From Chiloscyllium plagiosum (lineage: Eukaryota), in contig NC_057745.1 of NCBI RefSeq assembly GCF_004010195.1, positions 6,328,861 to 6,392,860 of the forward strand: a stretch of 64,000 bases of DNA. The letters are read 5' to 3'. The position numbers were made by a program, and so were the translations under genes. Below the pieces are notes generated by a model. That model had not been told where the DNA came from, did no database searches, and was given only the letters and a program-made list of their open reading frames with translations. Of the stretch, positions 1-64,000 are shown one piece after another (the first letter of the stretch is position 1; the number at the start of each line of letters is the position of its first letter).

Positions 1-44
1 AGATGACCAATTCCTGCTCCTATTTCTTACATTCTTATGTTCTT

Positions 45-325
45 CAGGATGTCAGGTTAAGACCAAGATGAGGTGGAATTCTTCTCTCGTCGAGTTGCGA
101 GTCTTTGAAATTCATTGTCACAGAGAGCTGTGGGAGGACTGAGTTTTTGTGTATGTTCAAGGCTCAGATAGATTCTTGATCAGTCGGGGAATCAAAGGTT
201 ATGGGGAAAGGGCAGGAAAGCAGACATGAGGACTGTCAGATCAGCCATGATCTATGAATGGTGGAGCATGCTTGAGGGGCTGAATGGCCTACCCCCGTTC
301 CTATTTCTTTTGGCCTTATGTTCTA
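45..325 (+). mobile_element. CR1-type LINE 3' fragment
   Basis: Typical CR1 end (..RNFFS.RV...WNSL..) and tail GGGCTGAATGGCCTAC..C.GTTCCTAT. Closely similar to 3500-3750. Confidence 0.7.
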
Positions 326-1360
326 ATCATTGGTTAAAAAAGTGTGGGATGCACAATAATTTTTTTAAAGTAGTGCCAGGCATGAGATTCCAGCCAAGAA
401 CTTACAGGTGAACAATTTGAACTAAAAGGTAATGTTTGAACATTTGGATGTACGATTAATTCAAAATTCCTTTGTGCTGGCAGCTCAAAGATTTCAATTG
501 TAAAGAAGTTGCATTAACATTGCCTGGATTCCTTTGAGTTTTGAAGATGGTGGATCAAACTAATTACAGTGTTTAAAACAATATCAATTGGTTTGCATAA
601 AAAAAGAGAAATGATTTCCTGCAGTTGGGAGAATCCAGATTAATGCGACACAATCTTAATTTTAATTCCAGATGCTGAAGAGTTAAGTCAGGAGATATCT
701 CTTCCTAACCAAGGTCACAAATATCTAAACTTTGTTCCCTGAAGTCTTCAAAGTAATTAATCTTTCTTGGAATATGGAGTAAATGTGGATAAAGATTAAA
801 ATGTCGATTACTCCTGATAGAATTGAACAACATTGCAGATAGTTGGGAAAAAACTGGCCCACCCCTGTCTTGTACACAGTTAGACAGAACTTACAGCACT
901 GAAAGAGGCCATTTGGCCCAACTGGTCCTTGCCAGTATTGGATGCGCCATATAGGCCTCCTCCTAATTGAACCTTAAAGCATAGCCTTCAATTATTTTTG
1001 CCAATAGCTGTGTGTCTAGTTTCTCCTTAAGTATATCTATGCCATTTCTCTGAGTTATTCAGAGATGTGTCTGGATTCTTGAAGAAGGGCTTATGCCCGA
1101 AACATCGATTCTCCTGTTCCCTGGATGCTGCCTGACCTGCTGCGCTTTTCCAGCAACACATTTTCAGCTCTGAATTATTCCCCATGGTAGCATGTCCATA
1201 TTCTCAACACTCTCTGGTCAGAGAGGTTCCTTCTGAACTCCCTCTTTGAGTTCTACAATTTATGATTAAGTATTATCCTCATAAATTCTTTTTGCAACTT
1301 TTCCAGTGTTTCATTATCCAGTTGGTTCTTGCATTGTATAGATATAGATGGATTATTGTG

Positions 1361-1615
1361 GGGTGACAAGGTGGCTCAGTGGTTGCAAAGCTGCCTCTCA
1401 GCACCATAGACCAAGGTTCGATTCCAGCCTCAGACAACTGTCTGTGTGGAGTTTGCACATGTGCAGGTTAGGTGAATTGGCCATGCTAAATTGCCCATAG
1501 TGGAGGTTATTAGTCAGGGATAAATATGGGGTAGGGGAATGGGTCTGGGTGGGTTACTCTTCAGTCAGTGTGGACTTGTTGGGCCAAAGGGTCTGTTTCC
1601 ATGCTGTAGGGATTC
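1361..1615 (+). mobile_element. HE1-type V-SINE (internally deleted)
   Basis: Same head and tail as 6631-6920. Confidence 0.8.
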
Positions 1616-3165
1616 GAACCCTAATTGTGATTTGATCTATTTTTAACCATAAATGCTGGTTCTAGTTTCAGTCAACAAAAGTGAAATGTTTTGATAGGAC
1701 AGAGAGAAACCACAAAGTCAATGTTTAACATCCAAACTATCTGGAAAGAGAAGGCAGTTTCTTTTTCTCCATTTGCAGGGTATGGGCATTTATGGCTGGG
1801 CCAGCATTCATTGCCCATCCCTGGTTAAAAAGGTGGGGGTGATCTGCCAACTTGAACCACTGCAGTCCGCCTGCTGTGGGTTGGCCAACAATGCCCTTTG
1901 GGATGGAATTCCAGGATTTTAACTCTGTGACAGTGAAGGAATGGCAATATATTTCCAAGTCAGGATGGTGAGTGGCTTGGGGCAAAACTTGTGGTGTTCC
2001 CATGTGTCTGCTACCCTTGTGCTATTAGATGTAAGTTTGTGGCTAAAACAAGATGTGATCAACATGTAAAAGCTATTAACCATAATCCCAGAGGAATACC
2101 TTAAAAGTAAATAAGGACAGAAGAAAGCCTTGTGGCTCAGTGGGTCAGGTTCCGAACTCAGGGTGCGAGCTCTCACTTTGAGTCCCACTCATTGATTCCA
2201 TAACCTTAGATGGTACATTCACAGTGTGAGAAAACAGGTTGATTACCAGTCTGTAAATCCTTCCAATATGCCTTTTAGCAAGTGATAAGAGTGGGAGAGT
2301 GTCCTAGTCAGCCATCCTGCAGAAGCTAAAGCACATTGTGACAGTGCACTATTCATAAGCAAGGAACAAACCCATTGAAAACAAGGCCAAGAATACAGAC
2401 AGATCAGGACACAGTTTCCAAATGGAGAAAGGTGAATTTAGCCTTGATTTCTTCAGGCAACATATGATCGACATTGGAGACAGTAAATGGTGGAAGGTGG
2501 AACATAACTAATGTGTTTAAAATAAATTTCAACTTAGCTAATGGATGGAAGAATCAAATGTGCACTCATTCAAGAGGGCACGAAACAAAGAAAGTTAGTA
2601 CACAGATACAGCAGGTAATCAGGCTAGAGGAATCTTGGCCTTTATAGATTCAAAGATTTATAGTTTCATACAGGCCCTTCATTCCATCAACTCTGCACTG
2701 ACATAACTCCCACTAAAAGTGGGCTAATCCCAATTTCCTATACTTGTCCCACATCCTTAAATTTTATGATATTTGAAGTACTCATCCAAATATCTTTTAA
2801 AGATTGTAAGTCCTCCAGCCTCTCCTACCTGCCCAAACAGTGTATTACAGATTCTCACCACCTACTGAGTGAAAAATGTTTTTCCCAAATCCCCTCAGAA
2901 TCTTCTGCCCCTTACCCTAAAACTATGCCCTCTCATGTCTGATGCCTCAATAAAGGGGGACAGCTGCTCCCTATTCATGCCGTCCATTCTGCTCATAATC
3001 TTTACATCTCAGTCATGCCCCTCCCCCCCCCCCCAACCCCAGCCTTCTCTGCTCTAGAGAAAACAATACAAGCCTACCCAGTCAAGCCTTATAGCTCAAT
3101 TTCTCCAACCCAGGCAACATCTTGGTGAGCCTCCTCTGTACTCCCTCTTGTGTGATCACATCCTT

Positions 3166-3752
3166 ATTTCAAAGGCGTTGGATTATAAGAGTAGGGAACT
3201 CTTGTGAGAACTGTACAAGGTGAGGGGGAGACCACATCTGGAGTACTGTGAGTCGTTTTGCTCCCTTTATTTAAGATGATATAATTTCATGGAGGCAGTT
3301 CAGAGAATGTTCATGAGGATGATCCTGGAGTGGCAGGATTATCTTTTGAGCAAAAGCTAAACAGATTAGGACTGTACTCATTGGAGTTTAGCAGAATGAA
3401 CAGTGACCTCATTGAAACATATTGGATTCTTTCAGGGATTTGAGAAGATGTTTCCCTGCATGGGAGAATCTAAGCCTAGAGGGAACAGTCTCAAACTAAA
3501 GAGGTGCCAATTTAAGACTGAGATGAGGAGGAATTTCCTTTCTTAGAGAATTGCAATCTTTGGAGCTCCTTGCCACAGAGAGCTGCGGGGTAGAGTCCGT
3601 GTGTATGCTAAGGCTGAGACAGATAGATTCTTGATGAGTTGTGGAATCAAAGGTTATGGGGAAAGGGCAGGGAAGTGGATGTGAGGAATGGCAGATCCTC
3701 CATGATCCTATTAAATGGTGGAGCAAACTCCTGTTCCTATTTGTTATGGTCT
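3166..3752 (+). mobile_element. CR1-type LINE 3' fragment
   Basis: Decayed RPHLEYC..FW.P and LGLYSLE.RR.R.DLIE, plus the 3' tail. Confidence 0.8.
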
Positions 3753-5560
3753 TACTCCAGTAAATTCTGCAAGAAGACAACATAGTTGGCCATTTAGATC
3801 ATTAGAAATAGGAGTCAGATGAAGCCATTTTGAATCACGAGCCCTGTTGCATCATTCTAAGATGTTATGGTTGGTCTATGACCAAAGTGACAGTCAAGAG
3901 GATTATTTGGATAAAAATAGTGTACAAGGAATGGGAAAAAGCAGGAGATAGGGACTAGGTAACGATGCTCATTTAGTGAGCCAGGGCAGGCATGATGGGC
4001 TGAATGGCCTTCTTCTACACTGTAATACTCTTGCACTGTCACACCTCTGTGATTCTGTGAAGTGCATAAACCTTTCATTGTTCTACATCATTAATATCTA
4101 TACTTACTAAAATCTATTGATCCCAAATTTAAATTGAAAAAAAATGGACCCAACATGAAATGTCATTTGCAAACAGAGTTCCAAGCTTCACCCTGTTTTT
4201 TTTTACAAATAAATGCGTCCTAACTTTATTTCTAAACAATGTGGCTCCAAACTCAAAGCTGTGTCCCCTAGACCTGGACTCGGAGACCAGTGGGAGTTGT
4301 TTCTGATTGCTTTTCTGGCCAACTTGCTCTGACTGGACCGGATGGATTTACGGTCTTCCAGAAGGCCAGTATCTTGAGAGAAACCTGGGAACGAAAGGAA
4401 AGGATTTTGAATTAAATCCGCCCCCCTCCCTTCTCTCTTCCCTCAAATCTGACTGACCGACACCATCCCCCTCCCAATGTAGGTAGCCACCAACTCACAT
4501 GTTGAGCAGCTGTTCGGAATTCCTTAACAGCTATTCCTCCGAATAGTGCTTCCTGTGGTTTTACAGGTTCATTCTAAGCTAATTGAACATCACTTCAAAC
4601 ATAAGTATCAGCAAATCCAGAAGGGGGTGTACAGGAACAGAATAATTAGGGAAGAGGAAAGGAACTTGAAGCTGTTAAAGAGCCCTTCTCAGCCTAGTGT
4701 TCCATACATTGGTCACACTTGCAACTGTTAGAATGGAACCTGTCTCGCTCTAATCCTGAAACAAAGCGAGAGTTGTCACGTAAGTCTTAAAAAATAGTTA
4801 ATTAATATTTCCCCAAGCCCTATAATTAATTACATTCAAAGGGCAGGTGGAAATAAAGGAACAAAGTTACTGATGTGAACTATGAACCAATTCTCAGTCG
4901 ATTAGCCATAAAGCTCCCAGAAAGAGACACATATCCAAAACAAAAGATGAAAGCTCACAGACCTGACCCCCTGAACTATTTCCCACTTTGAAGATGCTGT
5001 CTGACCGGCTCAGTATTTCAAGTATTTGATATGGTTATATATTTTTACAATTTTTGTTTTGGTTTACAAGTTAGCAGGATTTAAAAGGAAAGTGGGTGCA
5101 TATTTAAGAACTAAAACTGAGAGAGGGGCATGAGAATGGGGGTGGAGCGGAGCACAGCATTAAAGAGCTAGCACGAATCCAAAGGGCCGAACAGTTTATT
5201 TCTTTTTGTTTTCCCACGTTGAGAGATAAAGGAGAGGCGGGGTCAAGAGTTTAGCTTGACCGCATTATTCAAGTCAGTGGTGCGGAAATCTTGATAAGTA
5301 ACTCTTCAAATCTGTCCCGAATGCCCTCCCTTTCTCACGGCTCCCGGAAGGATCGATCCCTTGGTGCCACGTCAGGGTTCAGACCGACCCTAACACCGCT
5401 TGTGGTCGGCGAGAGGCGGGGCAATGGGAACAAGGTGAAAGGATTTTCCACGAAACACAAAGAGAAGCCGAGTACCAGCCGCGGGGAGGAGAGAGGGCAA
5501 ACCAGCCACTCGGTACCGGGCAGCACTCAGTCTCCCCCTCCCAGCTCCTCTCCGGTCATC

Positions 5561-5698
5561 ATGTTATTTCCTTTCTTGCTATTCATGCCTTTGGCATCCG
5601 CCAATTTAACCGAGCTGACCTTCGAGTTGGCAGACAGAGAGATTCAGTGCTTCTACGAAGAGTTGCAGAAAGATGCCAAGTGCAACTTCGTTTTCCAG
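5561..5698 (+). CDS. TMED3: p24gamma/TMED3-7-like protein, coding exon 1 (signal peptide and start of GOLD domain)
   Basis: ATG at 5561 with A at -3. Translates MLFPFLLFMPLASA-NLTELTFELADREIQCFYEE...FVFQ, matching the p24gamma ELTFEL..CF.E motif. Ends at a CAG|GTAAAG donor; 46 codons, phase 0. Assignment to TMED3 rather than TMED7 or another paralog is uncertain. Confidence 0.85.
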
Positions 5699-6630
5699 GT
5701 AAAGTGCAGTCACACAGTTACCAGATTAACCTAGCTGTAAACTGTCAAACATGGGAGATCTAAACACCAGGTTTTACTCCACATGGATTGAAGAAAATTT
5801 TTCTTTTTGACTTGACCTTAGAGTTTGCTCCCGGACATTGTGGAGCTTCCTAAGGCAGGGTATGGTAGTTACTCGACAGGCTAATAAAAAGCACAGCAGT
5901 CAGGCAGCATCCGAGGAGCAGGGGGGTGAATTGACGTTTCTGGCATTAGCCCTTCATCATCTGCAGTCCTCACTTTCTCCTAATGGTGCTGAACGTTAAT
6001 TTTAAAACCTGTATTACCAACAGAAGAAAGTGAAGGGAAAGCTCCACCATGAGCATATGAAATGTCATAACATTCGAAAGTATGGGTCAAGTGCTAGAAA
6101 GTGGGATTAGTGAGTCTCAACACAGACTCGACTGGCCAAAGGACCTCCTCTGTGCTGTATGACTCTGACCCTCGTTGACTCTCAAAGGATCTTCTTTGTG
6201 GGAAATAAATTGGAATAATGTCTGTTGTTGTGGTTCTGTTCGCCGAGCTGGGAATCTGTTTTGCAACACAAATTCCCAGCTCAGCAAACAGAACCACAAC
6301 AACAAGGATCACCCGAGCTACAAATCTTCTCCCAAACTTGGAATAATGTCTGGTTTTGCAGCCATATGGTAGCATCTCCAATGGGCTGGTTATTTTTTCA
6401 TAACCTTTTATTCTATAGCTTTTTGGGAGTTTTGTTTTGGTAAGTAGCAAGATGGATGGTGTAATTATGGTCAGACTGAGCTTACCTGTGAGATGAAGGT
6501 TGAATTCTCACTCCAGCGCAATGTGATGTCAGACAGAAGTTGGTGTCTTTCTTATGAGATGTCACAAAAAGGGCCACTTGCTGTTACATAGTGCTTTTCA
6601 TAACCACCAGGGGCAGTACTGTGGCTCAGG

Positions 6631-6920
6631 GGGTGGCACAGTGGCTCAGTGGTTAGCACCACTGCCTCACAGTGCCAGGGTCCCAGGTTCGATTCCAGCC
6701 TCGGGTGACTGTCTGTGTGGAGTTTGCACCTTCTCTCCATGTCTGCGTGGGTTTCCTCTGGGTGCTCTGGTTTCTTCTCACAGTCCAAAGATGTGCAGGT
6801 TAGGTGAATTGGCCATGCTAAATTGCCCATAGTGCTAGGTGCATTAGTCAGAAGTGGGTTACTCTTCAGAGGGTTGGTGTGGACTGGTTGGGCTGAAGGG
6901 CCTGTTTCCACACAGTAGGG
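6631..6920 (+). mobile_element. HE1-type tRNA-derived V-SINE
   Basis: A box TGGCTCAGTGG and B box GGTTCGATTCC. V-domain GTCTGTGTGGAGTTTGCAC...GTGGGTTTCCTC. CR1-like 3' tail. Confidence 0.85.
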
Positions 6921-7099
6921 AACCTAGTCTAAAATACTTTATGATTTCAGTAATCTTGAAATGTCATAATATAGGAAGCAAGGTCCCATAAACTGCAACG
7001 TAATAACAACCAAATAATTATTTTTGTTGACATTAATATTGGTCGGGCCTCACCTTCAGTGCTCTTCTTTGAAATAGTGCTGTGTCCATCATGGGAAGG

Positions 7100-7260
7100 T
7101 TAAAAATCACACAATCACACAAATAAAGCTGTTATAGTCCAACAGCTTTATTTGGAAATACAAGCTTTCAGAGCGTTGCTCCTTCCAAATAAACCTGTTT
7201 GACTCTAACCTGATGCTGTGTGATTTTTAACTTTGTTCACTTCAGTACCTCCACATCAGG
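7100..7260. mobile_element. Family B palindromic mini-element with deleted centre
   Basis: Same GTTAAAAATCACAC...GTGTGATTTTTAAC arms. TSD CCATCATG(G/A)GAAGG at 7086-7099 and 7262-7275. Confidence 0.75.
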
Positions 7261-7634
7261 GCCATCATGAGAAGGCCATTGACTTAGCATCTCATCCATG
7301 TGGCAGCATCTCTGATACTGCAGCACACTCTCACTACTTCACTAGAGTGATAGCCTGGCGTTTTGTGCTGAAATCATAGACTGGTGCATTTGAAGACTCA
7401 ACTTTGTAACTTGGAGGTAAGAGTGTTGGCTCAGTTGGCTGGCTTGTGACACACTTGTATACCAACAATGTGGGGTCAATTCCTGCACCAGCTTAAGGCC
7501 ACTGTGAAGTCTCTCTTGTTTGTAATGTGGTGATGCTCAGGTTGAACTATTGCTAGTTGTCTCTGCCTAATGAGAGAATGGGTTTGTGGTTACTTCACTA
7601 CATTCACACAGAAGATGCTCTGCCAACTACCATA

Positions 7635-7945
7635 GAGTCACAACAGTGGGGAAACAGACCATTTGATCCATCAAAGCCACACTGATCCTCTGAAGAGCAT
7701 CCTCCCTCTGTAACCCTGCATTTCCCACAGCTCATCCACCTAGCCTGCACATCCTTGTGCACTATAGGCAATTTAGTGTGGCCAATCCACTTAACCTGCA
7801 CATCTTCAGACTTGTGGGCACCTGGAGGAAACCTGCTCAGACAGGAGGAGAATGTGCAAACTCCACACTGATGGTCGCTCGATGGTGGAATTGAACCTGG
7901 GTCCCTGGTGCTGTGAGGCAGCAGTGATAACCACTGAGCCACTGT
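7635..7945 (-). mobile_element. HE1-type V-SINE
   Basis: Reverse-strand copy of the same SINE. Confidence 0.8.
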
Positions 7946-9289
7946 ACCAGTGCTAAGATTTGCATCAGCTGTTCAAGGCTGAAGGGGGTTCTCCTGGTGC
8001 ATTAGCCAACCGTCATTTTTACATCTTTTCTCTTTCACCACTATCAACAAGTCCTGTGTCTTTTACACAGGGTCTCTCCATCATCCACTCTCATGTTCTT
8101 CCTCTGCTTCTGTCAAAATTACAAAAAACAAGTTCCCAACATCTTTCAGTTCTGAAGAAGTGTCATACTGCACTTGAAACATACACTCGGTTTCTCCCGT
8201 CACAAATCCTGTCAGGACCGCTGTGTTTCTCCAGCATTTTCGGTGCTTTTGTTTTTACATCGGTAACTGATTGTGCAGTGTGCGGAATATTGTGTGTAAA
8301 ATGGCTGCTATGTTTGCCTGTATAACCTTGGCCTGTGTGTTTCATTGTAATTTATTGCATATCAAGAACTTAGAACATTAACTGGTGAGTGGAAATTGAA
8401 CTTGACTGCATGATACCAGCACTGGGAGCCCCACTGTGTATTCCCCGGTGCACAGCACTGTATTGTCTGTGGAAAGAATGATAAAAATAGTCAGTTCCTT
8501 TGTACCTAGGCCAATGCATTAAATGATGGTTCACAGTTAATGTTCCAAACTTCCTGATATGGGGAGAGGCCTCCAACAAGCCCTCTGTCACTGATATGTG
8601 TCTGGAGCTAGGGAATATCCCAGTATGCACACTGCCCTTATATGGGACAGTTAAAGTTCTGAAAATCAGTTTTATCCTGTCTGAAACCTTTGCAATTCCA
8701 ACGATTTTGAGATCAGCCAGCCAAATGGAGACTTGGGCTGTTTGCGCTAAACCCAAGGGTAGCTTGTTAATTGAAATCAGACAGTCTCTGATACTTCAAT
8801 GGAACAGCAGAAAATGTTTTAAAATTGTCACATTGCAAATAGAATGATAACTTGAATTTATGTAGTACCCATAACATCATAAAAATGTTCCCCAAGAATG
8901 TGATTTGACACCCTCTCACATAAGGAGATGTTAGGATGGATGATTTGGTCAAACTGGCAGATGGAGTTTCGATATAATGTCGTATCTTTATCGGCAGCAC
9001 CTCCTACAGTGCAACACTCCCTTAGTTCTGCAACAGTTCTGTGTTTAATACCTGGAGTAAAACATGAACTTGGGGACCTTGCAAGACAGAGGTCAGGCAG
9101 CTACTGTGACAGCTGTTTTGGTTTGAGCTCTCTTATGATAGGACCTGCTACCTGGATAAGTTTTTGATCTTTTGAAGTAGACAGGCAGGAGGCTGGAAGA
9201 ACAGCCTGAGTACTTTGGATTCCAGCATCTGCAGTTTTTTTTTTGTCTTTGATCCTTTGACACCAGTTAAACATTTGTGTTCTCACAAG

Positions 9290-9538
9290 GTGGTTGCAGG
9301 TGGTCACTATGATGTGGATTGCTTCATCGAAGATCCCAGAAGGCGAATGATCTACAGGAAGCACAAGATACGGCAGGACAGCTTGGCTGTGAAAGTGGAG
9401 CTCTCCGGTGTCTACAGCTTCTGCTTTGGCAACCAGTTCTCCACCTTCAGCCACAAAAAGATTTACTTCCACCTTGAAGTCGGTGAGGAAATTCCCATTT
9501 TTGCCACTGCTGAGGGCAAGGACAGTGCTCTCACACAG
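9290..9538 (+). CDS. TMED3: TMED3-7-like coding exon 2 (GOLD domain)
   Basis: AAG| acceptor at 9288-9289. Translates VVAGGHYDVDC...GVYSFCFGNQFSTFSHKKIYF...ALTQ, with the GGHYDVD and FCF.N.FSTF.HK hallmarks of TMED3/7. CAG|GT donor; 83 codons. Confidence 0.9.
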
Positions 9539-9835
9539 GTTCGTTGGTCTTGACAGTCCTTAAGTAATCTGGCTACTCACCCTCACAGAGCCTCAGACTT
9601 TTACTATGTTTCAAATATATTTCTTTTAATAGTGAGACCTCGCAGATGGCTCCATTGCACCAGGATTGAGTGAGAGGGGTGATTGTGTGAAGGCAGACTC
9701 AGATATTCAATCCCACAGCTTGTAGGATAGTTCTGTGACTTTGGCTAAACCGTGGAAGATCCTTGCAATGGCCACAGGAGCTCACAGAGCTCTACCACAG
9801 GAGGCCACTTGGTCCATTATTTGGGGAGATTGGCA

Positions 9836-10340
9836 TCATGTTCAATTCTGGTCTCCCTGCAATAGAAAAGAAGTTGTTAAACCTGATCGGGTACAGAAAG
9901 TATTTACAAGGCTGTTGCCAGGGCTGGATGGTTTGAGTTACAGGGAGAGGCTGAATAGGCTGGTGCTATTTTCCCTGGAGCATCGGAGGCTGAGGGGTGA
10001 CCTTATAGAGGTTTATTAAATCATGAGGGGCATGGATAGGATCGAAGAGTGAAAGGTTCTAAAACTAGGGGGCATAGGTTTAAGGTGAATGGGGAAAGAT
10101 TTAAAAGGATCTAAGGGGCAACTTTTTCACACAGCGGGTGGTGCGTGTTTGCAATGAGCTGCCAGAGGAAGTGGTGGAGGCTGGTACAATTACAGCATTT
10201 AAAAGGCATCTGGATGGGTATATGAATAGGAGGCTTTAGAGGGATATGGCAAATGGGACGAGGTTAGGTTAGGATATCTGGTTGGCATGGACAAGTTGGA
10301 CCGAAGGTTCTGTTTCCGTGCTGTACATCTCAATGATTCT
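9836..10340 (+). mobile_element. CR1/HER1-like LINE 3' fragment
   Basis: VQFWSP..RK.V....RVQK.FTR.LPGL.GLSYRERLNRL.LFSLE.RRLRGDLIEVY. Confidence 0.85.
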
Positions 10341-11349
10341 ATATTAATATCACTGGACTAGTAATCTAGGTGTCCAAACTAATGCTCTGGAGACACAAGT
10401 TCAAATCCCACCACAGCAACTGGTGGAATTTAAATTCACTTATTAACTCTGAAATATAAAGCTAGTCTCAACAAAGATGGCCATCAAGTCTCCCTCTAAG
10501 CTGTGCAACTGTAGGGAAGCTCTGCAAAGCTGATGGTGTGTAGACAAGTTGACCTCCAGTCCTAGATGTCACTGCATTGAAAGTCCGTACAATGACAGGA
10601 ATGATCAGAGGAAACGTAGTGGCCATGACAACTATCACCAATAGTAGTACTCCCTGGAGCGTCGGAGGCTGAGGGGTGACCTTATAGAGGTTTATTAAAT
10701 CATGAGGGGCATGGATAGGATAAATAGACAAGGTCTTTTTTGAAGAGTGAAAGGTTCTAAAACTAGGGGGCATAGGTTTAAGGTGAATGGGGAAAGATTT
10801 AAAAGGATCTAAGGGGCAACTTTTTCACACAGAGGGTGGTGCGTGTTTGCAATGAGCTGCCAGAGGAAGTGGTGGAGGGTGGTACAATTACAGCATTTAA
10901 AAGGCATCTGGATGGGTATATGAATAGGAAGGCTTTAGAGGGATATAGCAAATGGGACGAGGTTAGGTTAGGATATCTGGTTGGCATGGACAAGTTGGAC
11001 CGAAGGTTCTGTTTCCGTGCTGTACATCTCAATTATTCTATATTAATATCACTGGACTAGTAATCTAGGTGTCCAAACTAATGCTCTGGAGACACAAGTT
11101 CAAATCCCACCACAGCAACTGGTGGAATTTAAATTCACTTATTAACTCTGAAATATAAAGCTAGTCTCAACAAAGATGGCCATCAAGTCTCCCTCTAAGC
11201 TGTGCAACTGTAGGGAAGCTCTGCAAAGCTGATGGTGTGTAGACAAGTTGACCTCCAGTCCTAGATGTCACTGCATTGAAAGTCCGTACAATGACAGGAA
11301 CGATCAGAGGAAACGTAGTGGCCATGACAACTATCACCAATAGTAGTAC
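9972..11349 (+). repeat. Tandem duplication of about 690 bp (9972-10650 / 10651-11349)
   Basis: Two near-identical units of CR1 tail, SINE piece and unique insert. They differ by a ~20-nt indel and scattered substitutions. Confidence 0.9.
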
Positions 11350-12264
11350 AAACCCTTCTGGTTCTCTTATGCCCTTTAGCAAACAGATTCTGCCATCCTT
11401 ACCCAGTCTGGTCTACATGTGACTTCTGACTCAACATTATGATTAACTGCTAAGTACCCAATGACATGACCTAATAAGCCACTCAAGGGCAATTAGGGAT
11501 GGGCAACAAATTGGCCTTGCCAATGATGTCCACATCCCATGAAAGAATGAAGAAACAAATGCCAGTGTTGGCTCTCTGAAGGACCTCTCTAATTAGTGTA
11601 ATTCCCTTGCCTTTATTTTCCCCCTTCCTTCCAAAAAATGGCAAAATTGTTCTTGCTAAAGTATTCATCCAACTCTCTTTCAAAAGTTATAATTGAACCT
11701 GCTTCTACAGCATTTTCAAGTAGTCCATTCCATATATTAATAAGTCACTGCATTTAAAAACAAGTTCTCCACAGCTCCCAGTTGTGCCTTTGTAGATAAA
11801 TCACACAGGGCACTTTGGCTGAGCCTCAGAAGGATTACATTCCAATGCATGCAGGATGCTTGGTCAAACAGCAACAATCCTGAGTCCAAAAACAAAGGTC
11901 TTGGAGAATGACAGTGATGATTAATAGGGGTGATCAGAAGAGTGTGATGTATAGTTAATGTCACTGGACTAGTAATCATGAGGGCCAGGGCTATTGCTTT
12001 GGGGACATTGGCTCAAATCTCACTAAGGCAACTAGTGAAACTTTTATTCAATTAATCAATCTGGAATATTAACCTAGTCTCAATAATGGTGACCATCAAG
12101 CAATCATCAAATATGGTAAAAGCCCATCTGTATCACCCATGTGTGGGTGATATTGTTACAGATCTTGTAACTGAAGAAGCTGTGCCAAGGCACCTTTGTA
12201 CCGAAGATGGTGACTTATAAACTTTTCACACTACATATTTGAGTGCATATGACAATATAGCTAT

Positions 12265-12290
12265 CAATTCAATTCAATTCAATTCAATTC
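12265..12290 (+). repeat. (CAATT)n microsatellite
   Basis: Five tandem CAATT units. Confidence 0.85.
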
Positions 12291-12851
12291 ATGTCCTTTA
12301 GGAAAGGAAATTTGCCATTATTGCCCTCTCTGGCCTTGGTGGAACTCTGAGCAGTGCCTCTTAACTGACCCTGTGAAATGGCCCTAGTGTGGCACTCAGT
12401 TCAAGGGCAATTAGGGATGGACAATAAATGCTGACTTGACCAGTGATACCCACACCTCATTTAAGGAAAAGGGAAGGTTGATGAATCATCGCTATTGTTG
12501 TTGGAGTCATAGTTATACAGCACAGAAACAGACCCTTCGGTCCAACCAGTCCATGCCGATCATAAGCCTACACTAAACTAATCCCACCTGCCTGGTCCTG
12601 GCCCACATCCCTCCAAACCTTTCCTTTTGATATACTTGATATACATTGTAACTGTACCCACATTCGCCACTACCTCAGGACGTTCATTCCACACCCTGTG
12701 TGCAAAACATTTGCCCTTTGTGTCTTTTCAAAATCTCTCTCTTCTCACCTTAGAACATGTCGCCCAGACTTGAGATCCACTTTCGAATGTGCAGTCATTA
12801 ATGGCCGAGGCAGTTATACTGCAGTGTTATCCTATTTGTTTATCTCCTCAG

Positions 12852-13088
12852 CTGGAAGCCTCCTGCCTTTCCATCCATACTGCACTGCGGAGTGTGATGA
12901 GCATGCAGACACAACAGCGGGTGCAGGCATTGATTGATCACCTGCACGCAGAAGACGTGAACAGTCACATTATCTACTGGGCATCTAGTGAGACCATCAT
13001 CCTTTTCCTGGTTACTGTGGGCCAGTTGATTATCGTGAAGAGATTCTTCACTGATCAAAGGGCCAATATAAGTGTGGCCACCACATAA
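12852..13088 (+). CDS. TMED3: TMED3-7-like coding exon 3 (coiled coil, TM helix, FF cytosolic tail)
   Basis: Pyrimidine tract and CAG acceptor. Translates LEASCLSIHTAL...AEDVN..IIYW.SSETIILFLVTVGQLIIVKRFFTDQR...*, ending in TAA at 13086-13088. AATAAA at 13115-13120. Total protein 207 aa. Confidence 0.88.
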   Translation: MEASCLSIHTALRSVMSMQTQQRVQALIDHLHAEDVNSHIIYWASSETIILFLVTVGQLIIVKRFFTDQRANISVATT

Positions 13089-13544
13089 CCACCTAACATC
13101 CATTGGCCACTGGAAATAAATATGCAACATTACTGTAGCAAAGGCATTGTGTGACAATCAACGTGCAGTGGTCAAAGAGAAGATTATAGTCAGTGAAACT
13201 AGTTCCCATTTAACTACATGTTGCAAAGTGAGGGAGAGAGATATCTGTACCTGTGGCTAATAGTTACCACTTCTTAAGATGGAGAAAACCTCTTCAACCG
13301 TAGGACAAGCTGACAACCATAAAAAAAGCAAATAACTTGCACATAAAATGCCTATCATGACATTAGGATGTCCCCAATTATTTAATTTGTTGAAGTGTTA
13401 TCAATGTTTATACAGTATGCAGGGTATTGTGATCAATTTATACACAGCAAGCTTCACAAAATGCCAAATGGATGCCTAACCGTATAAACTGCACTTGTAG
13501 ATATAGTTAAAGGAAGTTAATAGGGTTGATTAAGGGAATTTATA

Positions 13545-13985
13545 TATTGGTTAATAGTGTTTGTAGTATACATTAAGGGGGATTTAGTGCTGGTTAAGGG
13601 TGTTCATAGTGTTGGTTCAGGGCGTTTATTGTGTTGCTTAAGGGAAATTGAGATGTTTATTAAGGGCGTTTGTAATGTTGGTTCAGGGCGTTTGTAATGT
13701 TGGTTCACGGTGTCTGTACTGTTGGTTCACGGTGTCTGTACTGTTGGTTTACGGTGTCTGTAGTGTTGGTTCAGGGCGTTTGTAATGTTGGTTCAGGGCG
13801 TTTGTAATGTTGGTTCAGGGCATCTGTAGTGTTGGTTCAGGGTGTCTGTAGTGTTGGTTCAGGGTGTCTGTAGTGTTGGTTAAGGGTGTTTGTAATGTTT
13901 GTTAGGAGAAGTTATAGCATTGATTGAGCGTGTCTGTAATGTTGGTTAAGGGAGTTAATAGCATAGGTTAAGGGTGTTTGTGGTG
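13545..13985 (+). repeat. 22-bp minisatellite (GTTGGTTCAGGG(C/T)GT(C/T)TGTA(A/G)T)n
   Basis: 22-nt periodicity, most homogeneous at 13660-13890. Confidence 0.85.
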
Positions 13986-15009
13986 TTAGTAAAGGGAGAA
14001 ATGATGGCTCACATGTAACAGACTTCACTACAGACTATATCACTGGTGTCAGGTGACCAAGCCACATCATAGTTTGAAATGTGCAGTGAGACACCTCTAA
14101 TAGTTCCACACTTCCAGTGAATCTTCACATTTTGAGGCTCTTGGCTTCACTGTCTCGTTTGATCTCAAGTGAAGCTGCTTCATCTCCTCAATCTCTAAGT
14201 TGGCCTTCACAACATTTGATTTCCTTTTTGATTGCTGGATCTCTCAACAGTGTCTCACTGCTTATAGAACCTCAGATCATGTGAATGGGCCTCTCATATT
14301 CAACACCCCTTACTCCCCGGATGCAGAAACGAGGAAAGACCAAACCATCTGGATTAGCAAATCCAAATAATACCTTTAAGTTCCACCAACCATGCCCTTC
14401 CTCACTGCATATGCCATCCTTGTTTGATTTTGCCAATTTAATGAAATAATTAGCAACAGCAATTTCCTATCTTGCTCCCTCAAAGCTATGTCTTACACTC
14501 CTCACTTTCTCTTCACCATTGTTGGAAGTGTAGATGCCTCAGACCTTGTCTTCCTCACATAGATCTCAGAATCCTGATAATGAAGCCTCACTTCTCCCAA
14601 CAATCAAACAAACCTGGTTTACCTTGTCTGCTCACCTCATTCTTTCCAGGTGACAGGCAGCCTATACTTGGGGCTTTAGCCATTCAATGTGGGTTCAGAA
14701 CAAACGAACGCTATTTAGGTCTCAGATCTGTTCTGATATTCAGTTGGAACATGTCTAATGCCCGTTGCTAAAAATGCTTATGAAGAGATGCCATTTGATA
14801 TGGCATGATCATGCTTATCATGTGGACTCATTCCAACCCTGCTCATTGTTCAAAGGGAGAGGATATGTGAGAGTTTAAGAAAAGAGATTTGTTTTGTATG
14901 GAGTTCTTGGTGTAGCATTGTAAAACTCAGTAATAATGATATCACAAGACCGCTCTGATTACTTCATGAGTCTGCTTTAGTGACATCAACAAACTGCACC
15001 TTTTCCATC

Positions 15010-15745
15010 ATATTTTGTTAAAACCTTTTGTCTTGCACTCATCAGACAATTCACAAGTATACCATTATAAAGAGAGAACAACATTTATGAGGCATTGGAA
15101 TTCAATATACCATGATATTTATTTGTGTGATAGATAAAACACGTGAAATGCTGTGATTTCAAGCGTGTAAGCTGTGTGTCTGTCAATCGTATCAAACAAC
15201 ATGGCTCCCTTCAGCTGTTTGAAATCAGCAAGTTATTGATTATACCCAAACTTGTACAATTCACAATACGGTGTCCAACATTTGGTGTAATTTTGCAATT
15301 GGTTAACATGGACTAAACAATCCTGAGTGTGCTAAGAATTATGCAGGGAATCAATTTAGGATTGCCTATCAGGTTCGCAGTGTGGTGCATTAGTGTGGAA
15401 TATATTCTGTAAATTAATATAAAATGTCATGTCTTTGCAGGCAGAAAACACATATACACATGAGCACCTATTTCAATTCAACAAAATAGCTAACAGACAT
15501 TCACTGGCTCATTTCTTGAGACAATACCTTGTCAATCAACATTCCTGGTTTAAAATTTAAACAGAGTTTGTCAATTAACTGTCAGGCATCATTACCCATC
15601 ACATTGTCCTGGCAATACCTCTCAACCAGAGTCTACTTGTCAACCAATCTCCTCTCATATGGTATCAATGTTGTTTTCCCTTTACATTGGTATTCTTGCA
15701 AATTGTCCTGATAAGTGCAAGATGAAAGGCTTCAACAAGATGTGT
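15010..15745 (+). mobile_element. Old, distinct Penelope-like remnant bounded by ~80-bp inverted repeats
   Basis: 15010-15090 is the degenerate reverse complement of 15665-15745. The interior reads as a decayed GIY-YIG C-terminus (..NNPECAKNY..NQFRI.. and ..LCRQK..). A homologous 3' end lies at about 32630-32790. Confidence 0.6.
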
Positions 15746-15957
15746 TTTTTGTTTAAAGCAATACTTAATTTCTGCACTGCCAAATAGACTATTTTTAAGG
15801 GATTGGATGTGAGGAGTTGAGTGATATGCCTCTAGTCTGTGCTGGTGAGTTGTCAGCAAGTGTGAAATTCTATTCTACCCCCAAATGAAAATAATCGTAA
15901 CAGGTGGCTGATGCACCTGGACTGGAATATAAATATCTCACTCCATAGCAGAGACTG

Positions 15958-17225
15958 ATCCTCCCACTTCCTCCAGACCAAAGGGGTAGCCATGGGCACA
16001 CGTATGGGCCCCAGCTATGCCTGTCTCTTTGTTGGCTACGTAGAGCAGTTGATCTTCCGTAATTACACCGGCACCACTCCCCACCTCTTCCTCCGCTACA
16101 TTGATGACTGCATTGGCGCCACCTCGTGCTCCCGCGAGGAGGTTGAGCAATTCATCAACTTCACCAACACATTCCACCCTGACCTTAAATTTACCTGGAC
16201 CATCTCTGACACCTCCCTCCCCTTCCTGGACCTCTCCATCTCCATCAGTGACGACCGACTTGACACTGACATCTTCTACAAACCCACCGACTCCCACAGC
16301 TACCTGGATGACACCTCTTCCCACCCTATCTCTTGCAAAAATGCCATCCCATATCCCCAATTCCTCCGCCTCCGCCGTATCTGCTCCCAGGAAGACCAGT
16401 TCCANNNNNNNNNNNNNNNNNNNNNNNNNNNNNNNNNNNNNNNNNNNNNNNNNNNNNNNNNNNNNNNNNNNNNNNNNNNNNNNNNNNNNNNNNNNNNNNN
16501 NNNNNNNNNNNNNNNNNNNNNNNNNNNNNNNNNNNNNNNNNNNNNNNNNNNNNNNNGCCCTAACGGAGCCTTCCACATCCATCAAAGTTTTACTTGCACA
16601 TCCACTAATATCATTTATTGTATCCGTTGCTCCCGATGCGGTCTCCTCTACATTGGGGAGGCTGGGCGCCTCCTAGCAGAGCGCTTTAGGGAACATCTCC
16701 GAGTCCCCCGCACCAATCAACCAAATCGCCCCGTGGCTCAACATTTCAACTCCCCCTCCCACTCTACGGAGGACATGGAGGTGCTGGGCCTCCTTCACCG
16801 CCGCTCCCTCACCACCAGATGCCTGGAGGAAGAACGCCTCATCTTCCGCCTCGGAACACTTCAACCCCAGGGCATCAATGTGGATTTTAACAGTTTCCTC
16901 ATTTCCCCTTCCCCCACCTCATCCTCGCTTCTAACCTCCAGCAACTCGATCCCTGACCTGTCCGGACTTGTCCGATCTGCCCAGCTCCTTTTCCACCTAT
17001 CCACTCCACCCTCTCCTCCCTGACCTATCACCTTCATCTCCTTCCCCACTGACCTATTGTACTCTATGCCACTCTCTCCCCACCCCAACCCTCCTCTAGC
17101 TTATCTCTCCACGCTTCAGGCTCTCTGCCTTTATTCCTGATGAAGGGCTTTTGCCCGGAACGTCGATTTTGCCTGTCTTCGGATGCTGCCTGAATTGCTG
17201 TGCTCTTCCAGCACCACTGATCCAA
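15958..17225 (+). mobile_element. Penelope-like retroelement (5'-truncated; RT + GIY-YIG + pLTR), contains an N gap
   Basis: RT motifs GVAMGTRMGPSYA, LRYIDD, LPFLD, FYKPT. GIY-YIG endonuclease NIIYCIRCSRCGLLYIGEAGR..ERFREH...HFN...EE..I..LGT..P.GIN. The terminal repeat carries a hammerhead-like motif at 17133-17168. Confidence 0.92.
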
Positions 17226-19277
17226 TAAATGCTAGCCTAGCCAGCGATACCCACATCCCTCAATGATTTTTTTTAAAAAACATTTCAAGTAGCTACTTGG
17301 TTGGGCACTGATGCCGAACCACTTGTTGTGAGTACCAGGACAGTTTATCCTAAGAATAATTATTACACCACATATAGCGTTTAAACACGTTCAGTATAAA
17401 GACTACTGACTGCAAGCTCTTAACTGAACAGAACTCACTAAGGCAGTAGCTCAGACGGAGAATAAGTGAGACTATATACTCACCCCTTTTAAAGAATCCT
17501 GTTAAATGAGGGCTTGAGTGCCACTAAACAGGATCAATTGAGTATATAATAGGTGCAGAGTAGTCTCAGTACAATTCCATTGCTCTTTGCAACTGGAAAC
17601 CTAATTTTTCTTGGCATGCTAGGTTCTGTCGACTAATCTGTTAATCTTCACCCGTGGAATATACAACTTGCACTTATGTAATGCTTTTCATGATCTCAGT
17701 ATGTGCCAAGTTTATCAGAGCCAATTAAATGCTTTAGAAGGGTTGTCATACAGAAAACACAACAGCCAATTTGTTCACTGCAAACTCTTGCATATAGCAT
17801 TGTGATATTGACCTGATAATGTATTTTTTAAATGGTGACTGAGGGCAGGAGTGCAGGAAAGGGCCTCAGTTTTGTTGAACAATCACGGATTGTTTACATC
17901 CCGCCAACAGCAGATTGGACTGGAGCATCCCACTAGAAAAAAGACTATCTCCACCAGTCCAGTTCCCTACTTGTGTTAGTTTCCTGAAAAGGTCGTGTTA
18001 AGAACAGGGCAAAGTCATTGGCAAAGGCTACATCAATGCCCAGAAGAAGTTGACACTTCCAGCAGTATAGTGGCCAACACCTCATGGAGAGGGAGGGGAA
18101 ATGGAATGGTTGGAAAGAGTCAATGATTGGTCCCAAAGACACAGCAGCTGATGTGGCCCCAGGAATGGTGTCTCCAACCCCTCCCACCCAACCTCCAGCC
18201 CAACTCTGGACTGCTCCGAGAGCTAGAGGCTAAGAGATCATTAGCTATCACTGTCTTTCCCTAATGGCAATGTCACTACAGCCACACTGACTTCTTTTTT
18301 TCCCATTTCATGCCAGTTCAGACATGCTGGCATGCTGTCCTGGGTCATGGTGCCTCATAGGGCATGTGGACCTTGCAGACAGAGGAGAACACATTGGTAC
18401 GACAATCAGCACATTCTGTTCTTGTTCCATATATTAAACAGGGCCAAAGTTGGCTATGGAGTCAGCAGTTGGCATCTAGACACATTTATCCCAGACAGTA
18501 GCATCTCTCCTATCAATGCAACCTCACGACTCTCAATCTGATTCACTCTCCCATGGTGTCCATGAAATATTATGCTGTAGGGATAGTGTATAGGGGATTA
18601 AATCAGGGACATAAATCCTGTATATTGAGGAGATGCACAGTCCTTTCATACTGCAAGTAATGCATGAATTTATTCAACAGCTGTACAGATCAAATGTGTT
18701 GGTGTGATTTCAATCATAAATTTGATTCTGTCAATCAGTACGCGTTTAGTTCATTTCAATTTTCGCTCACCCACCTCAATGACTGATTGATTCTAGTTCC
18801 AGTTTAATTTTCACCTTAATCCGGAAGTGCTGTTAGAATTATTGCAAGGAGGAAGCAACTTAGAAAAGAGGGAATTAGATAGCGTTTCTCTGACAGTGAG
18901 ATTAAATGGGACAAAGATGTCATGTTCATTGCCTCCCTGATGGTACCATTGGGTAACATGATTCAGGTGGAATACAGTTAGGTCTTAGCTTAAAGCCAGA
19001 ACTAGTTTTTGATATCCAACTTGTGACGTTAGCTGGGTTTGCCTTGGGATCAACCAATACATTCCAACTTGTCTGTGATGTACCTTCTACATCCCACAGT
19101 ATAAAAATATTGTGTCAACACCGTCTTAAAGAAATAACTTGTATTTATAAAGAATCTTGCCTTGGGACACTCCAAAGCATCTTTTTAAGTAATTATCTCT
19201 TTTTGCTTTGGAATGTAGTCGTTGTTCCATTGAAAAACATAGCAATCATCCAATGCCCTGCAATTAGCAGCTTAGGA

Positions 19278-19585
19278 TAGAATCCTTACAGTGTAGATAG
19301 AGGCCATTCAACCCATCGAATCTGCACTGATGTTTCAAAAAGCTTCTGATCCAAACCCACCCGCTCCCCCATCCCTGCACCTAGCCTGCACATCCCTGGA
19401 CACTATGGATAATTTAGCATGACCAATCTACCATAATCTGCACATCTTTGGACTATAGGAGGAAACTGGGGCAAACCCATGCAGACACGGGAAGAATGTG
19501 CAAACTCCACACAGTGTCCCCAAGGCTGGAATTGAACCTTAGTCTGTGGTGCTGTGACGCAACAGTGCTAACCACTGAGCCACTG
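19278..19585 (-). mobile_element. HE1-type V-SINE
   Basis: Reverse-strand copy of the same SINE. Confidence 0.8.
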
Positions 19586-19859
19586 GAATAAATGACCTAT
19601 TCTTGATGGTGTTGGTTAAGGGAAGAATCTGTGCCTTTCTGCATGGAGGAAGGATCACACCAATAACAGACTCATCCCAAGTTGCCCAGGCACAGTTCCT
19701 TGGGCAGTGGGACAGTGGGTAGCTTTGGCCTCACTTGTTCAAATTCCACTCATTACTTATGAAAGAAAATATCATCAGTCTTTTATATTGTGCTTCTCAT
19801 ATATCTGGGTGGTTTCCCAAAGCACAAGTTACACTGGAAATAGTTTTTGGGGAGAGATG

Positions 19860-20205
19860 GATGGTTATTGGTAATGTTACTGGATGAGTCAACCAGAAGC
19901 CTAGGTGAATGTTCTGGGACACACGACATTCAAATGACATCTTGCAGAATTTAAGTTCTGTTCTTAAATCTGGAAATATAAAATTAATTTCCAAAACTGT
20001 GACCATGAAGCTATCAATGATTGGTGTCAGATCCATCTGGTTCACTAACATCCTTTAGGGAAAGAAATGTGGCCTCCTTACCTGGTCTGACTTGCATGTG
20101 ACTCTAGACCCTAGCTGTGTGGTTGAATTTTAACTATCCTCTAATATAGCCTAGGTAGCCACACAGTTCAAGGGTAACGAGGAAGGGTCAACAAATGCTG
20201 GCCCT
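19860..20205 (+). mobile_element. Second SINE family (DeuSINE/SacSINE-like; family name is an inference)
   Basis: Recurrent unit GGACTAGTAATCCAG...GTTCAAATCCCAC...TGGTGGAATTT...TCCTTTAGGGAAGGAAA...CAGTTCAAGGGCAATTAGGGATGG. Also seen at about 10350-11550, 11960-12460 and 39200-39545. Confidence 0.6.
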
Positions 20206-20619
20206 CACTAAGGTTGCGCGGAAAAAAAGAAAACATAATGCAGTCATTGCTATGTTGATGTAGCCAATTTGTACACAGCAAAACACAATGGATAAGAGGG
20301 ATTCTGAAGTTATTCACTTTGTTTAACCTGGCAAAGCAGTCAGAGAACAGTACAAATATGAAATAACAGAGGTCTTCATGAAACACATCATCCATAATTT
20401 CTCTTTTTCAAAACGTAAATAAGATGACAAAGGGTGAGAAGTGACTTGGAAGTCTATTACCTTTGTTCTCGAACTACCCATGCAGCCTTCAACACTTTGA
20501 ACAACCCCCATTGTTCCTGCCTTTGCTACTTCCTCCTGGTTGGATTACTTGAAAACTATTCACTGACTTTTCATTAAATGACCATGAGAACCTTCTTCCA
20601 TGTATGTAGTCAGCTATTA

Positions 20620-20876
20620 CGAGGGGGCATAGCTTTAAATTAAGGGGTGGTAGGTATAGGACAGATGTTAGGGGTAGATTCTTTACTTAGCGAGTCGTGA
20701 GTTCATGGAATGCCCTGCCAGTAGCAGTGGTGGACTCTCCCTCTTTATGGGCATTTAAACGGGCATTGGATAGGCATATGGAGGATAGTGGGCTAGTGTA
20801 GGTTAGGTGGGCTTGGATCGGCGCAACATCGAGGGCCAAAAGGCCTGTACAGCGCTGTATTTTTCTATGTTCTATG
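20620..20876 (+). mobile_element. CR1-type LINE 3' end
   Basis: RGHSFKL.G.R.RTDVRGRFF..RVVSSWNALP, and a tail ending TTCTATGTTCTATG. Confidence 0.8.
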
Positions 20877-20960
20877 ACACTCTCATCCTCATACAGTCCA
20901 TAGGGTCATTCAGCACGGAAACAGACCCTTCGGTCCAACCAGTCCATGCCGAAAATAATC

Positions 20961-21129
20961 GAAGAGAAAGTGAGGACTGCAGATGCTGGAGATCAGAGCT
21001 GAAAATCTGTTGCTGGAATTGTGCAGCAGGTTAGGCAGCATCCAAGGAGCAGGAAAATCGACGTTTCGGGCATGATTCCTGAAGAAGGGCTCATGCCCGA
21101 AGCGCTTTTCCAGCAACACATTTTCAGCT
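20961..21129. mobile_element. Family A pLTR mini-element nested in a CR1 tail, 16-bp TSD
   Basis: TSD CATGCCGAAAATAATC at 20945-20960 and 21130-21145. Confidence 0.8.
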
Positions 21130-21444
21130 CATGCCGAAAATAATCCCAAACTAAACTGGTCCCATCTCCCTGCTCCTGGCCCATACCCCTCCAAACCTTT
21201 CCTATTCATGTACCTTGACATGGTCTGATCTCACCCTTTTTCTTCATCTGTAGCATTTCAAATGAATCTGCACATTTAAATGGGAAATTTTGTGAAGCTG
21301 CCCTAATTCTAGGCAATGGACCTTTGGCTGTTTGATATTTGAAGTGTCAAGGTGCGCAGGTGCAATACTTGTACTTTCCAGCAGATGGAGCATTGCAGTC
21401 ACTCGCCATCCAGTTAGCGTAATGGAAAACTCCAATGGGACAAG

Positions 21445-21623
21445 GAGAAAGTTTGGACTGCCAATGCTGGAGACCTGAGCTGAAAAGTGTGGTTGCAGGT
21501 CAGCCAGCATCTGAGGAGCAGGAGAGTCAACATTTCAGGCATAAGCCCTTCATCAGGAAGTCAAGGGCTCCTGCTACTCCGAAGCCTCCTGACCTGCTGT
21601 GCTTTTCCAGCACCACCCTTTGC
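21445..21623. mobile_element. Family A pLTR mini-element, 17-bp TSD
   Basis: TSD AACTCCAATGGGACAAG at 21428-21444 and 21624-21640. Partial inverted arms. Confidence 0.75.
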
Positions 21624-21647
21624 AACTCCAATGGGACAAGCCAAGTA

Positions 21648-21839
21648 CAGGTAGTTCTGATATAACGCGCGTTTCGATAACGCAACTTCGCTGTAATATG
21701 ATTGATAGATTGGGGACGCAGTTTCTGAAGCGCAAACTTTTAAAATGTGATTACATCGCCAACACTTTAAGCGCTGTGTCTAAAGCACAATTTTCCGATA
21801 ATGCGGGATTGCACAAGAACGTTATAGAAGAACTATCTG
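21648..21839. mobile_element. Tc1/mariner-pogo-type MITE
   Basis: TA on both sides (21646-21647 and 21840-21841). 20-bp TIRs CAGGTAGTTCTGATATAACG / CGTTATAGAAGAACTATCTG match at 17 of 20 positions. Confidence 0.8.
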
Positions 21840-23145
21840 TATCGGACACCGCGTTCACACAAAGGGAAGGAACTGACAGACTGGGTTTCTTCTTTTGAGG
21901 AGGGCTAAACGGTGACCTAATAGAGATCTTCAAAACTACTAGAGTAGCAGTGCAACAAACAGAGGGGAAGAGCATAGCCAGAGGCCACCAATGCAAGATG
22001 GTCACCAAGGAATCCAATGGGGCGGGCTCAAAAAAAAATTATTTACCCAAAAGAATGGTGAGAATGTGGAACTCACTACTACTGGAAATGCTTGAGGAGA
22101 ACAGTATTAGTCCACTTAAGGTGAAACAGTCAAACATCGGAGGGAGAAGGGAACACGTGCATTGTAAAGGTAGCTTAAGGTGAGGGAAAGTAGGTGGAAG
22201 ATCATTGTTTTGGGCATAAATACCAGTACAAACAGGATTGAATGAATTCCTTGTTTCTGTGCTGTTTATTTGATGTAATTTTATATAGAACGAGCAAAAG
22301 ACTTTTGCAGAATTAATAAACAGACTGTCGAGCAATGAGACTGTAAACAATCCAGTGTGAGACAGCGAGGTTGCTCCAAAACGAGTTGATATTAAATAGT
22401 GATAACTTTGGCCTTAGAAGTGCTTGTGATGGAGATGCCTTGGATGGATAAATGTGACCTTTAAAGGCATTGTCCCTCATCCTGAGAAGCACGAAATTCC
22501 TTCACGCACATGGACACATACCCAAGTATTTAAGAGCAGATCAAATAAGAGCTCTTGTAATCTATTCAGGAGCAGCTGCATTAAAACTGCCTCCGTGCCT
22601 CAATGAGTGAATGAACAACAGAGTGCAGTGTATTGTGTTGGACAGAACAGAAGGTCCACCATCCTCCTCCCCCTTCTTCAACCTCCCCTCCCCCCCAACA
22701 ACACCCTGATCCATGGTTAATCTGCAGTCACGCGGACACAAATGAACTGATTGCAATTGTCCGTAATCCCTGAGCTAAGGCTAGGAGGGCTGGGGAGGTG
22801 GGTCGATAAACAGGCAGGGTTCATGCTCCTGATCACCTCCCAGTGGCTTCTGGAGAGGATGCAGGATTGTAAAGGGGTGGGGGGGTAATGAGAGCAGCTG
22901 TGAATCACCCCCCACCTCTTCCACCTCCCGCCTGTCAGCGGGCTCATAGTCTCGGGTCACACATGGCAAACAGCCATTTGAATGTGGAGACCAAAACCCA
23001 AAAGGAAGTGAGAGAAAATGTAAGCAGAGAGAAAAATGAAACAGTGCAGTGCAGCATGTTGATCTCGAGTTAACAGCAGACACCATTCCATGTTCGCTGT
23101 GACACACGAAAATCAGAGTTCCTATCTGTAATCTGGCAATGCTGT

Positions 23146-23151
23146 TTTATT
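23146..23151 (-). terminator. Poly(A) signal overlapping the ISG20 stop codon
   Basis: The minus strand reads TGAATAAAACAGC...GATTACA...TTTTCGTGTGT: AATAAA, then a candidate CA cleavage site, then a U/GU-rich element. Confidence 0.55.
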
Positions 23152-23300
23152 CACTGATATCTGTTTCGATTCTCAAAACGATTCACTATCTCCACTTTGC
23201 GTCCCTCACGGAGGTGCATTTCCCACATTATGTCCACGAGTTTAAAAAGTTCCATAGCCGCACTCGCATCTTCAACAGAGGAGTGTCCTTTGTGGCTATC
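23151..23300 (-). CDS. ISG20: ISG20-like last coding exon (Exo III); not in the supplied ORF track
   Basis: Hand-translated after the acceptor TTTTCCTTTAACAG|: DSHKGHSSVEDASAAMELFKLVDIMWEMHLREGRKVEIVNRFENRNRYQ*. Contains the GHSSVEDA DEDDh motif. TGA at 23153-23151. Total protein 193 aa. Confidence 0.9.
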   Translation of the reverse strand, partial: DSHKGHSSVEDASAAMELFKLVDIMWEMHLREGRKVEIVNRFENRNRYQ

Positions 23301-23857
23301 CTGTTAAAGGAAAATAAAAGATTGCAGCAGTCAGTGGAGGTCTTAGAGTGGAAAGTGCTCATTGGCTCTATCAAATGCACCTTCAGTTGAAACAAGATTC
23401 AGGCATGTTGCTGGGGCAGTGCAGCGTTCTACAGACCAAACTTTATCTTGGGAATACTTGATGGAACAATATAGGGTGGAAGCTTTACTCTGTACCTAAT
23501 CTCTAATGGATCTGAAAATACTTTAGACCAAAATAAACTCAGAAAAATGCAGGAGAAATTCAGCAGGTCTGGCAGCATCTACAGAGAGAGAGAAACAGAG
23601 TTAATTAACATTGCAAGTGCAGTATCACTTGTATTTTTCCTTAGGCTGATACTGGCTACCCAACATCTGACTTTCTTGAAATCTGATCTTCCTTAATGTG
23701 AGCTTTACTGGCTGGGCCAACATTTATTGCGCATCCCTAGTTCCTAGTTGTCTTTGACAAGGTGATGGTGAGCTGCCTTCTTGAACCAATGTAGGTCAGG
23801 TAGGTCAGACTCATCAATGGTGCTGTTTAGAAATGAGCTCAAGAATTCTTTAAACTG

Positions 23858-24152
23858 ATTAGATTAGATTACTTTATAGTGTGGAAACAGGCCCTTCGGC
23901 CCAACAAGTCCACACCGACTCTCAGAAGAGTAACCCACCCAGACCCATTCCCCTATGTTTACCCCTCCACGTAGCAATTTAGCATGGCCAATTCACTAAA
24001 CCTGCACATTTTTTGGACTGTGGGAGGAAACCCGAGCACCCAGAGGAAACCCTCGGGGATAACGTGTAAACTCCACACAGAGGCGGCGAATTGAACCCGG
24101 GTCTCTAGCGCTGTGAGGAGGCAGTGCTAACCACTGAGCCACCGTGCCGCCC
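23858..24152 (-). mobile_element. HE1-type V-SINE in an ISG20 intron
   Basis: GGGCGGCACGGTGGCTCAGTGG head on -, with an (ATCTA)n-like tail. A partial copy lies at about 30345-30560. Confidence 0.8.
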
Positions 24153-24817
24153 ACATTCTGATGCAGAGACGAAGTTCTCTCAGCAAAGTCAGGGAGTCGT
24201 AGAGGTTTACAGCATGGAAAAAGGCCCTTTTGCCCATCAAAGGAACAGAGAAGAGCTGGCACAAACACAGAAAATGCTGGAGAAACTCAGCAGGTCTGGC
24301 AACATCTGTAGAGAGAGAAACAGAGTTAACATTTTGGGTGGGGTATGACTCTTCTTCAGCAATCAGAAAGTGCTGGCATTTGCCCTTTTAAAGGACAATA
24401 TATCCCACTCCATTGAACTCTCCCACTCACTCTCGACAGCACTGCGGGTGACTCACCACCAGTTCCTTGAGAATAATTAGGTACGGGGTAAAAAAAAATG
24501 TGGGTCTATTCAGTGTCACCACAGCCCGTGATATGACTCTATGATAGGTTTCTACATATTCAAAACATCAAGGGATATGTGGATTGTGTCAAAGTGAGAG
24601 ATCAGCCGTGATTTCGTTGAATAGCGATGTAGGCTTCAAGGGCTGACTAGTCTCCTCCTGCTCCTTTTTTTCAATGTTCTATATCTTATGATTTTAGCAG
24701 TGAGTGAACTCGGAGAAGACATTGTAGTGACATACAGAACATACAGCAAACAGAGAAAAAGGTTAGGAACAAAGTTCTCAAGTGTATCTGAGTGCCCGTT
24801 ACATGGTGCACATTTAC

Positions 24818-25018
24818 CTGTATCCTTTTCCCCAGTAGATTCTGGCAGAGGCTTTTTAACGAGGCACGCCTGTCGGTTTTCAGTCTTGCTTTCATGATCA
24901 GTAACTTGCATGAAGATGTGTCCCGTATGGCATAATTTGAGATGTCCGTTTTCAGGACCCGGAAGTCAGATCTAGGATCATGGCCCACAATAATTTTCCC
25001 TTGTATAATCTTCAAAAT
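24818..25018 (-). CDS. ISG20: ISG20-like coding exon 2 (Exo II)
   Basis: 201-nt phase-0 exon: ILKIIQGKIIVGHDPRSDF...DISNYAIRDTS...RRASLKSLCQNLLGKRIQ. TTCAG| acceptor and CAG|GTAAAT donor. Confidence 0.9.
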
Positions 25019-25180
25019 CTGAATGAAATTGGTGGAAACCTAATTAGCAGAAAGAACAGGCACTTAAACAGCACAGGTCATGTTATCTTCAAAACCAGAA
25101 TCACTGAGTGTTAAGGCATAAAGGGAGGTCATTCAACTCATTGTATTTGCATTGGCTCTCTAAATGAACATCATTACTAA

Positions 25181-25419
25181 GTTTAGATCAGAGTGGTGCT
25201 GGAAATACACAGCAGGTCAGGCCGCATCCGAGGGGCAGGAAAATCGATGTTTCGGGCAAAAACCCTTCTTCAGGAAGGGCTGATGATGGGCTGATGAAGG
25301 GCTTTTGCTCTAAATGTCAATTTTCCTGCGCCTCGGATGCTGCCTGACTTGCTGTGCTTTTTCAGCACCACTCTGATCTAAACTCTGGTTTCCAGCATCT
25401 GCAGTCTTCACTTTTGCCT
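25181..25419. mobile_element. Family A palindromic pLTR mini-element in an ISG20 intron, 11-bp TSD
   Basis: Inverted arms TTTAGATCAGAGTGGTGCTG...CAGCACCACTCTGATCTAAA. TSD ATCATTACTAA at 25170-25180 and 25420-25430. Confidence 0.8.
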
Positions 25420-25439
25420 ATCATTACTAAATGCCAACT

Positions 25440-25900
25440 TCCAGATTTTGCCCCATACCCCTGAACACTATTTCTATCCAAATAGTCATCCAATGCCTCA
25501 GTTGCACCTGCCTCCACTACACTTCCAGGCAGTCCATGCCACACCCCAACTACTCACTGACTGATAAAGCTTTTCTTCACATTACCCTCGCTTCTTTTGC
25601 AGATTACTTTAAATCTATGTCCTCTCATCCGTGTTCCTTTTACAAGTGGGAACAGTTTCTCCCTATCTACCTATCCAGCCTTTTAAATATTATAATTTTG
25701 AAATCATCTATCAGATTTCCTTTTAGCCTTCTTTTCTCTAAAGACAAAAGACTCAACTTCTTTATTCTATTCTATTCAGTGAAATTCCTCACTGTTCTTG
25801 TAAATCACTTCTGCACTCTCTCCAATACATTCACGCCCTTCCTAAAATGTAGTGAACAGAATTGTACATAATACTCCAGCTGAGGTTTAACAGTGTCTTA
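25440..25900 (-). mobile_element. CR1-type LINE fragment
   Basis: Reverse-strand PQLEYYVQF and ..W..LPGSVVEA.. remnants. Confidence 0.65.
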
Positions 25901-26637
25901 TATTATTATTATCCAACCACTTTACATAGATTTCTATATCCTTCTCCCTCAAGTATTTACCTAGCTTCCTCTAAAAAGGATCTATGCAAACAACTGCCTG
26001 AGGAGTGAGTTCCACATTCTCACCACTCTCTGGATTTTCAACTGGATTTACCAATGTCCTATATTTATGATGCCCCTGGTCACCTTCCCTACATTTACTC
26101 TGCCTTTCATGATCTTCGTGAACTCAGTGAGACTGCTCTATTATTTCGAGAGAAAGGAATTCCAAGCTGATTAATCAAAATGCATCACTTTTCTGTTCAC
26201 CCAATTAAACCTGTTTATGCATCTCACCCAGTGTTCTATGTACCATCTTTTATATAATATGGAGACAGAATGTGACCTCTTTGTACATCTCCAGCAGCAC
26301 CATCATGTTTGGCCACATCATATTCCTGTATTGTACATATTTTGGTCAAAATATTGCATTGGAATTGTTCGAACCTTGAGTTTTCCATTTAGTTTGCAAA
26401 CTTATGCATGGAAACCAAGAAACATCACCTCATGAAGGTTCTAATCTGACTCATAATTTTCACTGATCTCTTGTCCAGAACCTTCCTCCATCTCCAACCT
26501 TCTTACAATACTACCTTTTAAAACCAACAGTTGACACCCATAATCCTTCCTGATTTAGTTTGTCTCAGCTGAATTTAGCCTTGGTCACGAGCTAGGCTTT
26601 GAATAGAAACCTCTCAAACCTAGGTCCAAGTTCTTAC

Positions 26638-26863
26638 TGAAATAACTCCACAGAGATCGGTATCCCGTCACCTTTTATTACCAAGTGGAGAGCGCTTGAC
26701 ACTGATCCAGCTCCCTCAGAGCCAGCTCTCAGGGTGTCAGGAAGTCTGACACTCCTGTTCATATTGTCAGCCAAGGCTCCCTCATTGGACCAGATTAACC
26801 GCCCCAATCAGGGAACTCATGTAATATGAGATACACCCCGCTGACTTCATTACAATTATTGCA
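26638..26863 (-). mobile_element. Solo LTR of the same Gypsy family with 5-bp TSD
   Basis: TG...CA ends and homology to 33538-33759. TSD CTTAC at 26633-26637 and 26864-26868. Confidence 0.8.
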
Positions 26864-28412
26864 CTTACATGTTTTGAAATACTTAAGAAACAAAATTCTC
26901 ATCAAATGGTAAATTGCAGCTTCCTCCCCAATTCCTCCTCTTCTGAAGATGCTAAACCACACAGTATGGAAAGAGGCCATTCAGCCCATTGTGCCTGCAG
27001 ATAATGGCTGTGCAGAAACATTGGAAAGAGGAGGAGTAGGCCATTCGCTCCCTCCAGCTTTTCTGCAACTCAATCATGGCTGATCTATCTCAACATCATT
27101 TTCCTGCAGAATCCTCAAATCCCTTGGTGTTGCTAATTCTTGTTGATATTTGTCTATAGTTTTTTTTTCATCTGTGTATAGTTTAACTGAAAGTGGTTAC
27201 TTGCCAGGTTCACATTTGATTGGCTATTGATCATAGCTAAGTCTACTCCAGAAATTTTGGCTAACTCACTGACCATAGGAGGATGGGGTTATCATGATCC
27301 CCACACACAGGAAAGCTCACTGCTTTGCTATCAGAAGCATAAATCTTTACAGCTGTTTTCCTGTCTGAGGATCAGACTGTGACTGGTCTTGCAGAGTTGT
27401 GAGTTTTTCAATGAATGTAAAGACGATTCTCTCAGTAAAATTAATGTGGGTAAAATTGTGAGCAGTCCAAATTTGCAATAAGTTATCAGATTCAAAAACA
27501 AAGGAGCTAAAGGATTGTCCAAGAACTTTGATGAGAAGGCTCAATCTTGAAGGAGAATCTTCACTCAGATGGACCACACATCTTCCCTTTGGGTCAGTGC
27601 CCAGACTCACAATGTTGGTCAGATAAATGATTAAGGCTAAATTTATTGTTACAATCCAGAGATCTTCACTATCATCCTCCCTACAATCTTTTCTCCCCTG
27701 TAAAAGACGTTCAGATTTCTGAAGGAGGAAAATAGAAATTGTTGGGCTATTGGGAAACAGTGAGGTAATGAAATTAACTGATTGCACTCAAAAGCACTAA
27801 CACAGATCTGATGAAATAAATATCGTCTTCCTGCCCTGTGCTATTCTAAACATCTATTCTTCTTGAAGTTCAGATGCTCCCTTCACATCCTTCCTTTCTG
27901 CTGCATTCTCTTTAATGCCAGATCAAGCCTCAAAATGGGATAATGACCAGAAATGTTCAGCATGTTCCATACAGTGATAAATCTACAAGTTCAAAATGAT
28001 TCTTCAGGACCTAAATACCATCCTCTAAAATTTTATTTGTGTTTCTTTTTTTTCTTGGCTTATCCATGGGTGGCTCATATATTTCCAATGATCAAGTCCC
28101 ATTTCAGTGTAACCTTGCTTAGGGCATTAGTTGGGGATTTCTCTCAACCCAAAACCAAAACCTTAAACTTTTTGTTTTCAAGTGCTCTTCATTGCGAAGT
28201 TGGGTAGAGTAACTGTAGATTGGGAGGCAGGAAGTTAGAATTTGGTGTGTGCAAATTTGTGAAAAGCATTGTGTGGTCCCTTTGAAAGATGGTGTTTTTT
28301 TGTGCTGAGAATAAATGGATGTCGGTGAACAGCAGATTGAGTTTGCTAGTACACAGACAACCCTAACTGAACCATTTGTATCGAAATGCCATATTGTACA
28401 GCCATGGACTGC

Positions 28413-29595
28413 AGTTGAGAAGTGTGGTGCTAGAAAGGCACAGAGGTCAGGCAGCATCCGAGCAGCAGGAGAACTGATGTTTTGGGCATAAGCCCTTCCT
28501 CAAGAATGTGGGGGAGGGAGGGGGAAAGGGACTGAGAGATAAATAGGAGGGTGGGAATGGGGCTAGGGGAAGTAGCTGGGAAGGCGATAGATAGATGCAG
28601 GTAAGGGATGATGGTGGTAGGTTGGAGGGATGGGTGGAACGGATAGGTGGGAAAGAAGATGGACAGATTGGACAGTTTCAAGTGGGTGGTGCCGAGTTGG
28701 AAGGTTGGATCTGGGATGAAGTGGGGGGAGGGGAGATGAGGAAACTGTTGAAATCAATGTTGATGCTGTGTGGCTGGAGGGTCCCAAGATGGAAGATGAG
28801 GCATTCTTTCTCCAGGTGTCAGGTGGCCTGGATTTGGAGGTGGAAGATGCCCAGGACTTGAAGGTCCTCAGTGGAGTGGGAGGAGTAGTTAAAGTGGTCA
28901 GCCAGAGGACAGTGGGGCGGTTTGGTGTTGTGTCCCAGAGATGCTCCCTGAAATGTTTCGCGAGCTGGCATCCTGTCTCCCCAATGTAGAGGGGATCACA
29001 TTGAGAGCAACGCACACAGTAGATAAGGTGTTTGGAAGTGCAGGAAAATCTCTGCTAGATGTGGAAGGATTCTTTGGGTTCTTGGATGGACATGAGGGGG
29101 AAGGTGTGAGTGCAGGTTTTACACCTCTTGCACTGGCAAGTGAAGGTGAGTGGAGGGTGGATTGGTGGAGGGCCGTGGCCCTAACGAGGGAGTGTCGGAG
29201 GGTATAGTCTCTGTGGAGGTGGGCAGGGAAATATATCCACTGATAGGGGTGGGGAGGGAAATATATCTCTGGTGTAAATAGCCAAAATGGTGGAGGACAA
29301 TGCGCTGAATCCAGAGATTAGTGGGATGGAAAGTGAGGACCCGGGGGTTCTATCCTTGTTGCAGTTGGAGAGGTGGGGTTCAAGGGTGGGGGTGCAGGAA
29401 GTGGAGGAGATGTGCTGGAGGGCATCATCGACCACATGGGTAGGGAAATATGAGGCCCTCTGGGGTGTCCTGGAGTGAAATTGGGAGCAGAAACAGTGGA
29501 AATGGAGGAATTGGGAGTAAGGGATAACGCTTTTAAAGGAGAGGGGTGGGAGGAGTTGTAGTCCAGGTAGCTGTGGGAGTCAGTGGGTTTGAAGT
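28413..29595 (-). mobile_element. Degenerate Penelope-like element in an ISG20 intron
   Basis: FKPTDSHSYLDY and RCSQCDPLYIGETG..LAKHFREH in shifted frames. Same terminal repeat as the other copies. Confidence 0.88.
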
Positions 29596-29776
29596 AGCAG
29601 CTACCTACCACCCCCGCTCTTGTAAAACCATGATCGCTTCCTCCCAATTCCTGCACCTCTGCCGCATCCGCTCCCAGGAGGAGCAACTCCAGCCTAGAAC
29701 ATCCCAGACGGCAATCTATTTCACCAATTTCCACACCCTTTTGACAGATTGTATGGTCAGACGCACCTCTTTGGGT

Positions 29777-29943
29777 GTTTCAGTTTTAATTTTCAGAGAG
29801 GGATCAACCTCTGCTTTGTAACACCACCGTAGTGTTGTCAGTTTCACATCAGCCTGTGAGTTTCGTTTCCTCAAAACCAATTAAAAACACACCTTACAAC
29901 AAATTACATGGTTACTCACTCAGTGAAACTGAAATTGAAACTG
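29777..29943. promoter_or_regulatory. Intronic ISRE/IRF-element cluster in ISG20
   Basis: AGTTTCGTTTCC at 29859-29870. GAAACTGAAATTGAAACT at 29925-29942. Partial sites AGTTTCAC at 29840 and TTTCAGTTTT at 29778. Confidence 0.6.
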
Positions 29944-30737
29944 TGTGATGTGTCACTGGCAAGGCCAGCATTTGTTGCCCACCCCAATGGCCTTGAGAAG
30001 ATAATGGCATTTGTCTTGTATTACCATGCATTTTGACACTGATCGTGTCTCACTCACTTGCATTTGTCCTCAGTAAACAACAATTGTTTTGCTAACCCAA
30101 TCCTCTGGCTTGTACTTTGCCCTCTCAGTTTGATCGACTTGTTGCCCATTATTTGAGGGGGCTTCCTCTCCTCAGTTTTATATCATTAGCAAACTTTTAA
30201 AAAATCACGGCTCCTCTTCCAATTTACAAATCAATTCTCAACATCTTCAATACCATAAGCTTTTAAAACCCAAACCTGTTACCACTTAGCTCTTTTAACC
30301 TCTACAATGTCAGTGAACATTTCACAATTGAAATGTCTTTATAGAATCACAGAATGCCTACAGTGTGGAAATAGGCCATTTGGCCCATTGAGTCCACACC
30401 GGCCCTTCAAAGAGCATCCTACCCAGACCTACCCCCTCTGCCCTAGTCCTATATCCCCACATTTCCAATGGCTAACCCACTTGGACACAATGGGCAATTT
30501 AGTATGGCCAACTAACCCGCATACCTTTAGACTGAGGGAGGAAATCCACACAGACATGAGGAGCAGTTCTAAACTCTGAACCACTATGCTGTCCTCACTA
30601 CATCTCTCAGTTAAATGGATCCTAGTTACTCTTTTGTTTAGAGACAATTCCCTGTAAGAAAGGGCGCTACAAGCAGAGAGTGAATTACAACATCTTTACA
30701 AGTATATTGTTTACATTGGCAATAATGCAAAGCCTAC

Positions 30738-30968
30738 CTCCTCCCTGGCGATAGGATACGGCAAAGCTGTATCCATATCTAATGGACGAATCCCACTCAC
30801 AGGGGTCCTGAAATCAGTTATCTTCCCATCTGGCTTAATAAATTTGTCGTAGATCACATTCCCACTGTAATCCACAATGCTGCACCGTGCCAGGCCACTC
30901 TCAAAGCCATTGGGTCCAAGTCCCACCATCTCGCAATCAATGGCAACGTACTTTGAGGAATCGATCAT
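30738..30968 (-). CDS. ISG20: ISG20-like 3'-5' exonuclease, first coding exon (Exo I)
   Basis: Translates [32 protein letters not shown]...YDKFIKPDGKITDFRT.VSG. The very short N-terminus and the VGLGP..ESGLARCS motif are ISG20-type. GAG|GTAGG donor. An acceptor TTTTGTTTTCAG| at 31015-31016 implies 5' UTR at 30969-31014. Confidence 0.9.
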
Positions 30969-33537
30969 TTTTCAATCCCTCAAGACACAGCTCTCTTCTG
31001 CAAACTGTGTCCAACTGAAAACAAAACAGCAGCTTTATCTTCCTCTTTTAAACAATTCCTCATCCGCCTAGTCAAGTTCGAGGGCGTCACCTTTGTATTG
31101 GATACCGGCCTGGAGCCAAAACACAAACAAAAACACAATTTCAACAGAGGAACTTTAAACAATGTGTCACTATTTCCTGCTCTGTGAAATGACAGCATGA
31201 CACTGCATCAGCAACAGAGCTGAAGTACACTTACACCTCAACACTGCTCACGGTTACACTGCTGGTTTATTTGTTTATCTTTCTGATGGTTTTCCATGGC
31301 ATGATCATGCACTAAGTCTTCTTTTTCAAAAATATTTGGTTTTATTTTAATGCAGAGGCCTAGGGTGTAATCTTTTCCTGGAAAGCTGCCACCCAAATGC
31401 CCAATCAATTAGTGACACACTCACAGGGAACGCAAGAGACAATCGAAATAAGATATGTTTTAGGCATAATTTTCCTGAGCAGGATGGGATTTTGACAAAG
31501 GGTCCCATTGCCCTGTCAGAAAATCCTATCTTACTGGCTGCAAGTACCAGTGGGCCTACTTTGCATTTCAGCATTGTCAATTTTTGTTTCAGTCCATAGT
31601 TTCTTCCCTTTTCAAACCCCATTGTCTTAATACCTTTATAGCTTGTTTGCTTTTTTTCTGATTATACATGGTTGACATACTGTTCCCTTGACATCTCATT
31701 AGTTTAATGCACCACATGGTACTGCTGCTGAGTCATGCCAACCAGAGAGCACAAGTCAGATTGTGGGCTTCTGTCCCAAGTCTGTGCTGAGCTCCGGTGA
31801 CTGAGGGAAACCAGGGCAACAGAGGATAACCCTAAACTTAGAACTGTAACATTCAGGGGTGATATCAGGAAGTACTTTTTGACACTAAAGCTGTTGGAAA
31901 TCTGGATCTCACTGTCCCATGAAGCTGTTGCGATCTGGGCATCAATTGGAAATTTTAAAACTTTTTTTTTGTGAGGCAAAGGACTTAAGGATTACAGAAC
32001 AAACTGGGTAGATGGAGTTACGAGACATACCAGAGCCAAAATATAGTTGAGTGGTAGAAAAGGCTTGATGGGTTAAATGGCCTCATCCTCTCCCCATTTT
32101 CCTAACTTCCCATGTTCCTATGACGTAGCACATCTCAGCTAATAGTGAGGAACAACATAATTGGGTTTAATGTCACAAATCCATTGCTTGAGGGGAGAGG
32201 GCTTGCAGGCTTAATCAGTTGAGCTTCCTCTTCCTCTGCCCCCAGCTATCTCTCTGCTGGTATTCAAGAAGTTGAACATTTCATCCTCCATACATGAACA
32301 AATCACTACAACCTACTCAAATAGGTCCTGCTCCCAATCTCTTATCCATTATTCATTGTCACCACAGATTCTCCAATAGTTCTCAGAAGCAACTGTCTGA
32401 TCCTTATACTGGCATTCTGAACTGAATTACATATCTTATTACGTTAGCCCTCCTTGTTAGTTGCAATTTGGTTAAAACTAGATATATAAATAGCTTATCG
32501 ATTTGTACAGTCTTTCCACATTTGTTTTACAGGTGCTTCTTTGCGATCTGTAGAATCACCATGCAGCCTGATTCTGATTGGACAAGTAAAATGTAAACAA
32601 AACTTTGGTAGTTAATTCTCAGTCATCACCTCACTGGCACATTCTCCATGGCAACACCTTTAGCAATCAGAGTTCATTTGTCAATCAATCAAGACACATT
32701 CCTAATGTAGTCTCAAAATATTGTTTCCCTTTATATTGATATTTCTTGTGATTTCTCGTCCTGATGAAAGCAAGACAAAAAGCTTCAGAAAAAATATTTT
32801 CTTCTGTGGTACTGCACAAGAACTGTCATATTAGGATGCCCTGATCACATTGCTATGCTTGACCAATGGGCAAATATTGCTTCCAGTCTTTGTTTGAGAA
32901 GTCACTCAGTCCTGTTGTACAGTTTCAGAGTAGAGACTATAATTCAATGGGTTTGAGGTGTAGGATGACTACAGTTTTAACATACCAGACAGTTAAAGCT
33001 TTGTCTCATCTTTACAAACAGAGGAGTACAGCAGTGATCAAGGGCACTGTCTGAACAGCTCTCTTCACAGCTAGGCAGAAGTGGGTACTGCAGATGCTGG
33101 ATTTAGAGTGGTGCTGGAAAAGCACAGCAAGTCAGGCAGCATCCGAGGAGCAGGAGAATCGTGCTTTGAGCAAAAGCCCTTCATCAGTAATTCCCTTCAT
33201 AGCTATCACATGTATAATCGTAAAAAGATAAATCATGCAGTTGGCAAATGTATTTTGAAGCTGTACCTCTGTGAAAGAAATGTTCTCAAATCTAAGAAAC
33301 ATGGTACTTTGGGGTTTGTGAAAAATATCCATGACTTCAGATCATTTTAATCCATCATTGGTACTGAACCAAGTGAATTACCCTGGCATTTGCATTAACC
33401 AACACAGATAAGACAGGAAAAGGAAACTACTATTTGAAAATTTTAATAGAAAATTGAATCAGGGTAACACTCCCAGTACTCAACCATACGGTACCATTGG
33501 AATTTTTTACATTCACCTGACAGAGGAGACAGGGCAT

Positions 33538-34990
33538 TGAAATAACTGTACAGGGGCCAGTATTTCGTCACCAAGTCACCCTTTACTTACTCGTGCAGAG
33601 TCCTTGACACTGGATTGGCTTCCTCAGAGTCAGCTCGCAGAGTGAACAGAACCTCTGACACTCCTATTTATATCTGTCAGCCAGGGCTCCCTCACTGAAC
33701 CAATCAGGAAACTCATATTCTCTGAGGTCCACTTGGCTGATCTCGTTACAATCACTACATACCTGCTCCTCTAAGTCTGGGACCCAGGCCTATTCTTTTC
33801 CTGTAGCTTCTCCTGGAGCATTTTTGCACCGGGTCCAGCTCCTCTGTCTCATCCTCAGAAACGGGCAGCGGGTACCAGGCCCTTACATCTGGAGTGTGTC
33901 AGAAGAAATTCATCCTCTTCTTCAAATGGTAAAGGCGTGAGGCTGCAACATCCGTTGTGTCCATCTCGGACTGCAAGTTTTCTTCAACACCAGATGGAAG
34001 GGGAGACCGCATGAATGGGGATGGCCCAACACAAGATCTGTCTAAGTGAGAGCCTTTTTGGCTGTTCTGACAGGCCTGGTAATGTTTGGATCCTACCTCA
34101 TTTGTGAGTTTGCAGTTTTTATGTGGTCCATGTGCTTGTTCAGGACTGCCTCACCGACCCGAACATTGTACCTGACCCTGCAGCGACCACGCCCTGGTTT
34201 TGGCACCAAACCTCATCCCCTGAAGTATACTGTCTCTCTTACTTAGACAGATCTTGTGTTGGGCCGTGGTGGTCTTGATGCCGTTTCACCCTCCCCCCAC
34301 CCCAGGTCTGGAAAGATAAGATATAACTTGGTGCAGAGTCTTTTCCCCATTCACAACTGCTGGAGCTGTCCCTATAGTTGTGTGAAGGGTTGTCATATAA
34401 TCAATCAGGAACAGAGACAGTTTGGTGTCTGGTGAAGCTGTAAGCTGTTTCTTTAAGCCTGCTTTCAAAGTTTGGACTGTTCTTTCCTCCAGACCATTGG
34501 ATGGTGGATGGTATGGAGCCATCTTTATATGATGGATACCATTTGACTTTAGGAAATACTCAAATTCCCTGCTGGTAAACAATGACCCATTATCTGTGAC
34601 CAACACTTCCAGGAGCCCGTGTATTGCAAAGGACATGTGCAGTTTTTCTATTTTCATCCCCGTGTTTTGTGAATGAACGTTATATACATCCAGCCACTTT
34701 GCATGGGCATCCACAATGATCAAGAACATTGAGCCCATGAAAGGATCTGCATAGTTGACATGTAACTGAGTCCAGGGTTTACTTGGCCATTCCCACAAAT
34801 ATGGAGGAGCTACTGCGATAATCTTTGTCCTTATTGGAACTCTGGGCACTTCCCCAGAAATGCAGCTATGCAGCTATCCAAACCTGGCCACCAGACATAA
34901 CATCTCACCAACATCTTCATTTTGGACACCCCTGCATGACCCTAGTGGAGTTCGGCCTGTTTCTGTGGTGATCTTTGCTTGGCACCGGAA
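33538..34990 (-). mobile_element. Gypsy-type LTR retrotransposon remnant: integrase, PPT and 3' LTR (33538-33759)
   Basis: ORF 34286-34849 gives WEWP.KPW..LHVN(D)Y...VDAHAKW...VTDNG..FTS.EF..FL..NGI.H...APYHP.SNG..ER.VQT.K, an rve integrase with the first catalytic D changed to N. The purine tract AGAGGAGCAGGTA directly precedes a TG...CA LTR. Confidence 0.85.
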
Positions 34991-35009
34991 AAGACAACAG
35001 TCGAAACAG

Positions 35010-36292
35010 TCCTGTCAACCCTGCAAAGTCCTCCTCACTAACATCTAGGGGCTAGTTCCAAAATTGGCACTATCAGAGTCATGGAATCATACCTTACAGA
35101 CAATGTCTCAGGTACCACCATCACCATCTCTGATATGTCCTGTCGCACTGGTAGGACAGACCCAGCAGAGATGGCGGCACAGTGGATACATTCAGGAGGG
35201 AGTTGCTCTGGGAGTCCTCAACATTGACTCTTGACCCCATAAAGTCTTGTGGCATCAGGTCAAACATGGGTAAGGAAACCTCCTGCTGATCATCACATAC
35301 TGTTCTCCCATGCCTAATGAATCAGTACTCCTCCATGCTGGACAACACTTGGAGGAAGCACTGAGGATGGCAAAGGCATGAAATGTACTCTGGCTGGGGG
35401 ATTCAATGTCCACCACCAAGAGTGGCTCAGTGGCAGTCCTACAGCTTGAGCTGGTCAGGACCTGAAAGACATAATTGCTAGCCTGGGTCTGCAGCAGGTG
35501 GTGAGGGAACCAAAAGGGAAAACATATTTGATCTCATCCTTACCAATATCCAGCTACAGATGGAAATGTCCATGACAATATTGGTAAGAGCGACCACTAA
35601 TCAGTCTTTGTGGAGATGAAGTCCCACCTTCACACTCAGATTACCCTCCCATTGTGTGGCACTATCACCGTGCTAAATGGGGCAGACTTCAAACAGATCT
35701 AGCAACTCAAGACTGGACATCCATGAGGCGCTGTGGGCCATCAACAGCAGCAGAATTGTACTCCAACACAATCTGTGGCCTCCTGGCCTGACATATCCCC
35801 CACTCAACCATTACCATCAAGCCAGGGGATCAACCCTGGTCAATGGAGATTGCAGGAGGCCATGCCAGAAGCAGCGCCAGGCACACCAGAAGATGAGGTG
35901 TCAACCTGGTGAAGTCACCAAACAGGACTACTTGCATGCCAAACAGGGCTACTAAGCAGCAACTGGTAGACAGATCTGAGATTTGCAGTCCTGCCGCATC
36001 CAGTCGTAAATAGTGGTGGACAATTAAACAACTCACTGGAAGAGGACGGTCCACAAATACCCCCCTCCTCAATGATGGAAGAACCCAGCACACCAGTGCA
36101 AAAGATAAGGCTAAAGCATTCGCAGCAATCTTCAGCCAGAAGTGCCAAGTGGATGATCCATCTCAGCCTCCTCCAGTGGTCCCAGCGTTACAGATACCAG
36201 TCTTCAGCCAATTCGATTCACTCCATGTAAAATCACGAAACGGTGGAGGCACTGGATACTGCAAAGACTCCGGGCCCTGACAACAATCCGGC
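35010..36292 (+). mobile_element. Decayed non-LTR retrotransposon ORF2 fragment (APE endonuclease to RT start)
   Basis: Broken-frame motifs (G)DFNVHHQEW, DLILTN, SDH and K..GPDN.P, with many stops and frameshifts. Confidence 0.75.
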
Positions 36293-36350
36293 AATCAGGC
36301 AAATCATATTCTATCAGGTCCACCTGGCTGACCACGTTACAATCACTTCA
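36293..36350 (-). mobile_element. 5' tip of the upstream LTR of the same Gypsy element
   Basis: Homologous to 33702-33759 (CAATCAGG.AA.TCATATTCT...AGGTCCAC.TGGCTGA..CGTTACAATCACT.CA). Confidence 0.7.
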
Positions 36351-37709
36351 AGTGTAACATCTCATTCTAAAGAAACATGCTTGATGTATTACTGAGCTGA
36401 TTGTTTCTTGTCCAAGTAACTCAATGGTTCTCACAGATGTTACTGTAATGCAAAGGTAGAAAGATTGCAGTAGGTTGATAAACCAGATATATAGTTTTGA
36501 CCATACTGCAGCAGGCAAGGAGGTCAAACATGTAATTCTGATTCTAATCTATGGATCAGGCAGTTGCTTCTGAGGTTATGAACAGGCAAACTTGATTTAA
36601 GAGTAAACTGTGTGAAGAAATAACACTTTTGTTCACAATGTTTGTTCTATGTGTGACCCATTCTTTCAATTTTAGCCTCTGAGCAATCTAAAACATTTAC
36701 TCCATGTTCCAGCCCTACATAAACGTGATTGCTGCAGAATAGACAATCAATGTTTGGATGATCAACATTTCTAATTGCAATTTTATTATAATGCATATAA
36801 TGTTTGCCATGGGTTACTTATGACACTATACAGGTGTAGAACTGGTCAAACTATGAATGTGAACAAAAATAATGAAACAGGCAGGAGAGACAGAGGGTTT
36901 GGTTATGGTGTGATCACAGAATCATTATGGTACAGGAGGCCATTTGGCCCATCTTGTGTACACTGGCTCTCTAACAAGCATTCACTTTATGCCATTCCCC
37001 TGCCTCCTCTCTGTTATCCTCTACATTCTTCCTTTTCAGATAACAGTCTAACTCCCTTTTGAATGTATTATTTGAATCTTACTCCACCACACTCACAGGC
37101 AATGCATTCTAGATCTTTATCATTCATAAGAACATAGAAGCAGGAGTTAAGTAATTTGCCTGTCCATCCTGCTCAGCCACTCAATACCATAATGGCTCAT
37201 CCTGCACTTTAATGTTTTTCTCCCCACACTATCTCCATATCTTTTTAAAAGCACTGGTATTTAGAAATCTATTAATCTTTATTTTAAACTTAATCAAAGA
37301 CAAAGCTTTCACTGCTTTCTTGAGTAGAGGACTCAAGATTCACAATCCTCTGAACAAAAAGAATTCTCCTCATCCTGGTTCCACGTGATTTCCCCTTATT
37401 TTGAAATTGTGGCCCATAGTTCTAGACTCCCCAACCAGGGGAAATGTCTTACCTGTATCGGCCCTGTCTATCCCTTTAGGCATGTTGCAGGTGGATGTAT
37501 GGATTATAGTTTTGATGGTCAAGGAGAGGTGGAGTTGGAGATGAATGAGAAGATCATGTGGGGGTGTCATGGTGACATTGAGTTGAGAGTGGAGCCAAAC
37601 AAGGATCTTCAACTCTGAGCTAAGCAAATATGAAAAGGTCAGAATGTATCTCCATTTAATATCTGTACAAATTGTACTCAATAGAATGAAAGTACAAGGC
37701 CAATGACAA

Positions 37710-37937
37710 TAGACAATAGGTGCAGGAGTAGGCCATTCTGCCCTTCGAGTCTGCACCACCATTCAATATTTTCATGGCTGATCATCCTTAATCAGTATCC
37801 TGTTCCTGCCTTATCTCCATAACCCTTGATTCCACTATCCTTGAGAGCTCTATCCAACTCTTTCTTAAATGAATCCAGAGACTGGGCCTGCACTGCCCTC
37901 TGGGGCAGAGCATTCCACACAGCCACCACTCTCTGGG
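37710..37937 (-). mobile_element. CR1-type LINE 3' end
   Basis: QRVVAVWNALPQRAV.AQSLDSFKKELDRAL...GIKGYG.KAG.GY, and a tail with a CTATTGT repeat. Confidence 0.85.
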
Positions 37938-40415
37938 GCTGACGTTTATTGGAATGGTACCCAGTTTTTGACAGGACTGAATCATTCAGACTGGAACTAT
38001 CAGTACCGACTGTGAAGCAGCCTGTCTGACGCTGAATACTGGTACTGCCACGTACCTTGTTGTACAGGTCAATACTGAATGTGATCCGACATCCTCCAGA
38101 ATGAAGATTTCCTCTTCTGAACTCTGGTTTAATACAAGTTATCAACCAATCACCATGAACAATACAGTAGCCTCCACAATCACTCTTTCTGTGTTACCCA
38201 CAAACTATCAAATTTACCCAATTCTAGCATTACAATGGGGTTTGAACATTCAATGCTTGGATTGTTTATCCACTATTCTAACCAGTAGACAATGAGAAAT
38301 TACCAAAAACCCATCAGCATTTGAGGGTTGGGGCAGGGGTGGCTGCACAGTTCAATACATTGAGAATTATGAAGCAATCAATGTAAGCGTTTAAATTAGA
38401 TTAACAGATTTGGGAGGGCATGGGAGTATATCAAGAGAAATGCACCTTATTTAGTGTGGGAACCCTGAACAAGGTAATAGGATCTTAAAATTATATCCAG
38501 GCCCTTTAGGAATCAGGAAACACTTTCAAAGGTGCGTGTATGGAATGAGCTGCCAGAGGAAATGGTGGAGGCTGGTAGTTACAGCATTTGAAAGGCATCT
38601 GGGTGGTAAGGTTTAGAGGGATATGGGTAAGTGCTGGCAAATGGGACTAGATTGGGTTTGGATATCTGGTTGGCATGGACCAGTTGGAGCGAAGGGTCTG
38701 TTTCCGTGCTGTACCTCTCTATGACTCTATAATAGAATTGTATCGGATAAGATCATCAAGCAAAATGGAGATGAATAAATAACGCAAGGATCGAGTGTAA
38801 TTTACTAAGTGGTGGTGGATCAGGTTCAACAGTTTAATGGCTACTTGCATTCCTATGTTCTGGAGCTGAATTTCACTTCTAAGATTTAAAATCAAGTCTA
38901 ATCTGAACTCACTTGCCTCAAAGGTTTCCTTTTCATTGGTTGTGTGTATGATAATGAAATTAATTTGGAGTTTAATCCAGTTACTAACTGGCAAGCGTAT
39001 ACATGAGGATTCTCCAAAGTGAGGTTTGCAAGCTGCACGTTTTGATGATCTTCAAGACACAAATGGCCAACATTCACCATCTGCCTGCTCTAATAGGTCT
39101 TTGCCCCCTCCCTCATCAAGGGGTCATGAAAGTTTTCAAGCTTGAAATTGGGTCACAGTAATAAAAAGCAGTAATAAAGTACTGACCCCTACTGGTAGAG
39201 ATCTAGTGTAACATCGAAGGACTAGTAATCCAGAGGTTGAGGCAAATCCTCTGGGGATACAAGTTGAAATCCCACTGTGATAGCTGGTGGAATTTCAATT
39301 CTGAAAATTTGTTTTGTGTCACTATTTCTGAAACTATCATTGATGGTCATGAAAAACTTTCTAGTTGTCTAATCTGCTTTAGAGAAGGAAAGCTGCTGTT
39401 CTAACGCCGCATGGTCTACATCAGAGTCCAAACTCAGAAATGTGATTGACTAAAGTTCCTATTTAAAAAGGCCAAGCAAGTCACTCAGTTCAAAGGCAAT
39501 TAGGGACGGGCAATAAATTTGGGCCTTGCCCACGATGTCTTGTGAAAGAATGATGCATAGCTATGCAGCACTTGAATCTACATTATCTGATATTCAATTG
39601 GAATGTTTTCCAGCATTGGCATGTTTCAACTCCACTAAGCAAAATGACTGACATTGGTATCACTGATGAGAACATGTTTTTCAGGTAGATCCCAAGAGAA
39701 AGACTAAGAGCTCTGATGGGTGGAGTTGACACTTGTAGAACCAACAACCTCTTACAGTTTCAAAGAAATTCTTAACTTCTAAAATCAACATAACTGTTTG
39801 AGGTGGCTGGTTTGATTTGTCATGAAATCAAATGGAGATCCTGCTCCAGTTCCATTGATTCTGGGAGTGCAAGAGTCAAAACTCATTAATCAGCACAGTT
39901 CTACCCAATCTTACTATATTTCAATCACCAGTCTCCCAGCTCAGTTCGACATCAAGCAGTTTATCACTGCCTGTTCCACATGGTTAATACTTGCCCTTCC
40001 CTCATTGCCTCCAACTCCTTGGCATAACCAATTAGCCCCAAGCTAAGGTAGCAGGAATTGCTATAGTCTCCAAATCAAGAGTAACAGGACACACTGATAT
40101 TCAAGACCTATGTCAGCTCTGGTGTAGACAAAAGACAACTAGATCACTCAATGACAAACTCACTCACTGTGAATACAATGAGGTTCCTTTGATAAACTAG
40201 CTATTCTTCTGGAAGGTTTTTGTACTACTATTAACCTCAAATTAAGACCCACAAGTTACACCTTTCTTCCCATACAGCATAGCTGTACCGAGTATGGCCC
40301 TGGTCTTCAAAGTTCTAATGAAAATCCAGAGATGAGGCAGGTGTAAGATGATATGCAATTAAAATCCAAATATCTGACAGGATAAGAAAGAGAATGACCA
40401 ATTGTTTGAAAATAA

Positions 40416-40421
40416 TTTATT
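40416..40421 (-). terminator. Candidate distal poly(A) signal of AEN
   Basis: First minus-strand AATAAA that I noticed downstream of the AEN stop, followed by a U-rich TTCTCTTTCTT tract. It would give a 3' UTR of about 3.3 kb. Nearer ATTAAA variants exist. Confidence 0.35.
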
Positions 40422-42969
40422 GTCCAACAGCCACATGACAGATTCTTCCAAAACAAACCAAATGTTTCAGCTTTCCAATCACGGGGTGAACAAGTTGCAA
40501 GTAGTGAACCACAAACATTTGGACTTAAGTCAGAAATTCTCTTGTCACAGAGTGATCAAGTTGTAATGAATTGCTATGAGGAATAACAAATTAATCATAT
40601 GAAACAAAACCCTGTTAAAGGGAATAATGGACAGTGCCTGCTCCCTTCTGGATGAGCCAAGGGCCTTCTTTATCATTAATGTTCAATTATTCATGAAAGG
40701 CAACTGTGAACACTTCCAATTGAGTTTACGTCCCAGCTCGGAAGTCACCAGCTCAATCAAGTATAGGATGCTGGAGTCCTGCAATCTCACGCAAGTGCCG
40801 CCTTCATAAATGTGGGAAGTTATCACTGAAGTATTCAACAGTGGAAAACTTCACCACTGTTTTTTTTGGGGCGGGGCAGGTCAGGGCAGGGTCAACATGG
40901 TGAATAGTCAAATAAGCACCAAAAGGGAATGATAACACTGGTTTGTTGATTCCAATGCACTTCCTAATCTAGTATTAGCATGTCAGAATTTGGTGCAATG
41001 CTGCACAGAGATTACCAATGAAACCAACAGAACACACCAAAAAAAAGCTTGCACCATGATGCAGTAAGCTGCAAAAAACACATGAGAATTTGTGTAGCTA
41101 TCAGAGCAACCAATAAGGCATGCAAACCACCGTAGAGGAGTGCTAGAAATTCTTAAAAATCAAACCACACAACTACAGCCAGGCATGGTATTAGCTCCAT
41201 CCTTCTGGATAATAAGCTGATATTAATTGTTTGGAGTAAATTCTAAACTGGTTTTGTAAGTCTTCAACCTAAAGAAACAACCTAAAAAATAAAGAGCAGA
41301 CTACACTACAATTAAGTTGAATGTTTAAAAAAAAATAAATTTCAATAGTGGATTTCATAACTCAGCAGGTCCCAAAATGCTTCACAACCAATGATGCACT
41401 TTTAAAATGCTGAAATGGAGGAAGTGTGCCAACTAGTTTCCGAAAGTAATCTAATCTAATCTAATACCAGCAGCAATGTGATAATGACCGGATCATTTGT
41501 TTGTAGATGATGGTTATGGACTACATATATAGTATTAGCCAGGGCACCAAAGGAATGTAGCATCATAGAACCGTGAAATCGCTGGGACAGGACTTTGCCC
41601 ACATTCACGTGACAGAAAGCTAACAGTGCTACCTGATGCATCATAGTCATCCCAAAGGAAGCTCTGCATTATCACATCTCTCAGCAATACTTTAAAACTC
41701 TTTACATTCAGGTAGTTATTTTGATAAACAATGGCGGCGTAGCGGCAAGCACTTTGAGCATAGGAAGAAGCTATGTGACAAAATGCCAGAAATGTGTTTC
41801 ATCTCTCCCCTATATTCCCCCACTGCTCCAAGTATCTTTTCTTCCCCACCACAAGATTTAATCAAGGTAGTGGATGAAACCCTACCCACCCCTCACCTAT
41901 TGTTCTTCAAATACTGCAATGGGATATTTAACATTCATCTGAGGAAATCAGGCCTCAGCTGAAGAGCTGCCTCTGAGCGCACGTGACTTTCTCAATAAGG
42001 TGTGTCACAATAAATGGGATAGCACAAGAAACAAAAGTGAGTCTGTGTAGGCCTTCATACTTTTCCATTTCTACGCCCCACAACCCCCCTCCACCCCCCA
42101 CCCAAGCAAGAGTCTTCACACACAACATTTGACCCCAAAAACTAGGAATGTTTACACAGCAGGAACTCAAGGCTGCAATGTTTCACACCAAAGTTTTCAG
42201 ACCACAAGTTTTTAAGTAGAATACTTCTGTAGATTCTTAGCGTTATTATTTGTGTTCGTTTTCACATATTTTGAAACCCTTTGCAGCCACAGATATGAGA
42301 CAGCAAAACTAGAACGTGGAATACATATGCCTGTGAACCTGTTGACAGTTGAGGGGAAATTAAATTCAAGGGAAAAGTTCAAAAGAACAAAATGGAGAAA
42401 CTGGGATTATAGAACTCCAGTGATGAGCTAATAACGAGCCAAGCGGTTTCTAGTTGACTGAAGTCCATCATTAATCGACAAAACAGTGGCATTAAAGTTC
42501 AATTACAAAAAAAGTACCAGGCAAATCCTATCTCCACTCCCTCCCAAAACTAGCAGATCTTCACCCATTGTGTGTTAATTTACCATTTACTGAAGTGACT
42601 GGTCCTGTACACTTACTGCTTTCTGCATCATGCTTTGCTGGTCTGAATTATACTGGTAAGACAGCCTCGAAGTAGACATTTTGTATAGAACTCCTCTCAT
42701 ATGAGATCATCAATGGGGAATGATACCCACAAACCACTGCCCCACTGATGTCACGGGGGAGGGGCAAACATTCTGCTCCATTTAACCTGCAATTCCCTTC
42801 AAAACAGACAGAGTGGAGAATAATGCCCTGGTGAAGGAGGAGTTTAGAAGACATACATTAAAAGTGGTAAATAAGGTATCATTCTGGGGAAATAAACGAG
42901 GCTTAAACTTATATAAAGTTAAAAATCACACAACACCAGGTTATAGTCCAACAGGTTTAATTGGAAGCA

Positions 42970-43004
42970 CACTAGCTTTCAGAGCGACGCTCCTTCATCA
43001 GGTG
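42970..43004 (-). ncRNA. Minimal type I hammerhead ribozyme motif (mirror copy, sense to AEN)
   Basis: Exact reverse complement of 43023-43057. Confidence 0.7.
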
Positions 43005-43022
43005 ATAGACCTGATGACCTAC

Positions 43023-43057
43023 CACCTGATGAAGGAGCGTCGCTCTGAAAGCTAGTG
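43023..43057 (+). ncRNA. Minimal type I hammerhead ribozyme motif
   Basis: CAC-CUGAUGA-A-GGAGC-GUC-GCUCU-GAAA-GCUA^-GUG: intact CUGANGA/GAAA core, stem II, 3-bp stem I, palindromic AGCU in place of stem III, and an NUH (CUA) site. Activity untested. Confidence 0.7.
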
Positions 43058-43738
43058 TGCTTCCAATTAAACCTGTTGGACTATAACCTGGTGTTGTGTG
43101 ATTTTTAACTTTGTACACACCAGTTCAACACCGGCATCTCTAAATTATAAACTTATATATAAATTCAAACAACAAGACAAGTGTAAAATAATTAGCAGCA
43201 TTGGCCTGATTGGATGGGGTAAAGTGAGGCTACAAAATGCAGGACTCCTCAATTGAGCCCCGATTATTGGCCTCAGGAATTATTTCAGGACAACATTCAG
43301 CATCCTGTTATCTTAGAACAATTTTATAGTCCCCTGCCATTTACATCTGAATGTTTATATAGGTCGCAGGTATGGAAGAACAAGACACAATGCAACATCC
43401 ATGCTCCTTTGTGTTTAGACACCTCAGGTGGTGAACCACACCATTTTGCATTGTATTGAGCCACACATTACAAAAAGATCTTATAAAGAACTCCAGACAT
43501 AGGCTGAATCAGTGGATCTCCATTTGTGACCATTAGCAACTGCATTTGATCAACTGCATTGGTAAAGATCACCAGGGTGGGGGAGAGCTAACCATGTGTG
43601 GCATTGGCTAGTAGCTGCAAAGACCTGAGAATAATGAAACCAAGGGATGGCACCCATGACCTCAAGTGTTTGGACTGCTGCAAGAGTCTTCATCTTTACT
43701 GGTGATTGCGAAAGCTGAAGAATGTATGTATGCTCAGA

Positions 43739-43942
43739 TCATTTACTGTCCTTGTGAAGATCAGTGGGCCAATATTGGTCATCCATGTATTGACTGATTT
43801 CAAAGTTTGTTTCAGAAGCCACTTGTTCATTTGCCACCGACAATTGATCGCACAGTTTTTGTTCCCATTGACTCTCCACTCGTTGATACAACTCCATTGA
43901 GGTGCAGGCATCCTCCACAGAACAGTGCCCATCGTTACCAAC
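43739..43942 (-). CDS. AEN: AEN last coding exon (Exo III and C-terminal tail)
   Basis: Translates VGNDGHCSVEDACTSMELY..VE.QWEQ...QYMDDQYWPTDL..*. The QYM.DQYWP tail is AEN-type and distinguishes it from ISG20 and ISG20L2. Total protein 392 aa. Confidence 0.92.
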   Translation of the reverse strand, partial: VGNDGHCSVEDACTSMELYQRVESQWEQKLCDQLSVANEQVASETNFEISQYMDDQYWPTDLHKDSK

Positions 43943-44929
43943 CTGCCACAACAAGAACAAATGACAGCAAATTAAGGAAAAAATTATTTCCCCAACTTCA
44001 TTCCTCCTAAAAGACCCGCCTCTGCCCCTAAAGTGCCAATTGATGGCGCATAGATCCACAAGTGCAAACAAAACCAACAACATACATTACCTTATCCAAG
44101 TGCTCAGTTCACATACATTAGGTTTGACAAGTGGCAACAGGCACTTCAATATAATCTTATACTGATCACACCAGTCACCCACACTCTACAGATGCCAGCG
44201 CCAGGTCTGAGAGGCCTTCTTGCCTGACACACAGGTTTTACTTTGATAAGAAAGTGAAACGCTGTTTGCAAAATTGCCCGGTATCAGGCAAACATCCTGC
44301 AGAATCACTTTGAAGAACCAGATTTGTTTCCTGGAGGCAGCTATTTGTCAACAAGGTGTAGATGAAAACAGGAACATTCATGGGTGAATGAAGCAGAACT
44401 CTCAATGGAGGGCAAAAATGCACACACATTATCAACATACTCTCTAGTTTTCTTTCTGGCTGTACAGGCTTCAGAAGTCTGTGCATGGCAGCAACCTCCT
44501 GAGCCCAAGTCAATGCCGCAATTGGATATTGTGGAACTTTGCAACTGCTGTGTGTGCGTGCAGCTTAGAGGGAACGTTACACGTTATGTAGAACCAGTAA
44601 GTTCCCCATGTGGTCTATGAGTAACACTAATCTCTGAGCCTGTAATGTGTGTTGAAGCCCCACTCTGGGATTAGAATGCAAAACCAAGGCAAAATTTCAG
44701 TACAGTAGCAGAGAGATAATCCATGTTGGAGGTGACTGAATTTTATTGACAGATTTGCAAGAGAAAAAGAGATGAGAAGTTAGAATGAAACCTTCTCTAG
44801 TTGAGGTGGAAGTACTGTCTGGAAATTGCACTCACCCAACTGCACTTCAACAATAACCCACTGAGGAGAGCATACTAAGATTTTACAAGCACAACCTAAA
44901 TGTAATGATTTTCTTGAGTCTTGACAAGA

Positions 44930-45340
44930 CCATACCTGGGGTTTTGGTCTCCTTAATTAAGGAAGGGCTACTCATCACACAAAGTGTGCAAGGTTCACAC
45001 TTGGAATTGTCCAAGGAGAGATTAGGAAGACTGGGCCTGTATTCCTTAGACGTTAGAAGAATGAGACGTGATCTAACTAAATCATACAAAATTCTTACAA
45101 GGTTTGACAGAGTAGATGCTGGAAGGATGTTTCCCCAAACTGTAGGGATCGAGAACAAGGGGCTGTTTCAGAAGAGGCAGGTAACTTAGGATACAAGCAG
45201 GAAGAATTTCTCCACTCGGGGGCGGTGCATCTTTAGAATTTTCTACCCCAAAGGCAGTGGAGAAATTCAGTTACAGTCATTGAGTACAGCCAAGTCAAAT
45301 CAATATAAACTTCCAAGACACCAAAGGATATGGAAATATT
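44930..45340 (+). mobile_element. CR1-type LINE fragment in an AEN intron
   Basis: ERLGRLGLYSL..RRMR.DL...YKIL..FDRVDAGRMFP. Confidence 0.75.
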
Positions 45341-45485
45341 GCAGAAAAACAGTGGCGAGGTAGAAAAGAGCCCAAGGTTTACCGCCACCTGAATGTTTCG
45401 TGTGTTCCAGCTCTGCTGCACTTTGTACTCCCACTTTCTGCAACTGAACTCCCAGAGTAAAAGAATAGTCAGTTCACATACTCAC

Positions 45486-45686
45486 CTGGATGCTTTTACC
45501 CAAAAGTAGCTTTGCCAGATTCTTCAGGGAAACGGATTCTCTTTCAGGAAAACCAGCCTTCCTCTTCAACAATGGGATTTTACTCGTGTCCCTTACCAGA
45601 GATTTTGGATGAAAATACTTCAGTGCTTTAAAGTCATTGTGCAATGCATGGCCCACCACAATTTTCCCCTTCAATATCTTCAAAAT
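45486..45686 (-). CDS. AEN: AEN coding exon 2 (Exo II)
   Basis: 201-nt phase-0 exon: [27 protein letters not shown]...RDT...[21 protein letters not shown]| acceptor and CAG|GTGAGT donor. Confidence 0.92.
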
Positions 45687-46304
45687 CTAAATTGAAGCAA
45701 AAATTTAACATGCTAATTAACTTTTGGAATTATTAACCCTACCTGCATTCCACCCCTAATCTGCATCATCCTAATTTGGATCTCATGACCCAGGACCAGA
45801 AGTAGGCCACTCAACCCAATTAGTCTGTTCCAATGAAATTATGGCAGATCTGATAATCCTCAACTCTGCTTTCCTGCCTTTTCCCCCATAACACTTGATT
45901 CACTACCCTTGGAAGAAATTCCTCCTGATTGGTCCTAAATGGATGGGCCCTTACTCAGTGATTATACACTCTGGTCCTGTACTCTCTCATATGGGGGAAA
46001 CAACCTCTCCACCTCTACCCCGTCAGGTCCCCTAAGTGTTTTGGGCACAAAACAGCTATTCCAGCATTGTCACTGGGTGAAAAAGCCTGGAATTCACTAT
46101 CTAATAACACTATAGGAGTCCTTTCATTGTAGAAATAACAGCAGATCAATGTGGAGGTTGATCTTCCCAAGAGAAGCAAGAGATGGAGAATATTTTGAGT
46201 GACATCGATGAGAATGAATTTACTTTTAACTTGTACCCATGCAGATATGTCTGTGCGACACTAACTTTCAACCACAATCTTCAGACCTGGGCAAACCTCG
46301 TGTT

Positions 46305-46629
46305 AGGAGAAAGTGAGGACTGCAGATGCTGGAGATCAGAGCTGAAAATGTGTTGCTGGAAAAGCGCAGCAGGTCAGGCAGCATCCAAGGAGCAGGAGAA
46401 TCGATATTTCAGGCATGAGCCCTTCTTCAGAAACGTCGAGCCCTTCTTCAGGCTCATGCCCGAAACGTCGATTCTCCTGCTCCTTGGATGCTGCCTGACC
46501 TGCTGCGCTTTTCCAGCAACACATTTCCAGCTCTGATCTCCAGTATCTGCAGTCCTTACTTTCTCCTAGAAGATTTTAACTTCCTGCGAATCCTCTTGCA
46601 AGGATGCCTTCCTTGAAGAAGCTCTCTTC
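46305..46629. mobile_element. Family A palindromic pLTR mini-element in an AEN intron, 13-bp TSD
   Basis: Near-perfect inverted arms of about 115 bp spanning 46305-46567, plus a 62-nt tail. TSD CAAACCTCGTGTT at 46292-46304 and 46630-46642. Confidence 0.85.
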
Positions 46630-47791
46630 CAAACCTCGTGTTGTCTAAAAAAGGCCCAGACCTAATTATGTCCTTATCCTTCACTGGAGTTATACTCCAA
46701 TCTCCGCCTCACTTATGAGGGAAGTCACAAAAATGACAAATGCAAAACCTCTCTAAACTTGCAGTGTTAAGGTTGTACTGATACCAAATATAATTTTTAA
46801 TGAGACAAGATTTATGGGAGCAATGTCTCTGCAGTTTGAGGATTGCTGGTTAGTCATAATGGAGCATGTTTATTGGTTAGTCTAAAATGGTTACCAAAGT
46901 CTGTCAATTCTGCAGTCTACCTTATTGAAACATTAAATCTGTTTCTTGCTCTCTCCTCGTGGATGCTGCCTGAGCTGGCAAGTTTTTACAACATCTTTGT
47001 TTTTATGTCATATTTTGACAATAACTTCAATTACATCAGGTAAGGTAGAACCCAACAGTACTTCTTGCAGATTATTCAAATTTAAATCATCTTTCAGAAT
47101 CCATGGGAAATTCTAATTCTCAAATGCTTTTCAAACATTTAATCCATTCCTCCTACCCCACAATATCTACAGTTAAAAACTATAATTACATAGACACAAA
47201 AAAATACAGCATGTACAGATTGTTCAAATAATACTTTTGAGACTGGTATTTACTTCCAGATATCAGTGAAATGGATATGTCTGCTTCCCACTGCAGGAAT
47301 TGCCCATCGTGGCCAGGACAGTGATTACATAAAACACATTAGGGAAAAAACACAGGGTGAGCAAGAGCAGTTCTGTGATCACTGCTCACTACTTCAGCTT
47401 TGATAACATGCCCCAGGAAACTGCAGGTCTGCAGACCCGACAATTTATAGTCAGAGCCTGCAAACAACATGACAATGAGTGGATGCTCTTGCACAATAAT
47501 TCTAGTCAAGGGATAAAAATTGGTCGAGACACTGTGGTCAAGTTGGTCAAAAAATGGTTCAAGACACACCACCTCTTCTGCAAAGTAGTGTTCTGAGATC
47601 CTTTGCACAAACCTCTTCCCATAAAACCAGACAGGGTCTCAGTATAATGTCTCATTTGAAAGGCAGGACCTCTTTCAGCGCTACATCAGGGATGTCAGCC
47701 CAGGGGTAATGACTGATGAACCCATTAATTCCAGACTTGGGGATAATAGGTATTAAGTGAATACAACATTCAAGATGGTTAATATACTCAC

Positions 47792-48565
47792 CTCCCTCTG
47801 AGCAACATCAAACTCAATTGCATTTGCCATATCGCGTTTTCGAATGCCACTCCAGCGGGTCCGGTAATCGATGATGGGTTCTTTGGGCTTCACATACTTG
47901 TCATAGATGACTTGGCCCTGATAGTTTACGATGCTACACCTAGCCATTTCATTAACACGCCCATAGGGGCCTGTTCCAACCATCTCGCAGTCGATTGCCA
48001 CATACTTGGCAGGATTACAGCAGATAGGTGATGAGCTTGTCTGGCATTGGAGTGCAGCTTGCGGCAAACTATAAGGGTCCTCAGGATTTAGCAGGTTAGT
48101 CCTTTCTACAGGACACGTTTTACTGCTCGGGTCCATGCACTTTGAAGAGCAAGTAGAGTGAACATCTCTCCTTTCAGCTTCAGGCCACAGATTGGAAGCA
48201 CCAATCAGATGGTAGTGATTTTCATTCACATCAGAACCACTTGTTCGCTTGGTGTCTCCAGACTGAAGCGTGTGGTTTGGATCACAGGTGGTCGGACAGC
48301 TTGTTTGGTCCAAAGGTCGTCGCTTCCTTTTCATCCGATCTTGCTTGAGGATCCCTTCCTTCTCCAGGAAAGCTTTTCTCTCCAGGAAGCGTGCATGCCT
48401 TCGGCTGAGCTTCTTCTTCCGCTTGGTCTGGCTATTGAGGTTCGGAGCCATAGGCGAGCAGCAGCTGAATTGGTTCAACCTGCAAGACCCAGGGAGTAGT
48501 CTAAAATCTGAGCCTTCAGAAGAGGGGATGGCGGAGTCTACACGCATGCTAACTATACTTGGCAT
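47792..48565 (-). CDS. AEN: Apoptosis-enhancing nuclease, first coding exon (basic N-terminal region and Exo I)
   Basis: ATG at 48565 with an in-frame TAA 6 nt upstream. Basic segment [26 protein letters not shown] resembles the AEN HQRF.ARKALL..QGLL region. Also [25 protein letters not shown]...[12 protein letters not shown]|GTGAGT donor; acceptor TTTTGCAG| at 48602-48603. Confidence 0.9.
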
Positions 48566-49062
48566 CCTTTAATCAGAGTCCAAATGGAGGCTTCGTGGAA
48601 TCTGCAAAATCAACATAAGTCGTTTTAATCAAGGGGAGAATCCTAGTAATAATAAGTTCCCCTGGTTTTGGAAGGAAATGGTCAGTGCAGAAGAAAGAAT
48701 CTCAGCACTGGCAAACTAAATATTCTTCATCATCACACTCTACCAGATAGCGATCTGGAGTTCATTAATTTATTGCTGACACTTTCACATAGTTATCAGT
48801 CAAGAATCTCAGGCTTCATTTGTGGATTTCAGCACATAGTCCACACTGACACATCACTGAGAGAGCTATGTAGTCAGAAATACCTCATTTCCCTCCCCCA
48901 CTGCCTTTTCAGATGAAAAGATCATGTTGCGTTATTTAAGAGCAGAAAACAGAAATAGACACACAACTTATTATCCCTCAACCAAGAAATAGTCATTTCT
49001 TCCAGCGATTACTATGCAGGAGGGGCTTGCACTCATACACTATGTTTTTAGAAATTCACAAC

Positions 49063-51408
49063 ACAGTGCGGCGCTCCCTTGGCGCTGACCCTTCGACAGT
49101 GCTCGCTCCCTTGGCGCTGACCCTTCCACAGTATCCGCTTCCTTGGCGCTGACCCTCAGACAGTGCCTGCTCCCTCGGCGCTGACCCTCCGACAGTGCTC
49201 GCTCCCTCGGCGCTGACCCTCCGACAGTGCTCGCTCCCTCGGCGCTGACCCTCCGACAGTGCCCTCACCCTCGGGGCTGACCCTCCGACAGTGCCCGCTT
49301 CCTTGGCACTGACCCTTTGACAGTGCCCGTTCCCTCGGCAATTACCCTTCGACAGTGCCCGCTTCCTTGGCACTGACCCTTTGACAGAGCCCATTCCCTC
49401 GGCGCTGACCCTCCGACAGTGCCCGCTTCCTTGGCACTGACCCTTTGACAGAGCCCATTCCCTCGGCAATTACCCTCCGACAGTGCCCNNNNNNNNNNNN
49501 NNNNNNNNNNNNNNNNNNNNNNNNNNNNNNNNNNNNNNNNNNNNNNNNNNNNNNNNNNNNNNNNNNNNNNNNNNNNNNNNNNNNNNNNNNNNNNNNNNNN
49601 NNNNNNNNNNNNNNNNNNNNNNNNNNNNNNNNNNNNNNNNNNNNNNNNNNNNNNNNNNNNNNNNNNNNNNNNNNNNNNNNNNNNNNNNNNNNNNNNNNNN
49701 NNNNNNNNNNNNNNNNNNNNNNNNNNNNNNNNNNNNNNNNNNNNNNNNNNNNNNNNNNNNNNNNNNNNNNNNNNNNNNNNNNNNNNNNNNNNNNNNNNNN
49801 NNNNNNNNNNNNNNNNNNNNNNNNNNNNNNNNNNNNNNNNNNNNNNNNNNNNNNNNNNNNNNNNNNNNNNNNNNNNNNNNNNNNNNNNNNNNNNNNNNNN
49901 NNNNNNNNNNNNNNNNNNNNNNNNNNNNNNNNNNNNNNNNNNNNNNNNNNNNNNNNNNNNNNNNNNNNNNNNNNNNNNNNNNNNNNNNNNNNNNNNNNNN
50001 NNNNNNNNNNNNNNNNNNNNNNNNNNNNNNNNNNNNNNNNNNNNNNNNNNNNNNNNNNNNNNNNNNNNNNNNNNNNNNNNNNNGCGTTGGCCCTCCGACA
50101 GTGCCCGCTCCCTCGGCGCTGACCCTCCGACAGTGCTCGCTCCCTCGGTGCTGACCATCCGACAGTGCTCGCTCCCTCGGCGCTGACATGTCCGACAGTG
50201 CCCGCTTCCTTGGCACTGACCCTTTGACAGTGCCCATTCCCTCGGCAATTACCCTCCGACAGTGCCCGCGCCCACGGAACTGACCCTCCGACAGTGCCCG
50301 CTCCCTCGGCGCTGGCCCTCCGACAGTGCCCACTACCTCGGGGCTGAACCTCCGACAGTGCTGCTTCATTGGCACTGACCCTCCGACAGTGCTGCTTCAT
50401 TGGCACTGACCCTTTGATAGTGCCCAATCACTCGACGATTACCCTCTGACGGTGCCCTTGCCGCTGAGCCTCCAACAGTGCTCGCTCCCTCGGCGCTGAC
50501 CCTCCGACAGTGCCCGCTCCCTCGGCGCTGACCCTCCGACAGAGCCCGCTCCCTCGGCAATTACCCTCCGACAGTGCCCTCTCCCTTGGCGTTGATCCTC
50601 CGACAGTGCTCAGTCCCTCGGCGCTGACCCTCCGACAGTGCCCGCGCCCACGGAACTGACCCTCCGACAGTGCCCGCTCCCTCGGCGCTGGCCCTCCGAC
50701 AGTGCCCGCCCCCTCGGGGCTGACCCTCCGACAGTGCTGCTTCATTGGCAATGACCCTCCGACAGTGCTGCTTCATTGGCACTGACCCTTTGACAGTGCT
50801 CAATCACTCGACGATTACCCTCTGACGGTGCCCTCGCCGCTGAGCCTCCAACAGTGCTCGCACCCTCGGCGCTGACCCTCCGACAGTGCCTACGCCCTCA
50901 GAACTGACCCTCCGACAGTGCCCGCTCCCTCGGCACTGACCGAAGGTACCTGCTTCCCCGGCGCTGACCCTCCGACAGTGCCCGCTCCCTCGGAACTGAC
51001 CATCCGACAGTGCCCGCGCCCTCGGAACTGACCCTCCGACAGTGCCCACGCCCTCGGAACTGACCCTGACCGTTCCCTCGGCGCTGACCCTCCGACAGTG
51101 CCCGCTCCCTCGGCGCTGACCCTCCGACAGTGCCCGCTTCCTCGGCACTGATCCTTTGACAGTGCCCATTCCCTCGGCAATTACCCTCCGACAGTGCCCT
51201 CTCCCTTGGCGTTGACCCTCCGACAGTGCCCGCTCCCTCGGCGCTGACCCTCCGACAGTGCCCGCTCCCTCGGCGCTGACCCTCTGACAGTGCCCACTCC
51301 CTCGGCGCTGACCCTCCGACAGTGCCCGCTCCCTCGGCGCTGACCCTCCGACAGTGCCCGCTCCCTCAGCGCTGACCCTCTGACAGTGCAATGTTCCTTC
51401 TACACTGA
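49063..51408 (+). repeat. 32-bp CpG-rich minisatellite (CTGACCCTCCGACAGTGCCCGCTCCCTCGGCG)n in AEN intron 1; N gap at 49489-50083
   Basis: Period of 32 (e.g. CTGACCC at 51308 and 51340), with variant units and higher-order blocks. Confidence 0.95.
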
Positions 51409-51818
51409 CCAGGAGGAAGGTATTCAGCCTCTTCCATGATTTAATAAGACCCTGGTTAATCTGTGATCTGAATCCTTGGAACTGCCTAAAGCCCATGTCC
51501 CTTAAATCCCTTCTGGGAATAAAAAAGCCGTCTCATATTTTAAGTTAAATCCTGATGCTGCACCCAATGCCGTTTATGGAAGAGTTCCAAAGCTCTACCA
51601 CCCCCTGAATGGGGCACTGCTTCCCAACATGTGGGTTTACCCGATGGCCACGTCCCTCCCACCCTCCTCCTGAAGGGTCTGTCCCTCATCCCCAGACTCT
51701 GTTCTCCAGCAAATACTTTACTTCTCCCCAACCCCCCGTCTGTTGCTGATCTTTGATCAGGCCGCCCCATTAACTCTCTCCAGGGACCAGGCCTCGGTCT
51801 TTCCTCCCTGGGCCTTAC

Positions 51819-52020
51819 CCCGTCTCCCGGGGCACGGGCTCGAATGGTGAACCGTGAGGAGGCAGAGGCGTGAGCTGGCGGATCGCAGGCCCCAGGTCCC
51901 GCCGAGAGCCGGTGCCGGGCCCCGTGACACGCGCAGATCCCGCCGAGAGCCGGTGCCGGGCCCCGTGACTCGCGCAGATCCCGCCGCTCCACCCGAGCCG
52001 GCTCCGGCCACGTGCGTGCC
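51819..52020 (-). other. AEN: Candidate non-coding exon 1 of AEN within a CpG island
   Basis: CpG-dense segment ending at a minus-strand GGG|GTAAGG donor (51818-51813). The first coding exon has an upstream acceptor that needs such a partner. The 5' boundary is a guess. Confidence 0.55.
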
Positions 52021-52344
52021 AGGGCCCGCCCGCTCATTGGCTCATGGCTCCCCGATCGCCGATTGGTCCCTCCGGTGTACCGCCCGCTGATTGGCCACGG
52101 TGCCAAAGCTGGTGCCTGCTGATTGGTTACCCCTCAATACCGCTCCCTGTGATTGGTCGCTATGGCCCTCACTGTTGATGTACCTGAGGAGACTGTGAGG
52201 TCTGCAGAGAGTGTGGTGCTGGAGAAGCACAGCAGGTCAGGGCAGTGACCCAGGGGCATCTGAGACCCGCTCTCTGCCAATGAATGAGACCCTGCGCTGG
52301 GTGTTCCCTGATTGGCTGCGCTGAATATTCTGACACCTCATTGG
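52009..52344 (-). promoter_or_regulatory. AEN promoter: CCAAT-box array, GC boxes, E-box
   Basis: ATTGG (CCAAT on -) at 52036, 52062, 52090, 52122, 52152, 52311 and 52340. CCAAT on + at 52277. CACGTG at 52009-52014. CCGCCC at about 52026 and 52080. Adjacent to the CpG island. Confidence 0.7.
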
Positions 52345-52394
52345 CTGCTGGTCTGTGGATTTTCTTTCGTCACAGGATGCGGGTGTCAACCCCA

Positions 52395-52960
52395 CTATTT
52401 AGTACCCACCCCCTGAATTTGATACTCCACCACTCCGTATTTATTACGCACTCATGTATTTATTACTCAACCCCCAGTATCTATTCCCCAACCCTTGTAT
52501 TTATTACTCCACCCCCACATTTATTCCTCAACCCCTGTATTTATTACTCCACCCACAGTATTTATTCCCCAAGCTGTATTTATTACTCCACCCCCAGTAA
52601 TTCCCAACCTTTGTATTTATTACTCCACCCCCAGTATTTATTACCCACCCCTGCATTTATTACTCTACCCCAGGTTCTATTACCTACCCCCGCATTTATT
52701 AATCCACACCCAGTATTTATTACCCACCTACATTTATTACTCCATCCCAATACTTATTACCCACCCTCTTTATTGATTACCCCGCCCCAGTATATATTAC
52801 TTTATTCTCCATCCCCAGTATTTATTACTAATCCTCAGCATTTATTACCCATTCCCCACTCCATACCCAGTATTTATTACTCCATCCCCTGTAGTTATTA
52901 CTCTTCCAGTAAGTACTCATCCCCAATGTTTATTACTCCATTCCTGGTATTGATTACCCA
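52395..52960 (+). repeat. Degenerate ~21-bp minisatellite (CCCCAGTATTTATTACTCCAC)n
   Basis: Repeated TATTTATTAC cores alternating with C-runs. Confidence 0.85.
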
Positions 52961-53605
52961 GGGGCAGTTCGAGTTAACTACCTTGATGTGGGTCTGGAGT
53001 CAAGTGTTGGCCAGGTCAAGTAAGGATGCCAGATTTCCCAAAGCATATTAGTCAGCCATATAAGATTTTCTTGACAATGGTTTCACGGTCACCATTAGAT
53101 TCTTAATTCCAGATACTTTTTATTTAATCCAAATTACACATCCCGTGATGAGATTCGAACTCAGGACCCCCAGAATATTACGTAGATTAGTAGATTAATA
53201 GCCTTGCAACTATACCATCAAACCATTACTTCCCCATTGGATCATGGCTGATCCATGACCCAAATCCATATAGTTGTCTTTGGCCCATATCCCTTAACAC
53301 CTTTCTTCAGGAAAAAAAATTAAGTGCACAAAGGGGCAAGAGGGAATCCAAGTGGACCTGAACTGCACACAGTGCTGGAGGTCAAACAGAGGGTGGGGGC
53401 TGGCTTTTGGGGTCAGACAGGGAGCTGAGGGCAGGTTTGGGGTCAGGCCAGGAGTAGGGCCTGTAAAATTTTCTCAGTCAGTCCCTTTGAGGCCAAGAGA
53501 TGCACTCCAGATTTGTGAGTCATGGGGTGATTCACAGTGCAGTGCTGGGTGCGATGCTCGGATTTCCACATGCTCCCTCCAATATTTGTACTTGGCTGTG
53601 ACATG

Positions 53606-54445
53606 GGTTTCAGAGTCAAAGAGTGTGGTGCTGGAAAAGCACAGCCAGTCAGGCAGCATCCAAGGTGCAGGACAATCGACTTTTTGAGCATAAGCCCTTC
53701 ATCAGGAATGAGGCTTGTGAGCCGAAAAAGCTAAAAGATAAATGGGAGGGGGTGGGGCTGGGGGGAAGGTAGCTGGGAATGGGATAGGTAGATAAAGGTG
53801 GGGGTGAAGGTGATAGGTCAGAGCAGAGGGTGGAGGAGATAGGTGGGAAGGAAGATGGACAGGTAGGGCAGTTTCAAGAGAGCGGTACCGAGTTGGAAGG
53901 TTGCATCTGGAATAGGGTGGGGGGAGGGGAAGTGAGGAAACTGGTGAAATCCACATTGATCCCATGTGGTTGGAGGGTCCCAAGGGGGAAGATGAGGCAT
54001 TCTTCCTCCAGGCTTCAGGTGGTAAGGGTTTGGTGGTGGAGCAGTCCCAGGACTTGCATGTCCTTGGCGGAGTGGGAGGGAGAGTTAATGTGTTCGGCCA
54101 CAGGGCAGCGGGGTTGTTTAGTACGTTTGTCCCGGAGATGTTCTCTGAGAGATTCTGCAAGTTGGCGTCCTGTCTCCCTAATGTAGAGGAGACCACATTG
54201 CGACCAATGGACACAATAGATGATGTGTGTGGAGGTGCAAGAAAATCTCTGCCGAATGTGGAAAGATCCTTTGGGGGCCTTGGACAGAGGTAGCAGGGTG
54301 GGGTGTGGGCACAGGTTTTGCAATTCTTGTGGTTGTGGGGGAAGTTGCTAGGAGTAAAGGGTGGACCTAACGAGGTAGTTGCAGAGGGAATGGTCTCTCC
54401 GGGACACAGATAGGTGTGGGGAGGGAAGCATATCCCTGGTGGTGG
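53606..54445 (-). mobile_element. Penelope-like element 3' fragment (GIY-YIG + pLTR)
   Basis: NCKTCAH linker and FSCTSTHIIYCVHWSQCGLLYIRETGR..AE..REH. pLTR at about 53606-53710. Confidence 0.88.
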
Positions 54446-55329
54446 AGTCTTTTTGTAGGGCTTGTCATAATCATTGAAAACAGTCAGCACCTTTGACAAA
54501 GAGTCAGTTAGACTCAAAACGTCAGCTCTTTTCTCTCCTTACAGATGCTGCCAGACTTGCTGAGATTTTCCAGCATTTTCTCTTTTTTGGTTTCAGTTTC
54601 CAGCATCCGCAGAAATTTGCCTTTAGCACCTTTGTGCTGCTTCTGCTTCTGTAGTGAGAGATTCCCATGGAGATGCCACAGTTCAGTTCTGAAGAATGGT
54701 CATATCAGACTCATAACGTTAACTCTTATTTCAGTCTCAAATTCTCCAGGCCTGCTGAGTTTCTCCAGGATTTTCCATTTTTATTTCGGATTTCCAACTT
54801 TCTCAGTATTTTGCTCTTATTTAGTAGAGATGCTCATTTAAAGAGCTGGCGCAGGTGTAATGGGCTGAATGGCATCCTTCTGCAATGTAACAATTCAGTG
54901 ATTCAGTGAGAAAAACATCAAGCAGAGTGCAGCCTTCTGCATCAGAACTGCTGGTTGAAACTCTGTTAACAACGAATGCTACACCAAAAAAAGGTCTAAT
55001 TTTCAAGACCATAAGAAATAGGAACAGGAGTAGGCCATTCTGCCCATCGAGTCTGGTCCACCATTCAAGAGTACCATGGTTGACCCAACATTTCTCTCAC
55101 ATCCATCTTCCTGCTCTTTCCTCATAACCTTTGATTTCTCCTATTGACCTCTTGTCTTAACCGTTGACAGCTCTCTTTGGCAAGGAGCTCCAAAGACCTT
55201 CAACCCTCTAAGTGAAGAAATTCCTCCTCATCTCAGTCTCAAATTGGCATCTCTTAGTTATGAGACTATGCCCTCTGATCCTAGACTCTGCTATGAGGGA
55301 AAACATCCTCTCAGCACTCACCCTGTCAA

Positions 55330-56220
55330 TAGGATTTGCAAGGATGTTTCTGGGACTGGAGGTTTTGAGTTACAAGGAGAGGCTAGATAGACTGCCACTT
55401 CTTTCCCTGGAGCATAGGAGGTTGGGGAGGTTTGGAAAATGTGGTCGGCATAGACAAGTTGGATCGAAGGGTCTGTTTCAGTGTGACTCTATTTAAAATT
55501 CATTCTATTTCCCATAACAGAAGGAGTAGGCCATTTAATCCTTATAGAGGTCAGAAAATCATGGGGAGGGGCATTGATAAGGTGAATAGCAAAGATCTTT
55601 TTCCTAGGGTAGGGGAGTTCAAAACTAGAGGGCAGAATTTTAAGTGAGTGGAGAAAGATTTGTGGGCAACACAATGGCTCACAACACCAGGGACCTGGAT
55701 TTGATTCCCGCCTCAGCCAACTGTCTGTGTGGAGTTTGCACATTCTCTCCGTGTCTGTGTGGGTTTCCTCTGGGTGCTCTGGTTCCTCCCGTAGTCCAAA
55801 GATGTGCAGGCCAGGTGAATTAGCCATGCTAAATTGCCCATAATATTCAGGGATGTGTAGGTTAGGTGCATTAGTCAGGGGTAAATATAGGGAAGGGGAA
55901 TGGGTCCGGGTGGGTGACTCTTCAGAGGGTTGGTGTGGACTTGTTGGGCCAAATAGTCTGTTTCCCCACTGTAGGGATTCTATGATTTATAAAGGACCTG
56001 AGGGGCAACTTTTTCACACAGAGGGTGGTTCATACATGGAATGAACCGTCAGGAAGTGGTAGATGCAGATACAATTACAACATTTGGATGGGTACGTGAA
56101 TAGGAAAGGTTTAGAGGGCTATGGCCCAAATACATGCTAATGGGACTAGTTCAGTTTGGAAAATGTGGTCGGCATGGATGAGTTGGACCAAAGGGTCTGT
56201 TTCCGTGTGACTCTATTTAA
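55330..56220 (+). mobile_element. CR1/HER1-like LINE 3' fragment with a nested V-SINE (about 55665-55985)
   Basis: LSYKERLDRL.L.SLE.RRL and the CR1 tail, interrupted by an HE1-type SINE. Confidence 0.8.
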
Positions 56221-56629
56221 AATTTTCTCTATTTCCCATAACAAAAGGAGTAGGCTGTTCAATCCTTGAACATGTTCTGCTATTCAGTTGGATTTGTGTT
56301 GGCCTGTGTGTCAACCTCATTTACTGCAATTTGATTGGCATCTCTTGCCGCAGTAACCCAGGTACATTTCTATTTATTTCTCAAACGTCTGTGAGCCAAG
56401 CTTAAACCTAGATCATACAGAGCAGTGGGACATTAAAGAGTTTGGACACTAGATGTCATCATTGTATAGCTGGTGCTGTAGATTATCCAGTCTTTCACAT
56501 TCACGCCTTCCCATTCACACATTCTCCATCAATAACCACCCCCAAACACACACGCAAACATACTTAATATTTCTCATGCAGTCCCTTGCAGTCCTGATAT
56601 TACATTTCTGTCACCTGCCTGGCTACATA

Positions 56630-56755
56630 TAGCCTGATGAAGGGCTTTTGACTGAAACGTAGTTTCTCCTGCTCCTCAGATGCTGCCTGACCTGCTGTGC
56701 TTTTCCAGCAGCACGCTCTCGACTCTAATCTCCAGCATCTGCAGTCCTCACTTTC
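56630..56755 (+). mobile_element. Solo family A pLTR beginning at the hammerhead core, 13-bp TSD
   Basis: Starts CCTGATGAAGGGCTTTTGACTGAAACGT. TSD GCCTGGCTACATA at 56617-56629 and 56756-56768. Similar solo copies lie at about 1061-1167, 5890-5980, 33080-33190 and 57090-57170. Confidence 0.75.
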
Positions 56756-59452
56756 GCCTGGCTACATACTGAGTGCACATCGGGGTCCAATAAAAGCTTG
56801 AGGGGATGAAAACAGTTAGAAGAGGAGGTGATGCATGGAAATTAATGTACTGAATCACGCTGCAGCTCCATTTTAATGTATGCAAGATGAATCAGACTAT
56901 CATGCATCATTCGGAAGTTTTACTGGTTTTCTCTTCTACACTGGGAACTCATTTTTTCTGTGTCTGCCCCTGCCTGGCTGCATTTCATGCATTGGTCTGC
57001 AACATTTTTTTTAAACTGCAATCACAACAGCAACCTCAATTGAAATAGCACCTTTAATGCTGTACAGCAAAACGTCTGAAACAGCTGCCCAGGATGAAGA
57101 GCTTTTGCTCGAAATGTTGACTCTCTTGCTCCTTGGATGCTGCATGACCAGCTGTGCTTTTCCAGCACCACACTTGTTTGACCCAGGAGTGCTCTTGAAC
57201 AGCTTTCGACACTGCGTCACATACAGATATGTTAGGATAAGTGAGCAATAGTTTTGTTAAAGAGGCAGATTTTAAGGCACGCCTAAAAAGCAAAGACAGA
57301 TGTGGGTTTGTAAAAAGGTTTAGGAAGGGAAAGCCAAAGAGTTAAGGGCCTTGGACAATGCCCACCGATCGTCAAGGGATGGAAATTGGGGATGTGCAAG
57401 AGGTCAGAACTGGAGGAACTCAGACATCTCAGAGAGCTGTGGGAGAGAAGGAAATTCTAGAAACACGAAGGTGCAAAACCATGCAGGGATGTAAAAATGA
57501 GGATCCGATTTTTAAAATTGAGATATTGCCAAATCGGAAGTCAATGTAGGTCAGAGATCCCAGCCAGATTGGTACTTGAATGACACTTAGTGAATGTTAG
57601 ATTATAGGTGGCAGAGATTTGCACAAATAAAGTGGGATATCAACCAAGGGAGCGTATCTGGACAGATTAGACCAGGCTGATTTCGTACGATAAGGTTTCC
57701 TGTCCAAAAATATGGCTAAAATTATTTGTTAAGAAGAAACATAAAATTCCCCTGATTAATATTGGGGAGGCTGAAACATTGTTTTCAGTTCCTGCTGCAA
57801 AGTGCATTTCCTGATGATTAATCCCAACCGAGCTTTGGTGCGAGATTCAGCCTCTCAATTCACAATAAAAACAATAAAAAGCTGAAAAATACAACAGGTC
57901 AAGGAAATCTGTGAGGGGAAACAAGAGCCAATGTTTGAACTCTGAGATGGTCCCAGATGTGAAATATTAATTCAATTTGTCTCTCCAGATGCTGTATGAC
58001 CCACTGAGCTATTTTATTTTTGACTTCCTCAGTATGCCCACTTTGCAGGCATGATGGGCTGACAGGTTACCTCTTGCACTGTAATAACTGTGATGACAAA
58101 CACTACATAAATATTTTGCTCATCAACCTGTGGAGAGATATTATTACATACTTCTGGAACAGGTGGGACTTGAATTCAGGTACCCTGATGCAGGGGTTAC
58201 GACACTACCATTATGTCACAGAGCCCTCATTGTGAAAGACACCACATAAATTTCCTTCAAGGGCCTGAGGTTGAGTTGCCAATTGTGACAAATTTAGTAC
58301 AGAGTTGGTGGTCTTTCTGGGTCAGATGGCTCAGTTATCCACTGCCTTTGTTAACCTGAACTTGTTTTTTATCCCCTGCAGAATTCCAACATCAGAGGTA
58401 TCCCTTTCATCAGTACAGATTAAAAATATTTCCTGGTCTACACCCACCCCTGATTAAAAGTCTCACTTATTTTTCTCTAATCTTCTATAAATTGTCTGGA
58501 TGTTGACTTCTTAATTTAACCTTTGTGATGTATGATATTCTATAAAAAGCACGCAACACCTTTTAACACCAATAATGAGTTTTCCTTTGCTTTGTGAGTA
58601 ATAGGGTTGGGTACTTTTGTATGAAATATCACCACAGGTCTAATTGTAGATTGCTTTCAACTGTGTTGAAATAGTGTCTAATTACTGTTGTTTGGGATTC
58701 AGAGTAGATAGGAATGAAATTGCAGTGACTCATAAATTTAAAGTCTGGTGCTATGCATTTCGGGGGACCCTGGTGTTCAAGTGTAGTAGTTATCCATACT
58801 TACTGGTGAAATAAAGCAACTCACACCATCTTCCTTTTTCTGAATGGAAAATAAACATCTGAAATGAACAAACTATCCTTTTTGCACATTAACCATAACA
58901 TATTTAAGACAATTCTAAAATAAATGTTTTTCTTTATAAAAGTATAATTCAATCTTGCATTATAAAAATGAAATCAAAGTTCCAAAACAGTGCAGATCTC
59001 AGTGAAGAGAAATTAAAAATAACTGCTTAAAACAAACCGTAAGTTACAGTTTTAGATTCTGCTAAAGTGCTCTCTTTCTGGTGCCAAGCTTGAAGTCTGG
59101 AGCCTCAGATCCAGCAGTATGCAGACACCTGTTATCTACCTGTATTCCTGAAGCCTTTAATTCCCATTAAGATCTGCTGTTCTAAACACTCCAGTTTAAT
59201 AATTCAACATAGTTCTGAAGTATAGAGTCTCTGCTCCAGATTTGACTAGGCCATCCAAAAATATCTAAACCATGAAAACAAGAATGGATCATGAAGCATG
59301 GCCTTGGAATCCTAGATTGTGACTTGAACCTGGAGCTTCTGGGTCAGAGGCAGAATGCTATCCACTGCATCACAAGACCTCCACTAACATTAGATGTAGC
59401 TTCAGTTCAATGTCTCATCTGAAAAAAAAAACATGATCCCTTATGGAATGCT

Positions 59453-61092
59453 GGACCATCTCTGGCACCTCCCTCCCCTTCCTGGACCTCTCCATCTCCA
59501 TCAATGACGACCGACTTGACATTGACATTTTTTACAAACCCACCGACTCCCACAGCTACCTGGATTACACCTCTTCCCACCTTATCTCCTGCAAAAATGC
59601 TATCCCGTATTCCCAATTCCTCCGCCTCCGCCATATCTGCTCCCAGGAGGACCAGTTCCACCACAGAACACACCAGCTGGCCTCCTTCTTTAAAGACCGC
59701 AATTTCTCTTCCCATGTGGTTGAAGATGCCCTCCAACAGATCTCATCCACATCCCGCACTTTCGCCTTCAAACCCCACCCCTCCAACCGTAACAAGGACA
59801 GAACCCCCATGGTCCTCAACTTCCACTCCACCAACCTTCGCATAAACCGCATCATCTGCCGACATTTCCGCCACCTCCAAACGGACCCCATCACCAGGAT
59901 CACATTTCCCTCTCCATCCCTTTCCACTTTCTGCAAAGACCGTTCCCTCCATGACTACCTGGTCAGGTCCACGACCCCCAACAACCCACCATCCCTTCCT
60001 GGCACCTTCCCCTGCCACCGCAGGAATTGCAAAACCTGCGCCCACACCTCCTCCCTCACCTCCATCCAAAAGGAGTCTTCCAAATCCATCAAAGTTTCAC
60101 TTGCACATCCAACAATGTCATTTATTGTATCCATTGCTCCCGATACGGTCTCCTCTACATTGGGGAGACTGGATGCCTTCTCGCAGAGCGCTTTAGGGAA
60201 CATCTCCGGGACACCCGCAACAATCAACCCCACCACCTCATGGCCCAGCATTTTAACTCCCCCTTCCACTCTGCCGAGGACATGCAGGTCCTGGGCTTCC
60301 TCCACTGCCACTCCCTCACCACCCTGGAGGAAGAACGCCTCATCTTCCACCTAGGAACACTTCAACCCCAGGGCATCAATGTGGACTTCACCAGTTTCCT
60401 CATTTCCCCTCCCCCCACCTTACCCCAGTTCCAACCTTCCAGCTCAGCACCATCCTCATGACCTGTCCTNNNNNNNNNNNNNNNNNNNNNNNNNNNNNNN
60501 NNNNNNNNNNNNNNNNNNNNNNNNNNNNNNNNNNNNNNNNNNNNNNNNNNNNNNNNNNNNNNNNNNNNNNNNNNNNNNNNNNNNNNNNNNNNNNNNNNNN
60601 NNNNNNNNNNNNNNNNNNNNNNNNNNNNNNNNNNNNNNNNNNNNNNNNNNNNNNNNNNNNNNNNNNNNNNNNNNNNNNNNNNNNNNNNNNNNNNNNNNNN
60701 NNNNNNNNNNNNNNNNNNNNNNNNNNNNNNNNNNNNNNNNNNNNNNNNNNNNNNNNNNNNNNNNNNNNNNNNNNNNNNNNNNCCATCCTCATGACCTGTC
60801 CTACCTGCCTATCTTCCTTCCCACCTATCCACTCCACCCTCCTCTCTGACCTATTACCTTCATCCCCACCCCCATCCACCTATTGTACTCTTTGCAACCT
60901 TCTCCCCAGCCCCACCCCTCTCCTATATATTTCTCCAGCCCTGAGGCTCCCTCCCTTCATTCCTGATGAAGGGCATTTGCCCGAAATGTCAATTTTCCTG
61001 CTCCTCAGAAGCTGCCTGACCTGCTGTGCTTTTCCAGCGCCACTCTAATCTATACTCTGATTTCCAGCATCTGCAGTCTTCCCTTTTGCCTA
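59453..61092 (+). mobile_element. Penelope-like element (RT C-terminal part, Cys-rich linker, GIY-YIG, pLTR), frameshifted, contains an N gap
   Basis: LPFLD..FYKPTDSHSYLDY, then TFPCHRRNCKTCAH, a frameshift near 60070, and FTCTSNNVIYCIHCSRYGLLYIGETG. The Cys-rich RT-EN linker suggests the Neptune group (inference). Confidence 0.92.
60959..60994 (+). ncRNA. Minimal hammerhead motif in a Penelope pLTR (family A)
   Basis: AUUC-CUGAUGA-A-GGGC-AUUU-GCCC-GAAA-UGUC^-AAUU. The core is intact; stem I and stem III are weakened relative to the consensus GAAACGUC^GA seen in other copies. Confidence 0.55.
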
Positions 61093-62063
61093 ATCCCTTT
61101 TGCACCAGCATGTCAGCCTAAACATTTGTGCTCAAGTCTCTGGAACACATCTTCAAGCAAACAGTCTTCTGACTCAGAGGTAAAAGTGATTGGTACCCCT
61201 GAACCCACAGCTGACAGCAAAAGTCTTTTATCTAAACTGATGTAAAGTATTTCAGACATTGGAAATCTGAATTGAAAATGTCAAAAATACTCAGTGGGTT
61301 AGGCAGTAAGATGGAGAGAGAAATAGGGCTAATGTTTCACATCAGTGATGAAAACTCACAAACCTGAAGTGTTAACCATTTCTCTTTGATTATGGGATTT
61401 CTCAACACACTTGCCATTTATGGCCAATCCTAAATTGCCCATGAGAATGTGTTCATGAACTGTCTTAGTGAACCATCTTAGTGAACCATCGCAGTCTATA
61501 TGGTAAAGATGCTCCTGCAAAGCAATGAGTTAGGGAATTCCAGAATATATACCCAATAGTCACAAACAGGAAATATATCACATTTTTCCAAACAAACCAT
61601 AATCCCAACAGGAACACAGAAAAGAAAAAAGTCGGCGATGGGGAACAATTTGAGCATGGCTGATCCTTCATTCACTTACCATATTCCTGCTTTCTCCCCA
61701 TTTTCCTTGATGCCTTTAAAATCTAAATATCTATCTCTTGTGCACTAAATGGAACATGTTTAAAATGAGAAACCCAGACTGACGTTTCAGTGCAGTATTG
61801 AGGGGGTGCTGCACTGTGTCGGCCTCAGCTCCTCGTACACATGAATGTAAGACACCCCATGTCACTGTTTTGGGAAAAAAACAGTGTGTTCTCCTTGGTG
61901 TCTCACCAATATTTATTCCTCAATCAAAAATGTTTATGTGGCTGTTGACATATTGCGGTTTGTATGAGTTTACTGTGTGCAAATTGGTTGCTGCAATTTC
62001 TGCATGATGTCAGTCTTTGAAAATAAGGCCATTTTAAGGAGCAACAAGAACAGCTCCAAAGTT

Positions 62064-62267
62064 AAAGGTCACACAACACCAAGTTATAGTCCAACAAGTT
62101 TATTTGAAATCACAAGCTTTCAGAGCATAGCCCCTTTTTCAAGTTACCTGATTAAGGGGCTACACTGAAAAGCTTGTGATTTCACATAAACCTGTGAGTC
62201 TATAACCTGGTGTTGTGGGACCTCTAACTTTGTCCACTCCAGTCCAACACCGACACCTCCACATCAT
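62064..62267. mobile_element. Family B palindromic mini-element, diverged
   Basis: Inverted arms, a decayed hammerhead (CTGATTAAGGGGC...GAAAAGCTTGTG) and the same tail. TSD AG(C/T)TCCAAAGTT at 62052-62063 and 62268-62279. Confidence 0.75.
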
Positions 62268-62499
62268 AGTTCCAAAGTTGATTGAGAGCAGATGATGCTC
62301 AATCGACTTTTTATTGAAGCGTTGAACTCTCCCCTTCCAACTTCATTTTGATTTAGCTTCCTCCCTCTCTCCCCTTTGATCCCCTAAACAGGCACTGCAT
62401 GTAAATTAATCAATTGGAAAACATGAATGATTCACTGGTGGTAGGTTAACACATAGGAAAATACACAAGTGATGGGAAAGAAAAAGTTGAGTTGTACAT

Positions 62500-62808
62500 G
62501 GGTAGGGATGTACAGCACGGAAACAGACCCTTCAGTCCAACTTGTCCATGCCGACCAGAGATCCCAACCCAATCTGTCCCACCTGCCAGCACCCAGCCCA
62601 TATCCCTCAAAACCCTTCCTATTCATATACCAATCTAGGTGCCTTTTAAATGTTGTAATTGTACCCGCCTCCACCGCTTCCTCTGGCAGCTCATTCCATA
62701 CATGTACCACCCTCTGTGTGAAAACGTTGCCCCTTAGGTCTCTTTTGTATCTTTCCCCTCTCATCCTAAACCTATGCCTTCTAGTTCTGGACTTCCTGAC
62801 CCCAGGCA
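62500..62808 (-). mobile_element. CR1/HER1-like LINE 3' end
   Basis: SRTR.HRF..RGER.KRDLRGN.FTQRVV.VWNELPEE.VEAGTI..FKRHLD. Further copies lie at about 12510-12780 (-) and 38530-38725 (+). Confidence 0.85.
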
Positions 62809-64000
62809 ACCTTCTGGATCTAAAAGAAAGAAAAAGAGTTGAATTCTTCATTTTCTATATTGGACATTGCCTGTAATTTGATATTGGAAACAGGCAATTT
62901 ATTGATGGTGAATAATAGAGAAAAAGTGCCACAGATGATTTGGTGGTGGATTCCTCCCGATTGGGGGCTTGACTTCTGGACAGGGAATGGTTCCAGTGGG
63001 GAAAAGATGAGAACTGATATTTGCACTAAGCTTTGCATTTACAATCAAATCTATTGGTCTGTTAAACACATGCAACACTAAATACACTTCATATTTACTC
63101 TGACTTGAGAAACCCCTTATTCATGGCAACCTCCCTAGAATCTGTGGTTCCAGGTTGGACGTGCCAAGTCATCTGAGCACACACAAATCATAATGCCCAG
63201 CAGACATCAGACTCACTTCAAGAGACTGACAATGGCAAAAATATTAATGAGAGAGAAGATATATTCCCTGGTGGCAGAATCCAGGGAACAAATGGATATC
63301 ATCTTAAAATAAGAACATGGCCATTCAGGAATAAATTAATTCTTGGGATGGAGAGATTGTGCTGTGAGGAAAGATTAAATTGATTTAATTTATTCTCTCG
63401 AGTTTGGAAGGGTGAGAATTGATCTTCATTCAGGATTCTGTTGTACACAAAGTTAAATCTGCACCACTGCTCACCACATTGTACTTACATTGAAGGTGAG
63501 TCTGCACCTCACCATATGGTAGGTTCTTCATCACCATCTTCTTTTATGAATAAGGACATGCTTGGTCAAATTTGGTTGAGGAGAAACATTTTCAACTAGA
63601 AGAGGCTCTTGCATTGAACAAGAATGAGATTAGAGCACATTAATTAGAGCACACCAGTTACATTGTTATGAGGAGTACCTGGATGCTAATTTTATCGCTT
63701 AATTGCTCCGAGATCTTAAGCTGTTCTTCCCACAAGACCACTTGGTATTGTTGTAATGGGTGTGCTTATGGCATCTCTCTGAATTAGTCCTTTTATCACA
63801 CACATATACAACTGGCTTGACAAGGTAATTGCGTTATATTTCCCCTGACTATGGGGTCTAGAATTAGGGGTCACAGTCTCAGAATAAGGGACATGTAATT
63901 TCGGACTGAGAGGAGGAGAAATTCTTTACTTAGAAATGAATCTTTGAAATGAGTTGCCACAAGAGTTGTGGAGGATCAGCCATTGAGTATGTTTAAGGCA

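Follow-up and report, generated by a model that had tools for sequence, protein, structure and literature searches.

The palindrome at positions 42904-43159 of the window, by which we mean the whole 64-kb stretch of DNA analysed, consists of two head-to-head copies of one short sequence. The inverted repeat (42915-43004 and 43023-43112) is perfect over 90 bp and encloses an 18-nt spacer (43005-43022) with a CTGATGA at 43011, while a 35-nt tail (43113-43147) follows the right-hand copy and the 12-bp TSD TAAACTTATATA starts at 42904 and again at 43148. Each of these elements had been described in an earlier note on this DNA, and each was recovered at the same place. Numbering from the C of hammerhead stem I as +1 (43023), the left TSD (42904-42915, plus strand) shares its final base with an inverted arm that has no tail (42915-43008, minus strand), comprises leader positions -4 to +90 and ends at an inner site (+85-95) used throughout the family. 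The direct arm (43019-43112, plus strand) likewise runs from -4 to +90 and continues into the plus-strand tail, the last base of which is the A of the parent ORF's ATG and marks the outer end site; the right TSD (43148-43159, plus strand) follows. The inner and outer end sites would correspond to the first and second RT starts, respectively. Each arm continues for 4 nt into the spacer as templated leader (CTAT versus CTAC), the sole difference between arms that are identical over 90 bp being at -1 (T/C), which one transition can explain. The remainder of the spacer is a junction insert (43009-43018, plus strand), of which 9 nt repeat arm positions 2-10 and are followed by a single C; comparable inserts are carried by other family junctions, and it is likely a templated insertion from the joining of two cDNA ends. 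An ATTAAA poly(A) signal is present in both the inverted arm (42956-42961, minus strand) and the direct arm (43066-43071, plus strand, then a GU-rich stretch), and neither a TATA box nor an ORF was found in the palindrome.

A descriptor of the minimal type I hammerhead matched the window exactly twice, at 43026 on the plus strand and 43001 on the minus strand, and not once in 60 Markov-shuffled windows, bearing out the proposal of one hammerhead motif per strand, with a predicted plus-strand cut after 43054. The motifs span 43023-43057 (plus strand, predicted cut after 43054) and 42970-43004 (minus strand, predicted cut after 42973), and the same descriptor gave 238 matches in the fetched family loci. 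The core (CUGANGA, GAAA and UH), stem II, a palindromic stem III and stem I are all present. The word "intact" used for these hammerheads nevertheless has to be qualified, as position 11.1 is U in both arms (G10.1-U11.1) and C in the most frequent motif of the family (94 versus 24 matches). A G-U pair at 10.1-11.1 would be expected to lower hammerhead activity. The G10.1-C11.1 pair is listed as highly conserved in PMC4209133, and the metazoan PLE hammerheads described there share with these arms the CUGAUGA core, the unpaired A before stem II, GAAA, a palindromic AGCU stem III and a short stem I. Opposite-strand hammerhead pairs 100-700 bp apart are also described in that source, whereas the present motifs lie about 20 nt apart, are mutually antisense and carry G10.1-U11.1. 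An Rfam scan gave no hammerhead family at E<=1 and only generic miRNA-hairpin matches below the gathering score; the 45-nt motif folded alone has a z-score of about 0 against shuffles, as expected of a minimal hammerhead. The CTGATGA of the spacer, considered as a third hammerhead, does not pass the descriptor and belongs to the copy of arm positions 2-10.

The arm and tail together form the leader of an abundant Penelope-like element (PLE) of the RT/GIY-YIG type, immediately ahead of its ATG. This agrees with the Penelope pLTR origin, with inverted pLTR, short tail and TSD, that the earlier note had put forward, and provides the coding element ending in this pLTR for which it had recommended a search; the element is abundant elsewhere in the genome, and the window itself, as the note had stated, contains no coding parent and only distant PLE fragments. 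Reading upstream from the arm in family loci, one passes a 3' UTR and a CA-rich stretch before reaching a GIY-YIG-like region. A same-strand arm was found downstream in 25 of 30 endonuclease loci, and the tail is joined directly to the ATG in 25 of 30 ORF-start loci. The parent RT matches RVT_1 above the curated cutoff (E 5.2e-10, L143), and the parent ORF contains DKG, C-X4-CxxC and VVYLIRC..C..YIGET motifs, with cysteines in the GIY-YIG core (ADKGG and VVYLIRCRQGC...YIGET in translations of L140/L144) and a CX2-5CxxC linker between RT and EN that reads CHGGRCKTC in L140 and L006. DKG, the CX2-5CxxC linker and the core cysteines are features given for Neptune/Nematis PLEs in PMC8557442, and on its sequence motifs the parent is classified as an endonuclease-bearing (EN+) PLE with a Neptune/Nematis-type linker. 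The GIY-YIG domain was recognised by motif only, a Pfam search of the endonuclease piece returning no GIY-YIG match, and a PDB sequence search returned one weak RT match (E 0.46). All copies in 10 fetched regions are broken, with no intact ORF among them; two apparent open frames in L136 and L137, 1,037 and 929 aa long, proved to be N-gap artefacts.

The genome comprises 3.56 Gb. The tail has 9,179 exact matches, and palindromes number 1,471 as exact core-to-core matches and at least 3,246 by a looser pattern. A sample was formed from the first 100 of the exact tail matches, all of them on contig C1, and two with N at the junction were dropped to leave 98. An adjacent inverted arm accompanies 64 of these 98 tail copies, 49 of the 98 are short palindromes, and in 22 of the 98 the tail arm extends more than 30 nt upstream. 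Arm lengths are graded from under 100 nt up to ORF-bearing copies, and the family is one graded series of truncated insertions. Their 3' ends are concentrated at two sites: 55 of 64 inverted arms terminate at +85-95 and 92 of 100 tails at +123-130, with the ATG at +125, while ORF-linked arms end at 86-95 (17/25) or at 118-125 (8/25), the tail being borne by either the ORF-linked or the inverted arm. A TSD of at least 8 bp was found in 44 of 56 copies, with a mode of 12-13 bp and a range of 8-16 bp. Spacers are diverse (45 distinct in 51 palindromes; 57 distinct in 71 loci), no two of 12 nt or more being identical among the 71 loci, and the junction of the 42904-43159 copy recurs in only one of 275 fetched loci, namely itself. 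L049 and L050 (G000:C1, ~474 kb apart) have near-identical 15-nt junctions in unrelated flanks with tails on opposite sides, which may reflect a way of joining that recurs. Identical or almost identical long junctions are also shared by pairs of neighbouring loci (G000:C10:42478637 and 43550871; C21:2257373 and 2480874), which are probably local duplications.

The 5' edge of the leader is similarly sharp. Tail arms start between -10 and +10 in 39 of 98 cases and between -30 and -11 in one of 98; for inverted arms the corresponding numbers are 39 and 2 of 64. In 57 of 59 motif matches a TATAAA sits 30-32 nt upstream of A(-5). In a pool of 218 arms drawn from selected sets, and with bases explained by the partner arm left out, a G comes next in 21 of 28 arms that stop at -5 and in 32 of 90 that stop elsewhere (Fisher p 4e-4); many of the 218 stop at -1 to -4 or -6, and templated inserts derived from the inverted arm, which is rich in G, can imitate a G at -6. 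Other RTs have been described as copying the cap into an additional G (PMC4038843), and the extra G at arm 5' ends is likely a copied cap. We regard a capped transcription start at -5 as probable. No pile-up of read beginnings or ends marking RNA 5' ends or cleavage appeared in run X21, a poly(A) single-cell data set of which about 2% was read. Insertions starting at the ribozyme cut show no excess (one of 98 tail arms and one of 64 inverted arms), and this rarity indicates that the RNA templates were mostly uncut. The promoter of the Drosophila Penelope pLTR is TATA-less and internal (PMC2377424), so the arrangement of TATA box and leader seen here is not universal.

The leader also carries a poly(A) signal, ATTAAA or AATAAA at +44-49 of the arm (284 and 19 matches), and this pLTR signal is used in RNA. 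A-tailed reads of run X21 end at +61 (248 reads) and +64 (306 reads; L151:1425/1428), and such reads were placed on both window arms (221, 184 and 39 reads at 42941/42944 and 43086); X21 is one sample, its reads match the family and are not assignable to the 42904-43159 copy, and the flanks of that copy are nearly without depth. Transcripts ending at +61 or +64 would contain neither RT start site, and this may be the reason that the 5' leader usually serves as template and that tiny products dominate. With its TATA box, predicted start, hammerhead, poly(A) site and ATG, the leader behaves like a compact LTR. Since the palindrome puts the signal on both strands, it could truncate host transcripts in either gene orientation. 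In addition, 53 and 90 X21 reads join one unique flank to the leader near -5 (L151:1365; window 43019), which suggests a host transcript entering a solo copy elsewhere and perhaps using the poly(A) site of that copy.

The two arms of an insertion frequently represent different variants of the family. At loop base 18, arm pairs from 1,004 loci genome-wide are T/T in 777 cases, T/purine in 133 and purine/purine in 94, while the T/C transition, taken as a control, was found in 7 loci. Since mutation after insertion should produce the transition more readily, the bulk of the 133 T/purine pairs are real chimeras. The T/purine discordance amounts to 49% of that expected from random pairing, presumably a floor, as the subfamilies would have been active in different periods. 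Among the fetched pairs, sites 18 and -1 disagree in 15-50%, against a background of about 3%, and in indel-discordant pairs G18 lies on the short-type arm in 8 of 9. The 2-bp indel itself is discordant in 327 of 3,246 palindromes genome-wide (10%), with no direction relative to the tail (16 versus 18); as proof of two templates it is weakened by a slippage control, loss of a TG unit occurring in 4 of 75 pairs versus 8 of 66 at the diagnostic indel, so that part of it is slippage. Because this control is not small, we rely on the substitution sites instead. Variants common to both arms number 25 and private ones 307, and 8 of 123 arm pairs are identical over positions 1-84. Roughly half of the discordance expected at random is absent, and together with the 25 shared variants this indicates that same-source RNAs, fold-back or later arm-to-arm conversion also contribute. 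An RNA has only one 5' end, so that two arms which both stop there yet differ would point to two molecules.

Two fixed 3' end sites, a 5' pile-up and discordant arms together suggest that both target strands are likely primed on separate uncut RNAs, and it seems likely that two-RNA priming lies behind a large share of insertion events. The element's enzyme would nick both target strands about 12 bp apart, a protein dimer having been predicted for the anole homologue (PMC11167929). Synthesis would be primed by one nick at the ATG site and by the other some 35 nt further upstream, with a separate uncut RNA as template in each case. Both cDNAs would extend to the RNA 5' end, a capped start predicted to lie 5 nt above stem I of the hammerhead. 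Head-to-head joining of the cDNA 3' ends, accompanied by trimming or small templated insertions, would then give a product that is dead on arrival, having neither TATA box nor ORF and with its antisense arm made first in both directions. The palindrome is quite probably a minimal EN+ PLE insertion of this kind, two head-to-head copies of the leader that likely came from separate RNAs. We lean slightly towards the broader view that PLE integration is the work of a two-RNA machine, in which a dimeric RT-endonuclease would hold two capped, uncut RNAs, one per nicked strand, start at two internal sites and fuse the cDNAs head to head, with palindromes as the genome-wide readout. If so, palindromes would show where transcription starts (-5, the cap appearing as G), where RT begins at each of its two sites, and how RNAs from different source loci are mixed.

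The earlier note had instead seen in the palindrome a non-autonomous unit, retrozyme-like or MITE-like, that may move on its own; such a unit would be copied whole. A narrow size class with thousands of copies would suit such a unit, as would the recurrence of short spacers (one 9-nt spacer in 5 of 71 loci, for example) and the near-identical junctions of L049 and L050. The recurrent short spacers are, however, overlaps of the leader's first bases, spacers of 12 nt or more are not shared among the 71 loci, and the window copy's own junction was met nowhere else in the 275 fetched loci. The arms moreover differ by subfamily variants, TSD length varies, a promoter is absent and the hammerheads are sequestered in a hairpin. 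The note had named unique junctions as the mark of independent truncated insertions, and that is largely what was found; with the graded arm lengths and the abundant coding parent, the mobile mini-element reading is largely refuted and we consider it very improbable. The 42904-43159 copy is almost certainly a short PLE insertion.

Two further explanations accept a PLE insertion and dispense with separate RNAs. One RNA could serve both halves if the inverted arm arose from the first by fold-back or self-priming, and self-priming on an antisense template has been proposed in PMC3846280. The agreement of 871 of the 1,004 arm pairs at site 18, in the T-versus-purine comparison, fits this well, as do the 25 shared variants, the 8 of 123 pairs identical over positions 1-84 and the perfect 90-bp palindrome of the window copy; copying cannot, however, produce a T/purine class of 133 pairs when the transition, the likelier change, accounts for 7, and neither the linked variants that switch together (8/9) nor the presence of the tail on either arm is accounted for. 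We therefore hold fold-back to be an unlikely origin of the palindromes. Discordance could alternatively stem from two pLTRs on one tandem RNA, given that tandem pLTR-ORF copies exist (L151, L152 and L156), or from ectopic gene conversion after insertion, for which there are thousands of potential genomic donors. An internal pLTR on a tandem RNA would have no 5' end at -5, yet both arms of short palindromes stop there, and in L024, L040 and L066 both arms not only stop at -5 but also carry the G; the lack of direction in the indel discordance relative to the tail likewise counts against this explanation, which too appears improbable. The copies offer a countable test between two-RNA priming and fold-back, the present count speaking against pure fold-back.

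An inversion within one TSD also arises in L1 twin priming, where both target strands prime cDNA. Twin priming inverts non-overlapping parts of one RNA, whereas here one 90-nt stretch is copied into both arms, frequently from variants that differ. MITEs have inverted repeats at both termini, a uniform interior copied as a unit and a fixed TSD length, and the present family differs in its one-sided tail, its 57 spacers in 71 loci and its TSD of 8-16 bp. Non-LTR retrozymes (bioRxiv 10.64898/2026.07.22.740005) are, like the palindrome, non-coding, derived from PLE pLTRs and hammerhead-bearing, but are described as head-to-tail tandems with at least two same-strand hammerheads; the copies here are head-to-head with one motif per strand, which places them outside that group.

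Among PLEs, by contrast, an inverted pLTR with tail and TSD is standard, already published anatomy, and the palindrome at 42904-43159 is real but, as a minimal insertion of an element of known kind, ordinary. Pen2a_Av (PMC3846280) and the PLE scheme of PMC8557442 show the same head-to-head pLTRs with a one-sided tail of 30-40 bp (35 nt here), the same 8-16-bp TSD, a tail reaching into the ORF start and a hammerhead in the pLTR. The present family departs from them in that both halves are reduced to a leader of about 130 nt without ORF in about half of the tail-bearing sample, and its arms are measurably chimeric, which the self-priming idea as set out in PMC3846280 does not predict. The Poseidon element of Anolis carolinensis studied in vitro (PAc, PMC11167929) offers the closest parallel to the proposed scheme, with two internal RT starts that bound the tail, cutting and extension of both target strands, uncut RNA as the main template and a predicted dimer. 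PAc belongs to the Poseidon clade and its RT starts lie more than 100 nt inside the ORF, whereas the parent here has a Neptune/Nematis-type linker and one of its sites is placed at the ATG, the other about 35 nt ahead of it. The main text of PMC11167929 does not address one versus two RNAs by experiment, and passages of both PMC8557442 and PMC11167929 describe the origin of PLE inverted ends as unresolved. We found no proposal of two RNA templates for PLE inversions in the literature searched, a body that did not extend to the 2005-2006 PLE reviews.

The 42904-43159 copy is probably inert both as an element and as a ribozyme, since it has no promoter, a G·U pair closes stem II and its hammerheads are buried. 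A read-through transcript of it is predicted to fold into a single hairpin (-177.6 kcal/mol, z -26.6); because the antisense arm is transcribed first in either direction the hammerhead would be sequestered, and the two motifs, lying on opposite strands, cannot form an active dimer with each other. The suggestion that it is young is made doubtful by a contig of run X20, whose flanks are about 2.6% divergent (13 in 503 and 12 in 466) and which reaches 27 bases beyond the TSD into the left arm; this overlap is shorter than the 31-letter threshold of the method and is suggestive only. X15 spans the right junction, though perhaps not independently of the assembly.

The same layout had been reported at two further places in the window, and this holds for the arms, tail and TSD. 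The insertion at 7086-7275 is older and more truncated, with a 14-bp TSD (one mismatch) and no intact hammerhead, and that at 62052-62279 is a diverged arm-arm-tail relative with a 12-bp TSD (one mismatch) and decayed hammerhead cores; the two are 72-91% identical to the 42904-43159 arm, and the hammerhead descriptor matched neither copy. More distant PLE families are represented by decayed RT/endonuclease fragments at 15968-16858, 28917-29534 and 59470-60359, with 25-41% amino-acid identity to the parent element. A second Penelope-like family with another hammerhead stem II forms arm-arm-tail palindromes at 25170-25432, with a 13-bp TSD (one mismatch), and at 46304-46600, where the scan found no TSD, indicating that the layout is generic.
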